Below the pieces are notes generated by a model. That model was given only the letters and a program-made list of their open reading frames with translations. It was not told the origin of the DNA and did no database searches. Both the position numbers and the translations under genes were made by a program. This document shows positions 1 to 64,000 of a stretch of DNA of 64,000 nt, piece after piece. Origin of the DNA: Paramecium tetraurelia (taxonomy: Eukaryota); assembly GCA_000165425.1 (NCBI GenBank), contig CT868074.1, forward strand, positions 62,001-126,000, given 5' to 3'. Each line of letters starts with the position of its first letter. Positions within the stretch are counted from its first letter, which is position 1.

Positions 1-3000
1 CTAATCCTCAAAGCCTCCTAAAATAGTTTTCCAGCACGCTCCTAATATTTAACAAAACACTAAGTTCAGGCATCTAAGAAAACTATAACAACACTTTTTG
101 CAACAAGATAATTTGTTATCATATTTATGTTCTACCTCCTAAACTTTCTCTGCATATTCAAAGTTAAGTTGTTTTCTTGATTTCTTTGGGAATTTAATAC
201 TGTTAGCCCTTTTAATCTGATTATTTTGAGAGTTTTATCCGTCATTAATTTGAAGTAACAACATGCTTTATTCATCCTACATTTCTTACTTAGTTTGTTT
301 TCTTCCATCAAAGTTTTCTTAACAAAAAGGGTATAATTTTGGGTCAAGTACATTATTGAGAAGCAATCTATTGGTTTCTTTTAAATTACTATAGAGTGAT
401 TTTATAGATTTAATTAAACCTGGATAAATATTACTTAATGTTAATTGCTTTAGTTATTAATATTTATCAACAGAGTTGTTTGGCAAGGCAGATTTGAGCA
501 AATTTGCAAAATCTAATTCACTTAAACTATAAGTTTAATTTAACCATATTTATTTAGCATGAGTTGTATATTCTATGATTCCAAAATTTAAGTCTGTTAA
601 TCTACAAAATTCCTTGAAATCATTATAACAAATTGAGGGAGGAAGTCCTTCTTCTTAATTACTAAACTCCATAAAAACCTCATGCATAAATTATGGAAAT
701 AAATTATTATCCTGTTGTAGTGATTAATAATAATCAGTTGATGTTATTTTACTTATTGCTTTATTTGATATATCTTTTCTTTCCAAATTTCTAAATTTTT
801 CTGTTTTTGAGGATACTAATTACTCAACATCAATATGTTATTTTTTTTAAGCTAAAATTTGAGCAGTTGGTTCTAATTCAAAGTTTAGGAGTAATCCTGT
901 CTTTTCATTATCATCCATCAACTTGTAGACGCTTGAAAATTCTGGAATTAATTATTCCATCATTTAGCCTTATTCTTCATCCATTTTATAGATGTCTCTT
1001 AGTAAAATAATTTCATTTTCCTTATCTTTTTCTAATTATTCTATTTCTTCTAATCCACATTTACATTGAATACATTCCCAAAACATCATTAAACATTAAT
1101 TTTGTTTTTTTTCTTTTTCTTCAATCTTTTTCTATTCTATTGCCTTTGTAAATTTGTCATAATTAAGTTTTGAAACTAACTATTTATTGCATTCCAAATC
1201 TTCTCCTAAATATTCTATAGGACCAACAGGTTTGAATTCTTCGATTAAATCTTTAACTAATATTTGTTTAATTTCTTATTTTTGATTGATTTCCTTATTA
1301 TTTTTATCTTGAAGCCCAGGTTTCTGTTATTTCTTGACTCTCCTTTCCACAACATTACCAATAATCAAATATCTCATATAGATTAAAGAACATACTGCCA
1401 TATCACTATAAACATGCTCTTTATAGAAATAAGCTATCAATCCTTCGACAACAAATCGTTTTTTCCTCTCAAATTCTTCTTTATTAAGTAAAATAGAGAA
1501 AAAGAGAGAAGTACCAGTCACACCAAAAATGCAGATAAATAAACCACTTGCAACTGCGATTTAGGCAAAGGTTTGAAAGTTCTCTGAAGTGTTAACAAAT
1601 TCAATTGATAGCATAGGCACAATGACGCCAAATGGAAAAATAACACAACACCATAACAATGAGCTTACAAAGGAAGAGAAAAAGTTTTCATATGCTTCTG
1701 ATTGATTCTTAATATATGTTAAGACTTTATATAGTAGGAATATTAATGGTAACCCAAAAGCCAAAGCCATAAAGAAGGTTGAGAATATTTCATTTGATAT
1801 TATTGCACCAAATGGTATAAAGACCACAATCGGACATATCAAACCAGTTAGCACAGTATAATTCTATATTTTGAGGGCTTTCATTTTTTTTTCATTTTCA
1901 ATTTATTCGATTTTTTCCATGTCTAGATTTGTAATTTCAAAATCATTTTTAATTTACAATGATCTGCCCGATAAGGCTAAATTTGTTAAGAAGAATAAAA
2001 TGGGATGCATTACTAATAAACTGAAAATAGTTCCAATTTCTACATCTGTTGGTTGATATTCTTTATCAAATTCTTAGGAGAACCAAAAGAATTCTCCTAA
2101 GAAAAATATTGATAAAAGAAAGAATGCTGCATTAATCCATAATCCATAAGGAGTTAAATTGTAATAGGCATATTCTCCGAAGTTGGGGAAGTCATCTTCG
2201 GAGATTTATTTGACTCTCCAGACAGCTGATATGGATAATTTGATAAAATAAGCAAAAATCACAATCAAGATGATGGCTCCTATTCCTACTAACACATAAC
2301 TAGTATATAATAAGGATCCATCATCAGATTCGTAATAAAGTGGAATCAGTACTCCTAAGGGAAAGGCCAAAAAGAAACATAAGAATCCTAATGAATACAT
2401 TTGTAATTTTCGCTTTTCAATACCAATCATGCTAATAGTCAGCCAAATAGTAAATAAAAATAATGGTCCATAATATATAGCATCTCCTATAGATAGAACC
2501 ATGTCCTAAGTAGTAGATTGTGAATCCAAATAAAAGTACAATTTCAAAAACGAAAATATGATTGGAGCTCCTAAAAATAATGGGATGTATAACAGTGTTT
2601 TTGATAAATCTCTGTTGGTGATTGAAATAAAAACACCTAAAAATAAATAAATGGGAACAATAGTAACTTCAAAAGCTAAGGTCATAATTTCACTATAGTT
2701 GGAATACTAGTTTTAAAGTATTGATGATAGTTTTAAAAATAGCCAAATCTCAACAATGAAATAAAATATTCCAATCATATATGATATTATTCTAACCTTG
2801 TTCCTTTATATCCAACTTAAAGTTTATTACTGCGTTGTTTGTGATCGAATGTATTGTTTTTCAAGCATGTTCTTTAGTCTATCAATTGCTGTCTATATTA
2901 CATCCTCTGGCCAATCAAACAATCTGGCCTTAATAATAAACCATGAAAAGACCAATATTAAAAGCAATGGAATATAAAGTGTAGAGAGAACATAAGTTAT

Positions 3001-3912
3001 CAAATCTGAAAATACTAGTTAAGATGTAACGATAACATATTCTAACACGTAGTATCCAACTAAGAACACACAGAATAGACACCAAAAGTTAACTACCATT
3101 GCTGCAAAGAACTCTTTCATAAAGCTTTTCAACCAAATATACAATTATGAAACTATTAATCCATTCAGCACAATTAACACAATGAATGCTAGTATAAAAA
3201 TCATAGAAAAATCGTAGTTGGCTGATGAATTCAAATTCAGTAACTAAATTCATTAATAAATCATACGTTTAGATAATTATTACTAAGGAACCAAATTGGC
3301 AGTAGCACCCCTAAAAATGTAATTATAAACACTATCCAAGTTTGCTTAATCATTATTATTCTACAACTTAAATATATTATTACACTAATGTATATATTGT
3401 AAATAATGCTCCTAATCCTGCTAGATTATACACAATACTCTATTTATTAGCATTTGCTTGTACCTCGGAGGAATTTTGTAAATCCTGAAATAGATTATAA
3501 AAATTACTAAAGTTTGGATTATGTACACCACATAGATAATCAAATAGAAAAACCAAATTAACACATGATAGTGGGTTATCTCAAAACCTCCATCAAAAAA
3601 TCTGCATTTAGCAGAAAACCACTACTCTAGCTAATTATTAATGGTTATTATTTTATTGATCCAAATAAATTTAGGATTGCTTTCTCTTTCCTCTACAAGC
3701 TAGAATAAATCTTATATATAAGGATGATCAGGTCCTACATATGAATATTCCTTCCCCCCTATTGTAAATTTTTTTGTTATTTTTGGTATTGGCTAAAAAG
3801 TGCTTGAATATATTATCGAAATGTACTTTGATCTAGCTAAGGAAGGTTTTGAAGAAATGTCATCTCGTAAATTTTAATCCTCATTTTATTATATAGGATT
3901 GGGTGATTACAT
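1..3912 (-). CDS. Large multi-pass membrane protein, 3'-partial (runs off the window start)
   Basis: Long code-6 frame with many hydrophobic segments (e.g. YYGPLFLFTIWLTISMIG, LICPIVVFIPFGAII) and a charged C-terminal part. Start taken at MQSPNPIQQ (3912) but may lie further upstream. Confidence 0.7.
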
Positions 3913-4255
3913 TAATAGTAAAAAATGGGAGTAATTAATATTAATAAATAATCACAATCTTTTATTATAAATCACAGAGCTAATTCCTAATAGTATATAT
4001 CACCTAGATTGAGTTCTTTTAATCAAATCTTTGATCTCTCTTCTCTCTTAAATTGTACTCCTAAAAGTAGATTTATATTTCTTACTATTAATAATACAGA
4101 TTTTATCTTGTAAACTAATAGGAAGTGTTCCTAAAACATGTTTACACTAAACATGGCAGTGAAGATTGCGAATTAACGGCATACTGTAAAGAGTTTGGTT
4201 ATAGATTTTGGCATTCTATAATATTTAATATTATTTGGATTAAAATAATTCATCA

Positions 4256-7200
4256 TCACATTTCATGATCTGATTCAGAACTCTAGCTTAAGTTTAACAC
4301 ATTTTCATAAGGAACAAGTTTCTTATATATTTTATCCATATCATAGGAGTTACCCAATATTTTCGTATAAGAGTCAGGTCCTTCACTTTCAACTATTTTC
4401 TGTTTTCTTATTTTTAAGGCATTTAGCAACTTCATATTATTTAATTATACTTATTGATCATCTTTACTAGCAAATTTAGTATACAAGGAGTCATAAGAAG
4501 AGTGGCATTTAACTTTGAAATCTCTTAGTTTTCTTAGATAATCTGCCTGAACTTAGATGTTATTCTCTTGTTATTGGACATTTTCTGATGATATTAATAA
4601 TAAGATTACAATTTTCAGTGACTTCAATATTAGATAAACTCTAAGATTTATTCATTTAATAGGCATTTTAAAATGTTAATAATTCTTCTTCTAATTTAAT
4701 TTTCTTTTGTCTTGCAGCTTCTAAATTCTATTGTTACTCTGATAACTATATTTCTAATTCACTTTTTTTTTCAATATTTGCCATGAAATCAAGGAAATTA
4801 GTCGAATGACTATAATTTTATTCTTTGATATCAAATATGCCTTTAATTTAAGCATACTTTTTCTCAAATAGTTCAAGTTTCTCATGAATAGTCTTAGTAT
4901 TTTTCTCTTGCTACTATTTTAATTTCTTATTTTGTTAGAGATCGTTTTGTTTAGCCTAGTTTCTTCTTAAGTTTTGAACTGACTCTAAAGCTGAATCCTA
5001 AATGTAAGCATCGGCTAATGGATAAATAGAGTGTGAATACCTGCTTAGAAAAGATGATCTAGGTTAGTTTTCTCTAATAAGGAATTTCTGATTTAGTTGA
5101 TTAAATTTCCTTGATGCTTCTTCTTCTGATTATAGGTGATCAAAAAGTCATCTATTGTTCTATATAGTATTTTGATCTGTTATTTATTTTTTTGGATTTC
5201 TACTTCTTCAAATCTAATAAGTTTCTTAAAATTATTAATCAACTATTACAAATGCTTAAATAATATTAAAATATAATTACTCTAATATATTCTTCATTCT
5301 ATTGTTTATTATCCTTACATATTTTTAAGATAGTTATAACTCTTACTTTTTAAACACTGCTTGTTTTATAAGATTATTCAGCCTCTTATAATTATTTTTC
5401 GAGTTCAATCTTTGTTTCCTTCAATTCCTCTAGATTAGATAACTCCTTCTTTATGTAGCCCTTATTAAAATCAATGATTTTTTATTATTTAAGTATCTTT
5501 GCCAATTTTAAATTCTCGTAAGTCAAAGTATCTAACTTCTTTCTCATTTGCTTTGCCTATTATTCCAACAAATGCAACTATTTTTGAGAGTGTTTTTGGA
5601 TGTCTGTCTTAAGGATTGGGAATATTTCAGTCTATTAATATGCATTCAAAGATAATGAGGATGATTAAAATGACTTTAATCTACCTTTTTGAGATTTAAA
5701 TTTATCCAACAATTTTACAGTATTCTATCCATCATTTGGTCTAGTTTCTATTGTTATTTTGATCCCCTTGGATTCTTAATTGAGAGTATCTAAATCTGTG
5801 AAATCCTATGTGATAAACATTGTTCGTTCATATTTTTCTTAGGACATATTTAGAGACGAAGCATTGATACTATCGATTCTTGGGAGAATAGCTTTGCTTC
5901 TATCATATCTACTGGCTTAAGAATTGTCAAAGGTGTATTCTAGTTTGACTGGCTAAGGCTGATTCAAAACACTGGCTTAAGGAATCAAGATGATTGATTG
6001 TTGTTGTTCTTCTGGCTCAGTATCATACATCAATTTTTTCTTTAGCTTAGCTTCAATAGCAATTTTTAAAGCAGCTAAATGTTATTAAATTTATTTTACA
6101 GTTTGTATAAGCATGTTCTTCTTCAACACTCATATAATCAGTGGCAGAAGAGAAACAGTGCTTGATAGTTTTAGAATAATCACATTTTTTACTAATACTC
6201 AAACATGCCCAAGGGAATTAGATCCAAATCCATCTCTTATAATAATAGTCCGATGACACTCTATCTCCAGTGATCTCTTCCTCACCAGACAACAGTTCTC
6301 TTTTATCTGTTAACAACTTTTACAGTATCTTTTACATTAAATATTTGTATTCATCAATGTCTAAAGTCTAAATCGTTTCCTATTCATCAGGTTCTGTCTC
6401 ACTTGATTTTATCATTTATTTTAAATAGTGATTTCTGACTTCATATCTATTTTATTGTATTTCTACATTTTGAGACTCCATCTTAGTAAGAGCAGGTGTT
6501 TTAATTGCCTTAGCCACTCTTTTTAAATGTTTTGCAGGATCAAATTATTTTAATTCTGGATCTTTGTTGAAATACAAATCTAATTTCAAGATTTCTTAGA
6601 GCAATCCTATATCGAATAAATCTTATAAGACTCCAATAATGGGAGGGTGTCTAAAGACAGGAGTATTTTTGGTTTCAAAGTCTCCAAATTCTTTGAGAAA
6701 TCTCGAGACTTAAATAATGATTCTAAAGAGATCCTCTGCACTTGGATGATAATGTATTTGGAAACCTTCTACTGCCTTATTATATTCTAATACAGGATCA
6801 AACCCATTTTCTTCTAATTTTTGCCAATATCTACAGAGATCGTATTTATTATTAGGGTTGAATAATAATAAGAAGTTCTCAATAATGCTGATGACTTCTT
6901 TTAATCTGAAATAGTTTTTGGCTGAAAATAAGTGGAATGTTTCTTCTTCTAATTTCCTAATTGAATTATTAGTGTATTTATTAATTGTTTCTGCAATTTT
7001 GTCATGTAATTATAATGTTTTTTCATTGTGATAACAATTAATAACACATTTTTTGAATATTTCATTATGAATAATCCATAATTCTCGATGTTTCATTAGG
7101 AATATCTTAAAGAAAAGTAAGAATAATTTCCATTGTTTATCTTCAAATTCACAAACTGATTAGATTTCTTTAAAAGTCAATCCTTTTTATGTAATCGCAA

Positions 7201-8408
7201 GAACAGTGATAAGTTGAATGAATTTTGGATCTTATTTCAATTCTGGGGTTTTGGGAGTAAAAATAAAGCTCTCACTAAAGAATTTTAATTGGAATGTGAA
7301 TAATTCTTCAACAGTTCTGAAATGCTTGATTTGCTGTAAATTTAATTCTTTTAAAATGTTTTCAACAACATCAATATCAATATCCTTCAATTCTACTAGG
7401 CCATCTGTTGGATAAGGTAAAAATACTGTCATGAAGCTCCTTACGAAGAGTGGTTAATTCCTGACTTTGTAATGCAATTGGATGAATAACTCTTGGATTG
7501 TTTGCACTCTTTAATCCGACTAAGGGAATAGATTAAAAGAATACAAGAAATGATTGCTTAGCAAAATGGCCATTGACCATGATTTTGATTACTTTGGGAT
7601 CACAAGTTATGGGAATCACATGACAGGAAGGTTTGAGTATTCTCATAGAATTAGAATTTTTTTCAGCAGTTACAATAACTTTAATGTTTTTTGGGAAGTA
7701 TTTAGGCAACCAAAAGGAGACGTTGGCTTCTCTATGAACATCTAACATGTCTCTGAAGTTATCTATTCCTTCGAATATCAAGATGACCTAGGTGGATCTA
7801 GATGTTTAATAATACTTTATCATAAATGACTTTGGCTCCATTTAAGAATTGCTATTCCAATTCTCGACTGCATATTTCCAACCAATAATGGAAGTATCTA
7901 CGGAGCTTCTCCTCCACTAATTCGACTTTCTATTTGATGTTGAGGGTCTCTCTTAATTTAATTAATATTCGGTAGATCGCAAAAAAGTAATTGCTATTCT
8001 TGCCTGATTGGGTAGCGAAATGAGGAATGATGTAATCTTAATAACGCTATGATTAATTGTACTGTTACTCCTTTTTTGTTTTTGGCATGATATTCCATCC
8101 ATTTGACTAACAGAGTTTTCTTGCCAATTCCATCATCTGCTTCCAATACCAAGGGAGTGTTTTAATGCAATGATTTCTCTTCATCGAGCCAATCCTCGAT
8201 CTCCAAAAAGTAACGATCCAAACCAGAAGCAGTTCTAAAATCAATTGTATAAGTTACTAATTTTTGTAATATTCGACGACTACATCGGATGAACTTGAAT
8301 ATGATTGAATATGTACTCTATGTAATTCATGTTCTCATGTCTCATCGATTCTATGGTTGTTTTCTTATCCTTTGGAGAAGTGGGTCGATTTGAATAAGCG
8401 TCGTCCAT
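4256..8408 (-). CDS. NACHT/STAND-like P-loop protein with helical repeats and a C-terminal coiled coil (NPHP3/TTC41/TEP1-type)
   Basis: MDDAYSNRP start; PLVLEADDGIGKKTLLVKW (Walker A-like); IFEGIDNF (Walker B-like); FWLPKYFPKNIKVIVT; several short introns; ends SESDHEM-TGA (3' end ambiguous). Confidence 0.65.
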
Positions 8409-8423
8409 TTTATATTTAAATTA

Positions 8424-9873
8424 ATGATTGACGAAAGTTTTCTTCTAAATGAAAATGAAGAATTTGGAGAATAACTCCTCGAAGATTTCACAATCCTCCA
8501 AAAATTGGGAACAGGGGCCTTCAGCAAAGTCTACAAGGTCTTGTACCAGGATCAAATCTATGCCCTGAAGGTATAGTTCAAAATTGTAATAGGTTGTTGA
8601 TAAATAATTGGCTACTGGAAATAATATTGTAGAAAAGCTCAATCAAGAAGCCTACATTCTCAACACTCTGGAGCATCCAAACATCGTTTAATATTACAAG
8701 ACAATCGAATCAAAGCGGAAACTTTATTTTCTCATTGAATACATTGAAGGGAAGTCCCTCCAGGAATATATTGATAAATCATTGAACGAATCTCAAATAC
8801 GATAAATTTTATAATAAATCATATATGCAGTCGCATATATTCATAAAAAAGGTATAATTCATCGAGATCTAAAACCTGGTATGAACATCATTATAAATAG
8901 ATAACATCTTGGTTGACAAAGAGTGGAACGTGAAAATCATTGATTTTGGCTTGAGTTTCTAAACAATAAATTCTACTACTCACGAAACATGTGGCACTTT
9001 AATTTATATGGCCCCAGAGGCTTTGATGAAGAAGGAATACTTCAAATCAGTGGATATTTGGAGTCTTGGAATTATACAGTATATGATGTTTGCCATTTGT
9101 CATCCCTTCTGGACCGATGATACACGAGAGACATTCTTAAGGAAAATGAAAACTCCCTAGTAGGTGTGTTATCCTTAAAATATGAGCAAGTTCAAAATTA
9201 GCATAATCATAGAATAGAGCGGCCATATCATTTTTTGAAAAAACTGCTGCCTGGGAACCTGAAGCTAGACTTACAGCCGAGTAAGCCCTAATTCATCCAT
9301 GGATTAGTGGTGTGAATAGTCAAATGCCAATGTCATCGAAAGATATTATCCAAACATTTAAATGCTAGAATTAATTCCATCAAGTACTCTTTTGTTTGAG
9401 TATCATTTAAGTTGATAAAATTGTTGATGATACTTAGATTAATATAGAAAGTGAGTTAAAAACGTGATGTGATACAAACACAATAGTTAAGAGCGCACTC
9501 CTAGTTTCAAAATAATTTACATCCTCTGATTGTCAGTTCAAGAAATCCCAGTTCCTAATAAAAATTGAAGACAGAATCTTAATAACAACAACCACCATTG
9601 TCTGCGCACAGAACTACGCTATCAAGAATGCAGAACAATTCTTCTTTTCTTAGTTTTTAAGATGTATTCTTATCTTACAAGTAGTAACCAAGAGAAGATG
9701 TGCGATTGAAATAGATGAAGAACAAATAGCAGTAATTTAAATTACCTCCCATAAATACCAAGTCTGCTAACAATTCACCCTAGAATAGTAAATCTACTTA
9801 AATGTTTACTTTCAGTCCTTATAAGAAGGCACAACCCATTGGAGAACTTAAGAAGTCATAATTTAAATTATGA
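8424..9873 (+). CDS. Ser/Thr protein kinase, CAMK-like
   Basis: LGTGAFSKV, YALK, HRDLKP, DFG, CGTLIYMAPE, DIWSLG motifs; intron 8571-8592. Confidence 0.9.
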
Positions 9874-9888
9874 AATATAATATTTTAT

Positions 9889-11134
9889 ATGTCTTTTTTA
9901 AAGAAATTATTCTCAAAGCCAACGAAGGAAAAAGAAATGCCATAGGTGCAACGTAATATCAATCAAATTTATAACACGTAACCATTCCAAAGGAAATCAA
10001 ATCCAGTCTATAATTACAACTGTATTTCCAGGATCGAATAATTCGAAATCATTCTTGAGCAATATATCATAGACCTTGAACAACTAAAACAATTGACTTG
10101 GAGAGGTGCTCCTTAAGGTAATTTATAATGTAACCTAAGTTTACAGAGCAAAAGTGTGGAAACTCATACTGAAATACATTCCACCCAATCATATGAGTCA
10201 AACCAGTGTAATTCAAAAGAAAAGACAAGACTACTTTCAATACATAAAAAACTACTACGAACAAATCCATGAGAGAGACGATAGCGAAGAAAAAATAATT
10301 AAAATTATATCTAATGATGTATTAAGAACCCAGCCTGATTATCAATTGTTCAGAGACCCCAAGATCTAGAACCTATTCAAAAGATTACTATTCATTTGGA
10401 GTCAAAGACATCCAATGAGCGGGTACTCTCTATCTTAAAGTAGTTACGTATAAGGAATTAATGATATTGCATCTCCATTGATAGCCGTGTTTCTGAATGA
10501 GTATGTCAGGGTGGATTTCAATAAATTTGATTTGCCCTCTGATTTTCATAAACTTCCAGATGATATCCTCCTAGACATTGAAGCTGACATTTATTGGTGT
10601 CTCTGCAAAATCATCGAGAATATTCAAGACTATTTCATACAAAACCAACCTGGTGTGTCATTGGCGTATGAAAAAATCAAAAATATTCTGAGCACTGTAA
10701 ATCACATGAGTTATTTAGATCGATCCAACAATTTTGTCTTATTTTCAATAACAATAGATAGACTTCAATCATTTTGCCTTCAGATGGGTGATCTGTCTGC
10801 TTGTTCGAGAATTCCCTCTCTACTTGGCTATCAGGTTGATGGACACCTACCTTTCTGAAGGGGACAACATGGCCAATCTCCACATATACACGGTTTCCAA
10901 TTTGATCCTCAAATGTGGACCTGAGGTAGCCTATTCATAACAACATAGATCAAAAATAAAAACATGGGCGAGGCTGTCATCTTTTTATAGAACCTTCCTA
11001 CTAAAGATTGGACAGAATTGGACATTGAAATGCTACTACAAGAAGCCTATGTCTTTAAAGAGTACATGACCAACAAACAAAATTTGAATTAATCCATGAC
11101 TCCCACTTAAACAAATCGAATTTCCAATAAATGA
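9889..11134 (+). CDS. TBC-domain Rab GTPase-activating protein (TBC1D22/Gyp1-like)
   Basis: IISNDVLRTQP (IxxDxxR), YVQGINDI (YxQ), DIEADIYWCL, FAFRWVICLLVREF, RLMDTYLSE. Confidence 0.88.
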
Positions 11135-11178
11135 AGATAAATTCTCTTTATTAATTTTAATTAACGAAAATTATATCT

Positions 11179-11553
11179 ATGCAACCATTGTATTGCCAAT
11201 CTCCCAAATAACCCATCAAGAAAGACTCTTGTTTGCACCAATTCTAAAAATTACTCTCCGAATCCCTCAATCGCAAATAAGCTATATAAAATAAAGAAAA
11301 TACCAGAAGTAGTTTTCAAATGAGAAGCTACAGCAAATTGTAGTCGCCTCCCCATCGTTCTATCCCAATTAACAATTAACTCAACCAAGACCTCAAAAAA
11401 ACACTCAACAGAGTCAAATCTATGCTCGATAAGGCCTACCAAGAAAACTTAGCATTGAAAACCGAAAATAAGGAATTACTACAATTGCTGCAAGAGAAAA
11501 ACCTATTGATTGAAAAATTACAATAGAAAAAATCAATAAGCCAACATTCTTGA
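11179..11553 (+). CDS. Small hypothetical coiled-coil protein (124 aa)
   Basis: Intronless 375-nt code-6 ORF, MQPLYCQSPK...ENLALKTENKELLQLLQEKNLLIEKL. Confidence 0.7.
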
Positions 11554-11594
11554 ATTATGCAATCACATTTGTACTATATATATAAATATATATA

Positions 11595-12663
11595 ATGAAT
11601 AAATCAAATACTAAATCGCCTCCTCCCGGGATTTAATAGTAGAGCTTATCAGCAGAACCTAAGGAAACCAAGAAACTTAGAACAACTTTAGATTACTCAT
11701 TTAAGGAAATCAAGAAACTTGAAGGTATACACATATATTGTAACTATCCAAGAATTAAAAAATAAAGAAGTTAAACCCAGAGAAGGTGAACAATGGATAT
11801 TTAAGGAATAGAAGAAGTAGGAAAACCAAGAAGTAAAGAATGATACTCCAAAAGAATAAGTGCTCAAGTAGTAATAATCTTTGCCTGAAGAAACAGAGCC
11901 AGTTTAACCACAACAACAATAACCCTAAAAATAATAAGACAATAAGAAAGGCAATGCTCCATAGCCACCTCCTCCTTAATTGATTCCATAAACCAATGTA
12001 GCGACACAATTAATCACATTATAAAATATACCACTCAATGGAAAAATAGTTGGTGGCAAATTACAAGAAAATAAAAATCAAAGCCAGCAATCTAAGTTCA
12101 AACCAGAATTATGTTGTTAATCGTTAATCTTATGTCAAAATAAATTAACTAGTCTCAGTGGGTTTTATCAGATCATGCAAACTGTTATGCCTAATGTTGA
12201 ATTACTTCGATGGATTGATCTATCATATAATCAATTGACCACTCTGGATTATAATTTTAAAGAACTACCGCATTTGTAATCATTATATCTGAACTTCAAT
12301 TAGATAAAGGAAATCAATGAATTGAAATAAGTATTTACACACTCTTATTCACATAGTTGTCACACTTACAAGAACTAAGATCTCTAAAAATCTATGGAAA
12401 TCCAATTGAATAGATCATCAATTTCAGATTATACATAATTGATGTGCTTCCATAATTGAAAAGGATAGATTCTGTCCTAATCAGTAAAAAAGTATGTACT
12501 ATTTGTATTCCCATTCTAGGAACGAGACAATTCCTCTATGATTGTAAAGGTGTTTGATTTTAAACCTCAAATGAAAGCCTAGGCGGATAAAGAGAAATTG
12601 CTGTTATAATAAACCTAAATTACATAATAAAAGTCAAAGTCTTAACCAAAAAAGAAAAAGTGA
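11595..12663 (+). CDS. Leucine-rich repeat protein (LRRC51-like) with a Gln/Glu/Lys-rich N-terminal region
   Basis: LRWIDLSYNQLTTL, LQSLYLNFNQIKEI, LKIYGNPI, FRLYIIDVLPQLKRID (LRR cap). Confidence 0.82.
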
Positions 12664-12715
12664 TAATTTAATATATTCTAATATATTGATATCTATATAA
12701 AAGGGAAATTAGTAA

Positions 12716-14159
12716 TCAATAATTTTATTTAAGATTTTTTCTTTTTAATTGCTGTTCCATCTTAAAATTATCCTGCTTAACAACTTTAATCTAGACATAC
12801 ATGAATAATATCTTACTCTTGCTTTAATATCTTATAGGTCTTAGTCAGTGTATTCGGAATCATTGATAACTTATTGCAATCTCTCGTTTTCTTCAACCAA
12901 TAGTTGAATCTTTTCATTTAAATCAGCATATATATTCTCAGTCATCTTCTGTTCATAAACCTATTCAACTTATTTATATGTTAATTTTAAATGTTCTTCA
13001 TCCCTTTTTAATTATTATTATTGCTTGTTCAGATTGTCAATTTCATTCTTCAACCTTGAGATATCAGAAATCATTTGTAAATTAGAATTTGACGATAATT
13101 ATTGATTCAATCTATCATTTTCAGCAATTAGATTTTAAACCTTATTTTCCAATTCATTAACTAAATCCTTAATTTAAGAATCATCACATTGATCTAATTT
13201 ATTTTGTAATTCATCACATTTCATTTGGTATTACTATTATTCAGATTTGATACTCTAAAGTTATTATGATGTTTGTTTACGAATTTACTAAGATTTTTCT
13301 AAATTCTCTTTCATTCTTGCAACATCAGTTTACTCAATAAGAGACTAATTTTCAAATTGCAATTTGTCATTTAACTATTTTAATAAATTAATTTTTTATT
13401 CTAATTCCTAAATAAACTATGAAGATTGTCCTCTCTGTACTTCGCTTTCCATCTATTGAATATTTTGTTACAATAAGTTATTTGAGTCTTGCAATTGTTT
13501 AAACTCATTTAATAAATTGGGATTGTTGTAATTGATTGGTTTGAGTTGGGATTATGATCCCTTATTATTATTATAATAAATGGGAGTATTAATTAAATTA
13601 TAAGGTTGAGGGGATTATATGATTGTTGGTTATTGTGTTTACTTGGGAGATTAAAAAATGATGGAGTTATCGCGATTTTGAGCTGGACTCATGCAAACAA
13701 ATTGTTTAGTCGGATTAACGAATTAAGATAATTGAGTTTCATTAATTGAATCGTTTTTTTTATCGTTTTTACCTCCAACCTTGAATTAGATTGAGTAATC
13801 GTGTGATTGGTTGGGATTCAAATTAGATTTTGAATTGCTGTATTATAGAGACTACGAAATAAAATAAGTAAATTACAGGAGGTTTTTCTTGATGACTCGA
13901 ATTAGATGCTCTTTTCAGATATTAATTGTAATATGGATTGGTTGAGATGGAAGTGGTTTTATTGATAGTATCGATGTCCGTGCTTGCTTTGTGATGAAAT
14001 TTATTAGGTGGCATTTATGCATTTTAGGTATTTTCAATGCTCTAAAAAGGCGATCTTGATTGATATTGATTGTATTTTAGCGATTATTATTGTGGTTCTA
14101 ATATGTTAAGGATTAAATTTACATGAGGGATTTCTTCTTCCAACTTAATATTGTTACAT
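12716..14159 (-). CDS. Hypothetical Gln-rich coiled-coil protein
   Basis: Long code-6 frame with short introns; low-complexity N-terminal half and heptad-rich C-terminal half. Confidence 0.7.
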
Positions 14160-14191
14160 GCTAACAGCCAAAATTTTAATTATTATTATTT

Positions 14192-15464
<1,273 letters not shown>

Positions 15465-15483
15465 TAGAGTATATAACATCAAT

Positions 15484-16958
15484 TCATTAATTTTAAATAA
15501 ATATTAATATAAAAGTGATATCATCAACAACTGAATCATCATCTATCGTCCACATTCTATATGCAACTCTCATTAATTCTTCACTAGCTCCTTCAATGTT
15601 ATTTTATTAATAGTATTTCCCAACAATATCAACAACGATTTAATTATCTAAGAATTCCCATACTCCATCCGATGCAATGATGATAAATTTATCATTCAAT
15701 CCCAACTGATATTCAACAATATCTGGAATGCTACTAACTCCAATAGATTAGGCTACTTAATCTCCTATACTTCTACTCATGGCTAAACCTGGATATTGGG
15801 TTCCATTTACCCAAACTCGCAAAGGTCCTATGGGATTGCCTGGAATATTTATAATAATGTACCATTTTAATCATAGAATGTATCAATCTTGCCTCCCGAT
15901 GAGATTACTCGGTATTACTCTTTTTTGATGGTTAATTTATGATCGATTGACAATTAATAAGGTTTAAATTTGGAACCATATCCTGTTAATTTGCCAATGA
16001 CTGTTCTGCTATCACCAACATTAAATGAGTGAATTCTACCATTTTCCAACAATATAATGCCATTCAATGTAGAACCACTGAAGTTAGTATCAAAGGGTTG
16101 TTTGTTAACATTGACAGAAACATTTTAGATACATTTCTGAATTGTTTCTTTTATTTAGTGAGATTACAATTATGATTTATCTTTTTGAATAGTATTTGGT
16201 AAATGAGTTTGTATGAAATTGGATACTAGATGACCATTTTGACCATGACCATCACAAACAAAAAATAAATGCAGATTTTCTATGAAATTGGTTTAACAAT
16301 AAAAAATGTCTTAATTTACTTTGCTTGGGTTATTGGCTATTTAACCTTATCTTGTTTTATGACTAAATTTTAGATTAAAATGGAATGTATCTTGAGGTTC
16401 AAGACCACATAAAGAAGAAGTTGATCTATTTTTATTATAGGTTTCTTCTGTTTTCAAGATGTTTATCTAGCTTTGAACTCTTCTCTCTGGAACTAATGAT
16501 TCAGGGTTAACCTTTTGTGTTTAAGTGAGATATTTACTTACATAATTATGCCATAATTACTTTCTATTTCTCACAGGCACTCTGCTCATCTCCTTGGATT
16601 TATTTAATTTCAAGAACGAGTCTAAAAAGGTATTGTATTTAGTGTGAGTGCGGTTCAATTATTATTATTATTGTCTAGTTTATTGTGAATAATTATTAAC
16701 AATCAATCCTTTAGTTATAAGTTTATTTACTCTTTTGTGTAATTTATGACTAATTCTCACTATAATCTCTCTTGCCCAATCCAAATTTGCCATTTACGAA
16801 CGAGTTTGTCTTGTTTTAGTTATCATCTATTAATAATGAGGATATCTACTTTTGTTATCTCTTGTCTGTTATTAATAATTGCCTTCAGTTTTGAAAACCT
16901 TTGGACTTTTTAAACGTCTTGATGCAGTTTTGGTTTTATCAAAAATCCTTAAATTCAT
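15484..16958 (-). CDS. Protein phosphatase 2C (PPM family)
   Basis: FVCDGHG, NVGDSR, PGLAMSRSIGD, IASDGVWEFL, DDIT motifs. Confidence 0.92.
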
Positions 16959-16976
16959 ATTATTTATAATAAAGAA

Positions 16977-17259
16977 ATGGATGAAAGTGGAATAATTGGA
17001 TAAATGATACTTGAAAGTAGTGGCAGAATCAAAAAGGTTTTTAATTAAATCAATATTTAGAGCAGCGGCACTTTAGATAATCCTAAGTTAATTCCCTTCA
17101 TAACTACTATCGTCTCATCAACAGCTAAGATTTTAGATAAGCAATCACTCAACAGAGTAACACGTACATTAAAATAATATCATAGTAAGTTATTAAGAAT
17201 CAGATATCATAATATATATAGATTAAAACGACATCGTAGTTTTGGAAAGAAAAAAGTGA
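16977..17259 (+). CDS. Small roadblock-fold protein, LAMTOR4 (Ragulator subunit)-like
   Basis: Spliced product MDESGIIGQMILESSGRIKK-SSGTLDNPKLIPFITTIVSSTAKILDKQSLNRVTLSYQESDIIIYIDQNDIVVLERKK resembles the LAMTOR4 pattern (GxLVL..SSGDLEN..RLSVVF..VVKR), compared from memory. Confidence 0.6.
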
Positions 17260-17752
17260 TGTAAATAAATATATTAAAATATACATAAATTGTGCATACT
17301 TAAATTTTATAATAATTTTTCTTAAGTCAATAAATCTTAATATCTCCTTTTGTCTACATTCTCCTTCCATTCATTAAATATGATCTAATTATGCTTCTGT
17401 TTCTATAAAAGTTGGCTAAATATATTATATTTATCATAAAGAATATTTAAATTCAAACTTGTGTTTATTCTCAACATTATAATGAAGATATTAGAAGAAC
17501 ATTAGAGAGTGTTAATGAGTGAATCGTGTTTTTGATAGATTAAATAAAGTAGATCGATTTTGAGGTATAGTTTTATTTAGTTATTGTAAGGACCATATTA
17601 AATTTAAATGTAAGTCTTCAATTATTTTGGTCGTTAGGAAGATCCATGATAATAGAGTTAAATGCCTACATATTGTATGCAGAAATTAATCAACAAAGTT
17701 AATTAAATGTATAAGCTATCCAGAGATAAACTTTAATGTTAATTATTTTTAA

Positions 17753-20700
17753 ATGATGAAATTGATATTAATGTGGATTATGGTGCAATGTGCGATTGGA
17801 ATTACAAAAGTTATATCAACCTCATTCACTGAAACCACAACATTCACAGATCATGAAGGTAGAAAATTCAAATATTTAAGGTTGGACAATATCAAACACA
17901 TATAATTTAGGCCATTCATCATGTGGGGGTGTCCAATTGTTCGGTGGTAACAATGAGTTTGATCAGTCAACTGGAATAGTCAAACTGTTTTCACTTCCAC
18001 CTCACTACAAGTTATATCTATCTTTTGTTGTTTATGTGTATAAATTTATTCAATCGTTTTTAGTATTGATATGACATCTGGCTATACTATAAATGTCTTT
18101 TTGGATCAAATGCCTCACCAAATCATTATACCTCTCGCTTCAAGTGATCTATGTGGAACATCCCAAGTAGATTAAACTTACAATGTTGCTATAAATTAAT
18201 TTCATTCTTATCCAACAACCATCATTTCAATATTTGGTTCATAGGATTAGACATTGGTAAATTAAAGTTTGAGAGTAGGTTTACTGGGGAATACGTGATT
18301 TTGTACTATCAGTAGATACTTGTCCATCAAATTGCGATATTTGTTTTTCAGGATCCTAAGCTTTTGAATGTTAATAATGGAAACTCTTTCACTCAGCTTG
18401 GACTAGCACAGACATGAATGATTTTGATAATGGTGGATGGTACACACAGTCACTTGCAGGCCCTACGGAATGCGCTTCAATCCCGATCAAAGGAGGCTAC
18501 AATAGTATGACAGCAGCAGGATCATTAGATAGATAATTTGTTTTGCCACCTCACTCCAGTTTATATTTCATATATAGATTTGTCATTATAGACGGTTGGA
18601 CTGGACAACATGGTAATTTTAAGATAGAAAATGTGAATTTCTATTCTCTTTACAATTAAGTTGGAAATTAAAGGAATTTTTGTGGAAATGGGTTGCAACC
18701 TGATTAATTTCATATACATGGGATAGAGTATCTTCATGATAAGCCAATCATATCACTCCTCATCACTAGTGACTAGGGGGATTCAACCAAATTTTTTGGA
18801 ATAAGAGATTTTTATATTTATGTTTGTAAGAATATGTATATTATTATTTAGATACACCCTCTTCAAGTTGTGGCGATGGAGTGATTGATGAGAATGAATA
18901 ATGTGATGATGGAAATACCTATGCATTTGATGGTTGTTTTATTTGTGAGTACTCATGTGTAGAGGGATGTTCAACATGCATAAATGGGATGTGCTATGAT
19001 TGTTAAGATGGATGGATGTTTGATATGCTAAATGATTAATGCATATATTAATAGTCTAACAATTAGATTGAGTAGGATCAAATAAGGGACAATCAACTTG
19101 ATATTCATAATTACTAACTCAATTGTATTTAATTTAATCAACAAACTTAATGTATTAAATGTAAATTAGGATATGAATTATTTGAATATTGTTAGCCAGT
19201 CTGTGGAGATGGAATTGTGGCAGGTAATGAAGAGTGTGAAATGCCTTAAAAGAATTGCAATAGTTCTTGCTAATATTAATGTTAAGAAGAGTGCAGTGTC
19301 TGTAGTTTTGGTAAATGCCAATAATGCATATCTGGGTATATGTTGTAGATGTCTGAATGCCTACCGAAATGTGGGGATTATCAAATACAAAAGTAGGAGC
19401 AATGTGATGATGGGAATATGGTCAGATTTGAAGGATGCCATAATTGCTAAAATGAATGTTAGGATTAGTGTTTACTTTGCGGATTAGGACAATGTTTAAT
19501 GTGTAAAGAAGGTTGGATATTGGAGAATGGATATTGTGATTCTAAGTGTGGAGATTAACGAATTGCATAAGGTTTGGAGGAATGTGATGATGGGAATGAC
19601 ATTTAATTTGATGGTTGTTACGAGTGTAAATTAGAATGTCCTGATCAATAATGTGCTGTCTGTTATTTGGGTGTTTGTTATAGTTGTCACTTTCCTCTAA
19701 CTTTGTATAAAGATTAATGTTTGGTTATATGCGGAGATGGACTATTGGCATCAGGATATGAAGAATGCGATGATGGGAATGAGATTCCGTATGATGGGTG
19801 TTATAAATGCAAGTACCAATGTTATAAGGAATGTAAAATCTGTGATCGTGGTGTTTGTATGGATGAATGTGATTATGGATATTACTTAGTGAATCAGATA
19901 TGTGTTCCATATTGTGGAGATGGGATTATTACAATTGATGAACAATGTGACGATGCCAATTCTATTGAATACGATGGTTGCCACTAATGTGATTACTCAT
20001 GTCCTCAAAATTGTAATGTCTGTGAAGAAGGTATATGTTCCAAATGCAATTTTGGATTCTATCTGAACGATCAAAAGTGTATCACCAAATGTGGAGATGG
20101 GTTGATTGGATTCCCAGTTGAAGAATGCGATGATTATAATAAAAACAATTAAGACGGGTGCGATTCTAATTGTCTAATTGAAATTGATTGGACTTGTACA
20201 CAACCTTCAGAAGACTCATTTAGTCAATGCTCTTACATGGTTGCTCCATCAATGAAACTTACATATATTACCTAAGAGTATAATTTTTAATATGTTGAAC
20301 TCAGTTTTACTCAAAAAGTCAGATGTTATGTATAGAATTATACATCATTCATCAATGCCACTATTATTAATTTCAATGCTGATTCTTATAGAATTAATAT
20401 CATTGAAACTATGCCAGCTAATTACACCTTGCAATCAGTAATATATGAATTCAAAATAGAAATATTAGAATAAGTTAAATCTGATATTATTTTGGAAATA
20501 GATCTCAATGAATAATTGTATAATGGAATTGAGATGAATTTGATTAAGTTATCATCAAGCATCAAATTGAATTAGCCTAAATTACTGGATCAGAATTAAC
20601 TCACAGTTTCATCATCATTATAAGAAATGAACAAAGTCATTTTATATATCTCATGTAGCATTGGATTGCTATATTTGATTTTTGGTAAGATTGGTGTATT

Positions 20701-21682
20701 CCTAGACATATTGGATATCTTATAGTAGTAATCATATCTGAAATATATAAATGTGGAGATCCCACAGAACTTGAAAATGTACTATGAATCCAGCAATGTC
20801 ATTTCCTTCCAACCATTCTTGCAATTCCTCAATCTTAACACTTTAAGTTCAAATTACGTGGAATTGCAATACATTGAAGCCAAGTACAAGTTCAAAGAAT
20901 ACGAAGTGAATGCTGACATTACTGCAAATCTTTAACTGTTTTTGATCATCGTGACAACTGTATTCATTTCTAAATTCATTTTTAAACAACTACTCAGATA
21001 ACTATATAAAGCCAATATACCAATGATAGAGCAATTCCAATTTAAATTACATTCCACATTTACATTGATAATTTCAAAACTCTATTTCAATTTTGCTAAG
21101 CAAGGATTACAAGTCATCATTCACTCTAACAGTTTTGATTTGCTCTTCGTCTCTTGTATTCAACTGAGTGTCAATTGTGATTTGTACAGAACACTTCTGT
21201 CAGTGTGGATTATTGTTTTCACAACCCTTGTAATAATACAACCCAAGAAGAATAGACAGCAAAATAGTGTTATCATTATTAAGAAACTAACTTACATTAT
21301 GATTCTGGTGTTTTATCAATCTTGCTAGATAGTTCAATCGATATTGTTGTCATTGATTCAAACCTTTTATATGTCATTTTTAATCAGTCAGTAAAAAAGC
21401 ATGTCTCTTTAATTTTTGAAGTAGTTTATGGCTGAAGGATCGATGCTATTCACTCTTGTAATGAACTTTTGCTATTGGGATGAGTTAATGACTTAACTTA
21501 ATTACCAGAATAAAGTAGATATTTCATGGAGTCAAATTGCATTGTTAACTTCATCGTTGGCTTCTATCATTTTGGTAGAGACTTACAATTCTTTTTTGAA
21601 TATTTATAAGAAAGTTTAATAGAAAAAGAAGGGAAAACCTTGTAACTCAAAGTATCCTTTCGAATAAATGATTGTTTTTTGA
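17753..21682 (+). CDS. Cysteine-rich surface protein with Myxococcus-type (DUF4215) repeats and C-terminal TM segments
   Basis: Signal peptide MMKLILMWIMVQCAIG; about seven CGD-x-ECDDGN-x-DGC type repeats at 18870-20170; hydrophobic C-terminal region. Confidence 0.85.
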
Positions 21683-21744
21683 TTATATATATATATATTT
21701 AATAGTTGAATTTTTAAAACTGCTATCGAAATATTATTTTTATT

Positions 21745-23328
21745 ATGGATCCTATCTTGACCGAGAGTCATAAACTCATTCAATAACAAAAATTCCAATA
21801 GGCATTTGCTTTGCTCCAATAAAACGAATCCAAAATACTTTAACAACCACAACATCAAAATCAATTTCATTTAAATACTGGGATATGTAGCTTTCGACTT
21901 GGAAATTACAAGTAGGCCGTCTCTCATCTTGACTTATGCGACAAGAATGATTCGGAGCAAAATGTAACTGCCATTAAATATCTCTTGACTGCCCTTGTTT
22001 ATGATCAATAGTACGAGAGATGCATGAAGGAGTCAACAATATTTCTAGAATACCAGAATGTCTAAATATTACTCAATGTATACCAGAGTAGAGGTCAATG
22101 TCTCTAAGATCAGGGTCTATATTTGGCAGCCATCCAAGAGTTCAAGAAATCAATTGCCAAAGGAAATAAAAATAACATCGACATCGCCTATTGTTATCTG
22201 CAACTGGATGAATTGCAAGATGCAGAGATATTTGTAAATGCATATTCAGAGAAAGAACAAGGTGATATCCAAGCCCAATTGATTAAAGCTGAACTCCTCT
22301 TAAGAACAGCCAGAGAAAAAGAGGGTGCTTAAGTTCTGTACACTGCTTATTAGTATTACAAATCGAAGTAATTTGGAATTACTGATTACACTCCTAAGGA
22401 ACTAGAATACATGGAATCCAAATTGAATGAAAGAAATGGAAAATACATTGAGTCCTTTTATAAAAAGACTAGAACACACAATTTAGATGATGATTCTAAG
22501 AATACATTTGTATTATTTGTTAAGGAATTAAATAATAAATAATAGTAGGAATTATCAAAACAAATCGAAGAACAAATTAAAAAAGTGCTCTCCAAAACTT
22601 AATTATTGAAGATGCATGCTGAAAAAGCAGTAGAGTCACTTTTAGAAGATTAATAATATAAAGATTATTACGATACCTTTATTCAATGTGTTGAGTCTAC
22701 TTTTGATCGAGCAAGTGGGTTTGTAAACAGATTCTAAATAAAGACAGATGACATTCTCATAACCTTTGGAATAGAATTATTAGCCATGGTTCCCTTGGTT
22801 GGTTAAACAGTGTCATCAGTTGTCAACTCTTTATAGGCTGAAATCAGAACTCTGTAAATTGTTCAGAGATCAACAGCCTTAATCCAAATTGGTAACACTC
22901 AAGACGAATTGACATTTTTAATGAAACAAGTTCTCGTCATTGTCCTGTAAGATTAGGAAAAACAAAAGGAAATCAAGAACCCTGAAGTCTCAAAGAGTTA
23001 TTAAAGTTACTTGAGAGATTTCTTGACTTTGAAATTGCAAATCAAAAAATAACTAATTAATCAATTGGATGATATCTACATTAAGGAGAAAAATAAATAA
23101 GAATTATTAGCAACTAAGGATGCAAGTGAATTACTCGGAGCTTACTTTAGTTCTGGGTATTTGTCTTTGTTTGAAGATAAGGATGAAGAGAAATTTCCAT
23201 AAATGTGTGCCGAATTTGTTTTGGCAGAAGGTGATTAAAAGGTGTAATTAAGAAAGAATGTATCGAAAAAAATAGAAAGATAAAATGATAAATAAATTAT
23301 TGAAAGTAAATGTTGTGTTATTTATTGA
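21745..23328 (+). CDS. TPR-containing protein with a C-terminal CaaX-like motif
   Basis: 1584-nt code-6 ORF; TPR-like helices (GICSFRLGNYKQAVSHL, RGQCLQDQGLYLAAIQEFKKSI); ends SKCCVIY-TGA. Confidence 0.75.
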
Positions 23329-23413
23329 ATATCCTATATCCACCTTTGATTATTTGTCATATTATATTTATATATTATTATTATCAATAATTGAACTTAT
23401 GAATAAAATAACA

Positions 23414-24101
23414 ATGAAAGATGAATATGAATAAACAGCCAATTTTTTCTATCCTCCAGATCAATTAGGAAATAAATAAAAATTTGTACATTCCAGGAGA
23501 ATCTTGAAACCCAAGAATACAGTTTCTAATCCTTCTACTTAATTGTAAAATATCTAATTTAATGATGGATTATAGAACGATTTCAAAGCGTAGTTCTGAT
23601 CATTCAGGTCTACACACTCCTCCTTAGATAAGTGAATTGAGTAAGCGATCAGAGATCTTAAGGGATTGTGAGATGAAAAAGACTAACAATTATCGAATAC
23701 TGAGTTCGAATATCAATCAACGACAGAGCTATCCTCAATAGATTAGTTTTAGAAATGAATTCTTATTTGTAAACGAATAGAAAATAAATTAATTTGCTTA
23801 AAGTCCTGTATCGAAGATTAACAAACTGCCTGAAATCTTCAATCACAGAAGCTCTTGTCAAGGGTTCAAATAGAATTACAGAATCCAGAGCAGTCAGAGC
23901 AAAAGAGATACCATAAGTAACTTTACTCATGAATGCCCCAAACAACAATGCATACAGGAATTCATGTAACAATTGGAATTAAAACAAACAATTTAGAAAT
24001 AAAAGTAAACAAAACAGCCTAGTTAACCTATTTCCTTTTTATAAGCAAAACAATAAATGAAGATGATAAATCGAATATTTTCAGGCAAACGGGATTCGTG
24101 A
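23414..24101 (+). CDS. Hypothetical protein
   Basis: Open code-6 frame after removing a 31-nt intron at 23545-23575; no family recognised. Confidence 0.6.
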
Positions 24102-24115
24102 TTATAGTATATATC

Positions 24116-25896
24116 TCATTCCATTGATGATTTTTGTACCTTATAGGAACTAGCTTTTTTCAATCCCATCTTAGGTGTCTAAGCATTAAGTTTCGATATT
24201 GCATCTTCCAAATGAGATGCCTCCTCGTTCACGCAATCATCATCCTTACTCATCTGATTGATTTATTATTAAAACGAATTTTTCAAGGCCGTCTTCCTTA
24301 AATCCGATTAGTTATTCTTCTTAGCCACTGGTGAATCTAATATAAATAATTCAAATACTAGCATCCGAATTGATTTACTGCTTAATTGACTAACTGAATT
24401 AGCTAAATTTGCTTTACTAAGGTTACGGCTTCTAATCCAACCTAGTGACTGATCCATTATTGGACACATTCGAAAACGATCCCATAGTATCAATTCTCCC
24501 ATTCAAAGCAGGTTGTCTCTACTGTAATTGCATTGATCCAACCTGACTTGGAGGTCTATATAATCAATTGCAACACTTCTTACCCTTATTACTTTCCTAA
24601 TCCATAGACGAAGTCCTTTTCGTATTCTCGAAGACTATCTTGAACATCAATCAAATCTTGTTCCTTGAAGATCTCTTTGAAGTATGGATGTTTTAGACAA
24701 TCTTCAGAGGAAACTCTGCCTTTAGGTTCTGGAAATAGCATCTTCTTCAATAAATCTACTAATTATAGTGGTGCCTATAAGGATGGACATTGAAATTACT
24801 GTTTATATTTATTTTAGATTGTAATTAATCTCGCAATTCTTGTTTGCTCTCAGAATGGCCTTATAATCAGTTCCTTAGAAGGGTTATCTACCGGTTAAGA
24901 GTATGTAGAAGATTACTCCTGCACTAAACACATCGCATTTTTCATCGTAGAAGGGATCTCCTTCCTTGTATATTAATATTTCAGGAGCAACGAATCCAGG
25001 TGTTCCACATCTCTTAAATAGGATATCCTCATTGAGGAAACTGGCTAATCCAAAGTCTGCGATCACCACATCGGTATCATTATCTTTTTCTTTAAGTAGC
25101 AGGTTCTCTGGTTTCAAATCTCGATGGATGCACTTTTTTGAATGCAGATGGCAGAGTGCTTTCATTAAATTATACATTAATTTTTGGAGATTGGGAGCAG
25201 TCAATGGCTATGATTTGACTCTAGATAGTAATTCACCTCCTTTTAAAATATCCAATATAAAATAAATGGAATTTTAGGTTTCATAGACTTCATGCAGTCT
25301 TACTAGATTTTCTTGATTCAGTCTTCTCATCACCTTAATTTCATTTTCCAATGATTCCCTTCCTTTAAATTGTTCTAACATGAATTCTTTGTTAAATGCC
25401 TTGACAGCATAATTGATACCAGTAGATTTTTTAGTCGACAAATACACTTTAGCAAAACTTCCTTTGCCGATCATTTTAGTAACTCCGAATTCGTCATGGA
25501 AGGTGGATTGGAGACATCTGTAATTGAGAAGATTCTTGAAGGCAGTGAAATCGTCAAGTTTGAGGTCAATATACTTCCCATTTCGAGATAACCTAATGAT
25601 GTTACCATGCTCATCATGTTTAATTATGTTCATCATGACAACTGTAATTTAGAGCTAATAAATTGTTTCTTTGTTGAGGTAATATAAATGCTCGTTTCCG
25701 AGCTAGATGGTTATTGGTCTCAACTGTTTTGATTTTTTGGCAATCTTATAACAATCCTACTGGAATACAATGTTGTCGTTCTATAGATTGATACAAGAAT
25801 TACATCGTAAATGTCTTGATTCAGAGTCTGCCAAAGAGGCGGAGTCTTAGCCATCAGTTCTGGATTATCAAAAAACGAAGCGATTTCAGTATTCAT
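24116..25896 (-). CDS. Ser/Thr protein kinase, CAMK-like with an N-terminal extension
   Basis: IGKGSFAKV, YAVK, HRDLKPEN, DFG, CGTPGFVAPE, DVFSAG. Confidence 0.92.
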
Positions 25897-25936
25897 AATG
25901 ATATTTTATTAATTTATATTAATATTTATTATATAT

Positions 25937-28900
25937 ATGGGTGCAGCTTGTGCTAATGCCAAAATGAATTAGACAGTTCCTTTGATAAAAATTACGAATG
26001 GAGAAGATCAGACCGAAAAAAAATAAGAAGGCCAGTAATAATAGCAAAGAAGTACATCTTCTCGAGAACAAAACATTACTAAATTAAGCACACTTTCAAA
26101 ATAAGTTTCAAACATTTCCTCAGACGGAGTGCCAGTTAGAAAGTAAACAACTTCGCGGATGTCCATTTCAGGCGAGGATAGAGAGAAGAAACCGAAGGTT
26201 CAAGGGAAAAACCAAGGCCAAGAGTAATTGCTAAAACAAAGAGAATTTATACTCGAGAAATTCCTGAATGATATTCAATTGTTGGACAAGCAGTTAATGT
26301 CAGACGTCATTCAGATGTTGAGATTCTTCTTGTCTCATTTGGAATAATCCAACATCTATTGGACCAAGTAATAAATTCAATACTATCATTAGAGTCTGGT
26401 TAATCAACAAAAATGATTACAGCATCGTCGTGGGATTCACCAACAACATAGGCGAATCCAGAAAAATAAGAATCTTGTACACCAAGCAAATCGAATTAGT
26501 GGCTAATCTACTGGACAACTATTTGTTTTTCTAACAATTCGCAAGTTATAAAATACACGATTTCAGTTTCAGATTGAACAAAAAACACAATAACTTCTAC
26601 GTCTTTTCTGAATAAGAATATTGCGATGTGTCTTTAGAGAATATTTAATTGTAACCCGAAGATATCCAACCCTTATTGGAGTATCTCCTAAACACTATAT
26701 AATATATGCATCAAAATTTCTATGTTCATTCAGGGTAATACATATTTGTAATTAAGAATTAAGCCATCCAACGTCTACATGATTTATCATAAATAAAAGG
26801 TATTTAAATTAGACTTGAGTTTTTCCGCTTTCAGATTCTCGAGAAGACTCATCAAAAATAAAATCAAAGATTTCAGAGCCAATCTAGTCAATGACTTAGA
26901 AGATATTGCTATCCTTATTATCAATTCCTTCTACAAAGGCTCGGAAATTAGATAACAATTAAAACAAAAGAACATTGATTTTGCCAACATCATTGAGTCC
27001 CTCTATCAGAAATAAAAGAATGTCATCGAATCCTACATCAAAGATATTATCCTATTACTCTACAGGAATAGATAATATCTCTATGATCTCAAAGCAACCG
27101 ATTACGTTCAATTACTGAAATGCCATTCCACCCCTGAATTGAAAGATCTCATCCAAGATACCCCTAGCACCAGTAATAATAATAATAATAATTCTAACAC
27201 TCATACCAAGAACGTACTATTTGAATACTCCAATAATAAAGTGGTCTTTTATCATTTGACATCCACTAGAAACCAAAAGTCATATACTTAATATGAATTG
27301 GTTGATCAAAATGGATAATAGATCAATATTATTAAAGGAAGTGCTTACATATAGGATAATAAATTTTATTTCGCATATGAAAACATGATTGGCATGATAT
27401 CCATTAAGCTCAGTTCGGAATAGCTTGAAGATACCTTAGAGATGTTGCAGATATCACTCAGATAATACTTGGCAACAAAAGAATAGTAAAAGAAAGAGAG
27501 AATCGATTCTGCTTAAAAGAATTACCAACTGCAATTATAAATCAATCAACATAGTCCTACAACTTAGATTGAAGACTAATTCAAATTCAGAGATACTGCT
27601 CAGACTTAAAAATAACCTAATAAGAATTTCCATGATAGAATTTACTTTACTCCCTAAAATTTATAAGAAATATTCAGTATTATTGATGTTGAATAACGAA
27701 ATTACATCACAGCCTAATAATTCTATGATTTCCTACAATAATAAACTGATTCCATCGACAACTCACTGCTTTAACAACTATTGTTTGATAAGATATAAGA
27801 AATCGTACTCTTCTTCTCTGATAAGAATTTGACTTTTCATGAATTCCTCTAAATATTTTCGTTTAGATCAAAATAACAATTGCCCATCTACAAGAAGATC
27901 GTTAAACCTTTGAAATAGGCTTAAAATGTAAAATCGTTTACGATTATTAACAATACTGTTCATTATTATGATGGTCAACATTTATATAATGATGACAACC
28001 AAATCGAAATAGAATACGACCTTAAATATCTTACCTGTAATCAAAACCAATTATTAATTATCGGCATCCAAGATGGTTGTCTATTAATAAATACCTAATA
28101 CAATTCTATACAGACAGATGTGAAAATCATGTCTGAGTTTGGATTTTACAAATTCAATGATCTTTACTTCATTACACAACAAAATGAACTTATCTTGTAT
28201 TCCCTAAAACAAAAAAGAAGTGTAAAACTCAATATCAATGGGATCTCATCATCTTGCAATTTAATTTATCATAAATATTTTATCCTCTATTTAAATGATT
28301 AGAATGTTTACAGAATATTTTTATCCTATGATAAATGGTGTATAACATCTTTCAATGTATTCGAAGTCTTATTTGAACATGGAAGGTTAGATTAAAAAAT
28401 CAAATTGAAGTAAATAAGCACCAAACAAAATTCCAGTGATGAATTGATTGGAGTGTATTCCATCAATAAGGTTCATTATCCTATTACAAATCAAACTCCA
28501 TCATTGTTCAGAATCCTATCGGTTTCAAAAGAACAATAAAACTATATCCTTATCTAAAGAATTGTACATGTCGAATTTGAATCATTTGATGAATGCTATT
28601 AGGTATGTAAATATTTGGATCCCTATTTATTGGATTTCTTTTTGAGCATGGAATAATACGATGGAAAATTGAGATTAAATTATATTATAGAAAATTGTGA
28701 GCTCATTTAAAAAGAAGACTGTAATTTTAATTTAATCAAGAGATGTGTTAAGAAATTAAATGAATTAAGATCCCATGATATCTTTGTTTAGGATATGCAC
28801 CCTAATAATGTATTTATTACTCCAAATTCAGTTATTTTTGCTTCTCTTATATACAAGACCAATATTCCTAGTATTTATTAAGAAAAGTCTGTACCCTTTA

Positions 28901-30171
28901 TGTCCTCATTAGAATATATGGAACCTAAGTCATTTTTGGCATTTACCTAAAATTTGACATAAAATTAGATCTTTATTAATCCCAGTAAGGCTAATATTTA
29001 CAGTTTAGGATTAATATTTTTAAGGCTACTATCAAATTATCAAATTAAAAATACTAAAGAATAATAATTTTATTTGATGGAAATAAATTTGGCTCTTTAA
29101 TAATTTTAATTCCCTAATTTAAAACCATTACTTGAAGAAATGCTAAAAGAGAATGAAGAATAAAGATATGATTCTTATTAATTAATATAATTTATTAGAA
29201 AATATTAAAAATTAAATTAAAAAGAATTGTTCTTTATTTCACAACCATTATAATTATTAGAATAATAACAATAAGCTTTATATGGGTATTAAAACAACAC
29301 AATTTATTAGTATCAGCAAGTATTTAAAATTTACATGAACATTTTATCCACTAATTTGTAAGTCTTATGCGTTTAATCGAATGATGAAGGATAATTAATT
29401 CTATTAGTTAAATCATTAAATTAAAAAACATACAAATATTTGTTGCTATACATAACCTTATCCTTGAATCAATACGAATAGTAGCAACAACATTCAACCT
29501 TAATCTTTGAAGAATTAGTCAACTTCCAAAAATTTGCAGAAGAAGATTAAGATGAATATGACAACAACCAATTATAAATTATACAACAGAATTGTTAACA
29601 TATCTAATCACCTCATGTGGTTACAAAAGAAGTGTAAGTTCCAATATTTGATTTACAAAATGTTAATGAATGTACATATTTGATAAATGGAGAAGAACTT
29701 TACTTTTTTGGATTTGGAATTACCAATGAAATAAGGCGAGTTGGATCCAGAGATTGCTTTGTATATATGCCTAAAAGAAACTTATTCAAAAAAGTTGGGT
29801 ATAGAACGACTTATTATGAAGCTTAAGCCTTAGATTTTGGAGAATATTGGTTGCTACTAGAGAAAAATTCTAATCATAATAAAATTAGAATTCAGTCAAT
29901 CACAAAGGCTTAATTTTAATGCACTGAAAGATTAATCAAATTAAAAAATAGTGAAAAAGTATTTTATTTTAAATACTTACAAAATGTTATCGCCATCTCA
30001 AATAACTTGTGTTGGTATATCAATATCGAATCATTTAAAGCATTTGAAATATCATGTGATAATATACCCTAATCAATAATCTCAATGCAAAACACCTAAA
30101 ATAATACAATCTTAACATAGGATGGAGTATCAACATTGTAATTTGATGGTAATGTGTTAAAAATATATTGA
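25937..30171 (+). CDS. Large N-myristoylation-motif protein with two degenerate kinase-like domains and beta-rich repeats
   Basis: MGAAC start; YMHQNFYVHSGIKPSNVY; HDIFVQDMHPNNVF...YMEP...KANIYSLGLIFL; beta-strand-rich regions follow each domain. Confidence 0.7.
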
Positions 30172-31006
30172 TTTATATTTTATATCAATGGTATTTGAAT
30201 ACTTATTTAATTGTATCTCTTGAAATGGGAGATTTACTTTTAGAATCCAGATCTATCATTTCCATTCTTATAATAGTAATTATTTTAATATACTATCATT
30301 ATGTATATTGGTTATCTATACATCATAATAAGAATTTTTTATTAGAATTATTAATATTTATTAAATTGAATTCCTACTTTTAGGTTAATTTATCTTTAAA
30401 TACACCATTAATCAAATAAAAAGAATAAACTAAATTTAATTTTAGATTCTTTATAGTTAAGATTATTAATATAATTCTATTTTATTAAAGTTTTCTATTG
30501 AAGGTTTGTGTTTGCTATTAGTTGTTTTTGATATTGATTGAAAGATTTAGCTGTGTTAAATACTGTTTTATGTTTTTTTCATTCAAAGTAACAGAACTAT
30601 ATAAATATACTATTAATCAAAGGATAAAGAATCTTATTTATCTTCTCTACCATTCTTGATTACTATCAAATGATTATCATTATTATTAATCCTGTGTTTA
30701 AATAAAAAATTTAAATTTATGAATTCTTCTATTATATAAACTTATAGCTATATAATATCCTTACATAATAGTCCCAAATTGAAGAAGATTTGAATTTATT
30801 AGATCAAAACGCTAATTTATAGATTTGATGACACTTATAAATTATTCCTAATAAGAAAATGGAAGATTATTAAAAGATAAAGTAAGGGATTGATATCATT
30901 CCTCTTGGATCTGATGCTTTATATATAATATCTGTTATGATAATAAAATACTTTATAATGTCAATCTAACTACTGAAGTTATTAATATAAATTTAATTAT
31001 ATAATA

Positions 31007-32308
31007 ATGATTATATTTCTCTTTTATTATGCATATTCATAATTCATACAAGAAGGAATATCAATTTTGGAGAAAGGGATGAAGATATCATAAGATAGAG
31101 ATTAGATATATTCGAATTGTCCAAAGATTTTGAATTCTATTTGTGATAATCGATTACCTTCTATATAGAAATAAGATTAAGAAATAATAGATTTTATTCA
31201 ACTATAAGTAAGCTGTTATAAATAAAAAGGCTTAATAAGTGTTGGAGTAATTAGAGCCTGAATAACATACGCATTCGTATTATAATAAAAATATCAATAA
31301 ATTATTTTAAGAAATAGTGTTATATGATCAAAGCGAAGAGTTTCTTTCATTTAAATTTGAATTTAGTTAATTTTATTAGAAAAAAGAATTATAGCAAATT
31401 TAGTATAAATATTACATAGACTTTAAAAATCGATCAGCTATTTTAATGAATTCTAAAAATAATAGTTTGTAAGAATTCAATACAACAATGTATATGAAAT
31501 TTTCAGATTTTTATATACCTTCTAGAAGTAACTTTATTACTCAACAATTTGGATCACTTAATACTTTGTATCCTCCAGATGGTTTTAATATAAGGACTAC
31601 AGAATAGAATGGATCTATTTACTTTACTAAACCAGTTTACTTAACTTAATTTTACGCATTTAGTTACAATATCAATTCCATAATTAGGATAAACTATAAC
31701 AACTAAACTATTAAGATGGTTTCAATTCCCATGAACAAAAAGTGGATTCTTATACTTGGTCCAACTAACTAATTAATTAATAATATAACTGTTGACAAGA
31801 ACATTCATATTGATTCAATTGCTATTAAAGTGTCGAAACAACCATATACAAAATAACAAATAAAAGCATTAGTAATTGAAAAGCTTTTAGAACAATATTA
31901 TCTATTGCATTCAGAATCACTAATAAACACATTGAAAATAGAAGAAGATTAAAATTCTGATTAACCTAATAAGTAGAAAGTTGTTGATACTACTGACGAT
32001 TTGTATTAATAAACAATAAAGGTATTTTTAGAATTTTTAGAAATAATTTTGGCTAGGATCAAACAAATAAAAAAATAAAAATAATACGAATCTTTGAGTT
32101 CTGATCAAATACAAGATATTTTATTAGATGTATGTAAGTATTTGATAATAAAAAGATTGAAAATGAGATGACATAAAATCAAGTCTTGATATTTTAGAGT
32201 TTGTTTTCTAATTTCATAATAGAGAAATATAATGAGAATGACATCATGTTAATGCACTAAAAGCTACTTTAGATAGACAAAGGATTATAAGATAAAAAAA
32301 AAGATTGA
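31007..32308 (+). CDS. Hypothetical secreted protein
   Basis: MIIFLFYYAYSQ signal-like start; frame continuous after removing introns near 31209 and 32130. Confidence 0.6.
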
Positions 32309-32339
32309 ATTATAGTAATAAATTCATTTAAGTGAATCT

Positions 32340-33073
32340 TCATATTTATGATCTCTTAATAATTTAAATTTATTTTTATATGCCAAAAATGCAGACCATT
32401 GTTTGGTGAAAGGGTTTGCATTTAAGTCTTTTAGAGGTAATTAGAAGGTTGATTTTGACATTAGTTTCTTCTTTTCATTATCATAATAATTTTGTAATTT
32501 AGTTTCTGGTACTTTTATGAATTCCTCTTTTTGCAATGGGGATTCCTGCTTTTCATTTTAGTTCAATAAAATATTCAGAGATTAAGATTGTTATGATATA
32601 TTTTAAGAAAATAACTTAACAGATCCTCTAACTTTTTTTGGTATCACAGGATTATAATATCCAACTGCAGGTTAGTTATTATCTGGTGTTTTTATCAATA
32701 AGTAATTTTTTTTAATAGGAGGAATAAAGTTAGATTAGATAGTTTATTTATGGGATGTTGACCAGGTTGAATAATTGGTTTTAGACATTTATGGTTATTG
32801 GATATCTTTAAAGAGGGTTTTGAGGAAAATAAAATTATTGGTTTCTTATTGTTGGGATGAATGATTGCTGAATCTTAAATAAATGGGTCTTTTTTTGACT
32901 TTGGATGGTTATGATTTTGGAGTAATGGAGAGACGCAGTTTGGATTTATTAAATTTAAATTAAGTTTTGTAGGTGGTTTTTGATTTGATGTCTTCTTGCT
33001 CGTTATCCATGATTCCAGTGATGAAATCATATTAGGATTTAGTCTCTAGTATTGATTAAAGGGATTATTTCAT
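32340..33073 (-). CDS. Hypothetical basic low-complexity protein
   Basis: Code-6 ORF MKQSLQSILETK...NPFTKQWSAFLAYKK. Confidence 0.6.
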
Positions 33074-33130
33074 AAAAATTATTATGATTAATTCTCAATA
33101 AATAAAATATTAAATTAAAATCACTTATAA

Positions 33131-35289
33131 ATGAATTTCACTTTTATGATAGATAATTGTTTATCTTCTTGTTAAATAACTTATAATGGACTCACTATAT
33201 TAGATTATGCCAAGAGTGCAATAGAATATTTTGTAAAAAAGAGAACAAAGAATCCAGAAAACAAGTATGATCAATACCATCTTTTTTCGTCAAAGTAATT
33301 TTTTGTTCCTTACATATTGTGTATAGTTCTTCAATCTCAACATGGACAAATGACGTATGCCATTTTTTACAAAAACTCAAAACCATTCAACCATAGTTCG
33401 AAACTAACTTCAATTTGGATGAGTGTTTCCACAATTTAAACAAATTTAGAACTTTAAATGGTTATTTATATATATAATTAAATACAGGCACTGACAATCT
33501 TTATGGAGGAAGAGATGTCTTAAAAATTGAATCGGCTATCATATTTGTATTTACCAATCGAGAATACATGGGATCTGCTTTCCATTAATTGGTGAGATGG
33601 GACTATAGACTCCTTGTCTTTTTGTTACAACCCCCTGGGATTGAAGAAACCAATGCCATACCCATTTCAACCAATTGGCATCACCTTGCTGCATCTGTAG
33701 GTTAAGGAGTGTGTTTCGAAATTCAAGATTATAATGTTTTGTTCTAAATCTTAGATGATCCAAAATTAACTCCTCCTTAAATATCTCTTCAATTAAATCT
33801 TTTAGATTAATAATATAAACTTGATGAAATTCTATCGAATATTGAAAAAACTAAGATTGATTAACAATCTAGTCTGCCTTCTTATTTGGTAAGATCTACT
33901 TAAAAGCCAAATTAATCTTTTGCTTCAGTTCGTTTAAAATGTTAACCAAATATGACCATTTTCACAAAAGTATATTTGCCTGAATAATTCCCCTTCTCAG
34001 ATTTCAACGTATTAATATTAATATAACAAATAGAATTATCCAGCTTACCCTGAGTATTTTGTTGATTTCAATGTATCATTTTAAGCAAAATTGCCCTAAT
34101 AATTGCCTTATCAAGAAGTCTTCATAGAGAATACTTCTTTGTTGAAATTCGTGCAAGGGATATCTACAACAAAAAGCAAAATGTTGTAATTCCCAATCTA
34201 TTATTTTGAAAGAAGAGATGAATAACAAGTATAATATTTAATTGGATTGTTTTTGTTCTAATAAAATTCAACAACGATGGAATTGCGATTGTATTATTTC
34301 TATTATTAATTAAGTTATTTTCCTAATTTTTTAAATTACTATGAACTATTAATGTAGTGTGGCAATTCAACAGATGAAACAAGAAGATTCGCTGAATAGA
34401 AATTTTTGCAATATCTTTCAACAATTCCCAATTATTATGCTCCATGCATTAGAAAAAATCAAAATGAATTAAACATTTAAGTAAATTAAGTTAAATATTG
34501 TATAAGATTCAAAGACAATTAATATTTTTGATAGATGAATAAAATCAATAATTGTATATGTAGAAAGTAAAGGCACATTAAGCAAGAGTTTAAAAGAATA
34601 AAAAATAAGTGGACGATGAAAATTATAAGAATAGACAATTGCATATTTCAAGAAAAAGCCAATGTTGTGCAGCATTCAGCGAAAATTATTAAGTGAAATT
34701 TCAAGATTAAATTAATTGTGAATTCAGACAAGTAACTTAATACTAAAAGGATGTCAATTTTCAAAGGTTTCTTCCTCAATTAGAAGTTCAATCATGTTTG
34801 CCATAGATGCCCTTAATATAGCCAACTCTTAGAAACATGTATTTGGATTCAGATGAAATGGAAATTCGATTAGAACCTCAATTTTGTGGAAACCCATGGA
34901 AATTACAAAGGAAAACATATAGGGATGGAGTAGAAATAAAGGTTTATTATTATTATTAAAAATAGAATGACTAAGAAGAACTATAATTAGAAGATATGAT
35001 GCTAACGAAAATGGATTCTGAAAAGAAATCATAAACAAAAAATAGGAGGAAAGGATTTATGAGGTCAAAGGACATTCAAAATTGTAATCATAAATAAGTT
35101 ATAATTGAATAATAAGAAATGGAAATAGAAGAAAATAAAACTGAATCATAATCCTAATCCTAATCCAAATCCAAATATGGTTCTGTCAAATTCAATCCTC
35201 ATTTTTAAGTAATTATTTCTTCCATATAGGCTAAATTTAAATTGATTATCTAAACAAAATTGAATAATTCTGTATCCACAAACAATTGA
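33131..35289 (+). CDS. INTS6: Integrator complex subunit 6-like protein (N-terminal VWA domain)
   Basis: MNFTFMIDNCLS, TILDYAKSAIEYFVKKR, DQYHLF, LNKFR..GTDNLYGGRD...IESAIIFVFT, VRWDYRL and a C-terminal FCGNPWK parallel the INTS6 motifs (YLDTAKGAVETFMKLR, GIDNYGQGRN, FRWDQRL, FGNPFK). Confidence 0.75.
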
Positions 35290-35413
35290 AACTCTAAGTA
35301 AAAATTATTTTGCTTGTCTTTAAGTAGCTTTTTGTAATAAAAGCATAGTTATTATTTTAACTTAATTTTTGCCCTCAATATTTTTTTGTTTTTTTTGATA
35401 ATTTAAATTATTG

Positions 35414-36540
35414 ATGTTATACAAATACCTCTAGGAACATAAAATGCATTGTCCTTAATAATATATAATAAGGCTTCGCAGGATAGAGTGCTTAAGTTTT
35501 CGGTACTACCTCTGTTTCCAATAACATTTTTGGCCAAACACAATAATTTACTCCTCCAATAGGATAAACCTAAAGTTAAGGAATACTTGGGTAATAATCA
35601 AATTAACTCAATTAACCTCTCTCATATGGAGGTATGCCATAACAAACTACAAATTTATTATAATAGCCATAAGGTTAACAAATGGGAGCTTTAGGTCAAT
35701 AAACCGCATAATTTGGTTAAGTTTAATAATCAGGGTATCTTGGATAGTAATCAAATATATAAGGAGGTTAGGTTGGATAGATATAATAACAACCATCCCT
35801 TTAACCGCAATAGTAATAATAACCTTAATAACAATAATAATAATAACCTTAAGTAAAATAGTATACAATTTTACAAATCAAAAATGAAACCCAGAAACAC
35901 TTTGATAATCTATTAAAATCAATCATCAATAAAGAAAAAATTGAAAAGAATTAAAAAAATTTATAACTAATCGAAAAAAATTCTCTTAGAAATATTTAAT
36001 AATAATAACAATAATAACCTCAAGCGAATCCCTCAATTGGATATGGAATGCCCTAACAATAATAACTATTAAAACCAATTTAAAAGGCCGATCCCAGAAA
36101 TCATACAGCAAAGGTTGAAAAATATTATGGGGAGTGGAATAAAGGAATTTAAAGGATTTCTTAAAAATAGGGAGAAGCAATCAACCAATTGAATGAATTA
36201 AATCTCCTTTTAGCCTAATAGGAAACGTATTACGGTATAGTAATATTGTAATATAATTATTAGAGATCGATGAAGAGTCATTGATGGATTCTATAAAATA
36301 ACTTGACAAAGAACTTAGTTAATTAGAACATAAGGTTGTAAACGTAGTTAAATTGTAAGAAAAAATTTTGGGATTAGAAAAAGAAGAAACTGAATGGGAT
36401 CAAATTGTATGTAATTTAAGTGAATGTTTGACACTTTTAGAAATTTAGACTGTATTATACCTTAAATTTAGTGATTTTAGAAAGAAGTTGAAGATCAATT
36501 GCACCAAGCAGAAACACACCCAAAAGTATTAAATAAATGA
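35414..36540 (+). CDS. Gln/Gly-rich FG-like repeat protein with a C-terminal coiled coil (Nup62/Nsp1-like nucleoporin candidate)
   Basis: GFAG, VFG, IFG, QFG, ILG, YLG in a Gln-rich disordered region, then KVEKYYGEWNKGIQ...LDKELSQLE. Start codon uncertain. Confidence 0.55.
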
Positions 36541-37665
36541 AATGAATTTACTAATAATATTTCACATAAATTAATTATTAATACAATTATTAATACAATT
36601 ATTTTGCATGTTCAATAAGGATAAAAGGATGAATTCTTAAATTTAGGGTCTTATAAAGGAATATTGAATAAATATTACAATTGATTTGATTGAAAAATGA
36701 AATTATATTATAGTAATATTTTATAATAATCGATAGTTTTTAGGTAGAAGCTAAAGTTTAAATATTTAAATCAATTTCGTAGTTTATAAAAGAATTATAA
36801 TTACATTCTAAATTTATTCAATATTAATATTGTTTTGAATTAGGTTGTTTTGATATAGAACACACTAATAGTCTAATTGAAGGATCAATAAGTTATTCAT
36901 AACTACGTGGCTCCTTTACCTCAAATCAACAATTGAATAAAAAGCACTGTTGAATCAGATTTTATTACCCTATTTAAAACTTTAATAAATGGAGTAGAAA
37001 TAATTTCTCTCATAATTATGGTTTACTATAGATTAATGCAACCTTTCAGCCTTTTATTGTGGAGGAAACTATGAAAACCCATAATCAGATATTTTATCAG
37101 GTTATTTTAGAATATGATTAATGACTATGAAAACAAAACAAAAATATAAGTTAAAATCAAGCAATTAAACAAAGGATTAAATAGAAATTAAGAGTAAATT
37201 TATTGATTTTATTTAATTAAAATAATAATATAATCAAAGAAATAAATATTATTTAATCTAAAAATAAATATTTAAGATTGCTTCTAACAAATACTGCAAA
37301 AGATGCAAATAATTAATTCTCTGTTATTTAGGTAGATTTATAGAAAATAACTCAAGAATTAGAGAACACATAACGATTAGAATTTTAGGAGTAGATTGGC
37401 TGAATAAATCTAAAATTTATATGTTGTAAATATATATATATGAGGGTATGTTAAAGTAGTATACATTATAATTATTGACTATTTTTTATTTAATTTCGTA
37501 TCACATTTTTTTTGAATTCGTAAAACAATATTCAATGGAGAATTATGAAAATTATTTAATGTAAATTACTTTTTTGAATAGAGAATTTAATAATGTATTT
37601 TAATTTTCTGTTTCATAAGATAAAGTATAATTACAGGATATGAATTTTATTTTTTTGTTTTTGTA

Positions 37666-39887
37666 ATGAATTAACTGGCTTAGGGTATTTATTGTATAAA
37701 TCTAGGTATTTCAAAGCTTGATATCTTTGGTTAGACAATTACTTTAAAAATGAATAAGGATAACTATTACAAGACCTTCTTTGGAGGTGTTGTTTCCATC
37801 TTGCTTTTCTTAATAATCATCATGTTTTTTTCATCGAGCATTAAGTCATTTTTCAATAAAGAAACCCTTGTTGCCACCGTTCTAACTAATTTTGAAGAAA
37901 TACCATCACAATCAATTATAGATGATGCAACAATTTTGTTCGCTATTTAAATTGATTAAGAGAACTTTTTGTCAAGACCATTTTTTGACATTGAAGTTCT
38001 TTAAGTATCTGAAACAAGACAAACTAATGGGAGTAAAATAAGAGAAGAGCAATAAATTTAATTAGTCCCTTGCACAGTTGAAAGATTTACTAAAATATTC
38101 GACAAATATAATTAGAACATCAGCTAAACTTATGCAGAGTTGAACCTAGATAATTTTCTGTGTTTCAAGTATTATAAGTTAAAATAATTAGAAATAATGC
38201 CACTTTCATTTTAGAAGGCACTCATTCAAGTAATATAATATATAAATTTGAAAGGCTTATAATTCTCTTATCTCAAAATATCTATTAAGAAATGCAATTC
38301 AACGTAAATGTGTGCAAGTTAAGATGAAAGGGACGCTGAAGTAAAATTAAATGGATCTTTCAAAATTAAATTATATACAGTTAATAAAGTTTATATATAT
38401 ACTAAATATAGATTTTAAATCCGTACAATCCAAGTGAAAACTATTTGCAGACTTATATAGACGATTCCTTTTATTTTAATTTTCTACCTTCGATAATCAG
38501 CAAGTCAGCTAACTTATTTCTGAAACAATATTAAGTCGAAAGTGATCAAAGTTTAACTCCATTTCAATCCATAACTTCGGAAAAGTTTTATATCCTTGAT
38601 CAATCAGAAATAAGAGAGAGAGTAGAATTTTACAAAGAAGGTAATTTAGAAGTTGCTTCCATTTTCTTAAGAAAAAGTCCTTACAAAACTTAAATCTACA
38701 GAAGTTATCTAAAAATTGACAATCTTCTTTCTAATTTGGGTGGAATGCAGTAAATTCTCTTCTTCTTTTTAGGTCTTCTTTTAGCATTATATAACAGATT
38801 TCAACGTAATTTTGTATGATCATTTTAGTGCTCATCGAATTGGCCAATAAACTATATGAATTTATGTTAGTAGAAAAGTAAGCTAAGAAAATGCACGAAA
38901 ATAATCTTAATCTTGTCAATCAGTTAATTACTGAAAGATAATATCTTGATTCTAAAGCGTCTGAACATGATGCTAAAATTTAATTACTAAATCCAAGTTA
39001 AATTAATTAAAAAGAAAATAATTCTAAATTAAAATTCGAAGATTAATAGCAAATAATATATAAGGCAAAACGTTAAGCCAAATATGCAAAAAAATCTACT
39101 AAATTTTATGATGAAGAATCAAAGAAGGCCTATCGCAGTCATATCAGTAATGGATTAGAGTACTTCTAATCTTAGATAAATATTTTAATAAGAAGGGCAA
39201 AACCTATAAAATTGAGTTTCTAATTGCTCATGAATTATGTCTCTTGTTAGATATTGTTTCGAAATAAAAGGAAGATAATTCTAATGAATAAAGCGATGTA
39301 GTTATAATTGATCTTATGTAGGAATCAATTATCAAGTCAAATTGATCTTTTTAATATTTTGACTAAATTAAATGAGATAGATAAATTGAAGGAAGTGCTA
39401 TTAACATCCGATTAACAACTGTTATTCGACTTTACACCAAAACCTATCATATCTTTAGATCATAAGGATATCAAGATAGATAGATTTCTAATTGAGTAAA
39501 ATTCGAGATGTGATTTCGATTTAGAGTAAGGATATTCTATTAAAATACAAGAATTAAATAAAAAGAGAAAGCCATCAAAGACGCTGAAACTCCCTAAAAA
39601 AGTCTGCATCTTAAAGCTGATTCTTAATTATATGAACGCATTTACAAAGTAACAATCTTAGTTACATGTTATAGGCTTATGATAAAGTCTTAAATGGTTT
39701 AACAGTTTCAAATTAATATGAGCAATACATAAATAATTAGTTGATCAATTAACTAGGAGCAGAAGTATAAACCATTTTTAAACTTTCTAAACTTATTGAT
39801 TTCTCTGTTTCATTTTCTAGAACTTTTAGAAGAAAAGGGCAGATATTTCAATAGGAAAGGCTTGACCCTGAGGCGTTATAAATCTGA
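37666..39887 (+). CDS. Two-TM protein with a large Cys-containing loop (expanded ciliate family)
   Basis: LDIFGQ...YKTFFGGVVSILLFLIIIMFF (TM1); LVPCT, FLCF, KKCNSTQMCAS; YLKIDNLLSNLGGMQQILFFFLGLLL (TM2). Confidence 0.8.
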
Positions 39888-40040
39888 TTATATAAATCGT
39901 GAATAAATTATGAACTTAAAATATATTGTTTCTCTATTGTGATTAGTATATTATATGTTTAGAAACAACAAAGTCGGTAAGATTGTAAAAAAGAATACGT
40001 ATATTGAATGTAATATAATGAATATATAAGAATGTTATAT

Positions 40041-40725
40041 TCATTTGTATTACTTTAAATTTATTTTTTATGTTCTGGCACTTAATGGTGGATTTTTATT
40101 TCCAAGAGATACTTGATCATTCTTCGATTCAGAGTTAATGAAAAGTTTTTTGTAACTATTCAAAATGCCCTTGCTTACCGCTGCTTAAAATTAAGCATTA
40201 TCATTAGTAAGCTTACGAGAACTTTTGACTTGTACTTTGGAATTAAATACTTCCTACATAGTTATTTCTTTCTCTATTTTTAAATTTTTTTTATTCTCTC
40301 TTATTGGATTAGACTCATTGTAAAGATTGAATTCTCTAACAAAGTTAACCTCAATATTATCATTATTCATATTAATTTATGGTGATATTTTTTTGTAAAA
40401 ACTCCCTTTCATAATTTTGTTGGTGTCCTAAAATTCTCTTGAGTTCATTTTAATCAATCTTTGAGAAGAAAACTTAGTTGGTTGATCTTCTAATAATGTA
40501 ATTTGAATGAATACTTATTTTTTCGTGTTAATCAGTTGGAGAAAGTTATCGAAGTGACTAAAGCTATTTGTTGCTAATGCTAGAATCCTGTTGAGTAGAG
40601 CAAGTGAGACTTTAGAAATTCTTTCTGCTCGCCAGGAAGCTGTATTATTGCAAGTCAATGTTGGGCTTAATGGATACCTTGTTTCTTATTTGATTGGTTT
40701 CTTTTTTTGCAGATTAATTTCTCAT
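40041..40725 (-). CDS. Hypothetical protein
   Basis: MRNQSAKKE start; open frame to NPPLSARTQKINLKQYK-TGA; needs at least one short intron. Confidence 0.5.
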
Positions 40726-40959
40726 TTTATTTAATAAAACTATTTTAAACTTAATCACATATAAATTGGAATAATAATTAATTCGAAAATTTAGACACGA
40801 CTTTTTAAATGGATACGGGTATTTAGATAGTTTGGAATTTTAGAATTGAATACATGTATAAATTAGAGCATTTTAATAATATTTGAAATTTTTCATTATT
40901 AAAAATTTGATTGATTGATGGATATCTAATATTGAAAATATATTAATAATTATTTAACG

Positions 40960-42296
40960 ATGAATAGACACAAAAAATAATTAAGTTTACCTGGTTAGTA
41001 ATTACCTGTAATATTGGAAAAAAAGACTGCCAATAGAACTTAAACTCATATGGATCCACTCAGTAAAAGTCCAGAAATAAAAAAACTGGAGGCATTATTA
41101 TTGGAGACGTATACAAAGAAATAAAAAATATCACAAAAATTTTATCTCTTTAAACCGTTACATTGAATGTTTGACTCATAATTTTATATTATTAATGAAT
41201 AAAGTTGAATTGCCATCGAATTTGCAAATCTCAAATTTTTTGTAAAATGAAATACAAAAAACTGATAAATATGTTAAATAGCATGTAACAGAGTTGATTT
41301 AATTTTAATTTTAGGAAAAAGAACTCAATACTCTGTCAAAATACTAAAAAATAATATCATAAAACTGTCAATCCAATAAAGAGAAACTATCTCAATTATT
41401 TGTAAAATAATTTGAACTTGATTAACATCTAAAACAAAAAAATAATCAAGTAATCTATTCGTGTTAGGTTTAGTTAAAAAAGAAGAGATACATCAATGAG
41501 TAAAGTGGTCTTTAAGAACAAAAAGAAAAAAATTATTTATAATAATTGGATTCTTATTGGAGCTATCAACAAAACTTTTATCCAAATATTGACTATATGT
41601 CTGACTCAGTTGACAAATCTCGGCAATAATTAATTCAATATTACGAGCATAAATTATCTCTAGAAGATAACTAATTAGAAAGGAATTAAATAAAATAAAA
41701 AATATTTTCATTAAAAGAGGCCTAAGTATTCATCAGCTATACTTTTTGTAGATTAAATATGATAAATGTAAAAGCATTGAAGGTAGAATTAAGAAAGCAG
41801 AATAATTAAGAACGGAGAGATTTGACACTTCAGTAGAAAAAATAAAAAAACATGAAAAGCATATAATGGATGTGATATATCAGAACTAAATGTTAAGCGA
41901 AAGAAAGTCTCATTATTTTAAAGATAAACTTCATAGACTAGAGGAGAAACTATGTTAATCTGAATTAGAATAAGGAAAGAAAAGATTAGATTAAGTTCAA
42001 AAAGCCTTCTAAAAAGATAATCATAGATTATAAGTTTATAAGTATACAATAATAGGTAAAAGTAAATTGTGAGAAAATTAATCAGCATAATGATTCAATT
42101 CATGAGGGTCATTTAGAGAATAAATTGAATAAAATTAACTCTTTGGAAGAAATTCGACAGATCGTAAAAAAGGGTAGACTATAAATACGACAGCAATATG
42201 TAATAATAGAAGAACGAAATTGTGTAATAGATAGATGACCTTAGAAATTCCTCTTTGCAGTCAAGCATTTATTAAAGTTAATTGCTTTATTATTGA
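40960..42296 (+). CDS. Hypothetical coiled-coil protein
   Basis: MNRHKKQLSLP start; E/K/Q/L heptad-rich frame with short introns. Confidence 0.65.
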
Positions 42297-42318
42297 TTTT
42301 ATAAAATTTAAATAAAAT

Positions 42319-43316
42319 ATGAAACCATAAAAGAGCATCATCAAAGAACTGAAAACTTACTAACAGGATCTTTACAAAACAGGAAGAGAAGGGAGATAAT
42401 TTAGTATCAATGATTTTCCGAATCTTTCAAGAAAACCCGTAGAATGGACTGATTGTGATTAGTTCATTAAACTTCGGCAAATGAAATGTGATAAGAAATT
42501 AGCCATCAGACTTTGTTAATAACACAAGATCCATAGATCTGATTAACAATTTTTTGATACGTTACATAATGTGAATATGGAAAATGCTGGTTATAAGAAG
42601 ATCTAAAGCGTAAATATTAATCTCATATAGTCAACTTCTTTTCTATTAAGATAGATTAGATAAAATCAATTTATTAAACAAAAATATAGAATGGAATTCT
42701 AAGAGACTCAAATTGACAACAAAATGTCTTCAATTTTGGATGATTCGTTTTAGAAATTTTAAAAATCTTTAGATAAACATTTGGAAATAGATAAAGATTA
42801 ATCACATAAATTTAATTTAAAATATATGACCAAAGCGGAATTATATTCAAAGTTGTAGCAATTGTAATTTATATCAAAATTTAAGAAATGTAATTCCCAA
42901 ATAAAATCTATCCATGGATCATTTACCTTCTAGCAATTCCACTAATTGCTTAAATTTGGTCATCCCTTCAGCAAATTCAGTAAAAACCTTTACTATTTAA
43001 GTTACATATTTCCCAAACTGAACGTAAATTCTCAAAACCCTTTCTTCCATATTCTGGTATAAGTAAAAATAGAGGTTCCAATGTTAGCATTAAACAACAG
43101 TTTACAAAATTGTAAAATAATCAACTTAACATTCCGTCATTTAAGTTGATCAAATAAAATAAGTTAGGCAGGGCATCATTCAATCCTCAAGTCGATGTTG
43201 CTAAAGGAATTAAAAGCATGCACCACATTGGACATTTAAATGATGTGCCAGAGTTAAAAAAATAACATAGAAGACACTTTACAAATTATGATATAAACAT
43301 AATCAACTTTTAATGA
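42319..43316 (+). CDS. Hypothetical protein, KLRxMKCDK family, copy A
   Basis: MKPQKSIIKELK...FIKLRQMKCDKKLAIRLC. Confidence 0.65.
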
Positions 43317-43406
43317 GTTAGTTGAATTAATCATTGATTCTTTCTATAAATATCAAATTAAAATTATAAACACTTAAGAATAATTAATTTAACAATCTTT
43401 GTAAAT

Positions 43407-44399
43407 ATGAAAATCCAAAGAAGAAGCCTAGCCAAAGAAATCAAAGCTCAACGTCCCTTATTATTTAAGTATTATTTAATATTATAAAGTTAATCAGGTG
43501 TTTCTCCCATATGCACAAAATTGTATTCGTAAAAATTAAACGATTTCAAAAATGTTGAATCCTACGTCAAACTTCGATCAATGAAATGTGATAAGAGTAT
43601 ATCGTTGTTAAATTGTTCTAAATAAATATGTAGAATAGATGAACAGATGCCTTAGGTTAAACGTATTACTCAAGCAAGAATTAATAATCCTAATGAAGTA
43701 TGACTTTTTAATCTATATTTAGTCCAGAATACTTACTAGATAAGTGATAAAAGATTGTTTAGAGAAAAGAAAAAGAAGATTTGAAAGCACAGATGAATCA
43801 TTCAAAAATTTATATCTCCTCTAAGATAAATCGGCTGAGTAATACTAAAATTATCTCAGCAAACATATTGAAGATTCTATACAGTTAAAGGAATCTATCT
43901 CCTTTAATTTGGATAGACAATCAAAATAATAACTTTACTTCAAGTTAAAAGATCTGTATTAATTATATTATTAATCCTTAGAAATAAAAATTTAAATGCC
44001 TATTAAAAATAAGACTACAGCTATCCATAAAAATTTAATCAAATGGAAGTATTAATAATCATAAATCTAGATAACATTACGTAGTACTGTTGAACCAAGC
44101 ATTACAGATATCTCTCCCTTAACATTTGTGAAGAAATAGAAAATACAAAAATTAAGGATAAGCTGAAATAGTTGGTTTCCCCTTAGAATTTAGAATCAAA
44201 TCATAGAAAAAGACAACTAACCCTTCCTTACTTCTCGAAAAACCAGCTTAACTTAAGATTAAACTAAATTAATCATATTAATTCAGATAGTTAAAATCTG
44301 TCATCAGCTTAAACAAGCAATATTAATTCATTGATTAGAAATAAATCTTAGCTCTATAGCAGAGAGATAAAGAGAATTCACATTCAAAGTGAATGTTGA
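43407..44399 (+). CDS. Hypothetical protein, KLRxMKCDK family, copy B
   Basis: MKIQRRSLAKEIK...YVKLRSMKCDKSISLLNC. Confidence 0.62.
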
Positions 44400-45461
44400 T
44401 TAATTAATTTATTTAGATTTTTGTTATTTTTTATGAATAAATATCAATTGATTTAAAAATTAACATGATAAGTAAACTTAAATCAAAATTCTGATTAATA
44501 ATTTGTCTAAACACTTTCCAAATAAACTCACCATATTATTACAATTATTATATAAAGTAAATTCGATAACTAGGTTACATAGAAAATTTTTAATCTTTCA
44601 ATTATTGAAAGAATATCTATCTAATTGGTGTGTTCAATATTTACAATTTATTTTTATAAAAGTAAACGACTCTAATTTAAAGTTCTTAATCTTCCCATCC
44701 TATCTAATGAATCTTAAAATACTCTTATTGTTCAAGTAACCATAATTTTCTCTAATGTAAACTAAGGTTTGATATTCCTAATTGCTTAAATAGAATGCTT
44801 TTTGGAAGTATAATTTAAATTACTTGAATTTCAAAAGCCCAATTTCAAAAATTCAACTTGAGATTTATTAATGTTGATACTTCTTTTTGAATTTGCAAGT
44901 TTAATTCAATTCTATTTGATCACATTAAAAGAACACAAAATTATAGGATTCCCTCGTATATTTGCAAATTCACAACACTATTGACACAAAAACTCCAAAT
45001 TTTAATTGAATTGCATATATAAAACTAAGTAGTACAAAGATATTATTTTGTTCTTCGAATAATACAACTACTGAATCCAATATATAATTTCACTTTTAAT
45101 GAGTATGCATTTAGTATAAATTTTTCAGAGTCAGAATTTCTTTCTATTAAATGTCTATTAATTTTTTCAATCGAACTTTAGAGTTTAGAGTGATATCATT
45201 TTTTTTGCTTTTAATATCACTAATTCTAGATAAGATCTAAATATTTGTTTTTATATTATTTTTACTCAGAAATAAAATAGTCTTCAAATGAAATAGATAC
45301 ACATTTATATAGACATTTTAATATTGATTAGATTTATAATAATTTAAAGAAAAATAGGAAATAATTTATTTCTTAAGTAGAATAAATGTTTCAATTATGA
45401 TTTGATTGAACTTAAATATATGTGTGTTTTATGAAATCAAATATCTTATTCGATGAGTTCG

Positions 45462-46642
45462 TCATTAGTTCCTTCTTCTTATTATTCTTTTTTAAAACAA
45501 TTATCTTATTCTATCGATTGAATAATTTAATTTATGTTTTCTATTGCCTATTCATATTTAAAGAGGACTAATGGTTAGTTTTTCTTTTGTTTAAGAATAG
45601 TACTAATTTCATTTTTGAAATCATCCAATTCTCTAAGCACTTTTATAATGATATTTTGATTACTTAGATTACTCTGATTCCCTTCATCTTCGAATTCATG
45701 AAAAGGATTAGGTTATTGTTATTAGGAAATATCCAATAGAGATGGTATTCTGGATTCGGTTGTAGACTCTGTTTTGAAATTTTAGAAGTCCTCTCTCATT
45801 TAAACTTCGTCAAAATTCTCTGTGAATTCTGTTCCTCCATTCTAGATTTTCAGCAAATTCTTCATGCTATTTTTGAGAAACCAAAGCGATTTGATTTATA
45901 ATTCATAAATCAAGGTAGAACTTTTGAAACTCAAGAATTTTTTTAAATAGTAATTGTAACACAAGAGATTTGAAATGTCAAAAAGAGGAGTCAGAATTTT
46001 TGTTATCAATTATTCTATTGTAAATGCTAATGGCACAACTTTAGTAAAGTATATTAGAGAATCATCCTCATTTTAAATAAGAAACTCCATTTAAGTCATA
46101 TCGACAGGAACTACTAAATTAGGCATCATTTCCTCAATTTCATAATTTGTCATAAATTTCAGGTTTAAGTACAACGTTTTTACCACATTTGATTCCTATT
46201 TACTCATTGTATATAATGGAATGCATGGACCTAAATTTCTCCATATTCTCATTGATTACCTCCTTTCACTTGCTCTTCTAACAACTCCCAAAGTGCTTTA
46301 CTTATGTAATGAGCTTAATTGCGCTTATCAACTTTTAGAATTTACTCCTATGAGTTTTGTTGTATAATTATTGGCTGAAAGTCAAACTCTCTCTTAAAAT
46401 TATTCAAAATGCTATTTAATTGCACTTGTTCCTCTTAGCAAATGCTAAACTTAATGCAAAAATTCGTACCAAAGAGAATAGTTATCAATTTTAGAGAAGT
46501 TAGGATTACAATTACACAATTCATCCTGAAATTATTCATACCTAATCATTAATATACTAAATTACCATTTCTAACAAATAACAAATATTTATGGACCTGA
46601 TAGATCATTTCCCACGCCAAGAATTTGATCAATTAAACTCAT
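45462..46642 (-). CDS. Hypothetical protein
   Basis: MSLIDQILGVGND start; long open frame (GPCIPLYTMSK...MMPNLVVPVDM) after short introns. Confidence 0.6.
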
Positions 46643-46673
46643 TAATTTTTATATTATAACACATAATTTTTTT

Positions 46674-49600
46674 TCATTATTTAACATTTCTTATATAAAA
46701 CATTTCATCTTACAACCATAGATATAAATGACAACAAATATATTATTAGTCTCTTTCATAGAAAAGAATCAGTACTGACCATTTATTATTCCCTTATTTT
46801 CGCATTGAAAGTCAATCAGTATTATTTATGTAAGACTCTAATCACATCTTTATTTGATTTTTTCAGTATGTTCAACTTTGCACATCTCAGATTAAATATT
46901 ATATCATATGAAATTTGCATCTAAATAAAATGAATTATTAATAATAGTATGCTTTTGCTTTTGTAAGAAACATCAAATACATAATAAAAAAAGCTCAGCC
47001 TCTAAAGAATTTTTCAATTTCTAATTTCATAAATAATTTAGTTTGAATTTTTGATTTCAACCTATTCTCAAACCTTGTCAAATTCAATGATTTTTATTTA
47101 AATTTCCTAAAATTATGATTCCTTTGGAGGAAAAACCATAAACCTAATTCTTTTATGTTTAGAGTATCATTAATTTAAAGAATATAGGAGTGAACATAAC
47201 CAAAATCAATTTTCTTAGAAAATTAGATAATTAATCATATTGGTTATATTCACATATAATTGAAGTCTATTGATAATGAAAATGAGTTTTCTTTTATTAG
47301 TATTTTCTGGATTAATAAAAATTTACTTTAAATTTTAAAATGATATCTTTTGAACTATTGAATTGCTAAATTGTTGAATTACTATCTACTTGTTTGTTAA
47401 AATTGATGATTAAATTATTGAATAAGTAATTGATAATTATTACAAGTCTATGTTTGAAAAATCTGATAGTTATAGGAATCCATTACAAATCGTAAAGTTC
47501 TCCTATAAAAGAGAAGTTGGTGATTTTTATTGAATTTAAAGTAGAAGCTGCAGTCTTAATAAATAATATCACTAATAATTTTTATTACTAATCTGTGATT
47601 TATAAGTCATTCGCCAACTTGTAAAATGATTCTCTATTAAATTGAGCAAAATATTAAAGAATCATCTAAGTGAAAAGTTAGATTCTGATAAACAATTTCA
47701 GAACATATCAAATTTAGTTCAAGAGTAACTTAATTTTCCTATTTGGTATCAATATCAATTTATTAAAAAACTAATCCAAAAAATGAATTATAATATAAAT
47801 TGGAATCTGAATTAAACCCCAAACATTAATTACTATAATCCCAATAATTAGAATTTTAAAATATTGGATTAATTAAGAAAATTTCTGCTTAATCTCTTTT
47901 TCTACATAAATTACAATTAGGAGGACATCGAATGCATTAGTTATTATATAAACTAATGATTCTTTAATTCACTTCCAAAGGACATCTAATACATATATTT
48001 TGACCATTTGATCTTACACATTCCAAACAAAGAGTTGGACATTAAGGTATGCATTATTTATTTTAAAGGTCAAATCCTTGAACACAATCAAGACAAACTA
48101 TTTCAAAATCCTGTATTTCTGAACTTTAGCTAAATTCAGTAAAATCGTGACTCATATCATAGGATTAGATTGCAGCATAATAAAATGATCTTACTTATTA
48201 TTTCCAGTTATCTTGAGATATCTTATCTTAGTGATAAAAAGTCTTGCAATGAAGTTCAGAAGGACAAATTTGACAATTCCAAATATTCTACTAGCATAAT
48301 ACCCTTGTTCGCATTAATAGCATTCGTATTTTTCTTTAAATTTATTATATAAGCAGTTTGTACAAAATGCAATATCACTTTAACACCCATTTGTTTATCA
48401 TAATCTGAGTCCTTATCTACAATGCAATAAGTGCTAAACCAAGTAACCCTCTATAGAAATTTTTTCTCCATAATTATTATCAACTTTACATATATTCCGC
48501 TCATAGTCATATTAATATTAATATTTTTCTTCTCATCTTGAGCATTTAATGTCTGTAGAATTATAAGATGGTTGAAATTAGTAATCCAGAGTAGTGAATG
48601 TCATTTTATAAATTTATTTAACCTTAATTTGACAGCGTATTGGCAGTTATTGATTTCGTTAATCTCACAATTTTAAGCATCATTTGAAATGAAATATTTG
48701 CTATTATCTAAACATTTCAAACATCTAAGGAAATATTTTTGGTATCGGAATTTTAATCTTCAATACATTCTTAACAAAACTATCCACATATTCTGCATCT
48801 TATATCAACATAATTAAAAGGGATATTGAATTATTAATAGTTAGTACCTCCCACACTTCTTATTAATTACATCTTAACTAACTTCATCTTGAAAACATTC
48901 ATCGCAAATAGAAGGGCATATTACACATTAATTATTTGATAATTAAAAGTTCTTGTGGCATTAACGACAAACTGAATTGTCATGACAATTTAGGCAATTA
49001 ACAGGGCATCATTTGCAATTGTTGTCAACCAAAATAAAAGTAGACTTACATTAAAAGTACACTTAATATCCTAAATGAATAGCGCTGATATTGGTGTTAA
49101 TACTTTTTTCTTAATTGCTTAAAAAGTTTTGAACACCTATTTGAAGTTCTAGTTTACATATTTCTTTTATAATAAAAACCATCATAATCTATGAGATCTC
49201 CATCCATCTATTAATAGGCTGAATCAAGTCTTAGTTCATTTCGCGTCATATCCATCGTACATACTGGTTTAAGGTGCCAAGTCATTAGTATTATATAACA
49301 ATCAAGACTGTAATATGATTTTACTAATAAAAGGGACTTAAATTAATTTGTTTATTTATTACCATTATATACAAATAATATTATTGTTATCCTTTATTAA
49401 GAAGTATCCAAAATTACAATACTCAAAATAATTATTATTGTTTATTTATCAAATTGTAATTTCTGGGGATGCCTAAAATTAATCTGAACATATTTCTCTA
49501 TTTGAAATATCAATATAATTAATTTGACGTTGCACTCTTTAGTTTCGCTTAAGAATTATCAGAATGAAAATGCAGAACAACATGTACATTCTTTAGATTC

Positions 49601-50413
49601 TGGCCCATCGCATGATTTGCATGAATTATGGCATTCTATCATATATAATTAATCAATTACGTTGGTAGTCTTGAATATTAAAATCTTAATCAAATCCAGT
49701 CAAGAATTCTAAATAGGCTAATGATCCTTCAAAATAAGGAGATAAAGTAAATTTATCTCCTCCAATATACATATAATTTAATGTGTTTGAAAACTAGTTT
49801 CTATCTGAGTCAAACTTATAATTATGAGTTGTAGGCTCACTTTGTAAATCAAACCATAGTGTAGTTTATGTTCTTTCACTATTAAGTTATAAGAATTTAT
49901 AGGAGTTTAAAAATGAACCATCATATTCAAACTTCTATGGATATTGATAATGATAGTCTAGATTAGAATAGAATTTAAATTCTAAATATTTAAATTAATA
50001 TTGTATCTTAGAAATAAAGTTTTATCTCCGTTATTTCCGTTTCCATTTTAATATTACTTATTAATTGTCATTCTTAATATCTACATTTAAGCAGATATAA
50101 AATCTTACTAAAATCTATTTTAATCCATCCTCTAACAACATAATGTTAATCAATTAGCTAAGCTTCTAAATGAATGTAATCAGTTCCATATAATCTATAT
50201 ATATACCATCAACTAGTTTTATTTGCTTCATTTTTACAACCTATTTTGGAATTGTACAAGCACTAGTTATATAATCATATAAATTCTTTTCCTGTTGTTT
50301 ATTATAAATAATCAACTTTGATAATAGTCCTTGGAATGGGGCAGATGATTGTTTTGTAAAACTCTATGTTTAATATTTTAATTACATCCTTTCCGAAAAT
50401 TGCAATACTTCAT
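46674..50413 (-). pseudogene. Degraded furin-like Cys-rich repeat surface-protein gene
   Basis: ECHNSCKSCDGPESKECTCC and CPVNCLNCHDNSVCRQC repeats interrupted by in-frame TGA (49559-49561, 49009-49011) and apparent frameshifts. Ends approximate. Confidence 0.6.
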
Positions 50414-50566
50414 TTTTACTCAATTTTATATATATATTTAATTATCTAAATGTTTGTAAATTCACTCAACTAATATCAATTCTAAAATTTTTTTCACATT
50501 TAAAAAGTCAATAAAGGTTTTGAATATAAATTCATAAACATACACAATAAAATTTCATATTCATAT

Positions 50567-52272
50567 TCAAAATTTGGGACCAGCATTAATAACTTCTTAT
50601 GTAGCCTTATCTTCATATTTTTTGAAGTTAATCTAAAATTTCTCTGCCAATTCAAGAACTTATTTATCGAATTCTTCAGGATTTCTAAAATAAATTAAAT
50701 ATTTTACTTCCATGTATTCTTTGGGTTCAAGATTTATGTTGGAATGTTTTTAGCAGTTTTGGGAATAGCAAAATTGAAAATTGGGAAGTTTTCAAATTCT
50801 GCATCCTTTAATTCTCCGCTGTGGATCAAGTCAATGATTCCTCTGGTATATTTTAATGACATTCTTTAACCAACTCCATATTTACCACCAGACCAGCCAG
50901 TGTTGATCAACCAAACCTTGGTATCGTATTTCTTGATCTTTTCAGCCAACATATTGGCATAGAGAGTAGGATGGAGAGCCAAAAATGCTTCTCCAAAGCA
51001 TGCTGAAAAGGTAGCTTATGGCTCTTTGACACCAACTTCAGTTCCGGCAACTTTTGCAGTATATCCAGAAATAAAATGATACATGGCTTATTCTGGTGTC
51101 AACATAGAGACTGGAGGTAAAACACCATAAGCATCACATGTCAAAAAGAAAATATTCTTGGGATGGCCTCCTTAAGCTGGGAATTTAGCTCCTGGAATAT
51201 AATCTAATGGGTAGCTGACTCTTGTGTTTTCTGTAATTGAAATATTTGTGTAATCCACTTCCCTTTTTTCTTCTGAATAATATTCAATATTCTCCAAAAC
51301 AGCACCAAATCTAACTGCATTATAGATTTCTGGCTCTTTTTCCTTTGAGAGGTCAACACATTTTGCATAACAACCTCCTTCAATATTGAAGATGCCATTA
51401 TCAGACCAGGCATGTTCATCATCTCCAATAAGTCTTCTCTTTGGATCAGCGCTGAGGGTTGTTTTACCTGTGCCACTCAATCCAAATAATAAGGTAACAT
51501 CTCCGTTTTCTCCTTCATTGGCAGAACTATGTAATGTGAGTATTCCTTATTTTGGGAATAAATAATGAGTGACTCCAAACACTCCTTTCTTCATTTCACC
51601 AGCATATTAAGTTCCTAAAATGACCATTTTTCTTTCAGTCAAATTAACAGCAACACAGCCTTCTGATTTGATTCCTTCAATGGGTTTCTAAATTGTTTAT
51701 GGACCAGCATTGAAAATGTAAAAATCAACATCTCCGCTGAAATCCTTCTTTAGTTCCTCGTCTGTTGGTCTAATCAGCATATTCTTCATGAACAATGCAT
51801 GATAAGGTCGAGTGCAAAATACTCTAATTCTTAATCTATAATTAACATCCCATCCAGCATATCCATCTATAATGAACAACTAAATGATTAAAATCAAATG
51901 GTTACTTTTTCTTTGTTATTTAAATACTCAAGAGCAATCTTTTCAACTTCATTGTATGAGTCTTGGCTTAAACCAATGTTTACATCACCCCACCAAACAT
52001 CTCTTTCTGTGACTTCATCCTTTATGATTCTCTTATCCTTAGGAACACGACTAAATCATAGAATTATATTTATACCCGCATTTCTTTCCTGAGTATGCAA
52101 CTAAAGCTCCAGTGTTATTGATGGAATCTGGTCTTACTGTTGGATCCTCGCTTTATGGCTATGACATTGAGAGCTCATAAATAAGTGGAACACTTGGGTT
52201 TCTGTACACTGTCGCATTGCGAAGTCCCCATTTTGTTAAGAATTCTTAGACTTAGATTGTTTGATTCTCCAT
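50567..52272 (-). CDS. PCK1: Phosphoenolpyruvate carboxykinase (ATP)
   Basis: [75 protein letters not shown]. Confidence 0.97.
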
Positions 52273-52291
52273 AATTAATGAATTTTATTTA

Positions 52292-52438
52292 TGACGATTT
52301 CCTTTCTATAATTAGAACATAAATATTACGTATTTATATAAGAATTCTTAATAATCCTAATATAATACGTAATCAGATGCTCAAACAACACACTTTTAGA
52401 AACATCATTTTTTAATAACAATTAATTATTTGATGACG
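52292..52438. promoter_or_regulatory. Candidate PEPCK upstream elements (inverted ATTACGTATT pair, TGACG half-sites)
   Basis: ATTACGTATT at 52325-52334 and its reverse complement at 52364-52373; palindrome TAAGAATTCTTA at 52339-52350; TGACG at 52292 and 52434. Confidence 0.3.
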
Positions 52439-52986
52439 AACCATCATGATAACTAATGCTTGTAAAATAATGTTATTGCTTAAATTACAATATTTCAATA
52501 TAAATGAGTTCTTATTTTTCTACTGTTCTATAATGTCAAACCTTTATTCTAGCTTTATTATCCCTATAATAAATCAAGGCAATGTAAATCTAAAAAGAAA
52601 TGGGTTTATATTTCCTTTAATTAGATGGGATAATATTATAATATTTAAACATAGTATAAACATTCATACATCCAAAAGATTGAATACTCTTCTCATACTT
52701 TAATTGCTTGCTTTATTAAAACTATTTTGCGATCTAAAAAAGAATCTAATTTTAAAATTCCATTTATGTTTTATATATATAAATTTTATATAAATTTATA
52801 TAACCTGAATTAACCATGAAGTTTTCCATTTAAACACTATGAGGTTGATAGATTTTAAATATTGATCTAAATTCAAATATATAAGTATCATTCAATTATA
52901 ATTTTGATTGGAATTTGATTATAAAGCATAAATAAAATTATAATCAAATTTCATATGTTCTAATTAATAAATATTATAAATATATT

Positions 52987-53754
52987 ATGCTCTAGACTTC
53001 TGTTATCATTAGTTCTACTCCATCATATATTGAACGATTTTCTCCATTTATTTGTGCCTGTCCTATATGTCCATGCATTACATGTTTATAACCTTGCGAA
53101 TAAGCTAATGAATATAGTATTATTTATTGTGAAGATGATTGGTCTAATTGGGGTTAAGTGCATTTTGAAGTTAAGGAAGTATCCAAATTCATGTAAAGGT
53201 AATTCAATAATTGTTAAAAAAGAGATTTATTTGTCCTCCTTCTAAGCGATCTCTTGAACTTGTAGATTAAAGAAAATTTTCAGAAGTTCATATTAAAGTA
53301 GAAAAACCTTACAAATTCTCCTTTTTATGCTTTTAAAGACCAGAAATGTTAATTTACTAAAGAGGATAGTATATTGGGAAAGTGATGGAGGAACTGTAAT
53401 GGACAATAATCAAATGTACGTTTTATAAAGTAAAACCTCAAATAATCTAATTAGTTAATGTGCTTCGATAAAAACAACGCTTTGCTTTACACTATTAGTG
53501 CTAGTTGTTGTTAGCCAGGATTATTTTGCATGCTACCTTGTTAATCTTGCGCAGAAATTGAATTTGAAATTAAGGATAGAAATGATTAGAAAGTTGGGAA
53601 GATATGCCATTTATTTGGGGGGTTTCGAAGAGAATGGTGTACTAAATCAGATACATACGGAATAAATTTTCCTGAATTTGCTACAATAGAAGAGAAAATT
53701 ATACTTATCATGGCTGGGATATTTATTGATTATGCATAATTTTAAAATTATTGA
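52987..53754 (+). CDS. Phospholipid scramblase family protein
   Basis: Cys-rich motifs; FEVKEVSKFMQRFICP; EIEFEIKD...KVGKICHLFGGFRREWCTKSDTYGINFP...EKIILIMAGIFIDY. Confidence 0.85.
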
Positions 53755-54480
53755 AATTTATTATACTTACTAATTAATTGTCAATTTTTAGATTTCAGTT
53801 TGTTTTTCTTACAAGAATGAATGTTTATCTGAAAATATATTCTTAAATTTAAATTCCTAATAATTACGACTTTACAAAACAAAAGATATTCATAAAGGTC
53901 TAAAATACCGTCCGTAATTAATCATAATCTAACGTAATTATAAAATAAAAATTAATACAATAACAGAAAAAATATTTAATCATATCTTGATTATTATTTA
54001 TTTATTTTAAGAATTTTCAGGTTATTTTTTCTTTTTTTATTAAACAGAAGTTTATCTAAATACCTTGAGTTTAATTCCTATTTTACACAAAAATTTATTC
54101 AATTTAATAGTTATTTTACTAAAGAACAATTTAGTTTCTATCTTTTGCACAAGAAATATCAGAAAACCTAATATTAACTTTATGATTGATCCAGACTTTA
54201 TAAAGAAATATGTTTTCAAACAATTTTCGTTAAAAATAATATTTAATTAATGATAAATTTCTAGGGTTGCTTTTTATTAAGGAATGAACAAATTTGCCCT
54301 TAATAAAGTCTTATACTCATTGTGTATTAATTTTATTTTTTAATCAATACTAATTCAATATCAATTCATAATCCCAATATAAATTTTGTACTCTTCATCT
54401 TTATAAGTATTTTGGTTACTAATGAAATAATCTAAAAGTGCATTAAATTTTTAGTAAATTATATAAGTATTATAAAATCA

Positions 54481-55560
54481 ATGTGTGATTAAACACCAAT
54501 TGAATATCGTTCTGAATTTGAATCATCTCCTATGAATTTCTCTTAGGCTAACTTGATTCTATTTTAGCCTAATAGCCCTCTATAATTAAGGATAAATTAC
54601 AGCTCTAATTATTTGCTTATACAAGATTGTAGCTCTGCATAATAAAATTAAAATTAAGAAGATCTCTTCCCTTTCGAATAATAGCCTATCTAAAAAATGT
54701 TTGAGCTTCAAATATCAAATGAGCAATCGCCAGAAATCTAATAAATAGTGATTAAATAGTCTCAAGCAAAATAAAAAGGGTTTAAATTTTTCATGTTAAT
54801 ACCCAATAAATGACACCTTAAAATATAATAATCAAAAAACTAATAGATACCAACCATTTTGTAAAAATATATCTAATTCTCAAAAATATGAGAAGAAGAA
54901 TTTTAATTATTATTAAGAGCAAACTCCTTTAAGAAGTAAGAAAGGTAGTTAAATAAATGTATATAGGGATTGCGTAATTGAGTGTTAGTAAGATATATAG
55001 TTATGGAATTAAAATCAACAACATACAAAGATGTTGCATAAAGATTAATTTAGGATTTAGGTCAGGATGGCTAATTGTTAGATTTAGATAATGCATAAAT
55101 TTTAATAGAGTTAGTGCCTAAGGATGAGTAGAATATAAAAAGAAGAGTTTATGATGCATTAAATGTTATGATAGCTTCCAAAGTTTTAAAAAAAGAAGGG
55201 AAAAAAGTGATTTCAGATAGATAAAGGAAAACGAAAGCAAGAATAAATGAGACTGATTATTAAAATGAAGAATTAGTAACTAATTGAAATGATTAAGCAA
55301 ACCTCAAAGAAGTATAATTAAAGATAAGAAAAAAGGCTAAAGGAATTATTCACTAAAGGGATAGCCCTAGAAAATTTAATTAAAAGAAATTCTACAAATG
55401 ATTTGAAAAATAAATTTATGTTCCCAATTTTAACACTCTAGGGATGTTAATAATAGATTAAATTTCGAATGGATTCTAAAGTGTTAAAAATTATGAGCCA
55501 ATAGTGGTTGGTATTACATGCTGATTTGGATATTTTGATTTAAATGAAGATGTAATTGAT
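54481..55560 (+). pseudogene. E2F/DP-family (DP-like) transcription factor, disrupted
   Basis: STTYKDVAQRL and NIKRRVYDALNVMIAS are intact. In-frame TGA at 54811-54813, and GLRN-TGA at 54979-54981 with indels in the first DNA-binding helix. 3' end approximate. Confidence 0.7.
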
Positions 55561-56351
55561 GTATAAAAATGATGATCTTTTTTTTGTATATATTTTTCAT
55601 AATTAGTATTTCCTAAAGAATTAACTTGATACAAAGATTAAAAATTAATATATATAAACATTACTGTACGAGAAAATATTCAGAGTTTTGATTATTTGAA
55701 GTAATACAGACTCAACCACCCTTTTAGAATTTAATTTATGATTAAACAATATTTTTCATAATCTAATTCAATGCTTAACTTAATAAACTTTCTTGATGAA
55801 AATTATTAAAACATTTTTAATGTTTTTCAATAGGGTAGTGGCCTGTTATCAAGTATGATGGCAAGCTTTTTTCCATTAAGTGACTCAATATTCTAATAAG
55901 TTAAATTAAGTATACAATAATAAAATATACAGTATATTTTATCCACTTCTTATTTACCTTTTAAATTTTCTAGAACTATGCCTCAAAGTTACTTCATCAA
56001 GAAATATAATTTACAATTTTTCTTTATTTTAACTTACATAATTTCTTGCTAAATTTTAGATATCCTTATTTGAATCATCAGGGTATCCTGAGTTTTATAT
56101 GCATTTTATTCAAACAAAAATTATTCATGCTGTTCATTTGAAAGGATTTATTTTGCAATAATATAAATCTTGTGATTTCGATAAAATTACGGTTTTTATA
56201 TCTATATTTGAATATAAATTAATGAATTAGTGAAACATATTTATAAATATCGCGATATCAAGTATCATACAATAGCGGGCAGATCAAAAACGATTGACCT
56301 CCCACTCAGCCTTTTCCCTTACCGCTTATCAACATCCTTCAAACTTTGCTC

Positions 56352-56501
56352 NNNNNNNNNNNNNNNNNNNNNNNNNNNNNNNNNNNNNNNNNNNNNNNNN
56401 NNNNNNNNNNNNNNNNNNNNNNNNNNNNNNNNNNNNNNNNNNNNNNNNNNNNNNNNNNNNNNNNNNNNNNNNNNNNNNNNNNNNNNNNNNNNNNNNNNNN
56501 N
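56352..56501. other. Assembly gap (N run)
   Basis: Run of Ns. Confidence 0.99.
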
Positions 56502-57768
56502 ATTAAATGAGTTATGTTTTTGAAATGGAAATTGAGTTTAAGAAAATGATTTTAATTCCTTAATGATTAACTAAAATTAATTTAAATATTTTTTCTCTCC
56601 TTTTTGATCAATTGATAGGCGAATTCAATTTACTGTTATATATCTATTATTTCCTCTAAAATTTGATAAAGATTATGAACGTTTTGATTTTATATATCGT
56701 GAAATACATTAAATATTAAAAATATATATATATAAAAAATAAATTAACATTCCAATTTAATATTATTGTAAATAAAAAAATTCTATTTCAGATTTAAAAA
56801 CTGAGATAATATGTTATTTTCATAAATCTAATTATTATATGTTAGAATAAATTTTCAATATGAGATGTAAATAAATTTGTAGGTTCTGTTAGATCGATGT
56901 ATATTGCACTAGTGAGAAAAACTTTAATATGTATGATATATCATCAGCTGCAATCAATTGTACGAATTACTAAATGTTTCTGGAAAGTGGCAAAAGATTA
57001 GTTTCTATTCTGAATAGGAAAGAGATTTTTAGTAAAGATATATAAACTTAGGATTTATCGTTAAAGATATTATGATAAAAATGGATGACCAAAATATTAT
57101 GATATTATTTAAATTAGATGGAAATAATGAAGCATTTCAATAATATTTTGAGAATGATCAATATTTGGATTACCTTTTGATTATTTAAGGTTACAAATTT
57201 TTTTATAGCACTTGAAAATCGTTTGAAATTTCTTTGAGTAGAAAAACTGTTTTCAGTTTTTCAAAGGATAGAAAATTAAGTTGCTGATAGAAAATAAGTA
57301 ATGTCTTAACTATTAAAAAAATTAAAGAGAAAACGATAGGATTAAGATAGTGATGATGTATTTAATTTAACTTATTAGAATATTGAATCACTGTTACAGA
57401 AAAATGCTTTCCAATTAAATAGATAGCAGCCTAGTACCCTACTGAAAAACATTGAAATAGCTTCAAAAAAGATAAGTTAAATATTCAATTAAATTATGAT
57501 AATATTGTGTATTTGTATTGTTATCTGTTAATTAAATCTTTATAGAACTGATTAAAATCCTATTGTTTATATAATAAAGTAGAAGTTTTTGGGTGGGATA
57601 TAAATATATATTTTAATTTATAGTTCTAACTTATTTATTACGAGTATTAAACTTTTTTCATATAAATAATCTTTCACAAAACTCTTCTTGGTGATTCCTA
57701 TAATTATTCTATAGAATTTATATATTAAATTAATATTAATTACATCATCAAAAATATTAATTGTTCAG

Positions 57769-58744
57769 ATGGAGAAAACAAAGATAATTGTTGCTATAAC
57801 TCTAATTTTAGGTGCAATTAGTGTTGCCATAAACACAACGGATAGGAAATTGATATTAACTGAGTCTCAGAATGATTCATTTTTAAAGAAACTTAATATT
57901 GTAAATAATATTATTGAATTTCCAGAATACAGTTAATGAACAAAAAGAAGGCATGGCTTATAGAGAAGCTTATGAAGATGGATAAATTGAAGGAATGAGA
58001 TATAGAGAGATTGAAGATTAAGAAATTTAAGAAGAAAATCATATTGAAGGCATGGCATACAGAGAAGTTTATGAAGATGGATAAATTGAAGGAATGAGAT
58101 ACAGAGAGATTGAAGACTAAGAAATTTAAGAAGAAAATCATATTGAAGGCATGGCTTATAGAGAAATCTATTAAGATGGATAAATTGAAGGAATGAGATA
58201 TAGAGAGATTGAAGATTAAAAAATTTAATAAGAAAATCATATTGAAGGCATGGCTTACAGAGAAGTTTCTGAAGATGGATAAATTGAAGGAATGAGATAC
58301 AGAGAGATTGAAGACTAAGAAATTTAAGAAGAAAATCATAATGAAGGCATGGCTTATAGAGAAGTCTATTAAGATGGATAAATTGAAGGAATGAGATACA
58401 GAGAGATTGAAGACTAAGAAATTTAAGAAGAAAATCATATTGAAGGCATGGCTTATAGAGAAATCTATTAAGATGGATAAATTGAAGGAATGAGATATAG
58501 AGAGATTGAAGATTAAGAAATTTAATAAGAAAATCATATTGAAGGCATGGCTTATAGAGAAATCTATTAAGATGGATAAATTGAAGGAATGAGATACAGA
58601 GAGATTGAAGACTAAGAAATTTAAGAAGAAAATCATATTGAAGGTATGGCATACAGAGAAGTTTATGAAGATGGATAAATTGAAGGAATGACATATAGAG
58701 AAATAGAAACATCATAGAGCAATTAAGACTATGTGATATTTTGA
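57769..58744 (+). CDS. Secreted acidic tandem-repeat protein (316 aa), candidate multi-core peptide precursor
   Basis: MEKTKIIVAITLILGAISVA signal peptide; 25-nt intron 57901-57925; 33-aa repeats EGMAYRE.YEDGQIEGMRYREIEDQEIQEENHI; TGA at 58742-58744. Confidence 0.85.
57947..58708 (+). repeat. 99-bp coding tandem repeat, 7 full copies plus one partial copy
   Basis: Unit starts (GAAGG[C/T]ATGGC) at 57947, 58046, 58145, 58244, 58343, 58442, 58541 and 58640. Confidence 0.97.
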
Positions 58745-60784
58745 TTTCATTATTAATTGAAAATATGAATATTACATTTTTGCAAAATATTTTTGTTTAA
58801 ACTCTATTTGTTTTGCTTCAACAATTTAACCTGTGATGTTTATTTTAGCAAATATTCATTTGTATTTAAGGTTATTTTAATTACGAAAATATATTACTTT
58901 TAATTTAATATAATGTAAATTTATTTTGGATTTATAGGGCAGATACCTTTTAAATAAGGTTTTACAATTCTCAATATAAGACTCATTCAAATATTAAGGC
59001 ATTTTAAAATAACTCGTATCAATTATTTTTTAGGATATTTCTTTTGAGTAATGGATTTAATTTTTGTTTAAGTTGATCTATTTTTATAAAAATTTAATTA
59101 ATTATTGTTGTGTATAAGATATATGAAAGCAAAACACTTCGTTGGTTACATACAATTAGGATGTTTTCAATGGCTGAGTTTTAATTTAAAAAATATTTAT
59201 AAAAGTTAAATTATTATTTTTTTATCAAAAAAATCTCAAATAAGAATTAATTCTAATCATTCTGAAGATTTTCTAGTTATTAATATGCCATTAAGATTTT
59301 TAAATATTTATAATTCATCCAAACTTTCAATATTTAGCATTGGCTTTCTTTTAAAAATTATTTATTGATATTATTTATTCTTAACTAATGAAATATGAGA
59401 GATTTTCATGAAATAAATTTAAGACCAATAAATCAACTTCATCCTGATAACATTTCTATAATTTTATAAGAGATAACTACAAATAATAGTTATTAGCTTC
59501 TTATCCAAAATGTAAATTTCCATTCTGAAATTTTTTTTATAGAAAGATTACGGATTTACTATCAAATTAAATTGCTGGTATATTTATTTGCCTTTAAGTA
59601 ATGAGAAACAAAAATTGAGCTCTTCCCAAAGTTACATTATCTATCAAAATTAAGTAAAGTATGGTACTCATTCCTGAAGCATTGGTACTGGCTTGCATAA
59701 TAGGTTTGTTTCTGTTAATTGTAGTGATATTCTAAACCTACCAAGTATTACTGTAAATTTCTGATTATTAGTGCTAAGAATGAATTTTTAACATTATCAT
59801 CTTTAATCTTTACTTTAATCATAAAGAATCTTGTAAATATAATAAAGAAGAATTGCCTATTTGGCTAATCAAATTTATAGAGGCTATTAAAGCCAACTAA
59901 ATTATTTTTATTTGCAGAGACTTTACTATCCTTCTAGCCCTTTTTAATTTATGACTCCTTTGCTCCACCTTCAATCCAGGAGATTTAAGAGGAAATATCT
60001 CTATATATAAGTATCTAGCCGAAATGATTATATGCTATTCTTTCTGCTAACCGAAGTAGTTATTCCCTAAGTTTTAAGTAGATCATAAATAATAGAAAAT
60101 ACCTATTTTACAAAATTTAACACAATTGTACTCACTTTAAGAGGCTTAACCCAAATATTACTAACTATTATTATTATTATTTCACCCTTTTTCAGGGAAC
60201 AATACAAACATAAATTAAATTATTGTATTAACTCCTAAAATACTCTACAACAAATCTCTCTATCACCAACTCATTTTTTCTCTTTTTGTATCTGTAATTA
60301 AATCAATTGAGCAAATTTGGAAATTATTTAAAGAAAAAGTAAACAAAATTAACTTTATAATAAATATAAGATTTTTCGATAATACATTGTTTCTTAAAGA
60401 ATAGTTTTATTATTAAACCCTTTTTCGAGTTTGTTTAAGCTCAACTGTGTTTATCTTTCACTGTTAAGAGATAATATATCTTAAGTAATACTTTCCCTCA
60501 AATCTTTTTCTTCTATCCCTATTAATTATGATATGGTTGTATAAATTAAATTACCTAATTTTTGATAATGGATTTATCTCTTTCAAATATTATCTCTTCT
60601 TTAATGTGCTCAACTTCTTTATTAATAATTTATTAATTTGATTTCAATTTGATGCCTATTCTATTTAACCCAATTTTATTTTCCTTTGATTGAATTAAAT
60701 TTGAAAAATTCTTCTATCTCTCTAAATATTTAAGAAAATCATTAAGAAACCTCACTAGAAATAAATATAAATCAAAATATATCA

Positions 60785-61573
60785 ATGAGGGACATNNNNN
60801 NNNNNNNNNNNNNNNNNNNNNNNNNNNNNNNNNNNNNNNNNNNNNNNNNNNNNNNNNNNNNNNNNNNNNNNNNNNNNNNNNNNNNNNNNNNNNNNNNNNN
60901 NNNNNNNNNNNNNNNNNNNNNNNNNNNNNNNNNNNNNNNNNNNNNNNNNNNNNNNNNNNNNNNNNNNNNNNNNNNNNNNNNNNNNNNNNNNNNNNNNNNN
61001 NNNNNNNNNNNNNNNNNNNNNNNNNNNNNNNNNNNNNNNNNNNNNNNNNNNNNNNNNNNNNNNNNNNNNNNNNNNNNNNNNNNNNNNNNNNNNNNNNNNN
61101 NNNNNNNNNNNNNNNNNNNNNNNNNNNNNNNNNNNNNNNNNNNNNNNNNNNNNNNNNNNNNNNNNNNNNNNNNNNNNNNNNNNNNNNNNNNNNNNNNNNN
61201 NNNNGAGCTTCAAATCTTTGGAAAAGGGGAGTAATAGAAGAACTCATGTAATCATATAGATTCTAGAACGAATGATGATGAGGAGATGGGCGCCCACAAT
61301 ATTTTCGATCATAATGTTGAGTCACAGAATGGAAATAATGGAAGTATTTTTTCAATCTTTTTTCAAATACATATTTAATAAATCATCACAAAGATCAGAA
61401 TGCGCAGTGAAATTTCAACAATTTACCAATATAAACATTAAAGGAATGGGTTACTTGGCTAGTTTTAATTAATTCATACGTCCCCAATGCTATAAATTCT
61501 TAAATCATTGGGCATTAGCGATTAAACATTTGTGTTAAATGAAATGGAACCTAGATTTACCAATAAGCGATGA
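60785..61573 (+). CDS. Hypothetical protein spanning an assembly gap
   Basis: ATG at 60785 just before the gap; 123-codon code-6 frame at 61205-61573 after it (ELQIFGKGEQQ...RTNDDEEMGAHNIF). Confidence 0.35.
60796..61204. other. Assembly gap (N run)
   Basis: Run of Ns. Confidence 0.99.
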
Positions 61574-61888
61574 TTATAGGACTCACTTCCCTGATATGTT
61601 GATGATTAAAAATAATCTAATAATTATAATATCTGAGATTATCAAAAAATGAATTGGAAACCATGGAGGTCATTGATAAAATAAAATTTTAAGAATAACA
61701 GAAGACTATCAAGCTGTCCATAATAAATGGATTTAACTTTTAAGGGTTGAAACAAAAAATAAAATGAAAAATAGAACAAAATTAAATTTTATTTAAATTT
61801 ATTTCTTTATTCCTTTATTTTCAATTTATCTTTTGAATATTAATTAAAATTCTTCGAAAATTTAGAAAATTTAATATTGTATTTAAAT

Positions 61889-64000
61889 TCATTATTGACT
61901 TTCCGGAAAGACTTTACTAAATAATTTCTAATTTGCTTTTCCACTTTTACAAGATGCTAAAGTTATTTCTATATCTCGTGATATCGAGGATATCTACTAT
62001 TTCTGCATAATACTGTTAATTCCCTTTTCTATTTTTTCTTACTCTTGTTTGAAATGGGTTTTATTTTCAAATATTGATAGTTCTGTCTCTTTCTTTCCTT
62101 ATTAAATAATTCTAGACACTGATAAAATTTACTTCTTTATTTTATTAAATTTTATTTATATTCTTTTCCTTTTTTCTTCCTTGTTTTCAAAAAATCTCCA
62201 TTTTTAAATACAATCAAATTTTAAAAACTTTTTAAATTTTTGGCATCTCATTAATATTTAATTACCCATTTCTATAAAGTATGCTTTTAGCAGAGTCTTA
62301 ATCATTAGAATCATAAAATATAAATTGATGCAAATCAATATGATATACAAAGGATATACAATTTCTTAATTTTGTTAAGAAACATGAATTCCAATGCCAA
62401 GTACAACAGAAAAACCACACACTTATGTCATTATGTTATCCAATTGATTTAATACCTTAGATTCGTAGGGTTAGTATTTTATGGTCAGTTATTAATAGAT
62501 AAATATGATGATATATATCAAACTTGCTTTAATGATAATTTTTGTCTCATAAAGTGCCAAAACTATAATAATTAACTCCTTTTCAACTAATTTTACTATT
62601 TCCCAAAAATATCCTGACTTTTTATATTCATTATATAGAAATCCCCAATTCATTCTAGTCTCATTGCTATCCAGATCATTTCTATTGTAAAATAAAATCA
62701 TAAAGAATGCTAATGGAATGACAAAAGCAATAAGGATAAAAAAAGGGAAACAAAAGCACAAAATCCAATTAAAATGACTTTCTGTATCGTACCGATATGC
62801 AACATTTATAGATATCCATTCATACCCTGAAATTGCTCTATATGACATTAATTTTATAAATCCTTCAATTAAGCTGGGTTGCAAAATAATAAACATATTA
62901 ATAAGTGTTGTAAAAAGTACAGTGGAATGATATTTACATCTCTTTAAGAGAATACAAAGTCCATAACCGCCCAAGAACAATAATACATATATGATTGGCA
63001 TTAGTAATTGCCATAACATTCGTAAATAGTGGAGTTCGATAATTGAATTGAGATAAATTAAAAAGCAATCTAGGGAATAAGAGACAGTTTTTATAGGATT
63101 TCCAGTTGAATTGATTGCATAATTAAGTTCATCTGGAAATGATAACCTAAAAGTTGTTAAAGTCATAATAATTTATAGGTAATTGGTGAGAATCTTACCC
63201 AGTAATTCTTCATTTAAAGGTTGAGACACTAAGATTAATCCTGCCTTTTGCAATTTAACCGCTAATAATTTATTAATTACAATAGTAACTGTACTTTTTG
63301 TAGACATAAGTATCGTCAACAAAGTCCTAAAATATTTTCTTTATGAATACCAAATACTAATCCCTAATATTGAGAAGAGATTAATGTATTATTCTGTGCA
63401 TCTTCCACATTAATAAGGCCCACTAATTGAGTACATTCCATCTCCCCTTATATCTGAAATATCACATTATTCACACAATGCTCCTATATGTCCAGTGATA
63501 CAAGAATAATCACCTTCCTTCCAACCACCAAGACAACTTTCTGGTAGATTATAACAATATTCTACTTAATTTGTATCAAAATAAGCTCTCCAATAACCCT
63601 AGATATGTATATTAATATTACTGGATATAGATTTAGCTAGTTAGATGTGATTTCTTTAATAGATATCTCATCTAATAAATTACATTTTTCCTAATTGAGT
63701 TCCAATTAATAAAAATTATTTTAATAATCACAAACTTCACATGTTCCATAGGTTTTATTAATTATTTCTCCATATTAACATGGATATGTTTTAATATTAA
63801 GGTGGAGACTATAATTGTTATGGTAATTTAAAATTTCATATGGGAATTGTTAATTGAAAATAGGTATGAGAATCCTATCACATTTAATTTCTATTTATAA
63901 AATTAAATCATCTTGTTAAAAAGTATTAAATAAAAGAATTAAGTCATCTAAATTATAATCGTTAGTTTCTCTATTATAAGGAATTTCAATTTTGTTTGTA
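61889..64000 (-). CDS. Large ciliate multi-TM surface protein, C-terminal part (5'-partial)
   Basis: GYWR...CYNLPESCLGGWKEGDYSCITGHIGALCEQCD Cys-rich stalk followed by several TM helices and WGFLYNEYKKSGYFWEIVKL. Confidence 0.85.

Follow-up and report, generated by a model that had tools for sequence, protein, structure and literature searches.

A gene of Paramecium tetraurelia encodes a predicted secreted, acidic protein that carries 16 copies of a six-residue core, G-M-x-Y-R-E. To judge from sequence comparison, this core is not specific to ciliates and is found in predicted secreted proteins of archaea, of bacteria and of hydrolase-bearing microbes as well as of the ciliate itself. Because the proteins that bear it include protease inhibitors and digestive enzymes, the motif appears more likely to be a recognition tag than a hormone.

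A transcribed and spliced two-exon gene

The gene lies at 57769-58744 on the plus strand of the window, the 64-kb stretch of P. tetraurelia DNA analyzed here, and comprises two exons read under code 6. Exon 1 (57769..57900, +; 44 codons) opens with the ATG at 57769 and encodes the signal peptide and the start of a pro-like region. Exon 2 (P0002; 57926..58744, +) contributes 272 codons and a TGA stop at 58742-58744 in the code-6 translation. The two are separated by a 25-nt intron (57901..57925, +; GTAAAT...TTCCAG, 20% GC) that begins on a codon boundary and has GT..AG ends; the frame of exon 2 joins that of exon 1 without a shift, and retention of the intron leads to an in-frame stop at 57937-57939.

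We examined three stranded oligo-dT RNA-seq runs carrying the same species label, with reads mapped to 57450-58045. Runs under two other organism labels share 27-28% of the sampled words and do not enter the argument. The runs placed 420, 396 and 324 reads on this interval, and the first mate was on the minus strand in every case, which indicates plus-strand RNA. Two long code-6 open reading frames on the minus strand overlap the repeat array, yet every RNA read indicates plus-strand RNA, and minus-strand coding was rejected. At the 5′ end, read depth is 0 up to 57729, 0.4-2 in 57730-57749 and 3-14 in 57750-57769, which places the start of transcription at about 57730-57750 and the 5′ untranslated region at 57740..57768 (+). 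No ATG was found upstream of the start codon in 57700-57768. Depth across exon 1 is 15-39 up to about 57889, drops to 3-6 in the bin that precedes the exon boundary and is about 1 in the bin that crosses the intron (57910-57929). The junction 57900|57926 is bridged by 16 loose read ends (left 4+5, right 4+3; three runs). The gene is transcribed, and is spliced at exactly the predicted intron. A first-pass annotation made from the DNA letters had deduced a code-6 gene with a 25-nt intron and made its case depend on there being a transcript and splicing; a plus-strand transcript starting near 57740, from which precisely 57901-57925 has been removed, bears this out.

A predicted secreted, acidic protein

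The product is 316 aa long and has one hydrophobic segment, at the N terminus. The Kyte-Doolittle profile (15-residue windows) peaks at aa 6-20 with a mean of 2.8 and does not rise above -0.53 past aa 30, and no hydrophobic window was found outside aa 1-30. The segment fits a predicted signal peptide of about 21 aa (57769..57831, +), in agreement with the hydrophobic N-terminal signal of the first-pass annotation, with a basic n-region, a 16-residue hydrophobic core and small residues at -3 and -1; the cleavage site before aa 22 was set by hand with the -3/-1 rule and is heuristic. The remainder of the protein is acidic (pI 4.26, net charge -53, 82 of 295 residues acidic) and devoid of Cys, Trp and Pro. 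Both strings cited for the pro-like region, DRKL and FLKKL, are present in the translation, and they hold the sole dibasic pairs of the whole product (RK at aa 26 and KK at aa 40). Both pairs precede the array, where basic residues sit inside cores only, so the caveat that the array has no dibasic sites stands.

A non-repeat tail of 13 aa (58703..58741, +) closes the protein; it has no hydrophobic anchor and contains a Q-S-x-Q-D string like that at the end of P0003, the database match described below. Searched against Pfam, P0001 and P0002 reached the cut-off of no family, the chagasin, eqolisin and PEGA domains included, and Pfam and NCBIfam matches to the protein were all sub-threshold, caused by repeat composition, and were discarded. 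The product is probably a soluble protein, secreted or lumenal in a vacuole or granule, and its composition suggests that it is intrinsically disordered.

Sixteen cores in a tandem array

The body of the protein is a tandem array (57947..58708, +) of a 99-bp (33-aa) unit present in 7.7 copies, with 93% matches, 0 indels and a score of 1293 in TRF; it is the sole tandem repeat in the window with a score of at least 100. Each unit contains one A-type and one R-type core, separated by acidic spacers of 8 aa and 13 aa. A six-frame code-6 scan for GM.YRE gave 16 matches of 18 nt each in a single plus-strand frame (57950..58702, +), namely eight GMAYRE, seven GMRYRE and one GMTYRE, and 0 elsewhere in the window. 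The cores start at 57950, 57992, 58049, 58091, 58148, 58190, 58247, 58289, 58346, 58388, 58445, 58487, 58544, 58586, 58643 and 58685, and Glu directly precedes all 16. A degenerate DNA pattern spanning two cores matched eight times in the window and 0 times in 100 shuffles. The unit length and copy number claimed earlier are thus reproduced, as is the alternation of EGMAYRE and EGMRYRE with EGMTYRE as the last copy, and every sequence element of the first-pass annotation is confirmed at its position.

The same annotation had described cores conserved among freely changing spacers. Codon differences from the unit consensus follow this description, with 11 synonymous and 1 non-synonymous (R to T, at the variable position) in the cores vs 7 synonymous and 13 non-synonymous in the spacers. 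The contrast has a Fisher p of 0.003 when cells are counted and of 0.12 on distinct sites (5/1 vs 3/7), so the within-array test of selection is weak by itself.

The core in other exported proteins

When P0002 was searched against 5.8 billion proteins, a single match at E<=0.01, P0003, was obtained among 8000 scored candidates. The alignment of the two is confined to the cores; pairwise BLASTP gave E 5e-12, with an alignment that extends through the 13-aa tail. No ciliate homologue was found in the collections searched, where code-6 readings of ciliate genes are scarce. A profile search with the core alignment, modeling all 35 columns and not the pure core, recovered four proteins at E<=0.001 from 1.84 billion representatives.

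PEGA surface proteins of Methanomicrobiales account for six of the eight metagenome loci that the two-core DNA pattern matched and for two of the four genome loci, the other two genome loci being small secreted proteins of Acidaminococcales; viral contigs gave 0 matches. Of the 401 genomes sampled from the archaeal class of G001, 5 contain the single-core EGMAYRE pattern, vs 1 for the backwards control; of 401 from the bacterial class of G002, 11 do, vs 0. Several matched loci were set aside: L001, a 25-aa open reading frame whose two cores are not in the same frame and which we attribute to chance; L013, with Ser in place of Arg; L022, with a single GMTYRE in an open reading frame without a visible signal; and L003, a 70-aa open reading frame on a contig of 66% GC with GMAYRE and GMTYRE copies. 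The 11 bacterial matches comprise seven chagasin-type inhibitors, three DUF2680-like secreted proteins and one phage connector (L039), a cytoplasmic protein taken as a chance match.

Hydrophobic N termini or lipoboxes are visible by eye in P0005, P0006-P0011, P0026, P0028, P0029, P0030, P0031, the PEGA proteins and the inhibitors; neither was seen by eye in P0025. Two small bacterial secreted proteins, P0031 with three cores and P0025 with two, are almost wholly core, and (E)GMxYRE also occurs in bacterial lipoproteins whose spacers are unrelated to those of the window protein. Being widespread on secreted proteins among unrelated spacers, the core looks like an extracytoplasmic short linear motif. 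In an AF2 model of the bacterial P0009, residues 1-109, which hold all its cores, have pLDDT below 50 and the C-terminal helical domain has 80-95; Foldseek found no match to this model in the PDB at E<=0.001. Full-text searches with the motif strings returned no paper describing the motif in the portions of the literature accessible, the few string matches being unrelated, and nothing pertinent was met in the accessible literature either on repeat proteins that Paramecium secretes or on N-terminal extensions of chagasins.

Glu stands at position -1 in 42 of 74 distinct core contexts, all groups taken together. The core with its preceding Glu, and often with V/A-Y after it, recurs in the non-acidic, P/T-rich linkers of archaea and the P/Q/R-rich tails of eqolisin-like proteins. 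An alternative view of the ciliate product, as granin-like or as part of a matrix, would make it bulk acidic filler of a secretory organelle or of the medium, with low-affinity cation binding and a merely coincidental motif resemblance. Its pI, net charge, acidic content, lack of Cys, Trp and Pro and signal peptide would all suit such filler. We nevertheless consider this very unlikely: changes in the cores are nearly all synonymous whereas spacers change residues, the identical core, preceding Glu included, recurs in non-acidic contexts, and the motif pattern is enriched over the backwards control in two prokaryote classes. Granins resemble the ciliate protein in their signal peptide, extreme acidity and likely disorder, but they are cut at dibasic sites, which the body of the ciliate protein lacks, and have no strictly conserved short repeated core.

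Surface proteins, peptidase inhibitors and hydrolase fusions

All five archaeal matches lie in the N-terminal linker of Methanomicrobia PEGA proteins, after the signal peptide and at the end distant from the membrane anchor. In the bacterial and archaeal loci read, neighboring genes include a 593/560-aa open reading frame and a 339-aa open reading frame upstream in L009/L012, a second PEGA protein in L011, and further open reading frames.

The bacterial inhibitors (L033-L038 and L040) are from Negativicutes, and in them the mature protein is predicted to begin with EGMAYRE; the DUF2680-like proteins, likewise of Negativicutes, also have the core at the N terminus. Pfam recognizes six of the seven inhibitors as PF09394 (E 3e-12 to 6e-9), the remaining one being a truncated open reading frame without a Pfam match, and L034, the one inhibitor searched, matches amoebiasin-2 (3m86) with E 3e-6. 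The inhibitors are mutually only 27-36% identical, and the longest block that none of them changes is A-EGMAYRE, which lies at the predicted signal-peptidase site and exceeds the chagasin signature loops in length. These members of the chagasin family (MEROPS I42, PF09394) share with the ciliate protein an identical EGMAYRE and predicted export; unlike them, the ciliate protein has no chagasin domain, and has 16 cores where they have one. To our knowledge, no role has been assigned to an N-terminal motif in chagasin-type inhibition.

A third group consists of fusions to hydrolase-like domains, from sequences that come without taxon assignment. P0004 and P0005, longer relatives of P0003, combine a signal peptide, an eqolisin-like domain and five to six cores. 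The domain matches PDB 1s2b (scytalidopepsin B) with E 3.8e-4, is identical to it at chain positions Gln53 and Glu136, and scores 21.4 bits against Pfam PF01828, below the cut-off of 22.3. An ESM Atlas look-up of P0005 pointed to peptidase A4 clusters, as a lead only, and an AF2 model of P0005 from a five-row alignment gave no usable fold (pLDDT 32.8). In an alignment of five proteins (P0003-5, P0022 and P0027), the GM(A/R/K)YRE cores are invariant while spacers range from 4 to 31 aa and vary in composition; the core-versus-spacer comparison among homologues proposed by the first-pass annotation therefore comes out as it expected. The last core of the eqolisin-like proteins ends 1-9 residues from the C terminus. 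P0028, a weakly GH25-like lysozyme, has one core and a degenerate copy near its C terminus, the core lying 25 residues from the end. With these eqolisin (glutamic peptidase G1) fusions the ciliate array shares the A/R/K alternation and its reach to the C terminus; in contrast to them, the ciliate gene has no peptidase-like domain of about 230 aa, and its spacers are E/D/Q-rich rather than P/Q/R/S/A-rich.

A precursor of short peptides?

The first-pass annotation had proposed a multi-core precursor belonging to an undescribed ciliate secreted-peptide system. An expressed, spliced gene for a protein with a predicted signal peptide and repeated cores is indeed present, but the core is not confined to ciliates: its occurrence in Negativicutes, in PEGA proteins of Methanomicrobia and on hydrolase tails contradicts a system of ciliates alone. 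As a precursor, the putative prepro-protein would be cut into many short bioactive GMAY/GMRY peptides for signaling, mating or defense. The signal peptide followed by tandem cores among free spacers, the cores kept in homologous arrays and the bacterial secreted proteins that are almost all core (P0031 and P0025) are what such a precursor would show.

Yeast alpha-factor, fungal ustiloxin-type and animal multi-copy neuropeptide precursors are Kex2-processed repeat proteins or prohormones. The ciliate protein has their signal peptide, short pro-region, tandem conserved cores and freer, often acidic spacers; it differs in that its cores have neither dibasic nor other conserved flanking sites, and in that GMxYRE, unlike their hormone cores, also occurs singly on folded prokaryote proteins. 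A single core at the N terminus of folded proteins or on hydrolase tails cannot be a released hormone there and behaves more as a recognition motif would; hormone release makes little sense for folded inhibitors and surface proteins. The missing dibasic sites by themselves do not exclude processing, because proprotein processing in ciliates is linked, in the accessible part of the relevant report, to cathepsins and not to convertases (PMC4142616).

Pfam assigned RCC1, PP2C, DUF4215, TPR, PEPCK and protein kinase domains among the 14 longest code-6 open reading frames of the window (shorter or intron-split genes are outside this set), and neither a receptor nor a tailoring enzyme was found among them, in keeping with the earlier caveat that no tailoring enzyme lies nearby. 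In this the locus differs from those of RiPP precursors (fungal dikaritin-type, plant BURP-type). We think release of short bioactive peptides quite unlikely.

A comparison closer to hand is that with the dense-core granule proproteins of ciliates. The accessible part of the same report links the Tetrahymena Grl and Paramecium trichocyst matrix proproteins to the cathepsins CTH3/CTH4 and the carboxypeptidase CAR1 (PMC4142616). Like the window protein, these proproteins are acidic cargo with a signal peptide, and they mature, according to that source, by cathepsin-type proteolysis; unlike them, the window protein is a pure short-motif array, not of coiled-coil or crystallin type, and the sequence searches run here found no similarity between them.

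Candidate readers of the motif

The five residues G, M, Y, R and E are kept strictly, as is usual where an enzyme recognizes a sequence; Tyr is among them, and the context is always extracytoplasmic. The Tyr-containing core might on these grounds be a modification site (cross-linking, O-glycosylation, sulfation, or Tyr/Met oxidation). No gene for a modifying enzyme adjoins the bacterial and archaeal loci read, one open reading frame of which, in L011, was scanned with Pfam, and we know of no extracytoplasmic modifying enzyme common to ciliates, archaea and Firmicutes. Such a modification site is highly improbable in our estimation. Two specific versions were rejected. A site of the prepilin-peptidase type would need a hydrophobic segment after the motif, and there is none. 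Against a PQQ-type precursor with a Glu/Tyr cross-link, the proteins are exported, the Glu at -1 is not invariant, and no radical-SAM gene was seen by eye among neighboring open reading frames (one Pfam-scanned).

The location of the motif suggests another possibility, that the cores might dock to a receptor, lumenal or extracellular, and act as a multivalent ligand without proteolysis, the tails on hydrolases being targeting tags. The receptor might be a sortilin/Vps10-type or lectin-like protein or a component of the prey surface, and avidity could serve to sort or aggregate cargo into a lysosome-related organelle or to agglutinate prey. Plant and yeast vacuolar hydrolases carry short sorting determinants in their propeptides, and cores do lie near the C terminus of the eqolisin-like proteins and P0028. 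The motif appears to sit in disordered or low-complexity sequence, occupies the membrane-distal end of the archaeal PEGA proteins, and has five invariant positions of the kind that a specific binding pocket would suit. On the other side, a eukaryotic sorting receptor would leave the archaeal and bacterial motif unexplained unless by mimicry, Methanomicrobia, diderm Negativicutes and lipoprotein-bearing bacteria have no envelope polymer in common, and no candidate receptor emerged from the analyses run. We regard a multivalent ligand as possible, if on the unlikely side.

The reading that we tentatively prefer, and hold to be somewhat short of probable as a whole, is that of a secreted acidic protein in which the motif is a putative recognition element for C1 peptidases. 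The working parts would be the 16 copies of a short linear motif, [Q/H]-x-E-G-M-x-Y-R-E, and the acidic spacers would merely separate and solubilize them; the motif itself would be an extracytoplasmic recognition element common to the three domains of life. We infer that some protein reads it, the likeliest candidate being a C1 peptidase: a papain-like cysteine peptidase that acts in digestion or secretion and would take the Tyr of the core at P2 and the Arg at P1. Papain-family enzymes prefer mainly bulky hydrophobic or aromatic residues at P2 and tolerate Arg at P1, as in the standard Z-Phe-Arg substrates. The link to peptidases is suggested by the core on chagasin-type inhibitors, its other enzyme partners being digestive hydrolases, eqolisin-like and weakly GH25-like.

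For such cathepsins the ciliate protein would be a 16-valent substrate, a competitor or a cathepsin-processed precursor. Cleavage after each Y-R would yield alternating acidic peptides of 14 and 19 residues; alternatively, the protein may buffer or occupy the enzymes. Five invariant positions out of six exceed what a broad digestive C1 peptidase usually demands, and a dedicated receptor or modifying enzyme would fit at least as well. For the tails of the eqolisin-like peptidase and the lysozyme-like protein, a part in sorting or in targeting to a substrate would do equally well. The 14 longest open reading frames of the window contained no C1 peptidase in Pfam, and tblastn of P0004 and P0005 against the window at E<0.01 matched the repeats only, with no homologue of the eqolisin domain.

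The sharing of the motif across domains could be due to convergence, to transfer or, for single copies, partly to chance, since one of the 11 bacterial matches was a cytoplasmic phage protein. A bolder and doubtful extension of the peptidase reading is that GMxYRE is a cross-domain handle on both sides of a digestive conflict between protists and prey. Predators would carry it on the tails of vacuolar hydrolases and in the 16-copy ciliate protein, where a papain-like cathepsin would read it for processing, activation or buffering. Prey would display it as bait or decoy at the tips of surface proteins and the N termini of chagasin-type inhibitors, and mimicry would have made a short linear motif common to ciliates, archaea and Firmicutes.

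Significance

The gene alone is a modest finding, secreted tandem-repeat proteins being common; what stands out is the motif. Proteins exported by a ciliate, by methanogenic archaea and by Firmicutes carry a six-residue core with five invariant positions, as do hydrolases of other microbes, and one subgroup of cysteine-peptidase inhibitors keeps it more strictly than its signature loops. If cathepsins do read the motif, three things would follow. Ciliates do without prohormone convertases, and the motif would help to show how their secretory proteins mature; grazers and prey might share a motif through mimicry; and a simple core peptide would serve as bait in the search for the reader. The natural starting point is the ciliate protein, in which the motif stands 16 times.

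Gene structure, expression and product

The annotated gene, read under ciliate code 6 (TAA and TAG as Gln) and with a 25-nt intron as the first-pass annotation had claimed, was located at 57769–58744 of the plus strand with its frame, intron and array. Exon 1 opens with an ATG at 57769, preceded by 69 bases free of ATG, and runs for 44 codons up to a GT at 57901; the unspliced frame meets a stop at 57937–57939. Removing the intron (57901–57925, plus strand, GTAAAT...TTCCAG, 20% GC) joins exon 1 in frame to the downstream ORF, which ends with a TGA at 58742–58744.

Three stranded oligo-dT RNA-seq runs bearing the same species label placed 420, 396 and 324 reads on 57450–58045. In all of them the first mate lies on the minus strand, which in usual stranded libraries denotes plus-strand RNA. 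Depth is 0 up to 57729 and climbs across 57730–57769, and the 5′ UTR is thus only ~20–35 nt. Exon-1 depth of 15–39 is held to about 57889, then declines toward the exon end, falls to ~1 over 57910–57929 and returns in exon 2. With reads of 58 nt, splicing was read from loose read ends in place of scored splice joints: ends at 57900 run on into sequence starting at 57926 (4 and 5 reads), and ends at 57926 are preceded by sequence ending at 57900 (4 and 3 reads). Together, the drop in depth and this continuity show that the predicted intron is spliced out of most transcripts. Two F/L/S/I-rich minus-strand code-6 ORFs are open across the array (57674–58636, 320 aa, and 57867–58715, 282 aa); they were excluded as coding because the RNA is of the plus strand and the stranded reads give minus-strand transcription no support.

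The surrounding window is 27.4% GC, and its 14 longest code-6 ORFs match RCC1, PP2C, DUF4215 (seven-fold), TPR, PEPCK and protein kinase families in Pfam. Code 6 together with the 25-nt intron identifies the stretch as ciliate macronuclear DNA, putatively of the Paramecium type. The ATP-dependent PEP carboxykinase (50494–51927, minus strand, E 1e-183) is apparently intronless over ~380 codons. A long plus-strand ORF (18773–21682, E 1e-67) carries the seven cysteine-rich DUF4215 repeats followed by a hydrophobic C-terminal half, and is therefore likely to encode a large membrane or surface protein. Runs of N flank the gene ~1.3 kb upstream (56352–56501, 150 bases) and ~2 kb downstream (60796–61204, 409 bases); whether assembly gaps or withheld stretches, they make neighbouring genes there unreadable.

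Tandem Repeats Finder places the array at 57947–58708 on the plus strand (period 99, 7.7 copies, 93% matches, 0 indels), the sole tandem repeat in the window scoring at least 100. A six-frame scan found 16 G-M-x-Y-R-E cores, whose variable position is A in 8, R in 7 and T in 1; all share the gene's frame, and the 64 kb contain no others. A degenerate two-core DNA pattern matched 8 times in the window and 0 times in 100 shuffles. Spacers of 8 and 13 aa alternate between cores. Codon differences from the unit consensus are 11 synonymous and 1 non-synonymous in the cores, compared with 7 and 13 in the spacers (Fisher p = 0.003 by cells, 0.12 by distinct sites), which, judged from the array alone, is only suggestive of selection on the cores.

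The spliced CDS of 951 nt encodes 316 aa. Its sole hydrophobic segment spans aa 6–20 (mean Kyte–Doolittle 2.8), and by a hand rule of small residues at −3 and −1, signal peptidase is predicted to cut after aa 21. Past aa 30 every 15-residue Kyte–Doolittle window is ≤ −0.53, leaving no candidate for a second membrane segment or a GPI-type tail. The mature protein (~295 aa) has a pI of 4.26 and a net charge of −53, lacks Cys, Trp and Pro, has two N-x-S/T sequons near its N-terminus, and has just two dibasic pairs, RK at aa 26 and KK at aa 40. Pfam and NCBIfam searches assigned it to no family. An acidic filler, for which composition alone would be relevant, is an unlikely account of this protein, whose cores recur in proteins with spacers of other composition.

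The core in secreted proteins of other organisms

A search of 5.8 billion proteins (8000 candidates scored) returned one match at E ≤ 0.01, P0003, which BLASTP aligns with the ciliate protein at the cores only: GM(A/R)YRE is matched and the spacers are not. The C-terminal tails of the two proteins are also alike. Two longer relatives of P0003 (P0004 and P0005, 2 matches among 1915 candidates) comprise a signal peptide, a ~230-aa domain and 5–6 cores reaching the C-terminus. A match to scytalidopepsin B (1s2b) at E 3.8e-4 was obtained with this domain, and in the printed alignment Gln53 and Glu136 of the 1s2b chain, the catalytic pair, are identical in the fusion-protein query. Since the Pfam Peptidase_A4 score of 21.4 bits falls short of the 22.3 cut-off, and the placement of P0005 among Peptidase_A4 clusters in the ESM Atlas is just a lead, we describe the domain as eqolisin-like rather than a proven member of the family. 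An AF2 model of P0005 (pLDDT 33) gave no usable structure. Across five aligned eqolisin-type fusions the cores are invariant and the spacers range from 4 to 31 residues, bearing out the expectation that homologues would conserve cores while spacers vary; these spacers are P/Q/R/S/A-rich, whereas those of the ciliate protein are E/D/Q-rich.

The two-core DNA pattern, which is independent of genetic code, was run on metagenome, one-genome-per-species prokaryote and viral contigs. Six of eight metagenome loci encode a PEGA surface protein with a signal peptide, 2–4 EGMAYRE(V/A)YT-PTTQA copies, 4–5 PEGA domains and a C-terminal anchor. Locus L001 was taken as a chance match. L003 (461–559), outside the PEGA set, is on a 66% GC contig with an ORF of 70 aa in which a GMAYRE, a GMTYRA and two GMTYRE copies recur at 4-residue spacing; no signal peptide was seen, and it may be coding sequence or a DNA repeat. 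The prokaryote contigs yielded four loci, in two Methanomicrobiales MAGs (again a PEGA protein) and two Acidaminococcales MAGs, and the viral contigs none.

The Acidaminococcales proteins (~200 aa) have a signal peptide, 1–3 cores plus a degenerate one, and a helical domain with homology to a DUF2680-bearing protein; the latter has a canonical core where these proteins have the degenerate one. In an AF2 model of one such member (P0009), the core region (aa 1–109) has pLDDT <50 and the C-terminal domain 80–95. One Acidaminococcaceae MAG encodes tandem paralogous small secreted proteins (L012:2899–3540 and L012:3590–4156) with three cores and one, respectively, and core number in this family (1–3) changes by clean insertion or deletion of core-plus-spacer units.

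Profile searches, one word-indexed (27 matches at E ≤ 10 among 519 candidates) and one a full scan of 1.84 billion representatives (4 matches at E ≤ 0.001), added small lipoproteins with a single core right after the lipobox (P0026, P0029 and P0030) and small bacterial proteins with little beyond 2–3 cores (P0025 and P0031). In a metagenome protein, P0028, a signal peptide and a domain with weak resemblance to GH25 (E 0.035 in Pfam; E 0.23 against 1jfx) are joined to a C-terminal pair made up of a degenerate and a canonical core.

A DNA pattern for one EGMAYRE core was then surveyed in two classes, with 401 sampled genomes apiece and the backwards pattern as control. The class to which the archaeal MAG belongs gave 5 matching genomes (control, 1), and all five matches fall in N-terminal linkers of PEGA proteins, linkers that are otherwise dissimilar. 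The class containing the Acidaminococcaceae MAG gave 11 (control, 0), and inspection of all 11 identified seven chagasin-family cysteine-peptidase inhibitors, three DUF2680-like proteins and a phage protein. The latter (L039:143–2017, a head–tail connector in a Negativicutes genome, Pfam E 7e-135) is cytoplasmic and was taken as chance background. The inhibitors (L033–L038 and L040, from Negativicutes genomes G523, G584, G564, G616, G500, G600 and G801) carry the motif directly after the signal peptide, so that the predicted mature protein starts EGMAYRE. All but one of them pass Pfam PF09394 (E 3e-12 to 6e-9), the exception being a truncated ORF, and L034, the sole inhibitor searched, matches amoebiasin-2 (3m86, E 3e-6). 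Five aligned inhibitors share 27–36% identity, bar one close pair, and their longest invariant block is A-EGMAYRE, exceeding the signature loops of the chagasin family. To our knowledge, N-terminal motifs of this inhibitor family have not been assigned a role.

The core highlighted by the first-pass annotation is thus a genuine conserved element of unrelated secreted proteins. A role as a released hormone does not extend to the motif in general, because single cores sit on folded inhibitors and surface proteins; given these, a true peptide precursor is improbable for the ciliate protein too, its conserved cores notwithstanding.

Candidate functions of the motif

Over all groups we counted 74 distinct core contexts, with Glu at −1 in 42 and Ala (62), Arg (7), Lys (2), Thr (1), Gly (1) or Val (1) at the variable position. 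The first core of prokaryote proteins lies 19–52 residues from the start (186 in one exception, L032), while the last core ends 1–9 residues before the C-terminus in the eqolisin fusions and 25 in the GH25-like protein. With five of six residues fixed, 1–16 copies, an apparently disordered or low-complexity setting and otherwise unrelated domains, the core resembles an extracytoplasmic short linear motif in its behaviour. Such strict invariance could also mark a modification site, which we hold least probable of the readings considered. No Pfam or NCBIfam model covers the motif, and full-text literature searches for the motif strings, judged from listings, found no description and matches in unrelated papers only.

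The motif accompanies an acid peptidase(-like) domain, an enzyme resembling lysozyme and inhibitors that act on papain-like peptidases, and it also sits at the outer tips of proteins on the cell surface. This set is suggestive, its members coming together in a bacterivore's food vacuole or at the surface of the prey. Papain-family enzymes prefer an aromatic or bulky P2 and tolerate Arg at P1, and the Y-R of the core fits this preference. On these grounds we tentatively favour, at somewhat under even odds, recognition of the motif by a C1-type peptidase, for which the ciliate protein would be a 16-valent substrate or competitor. Cutting after each Y-R would release acidic peptides of alternately 14 and 19 residues. 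Counting against this reading, the invariance of the core exceeds the usual needs of broad digestive peptidases. Docking to a sorting or adhesion receptor, also compatible with a short linear motif, is a less probable alternative, at perhaps one chance in a few. Sharing across domains may reflect convergence, transfer or mimicry. The gene itself is of a familiar type, a secreted tandem-core protein, and it is the cross-domain motif that is worth following.
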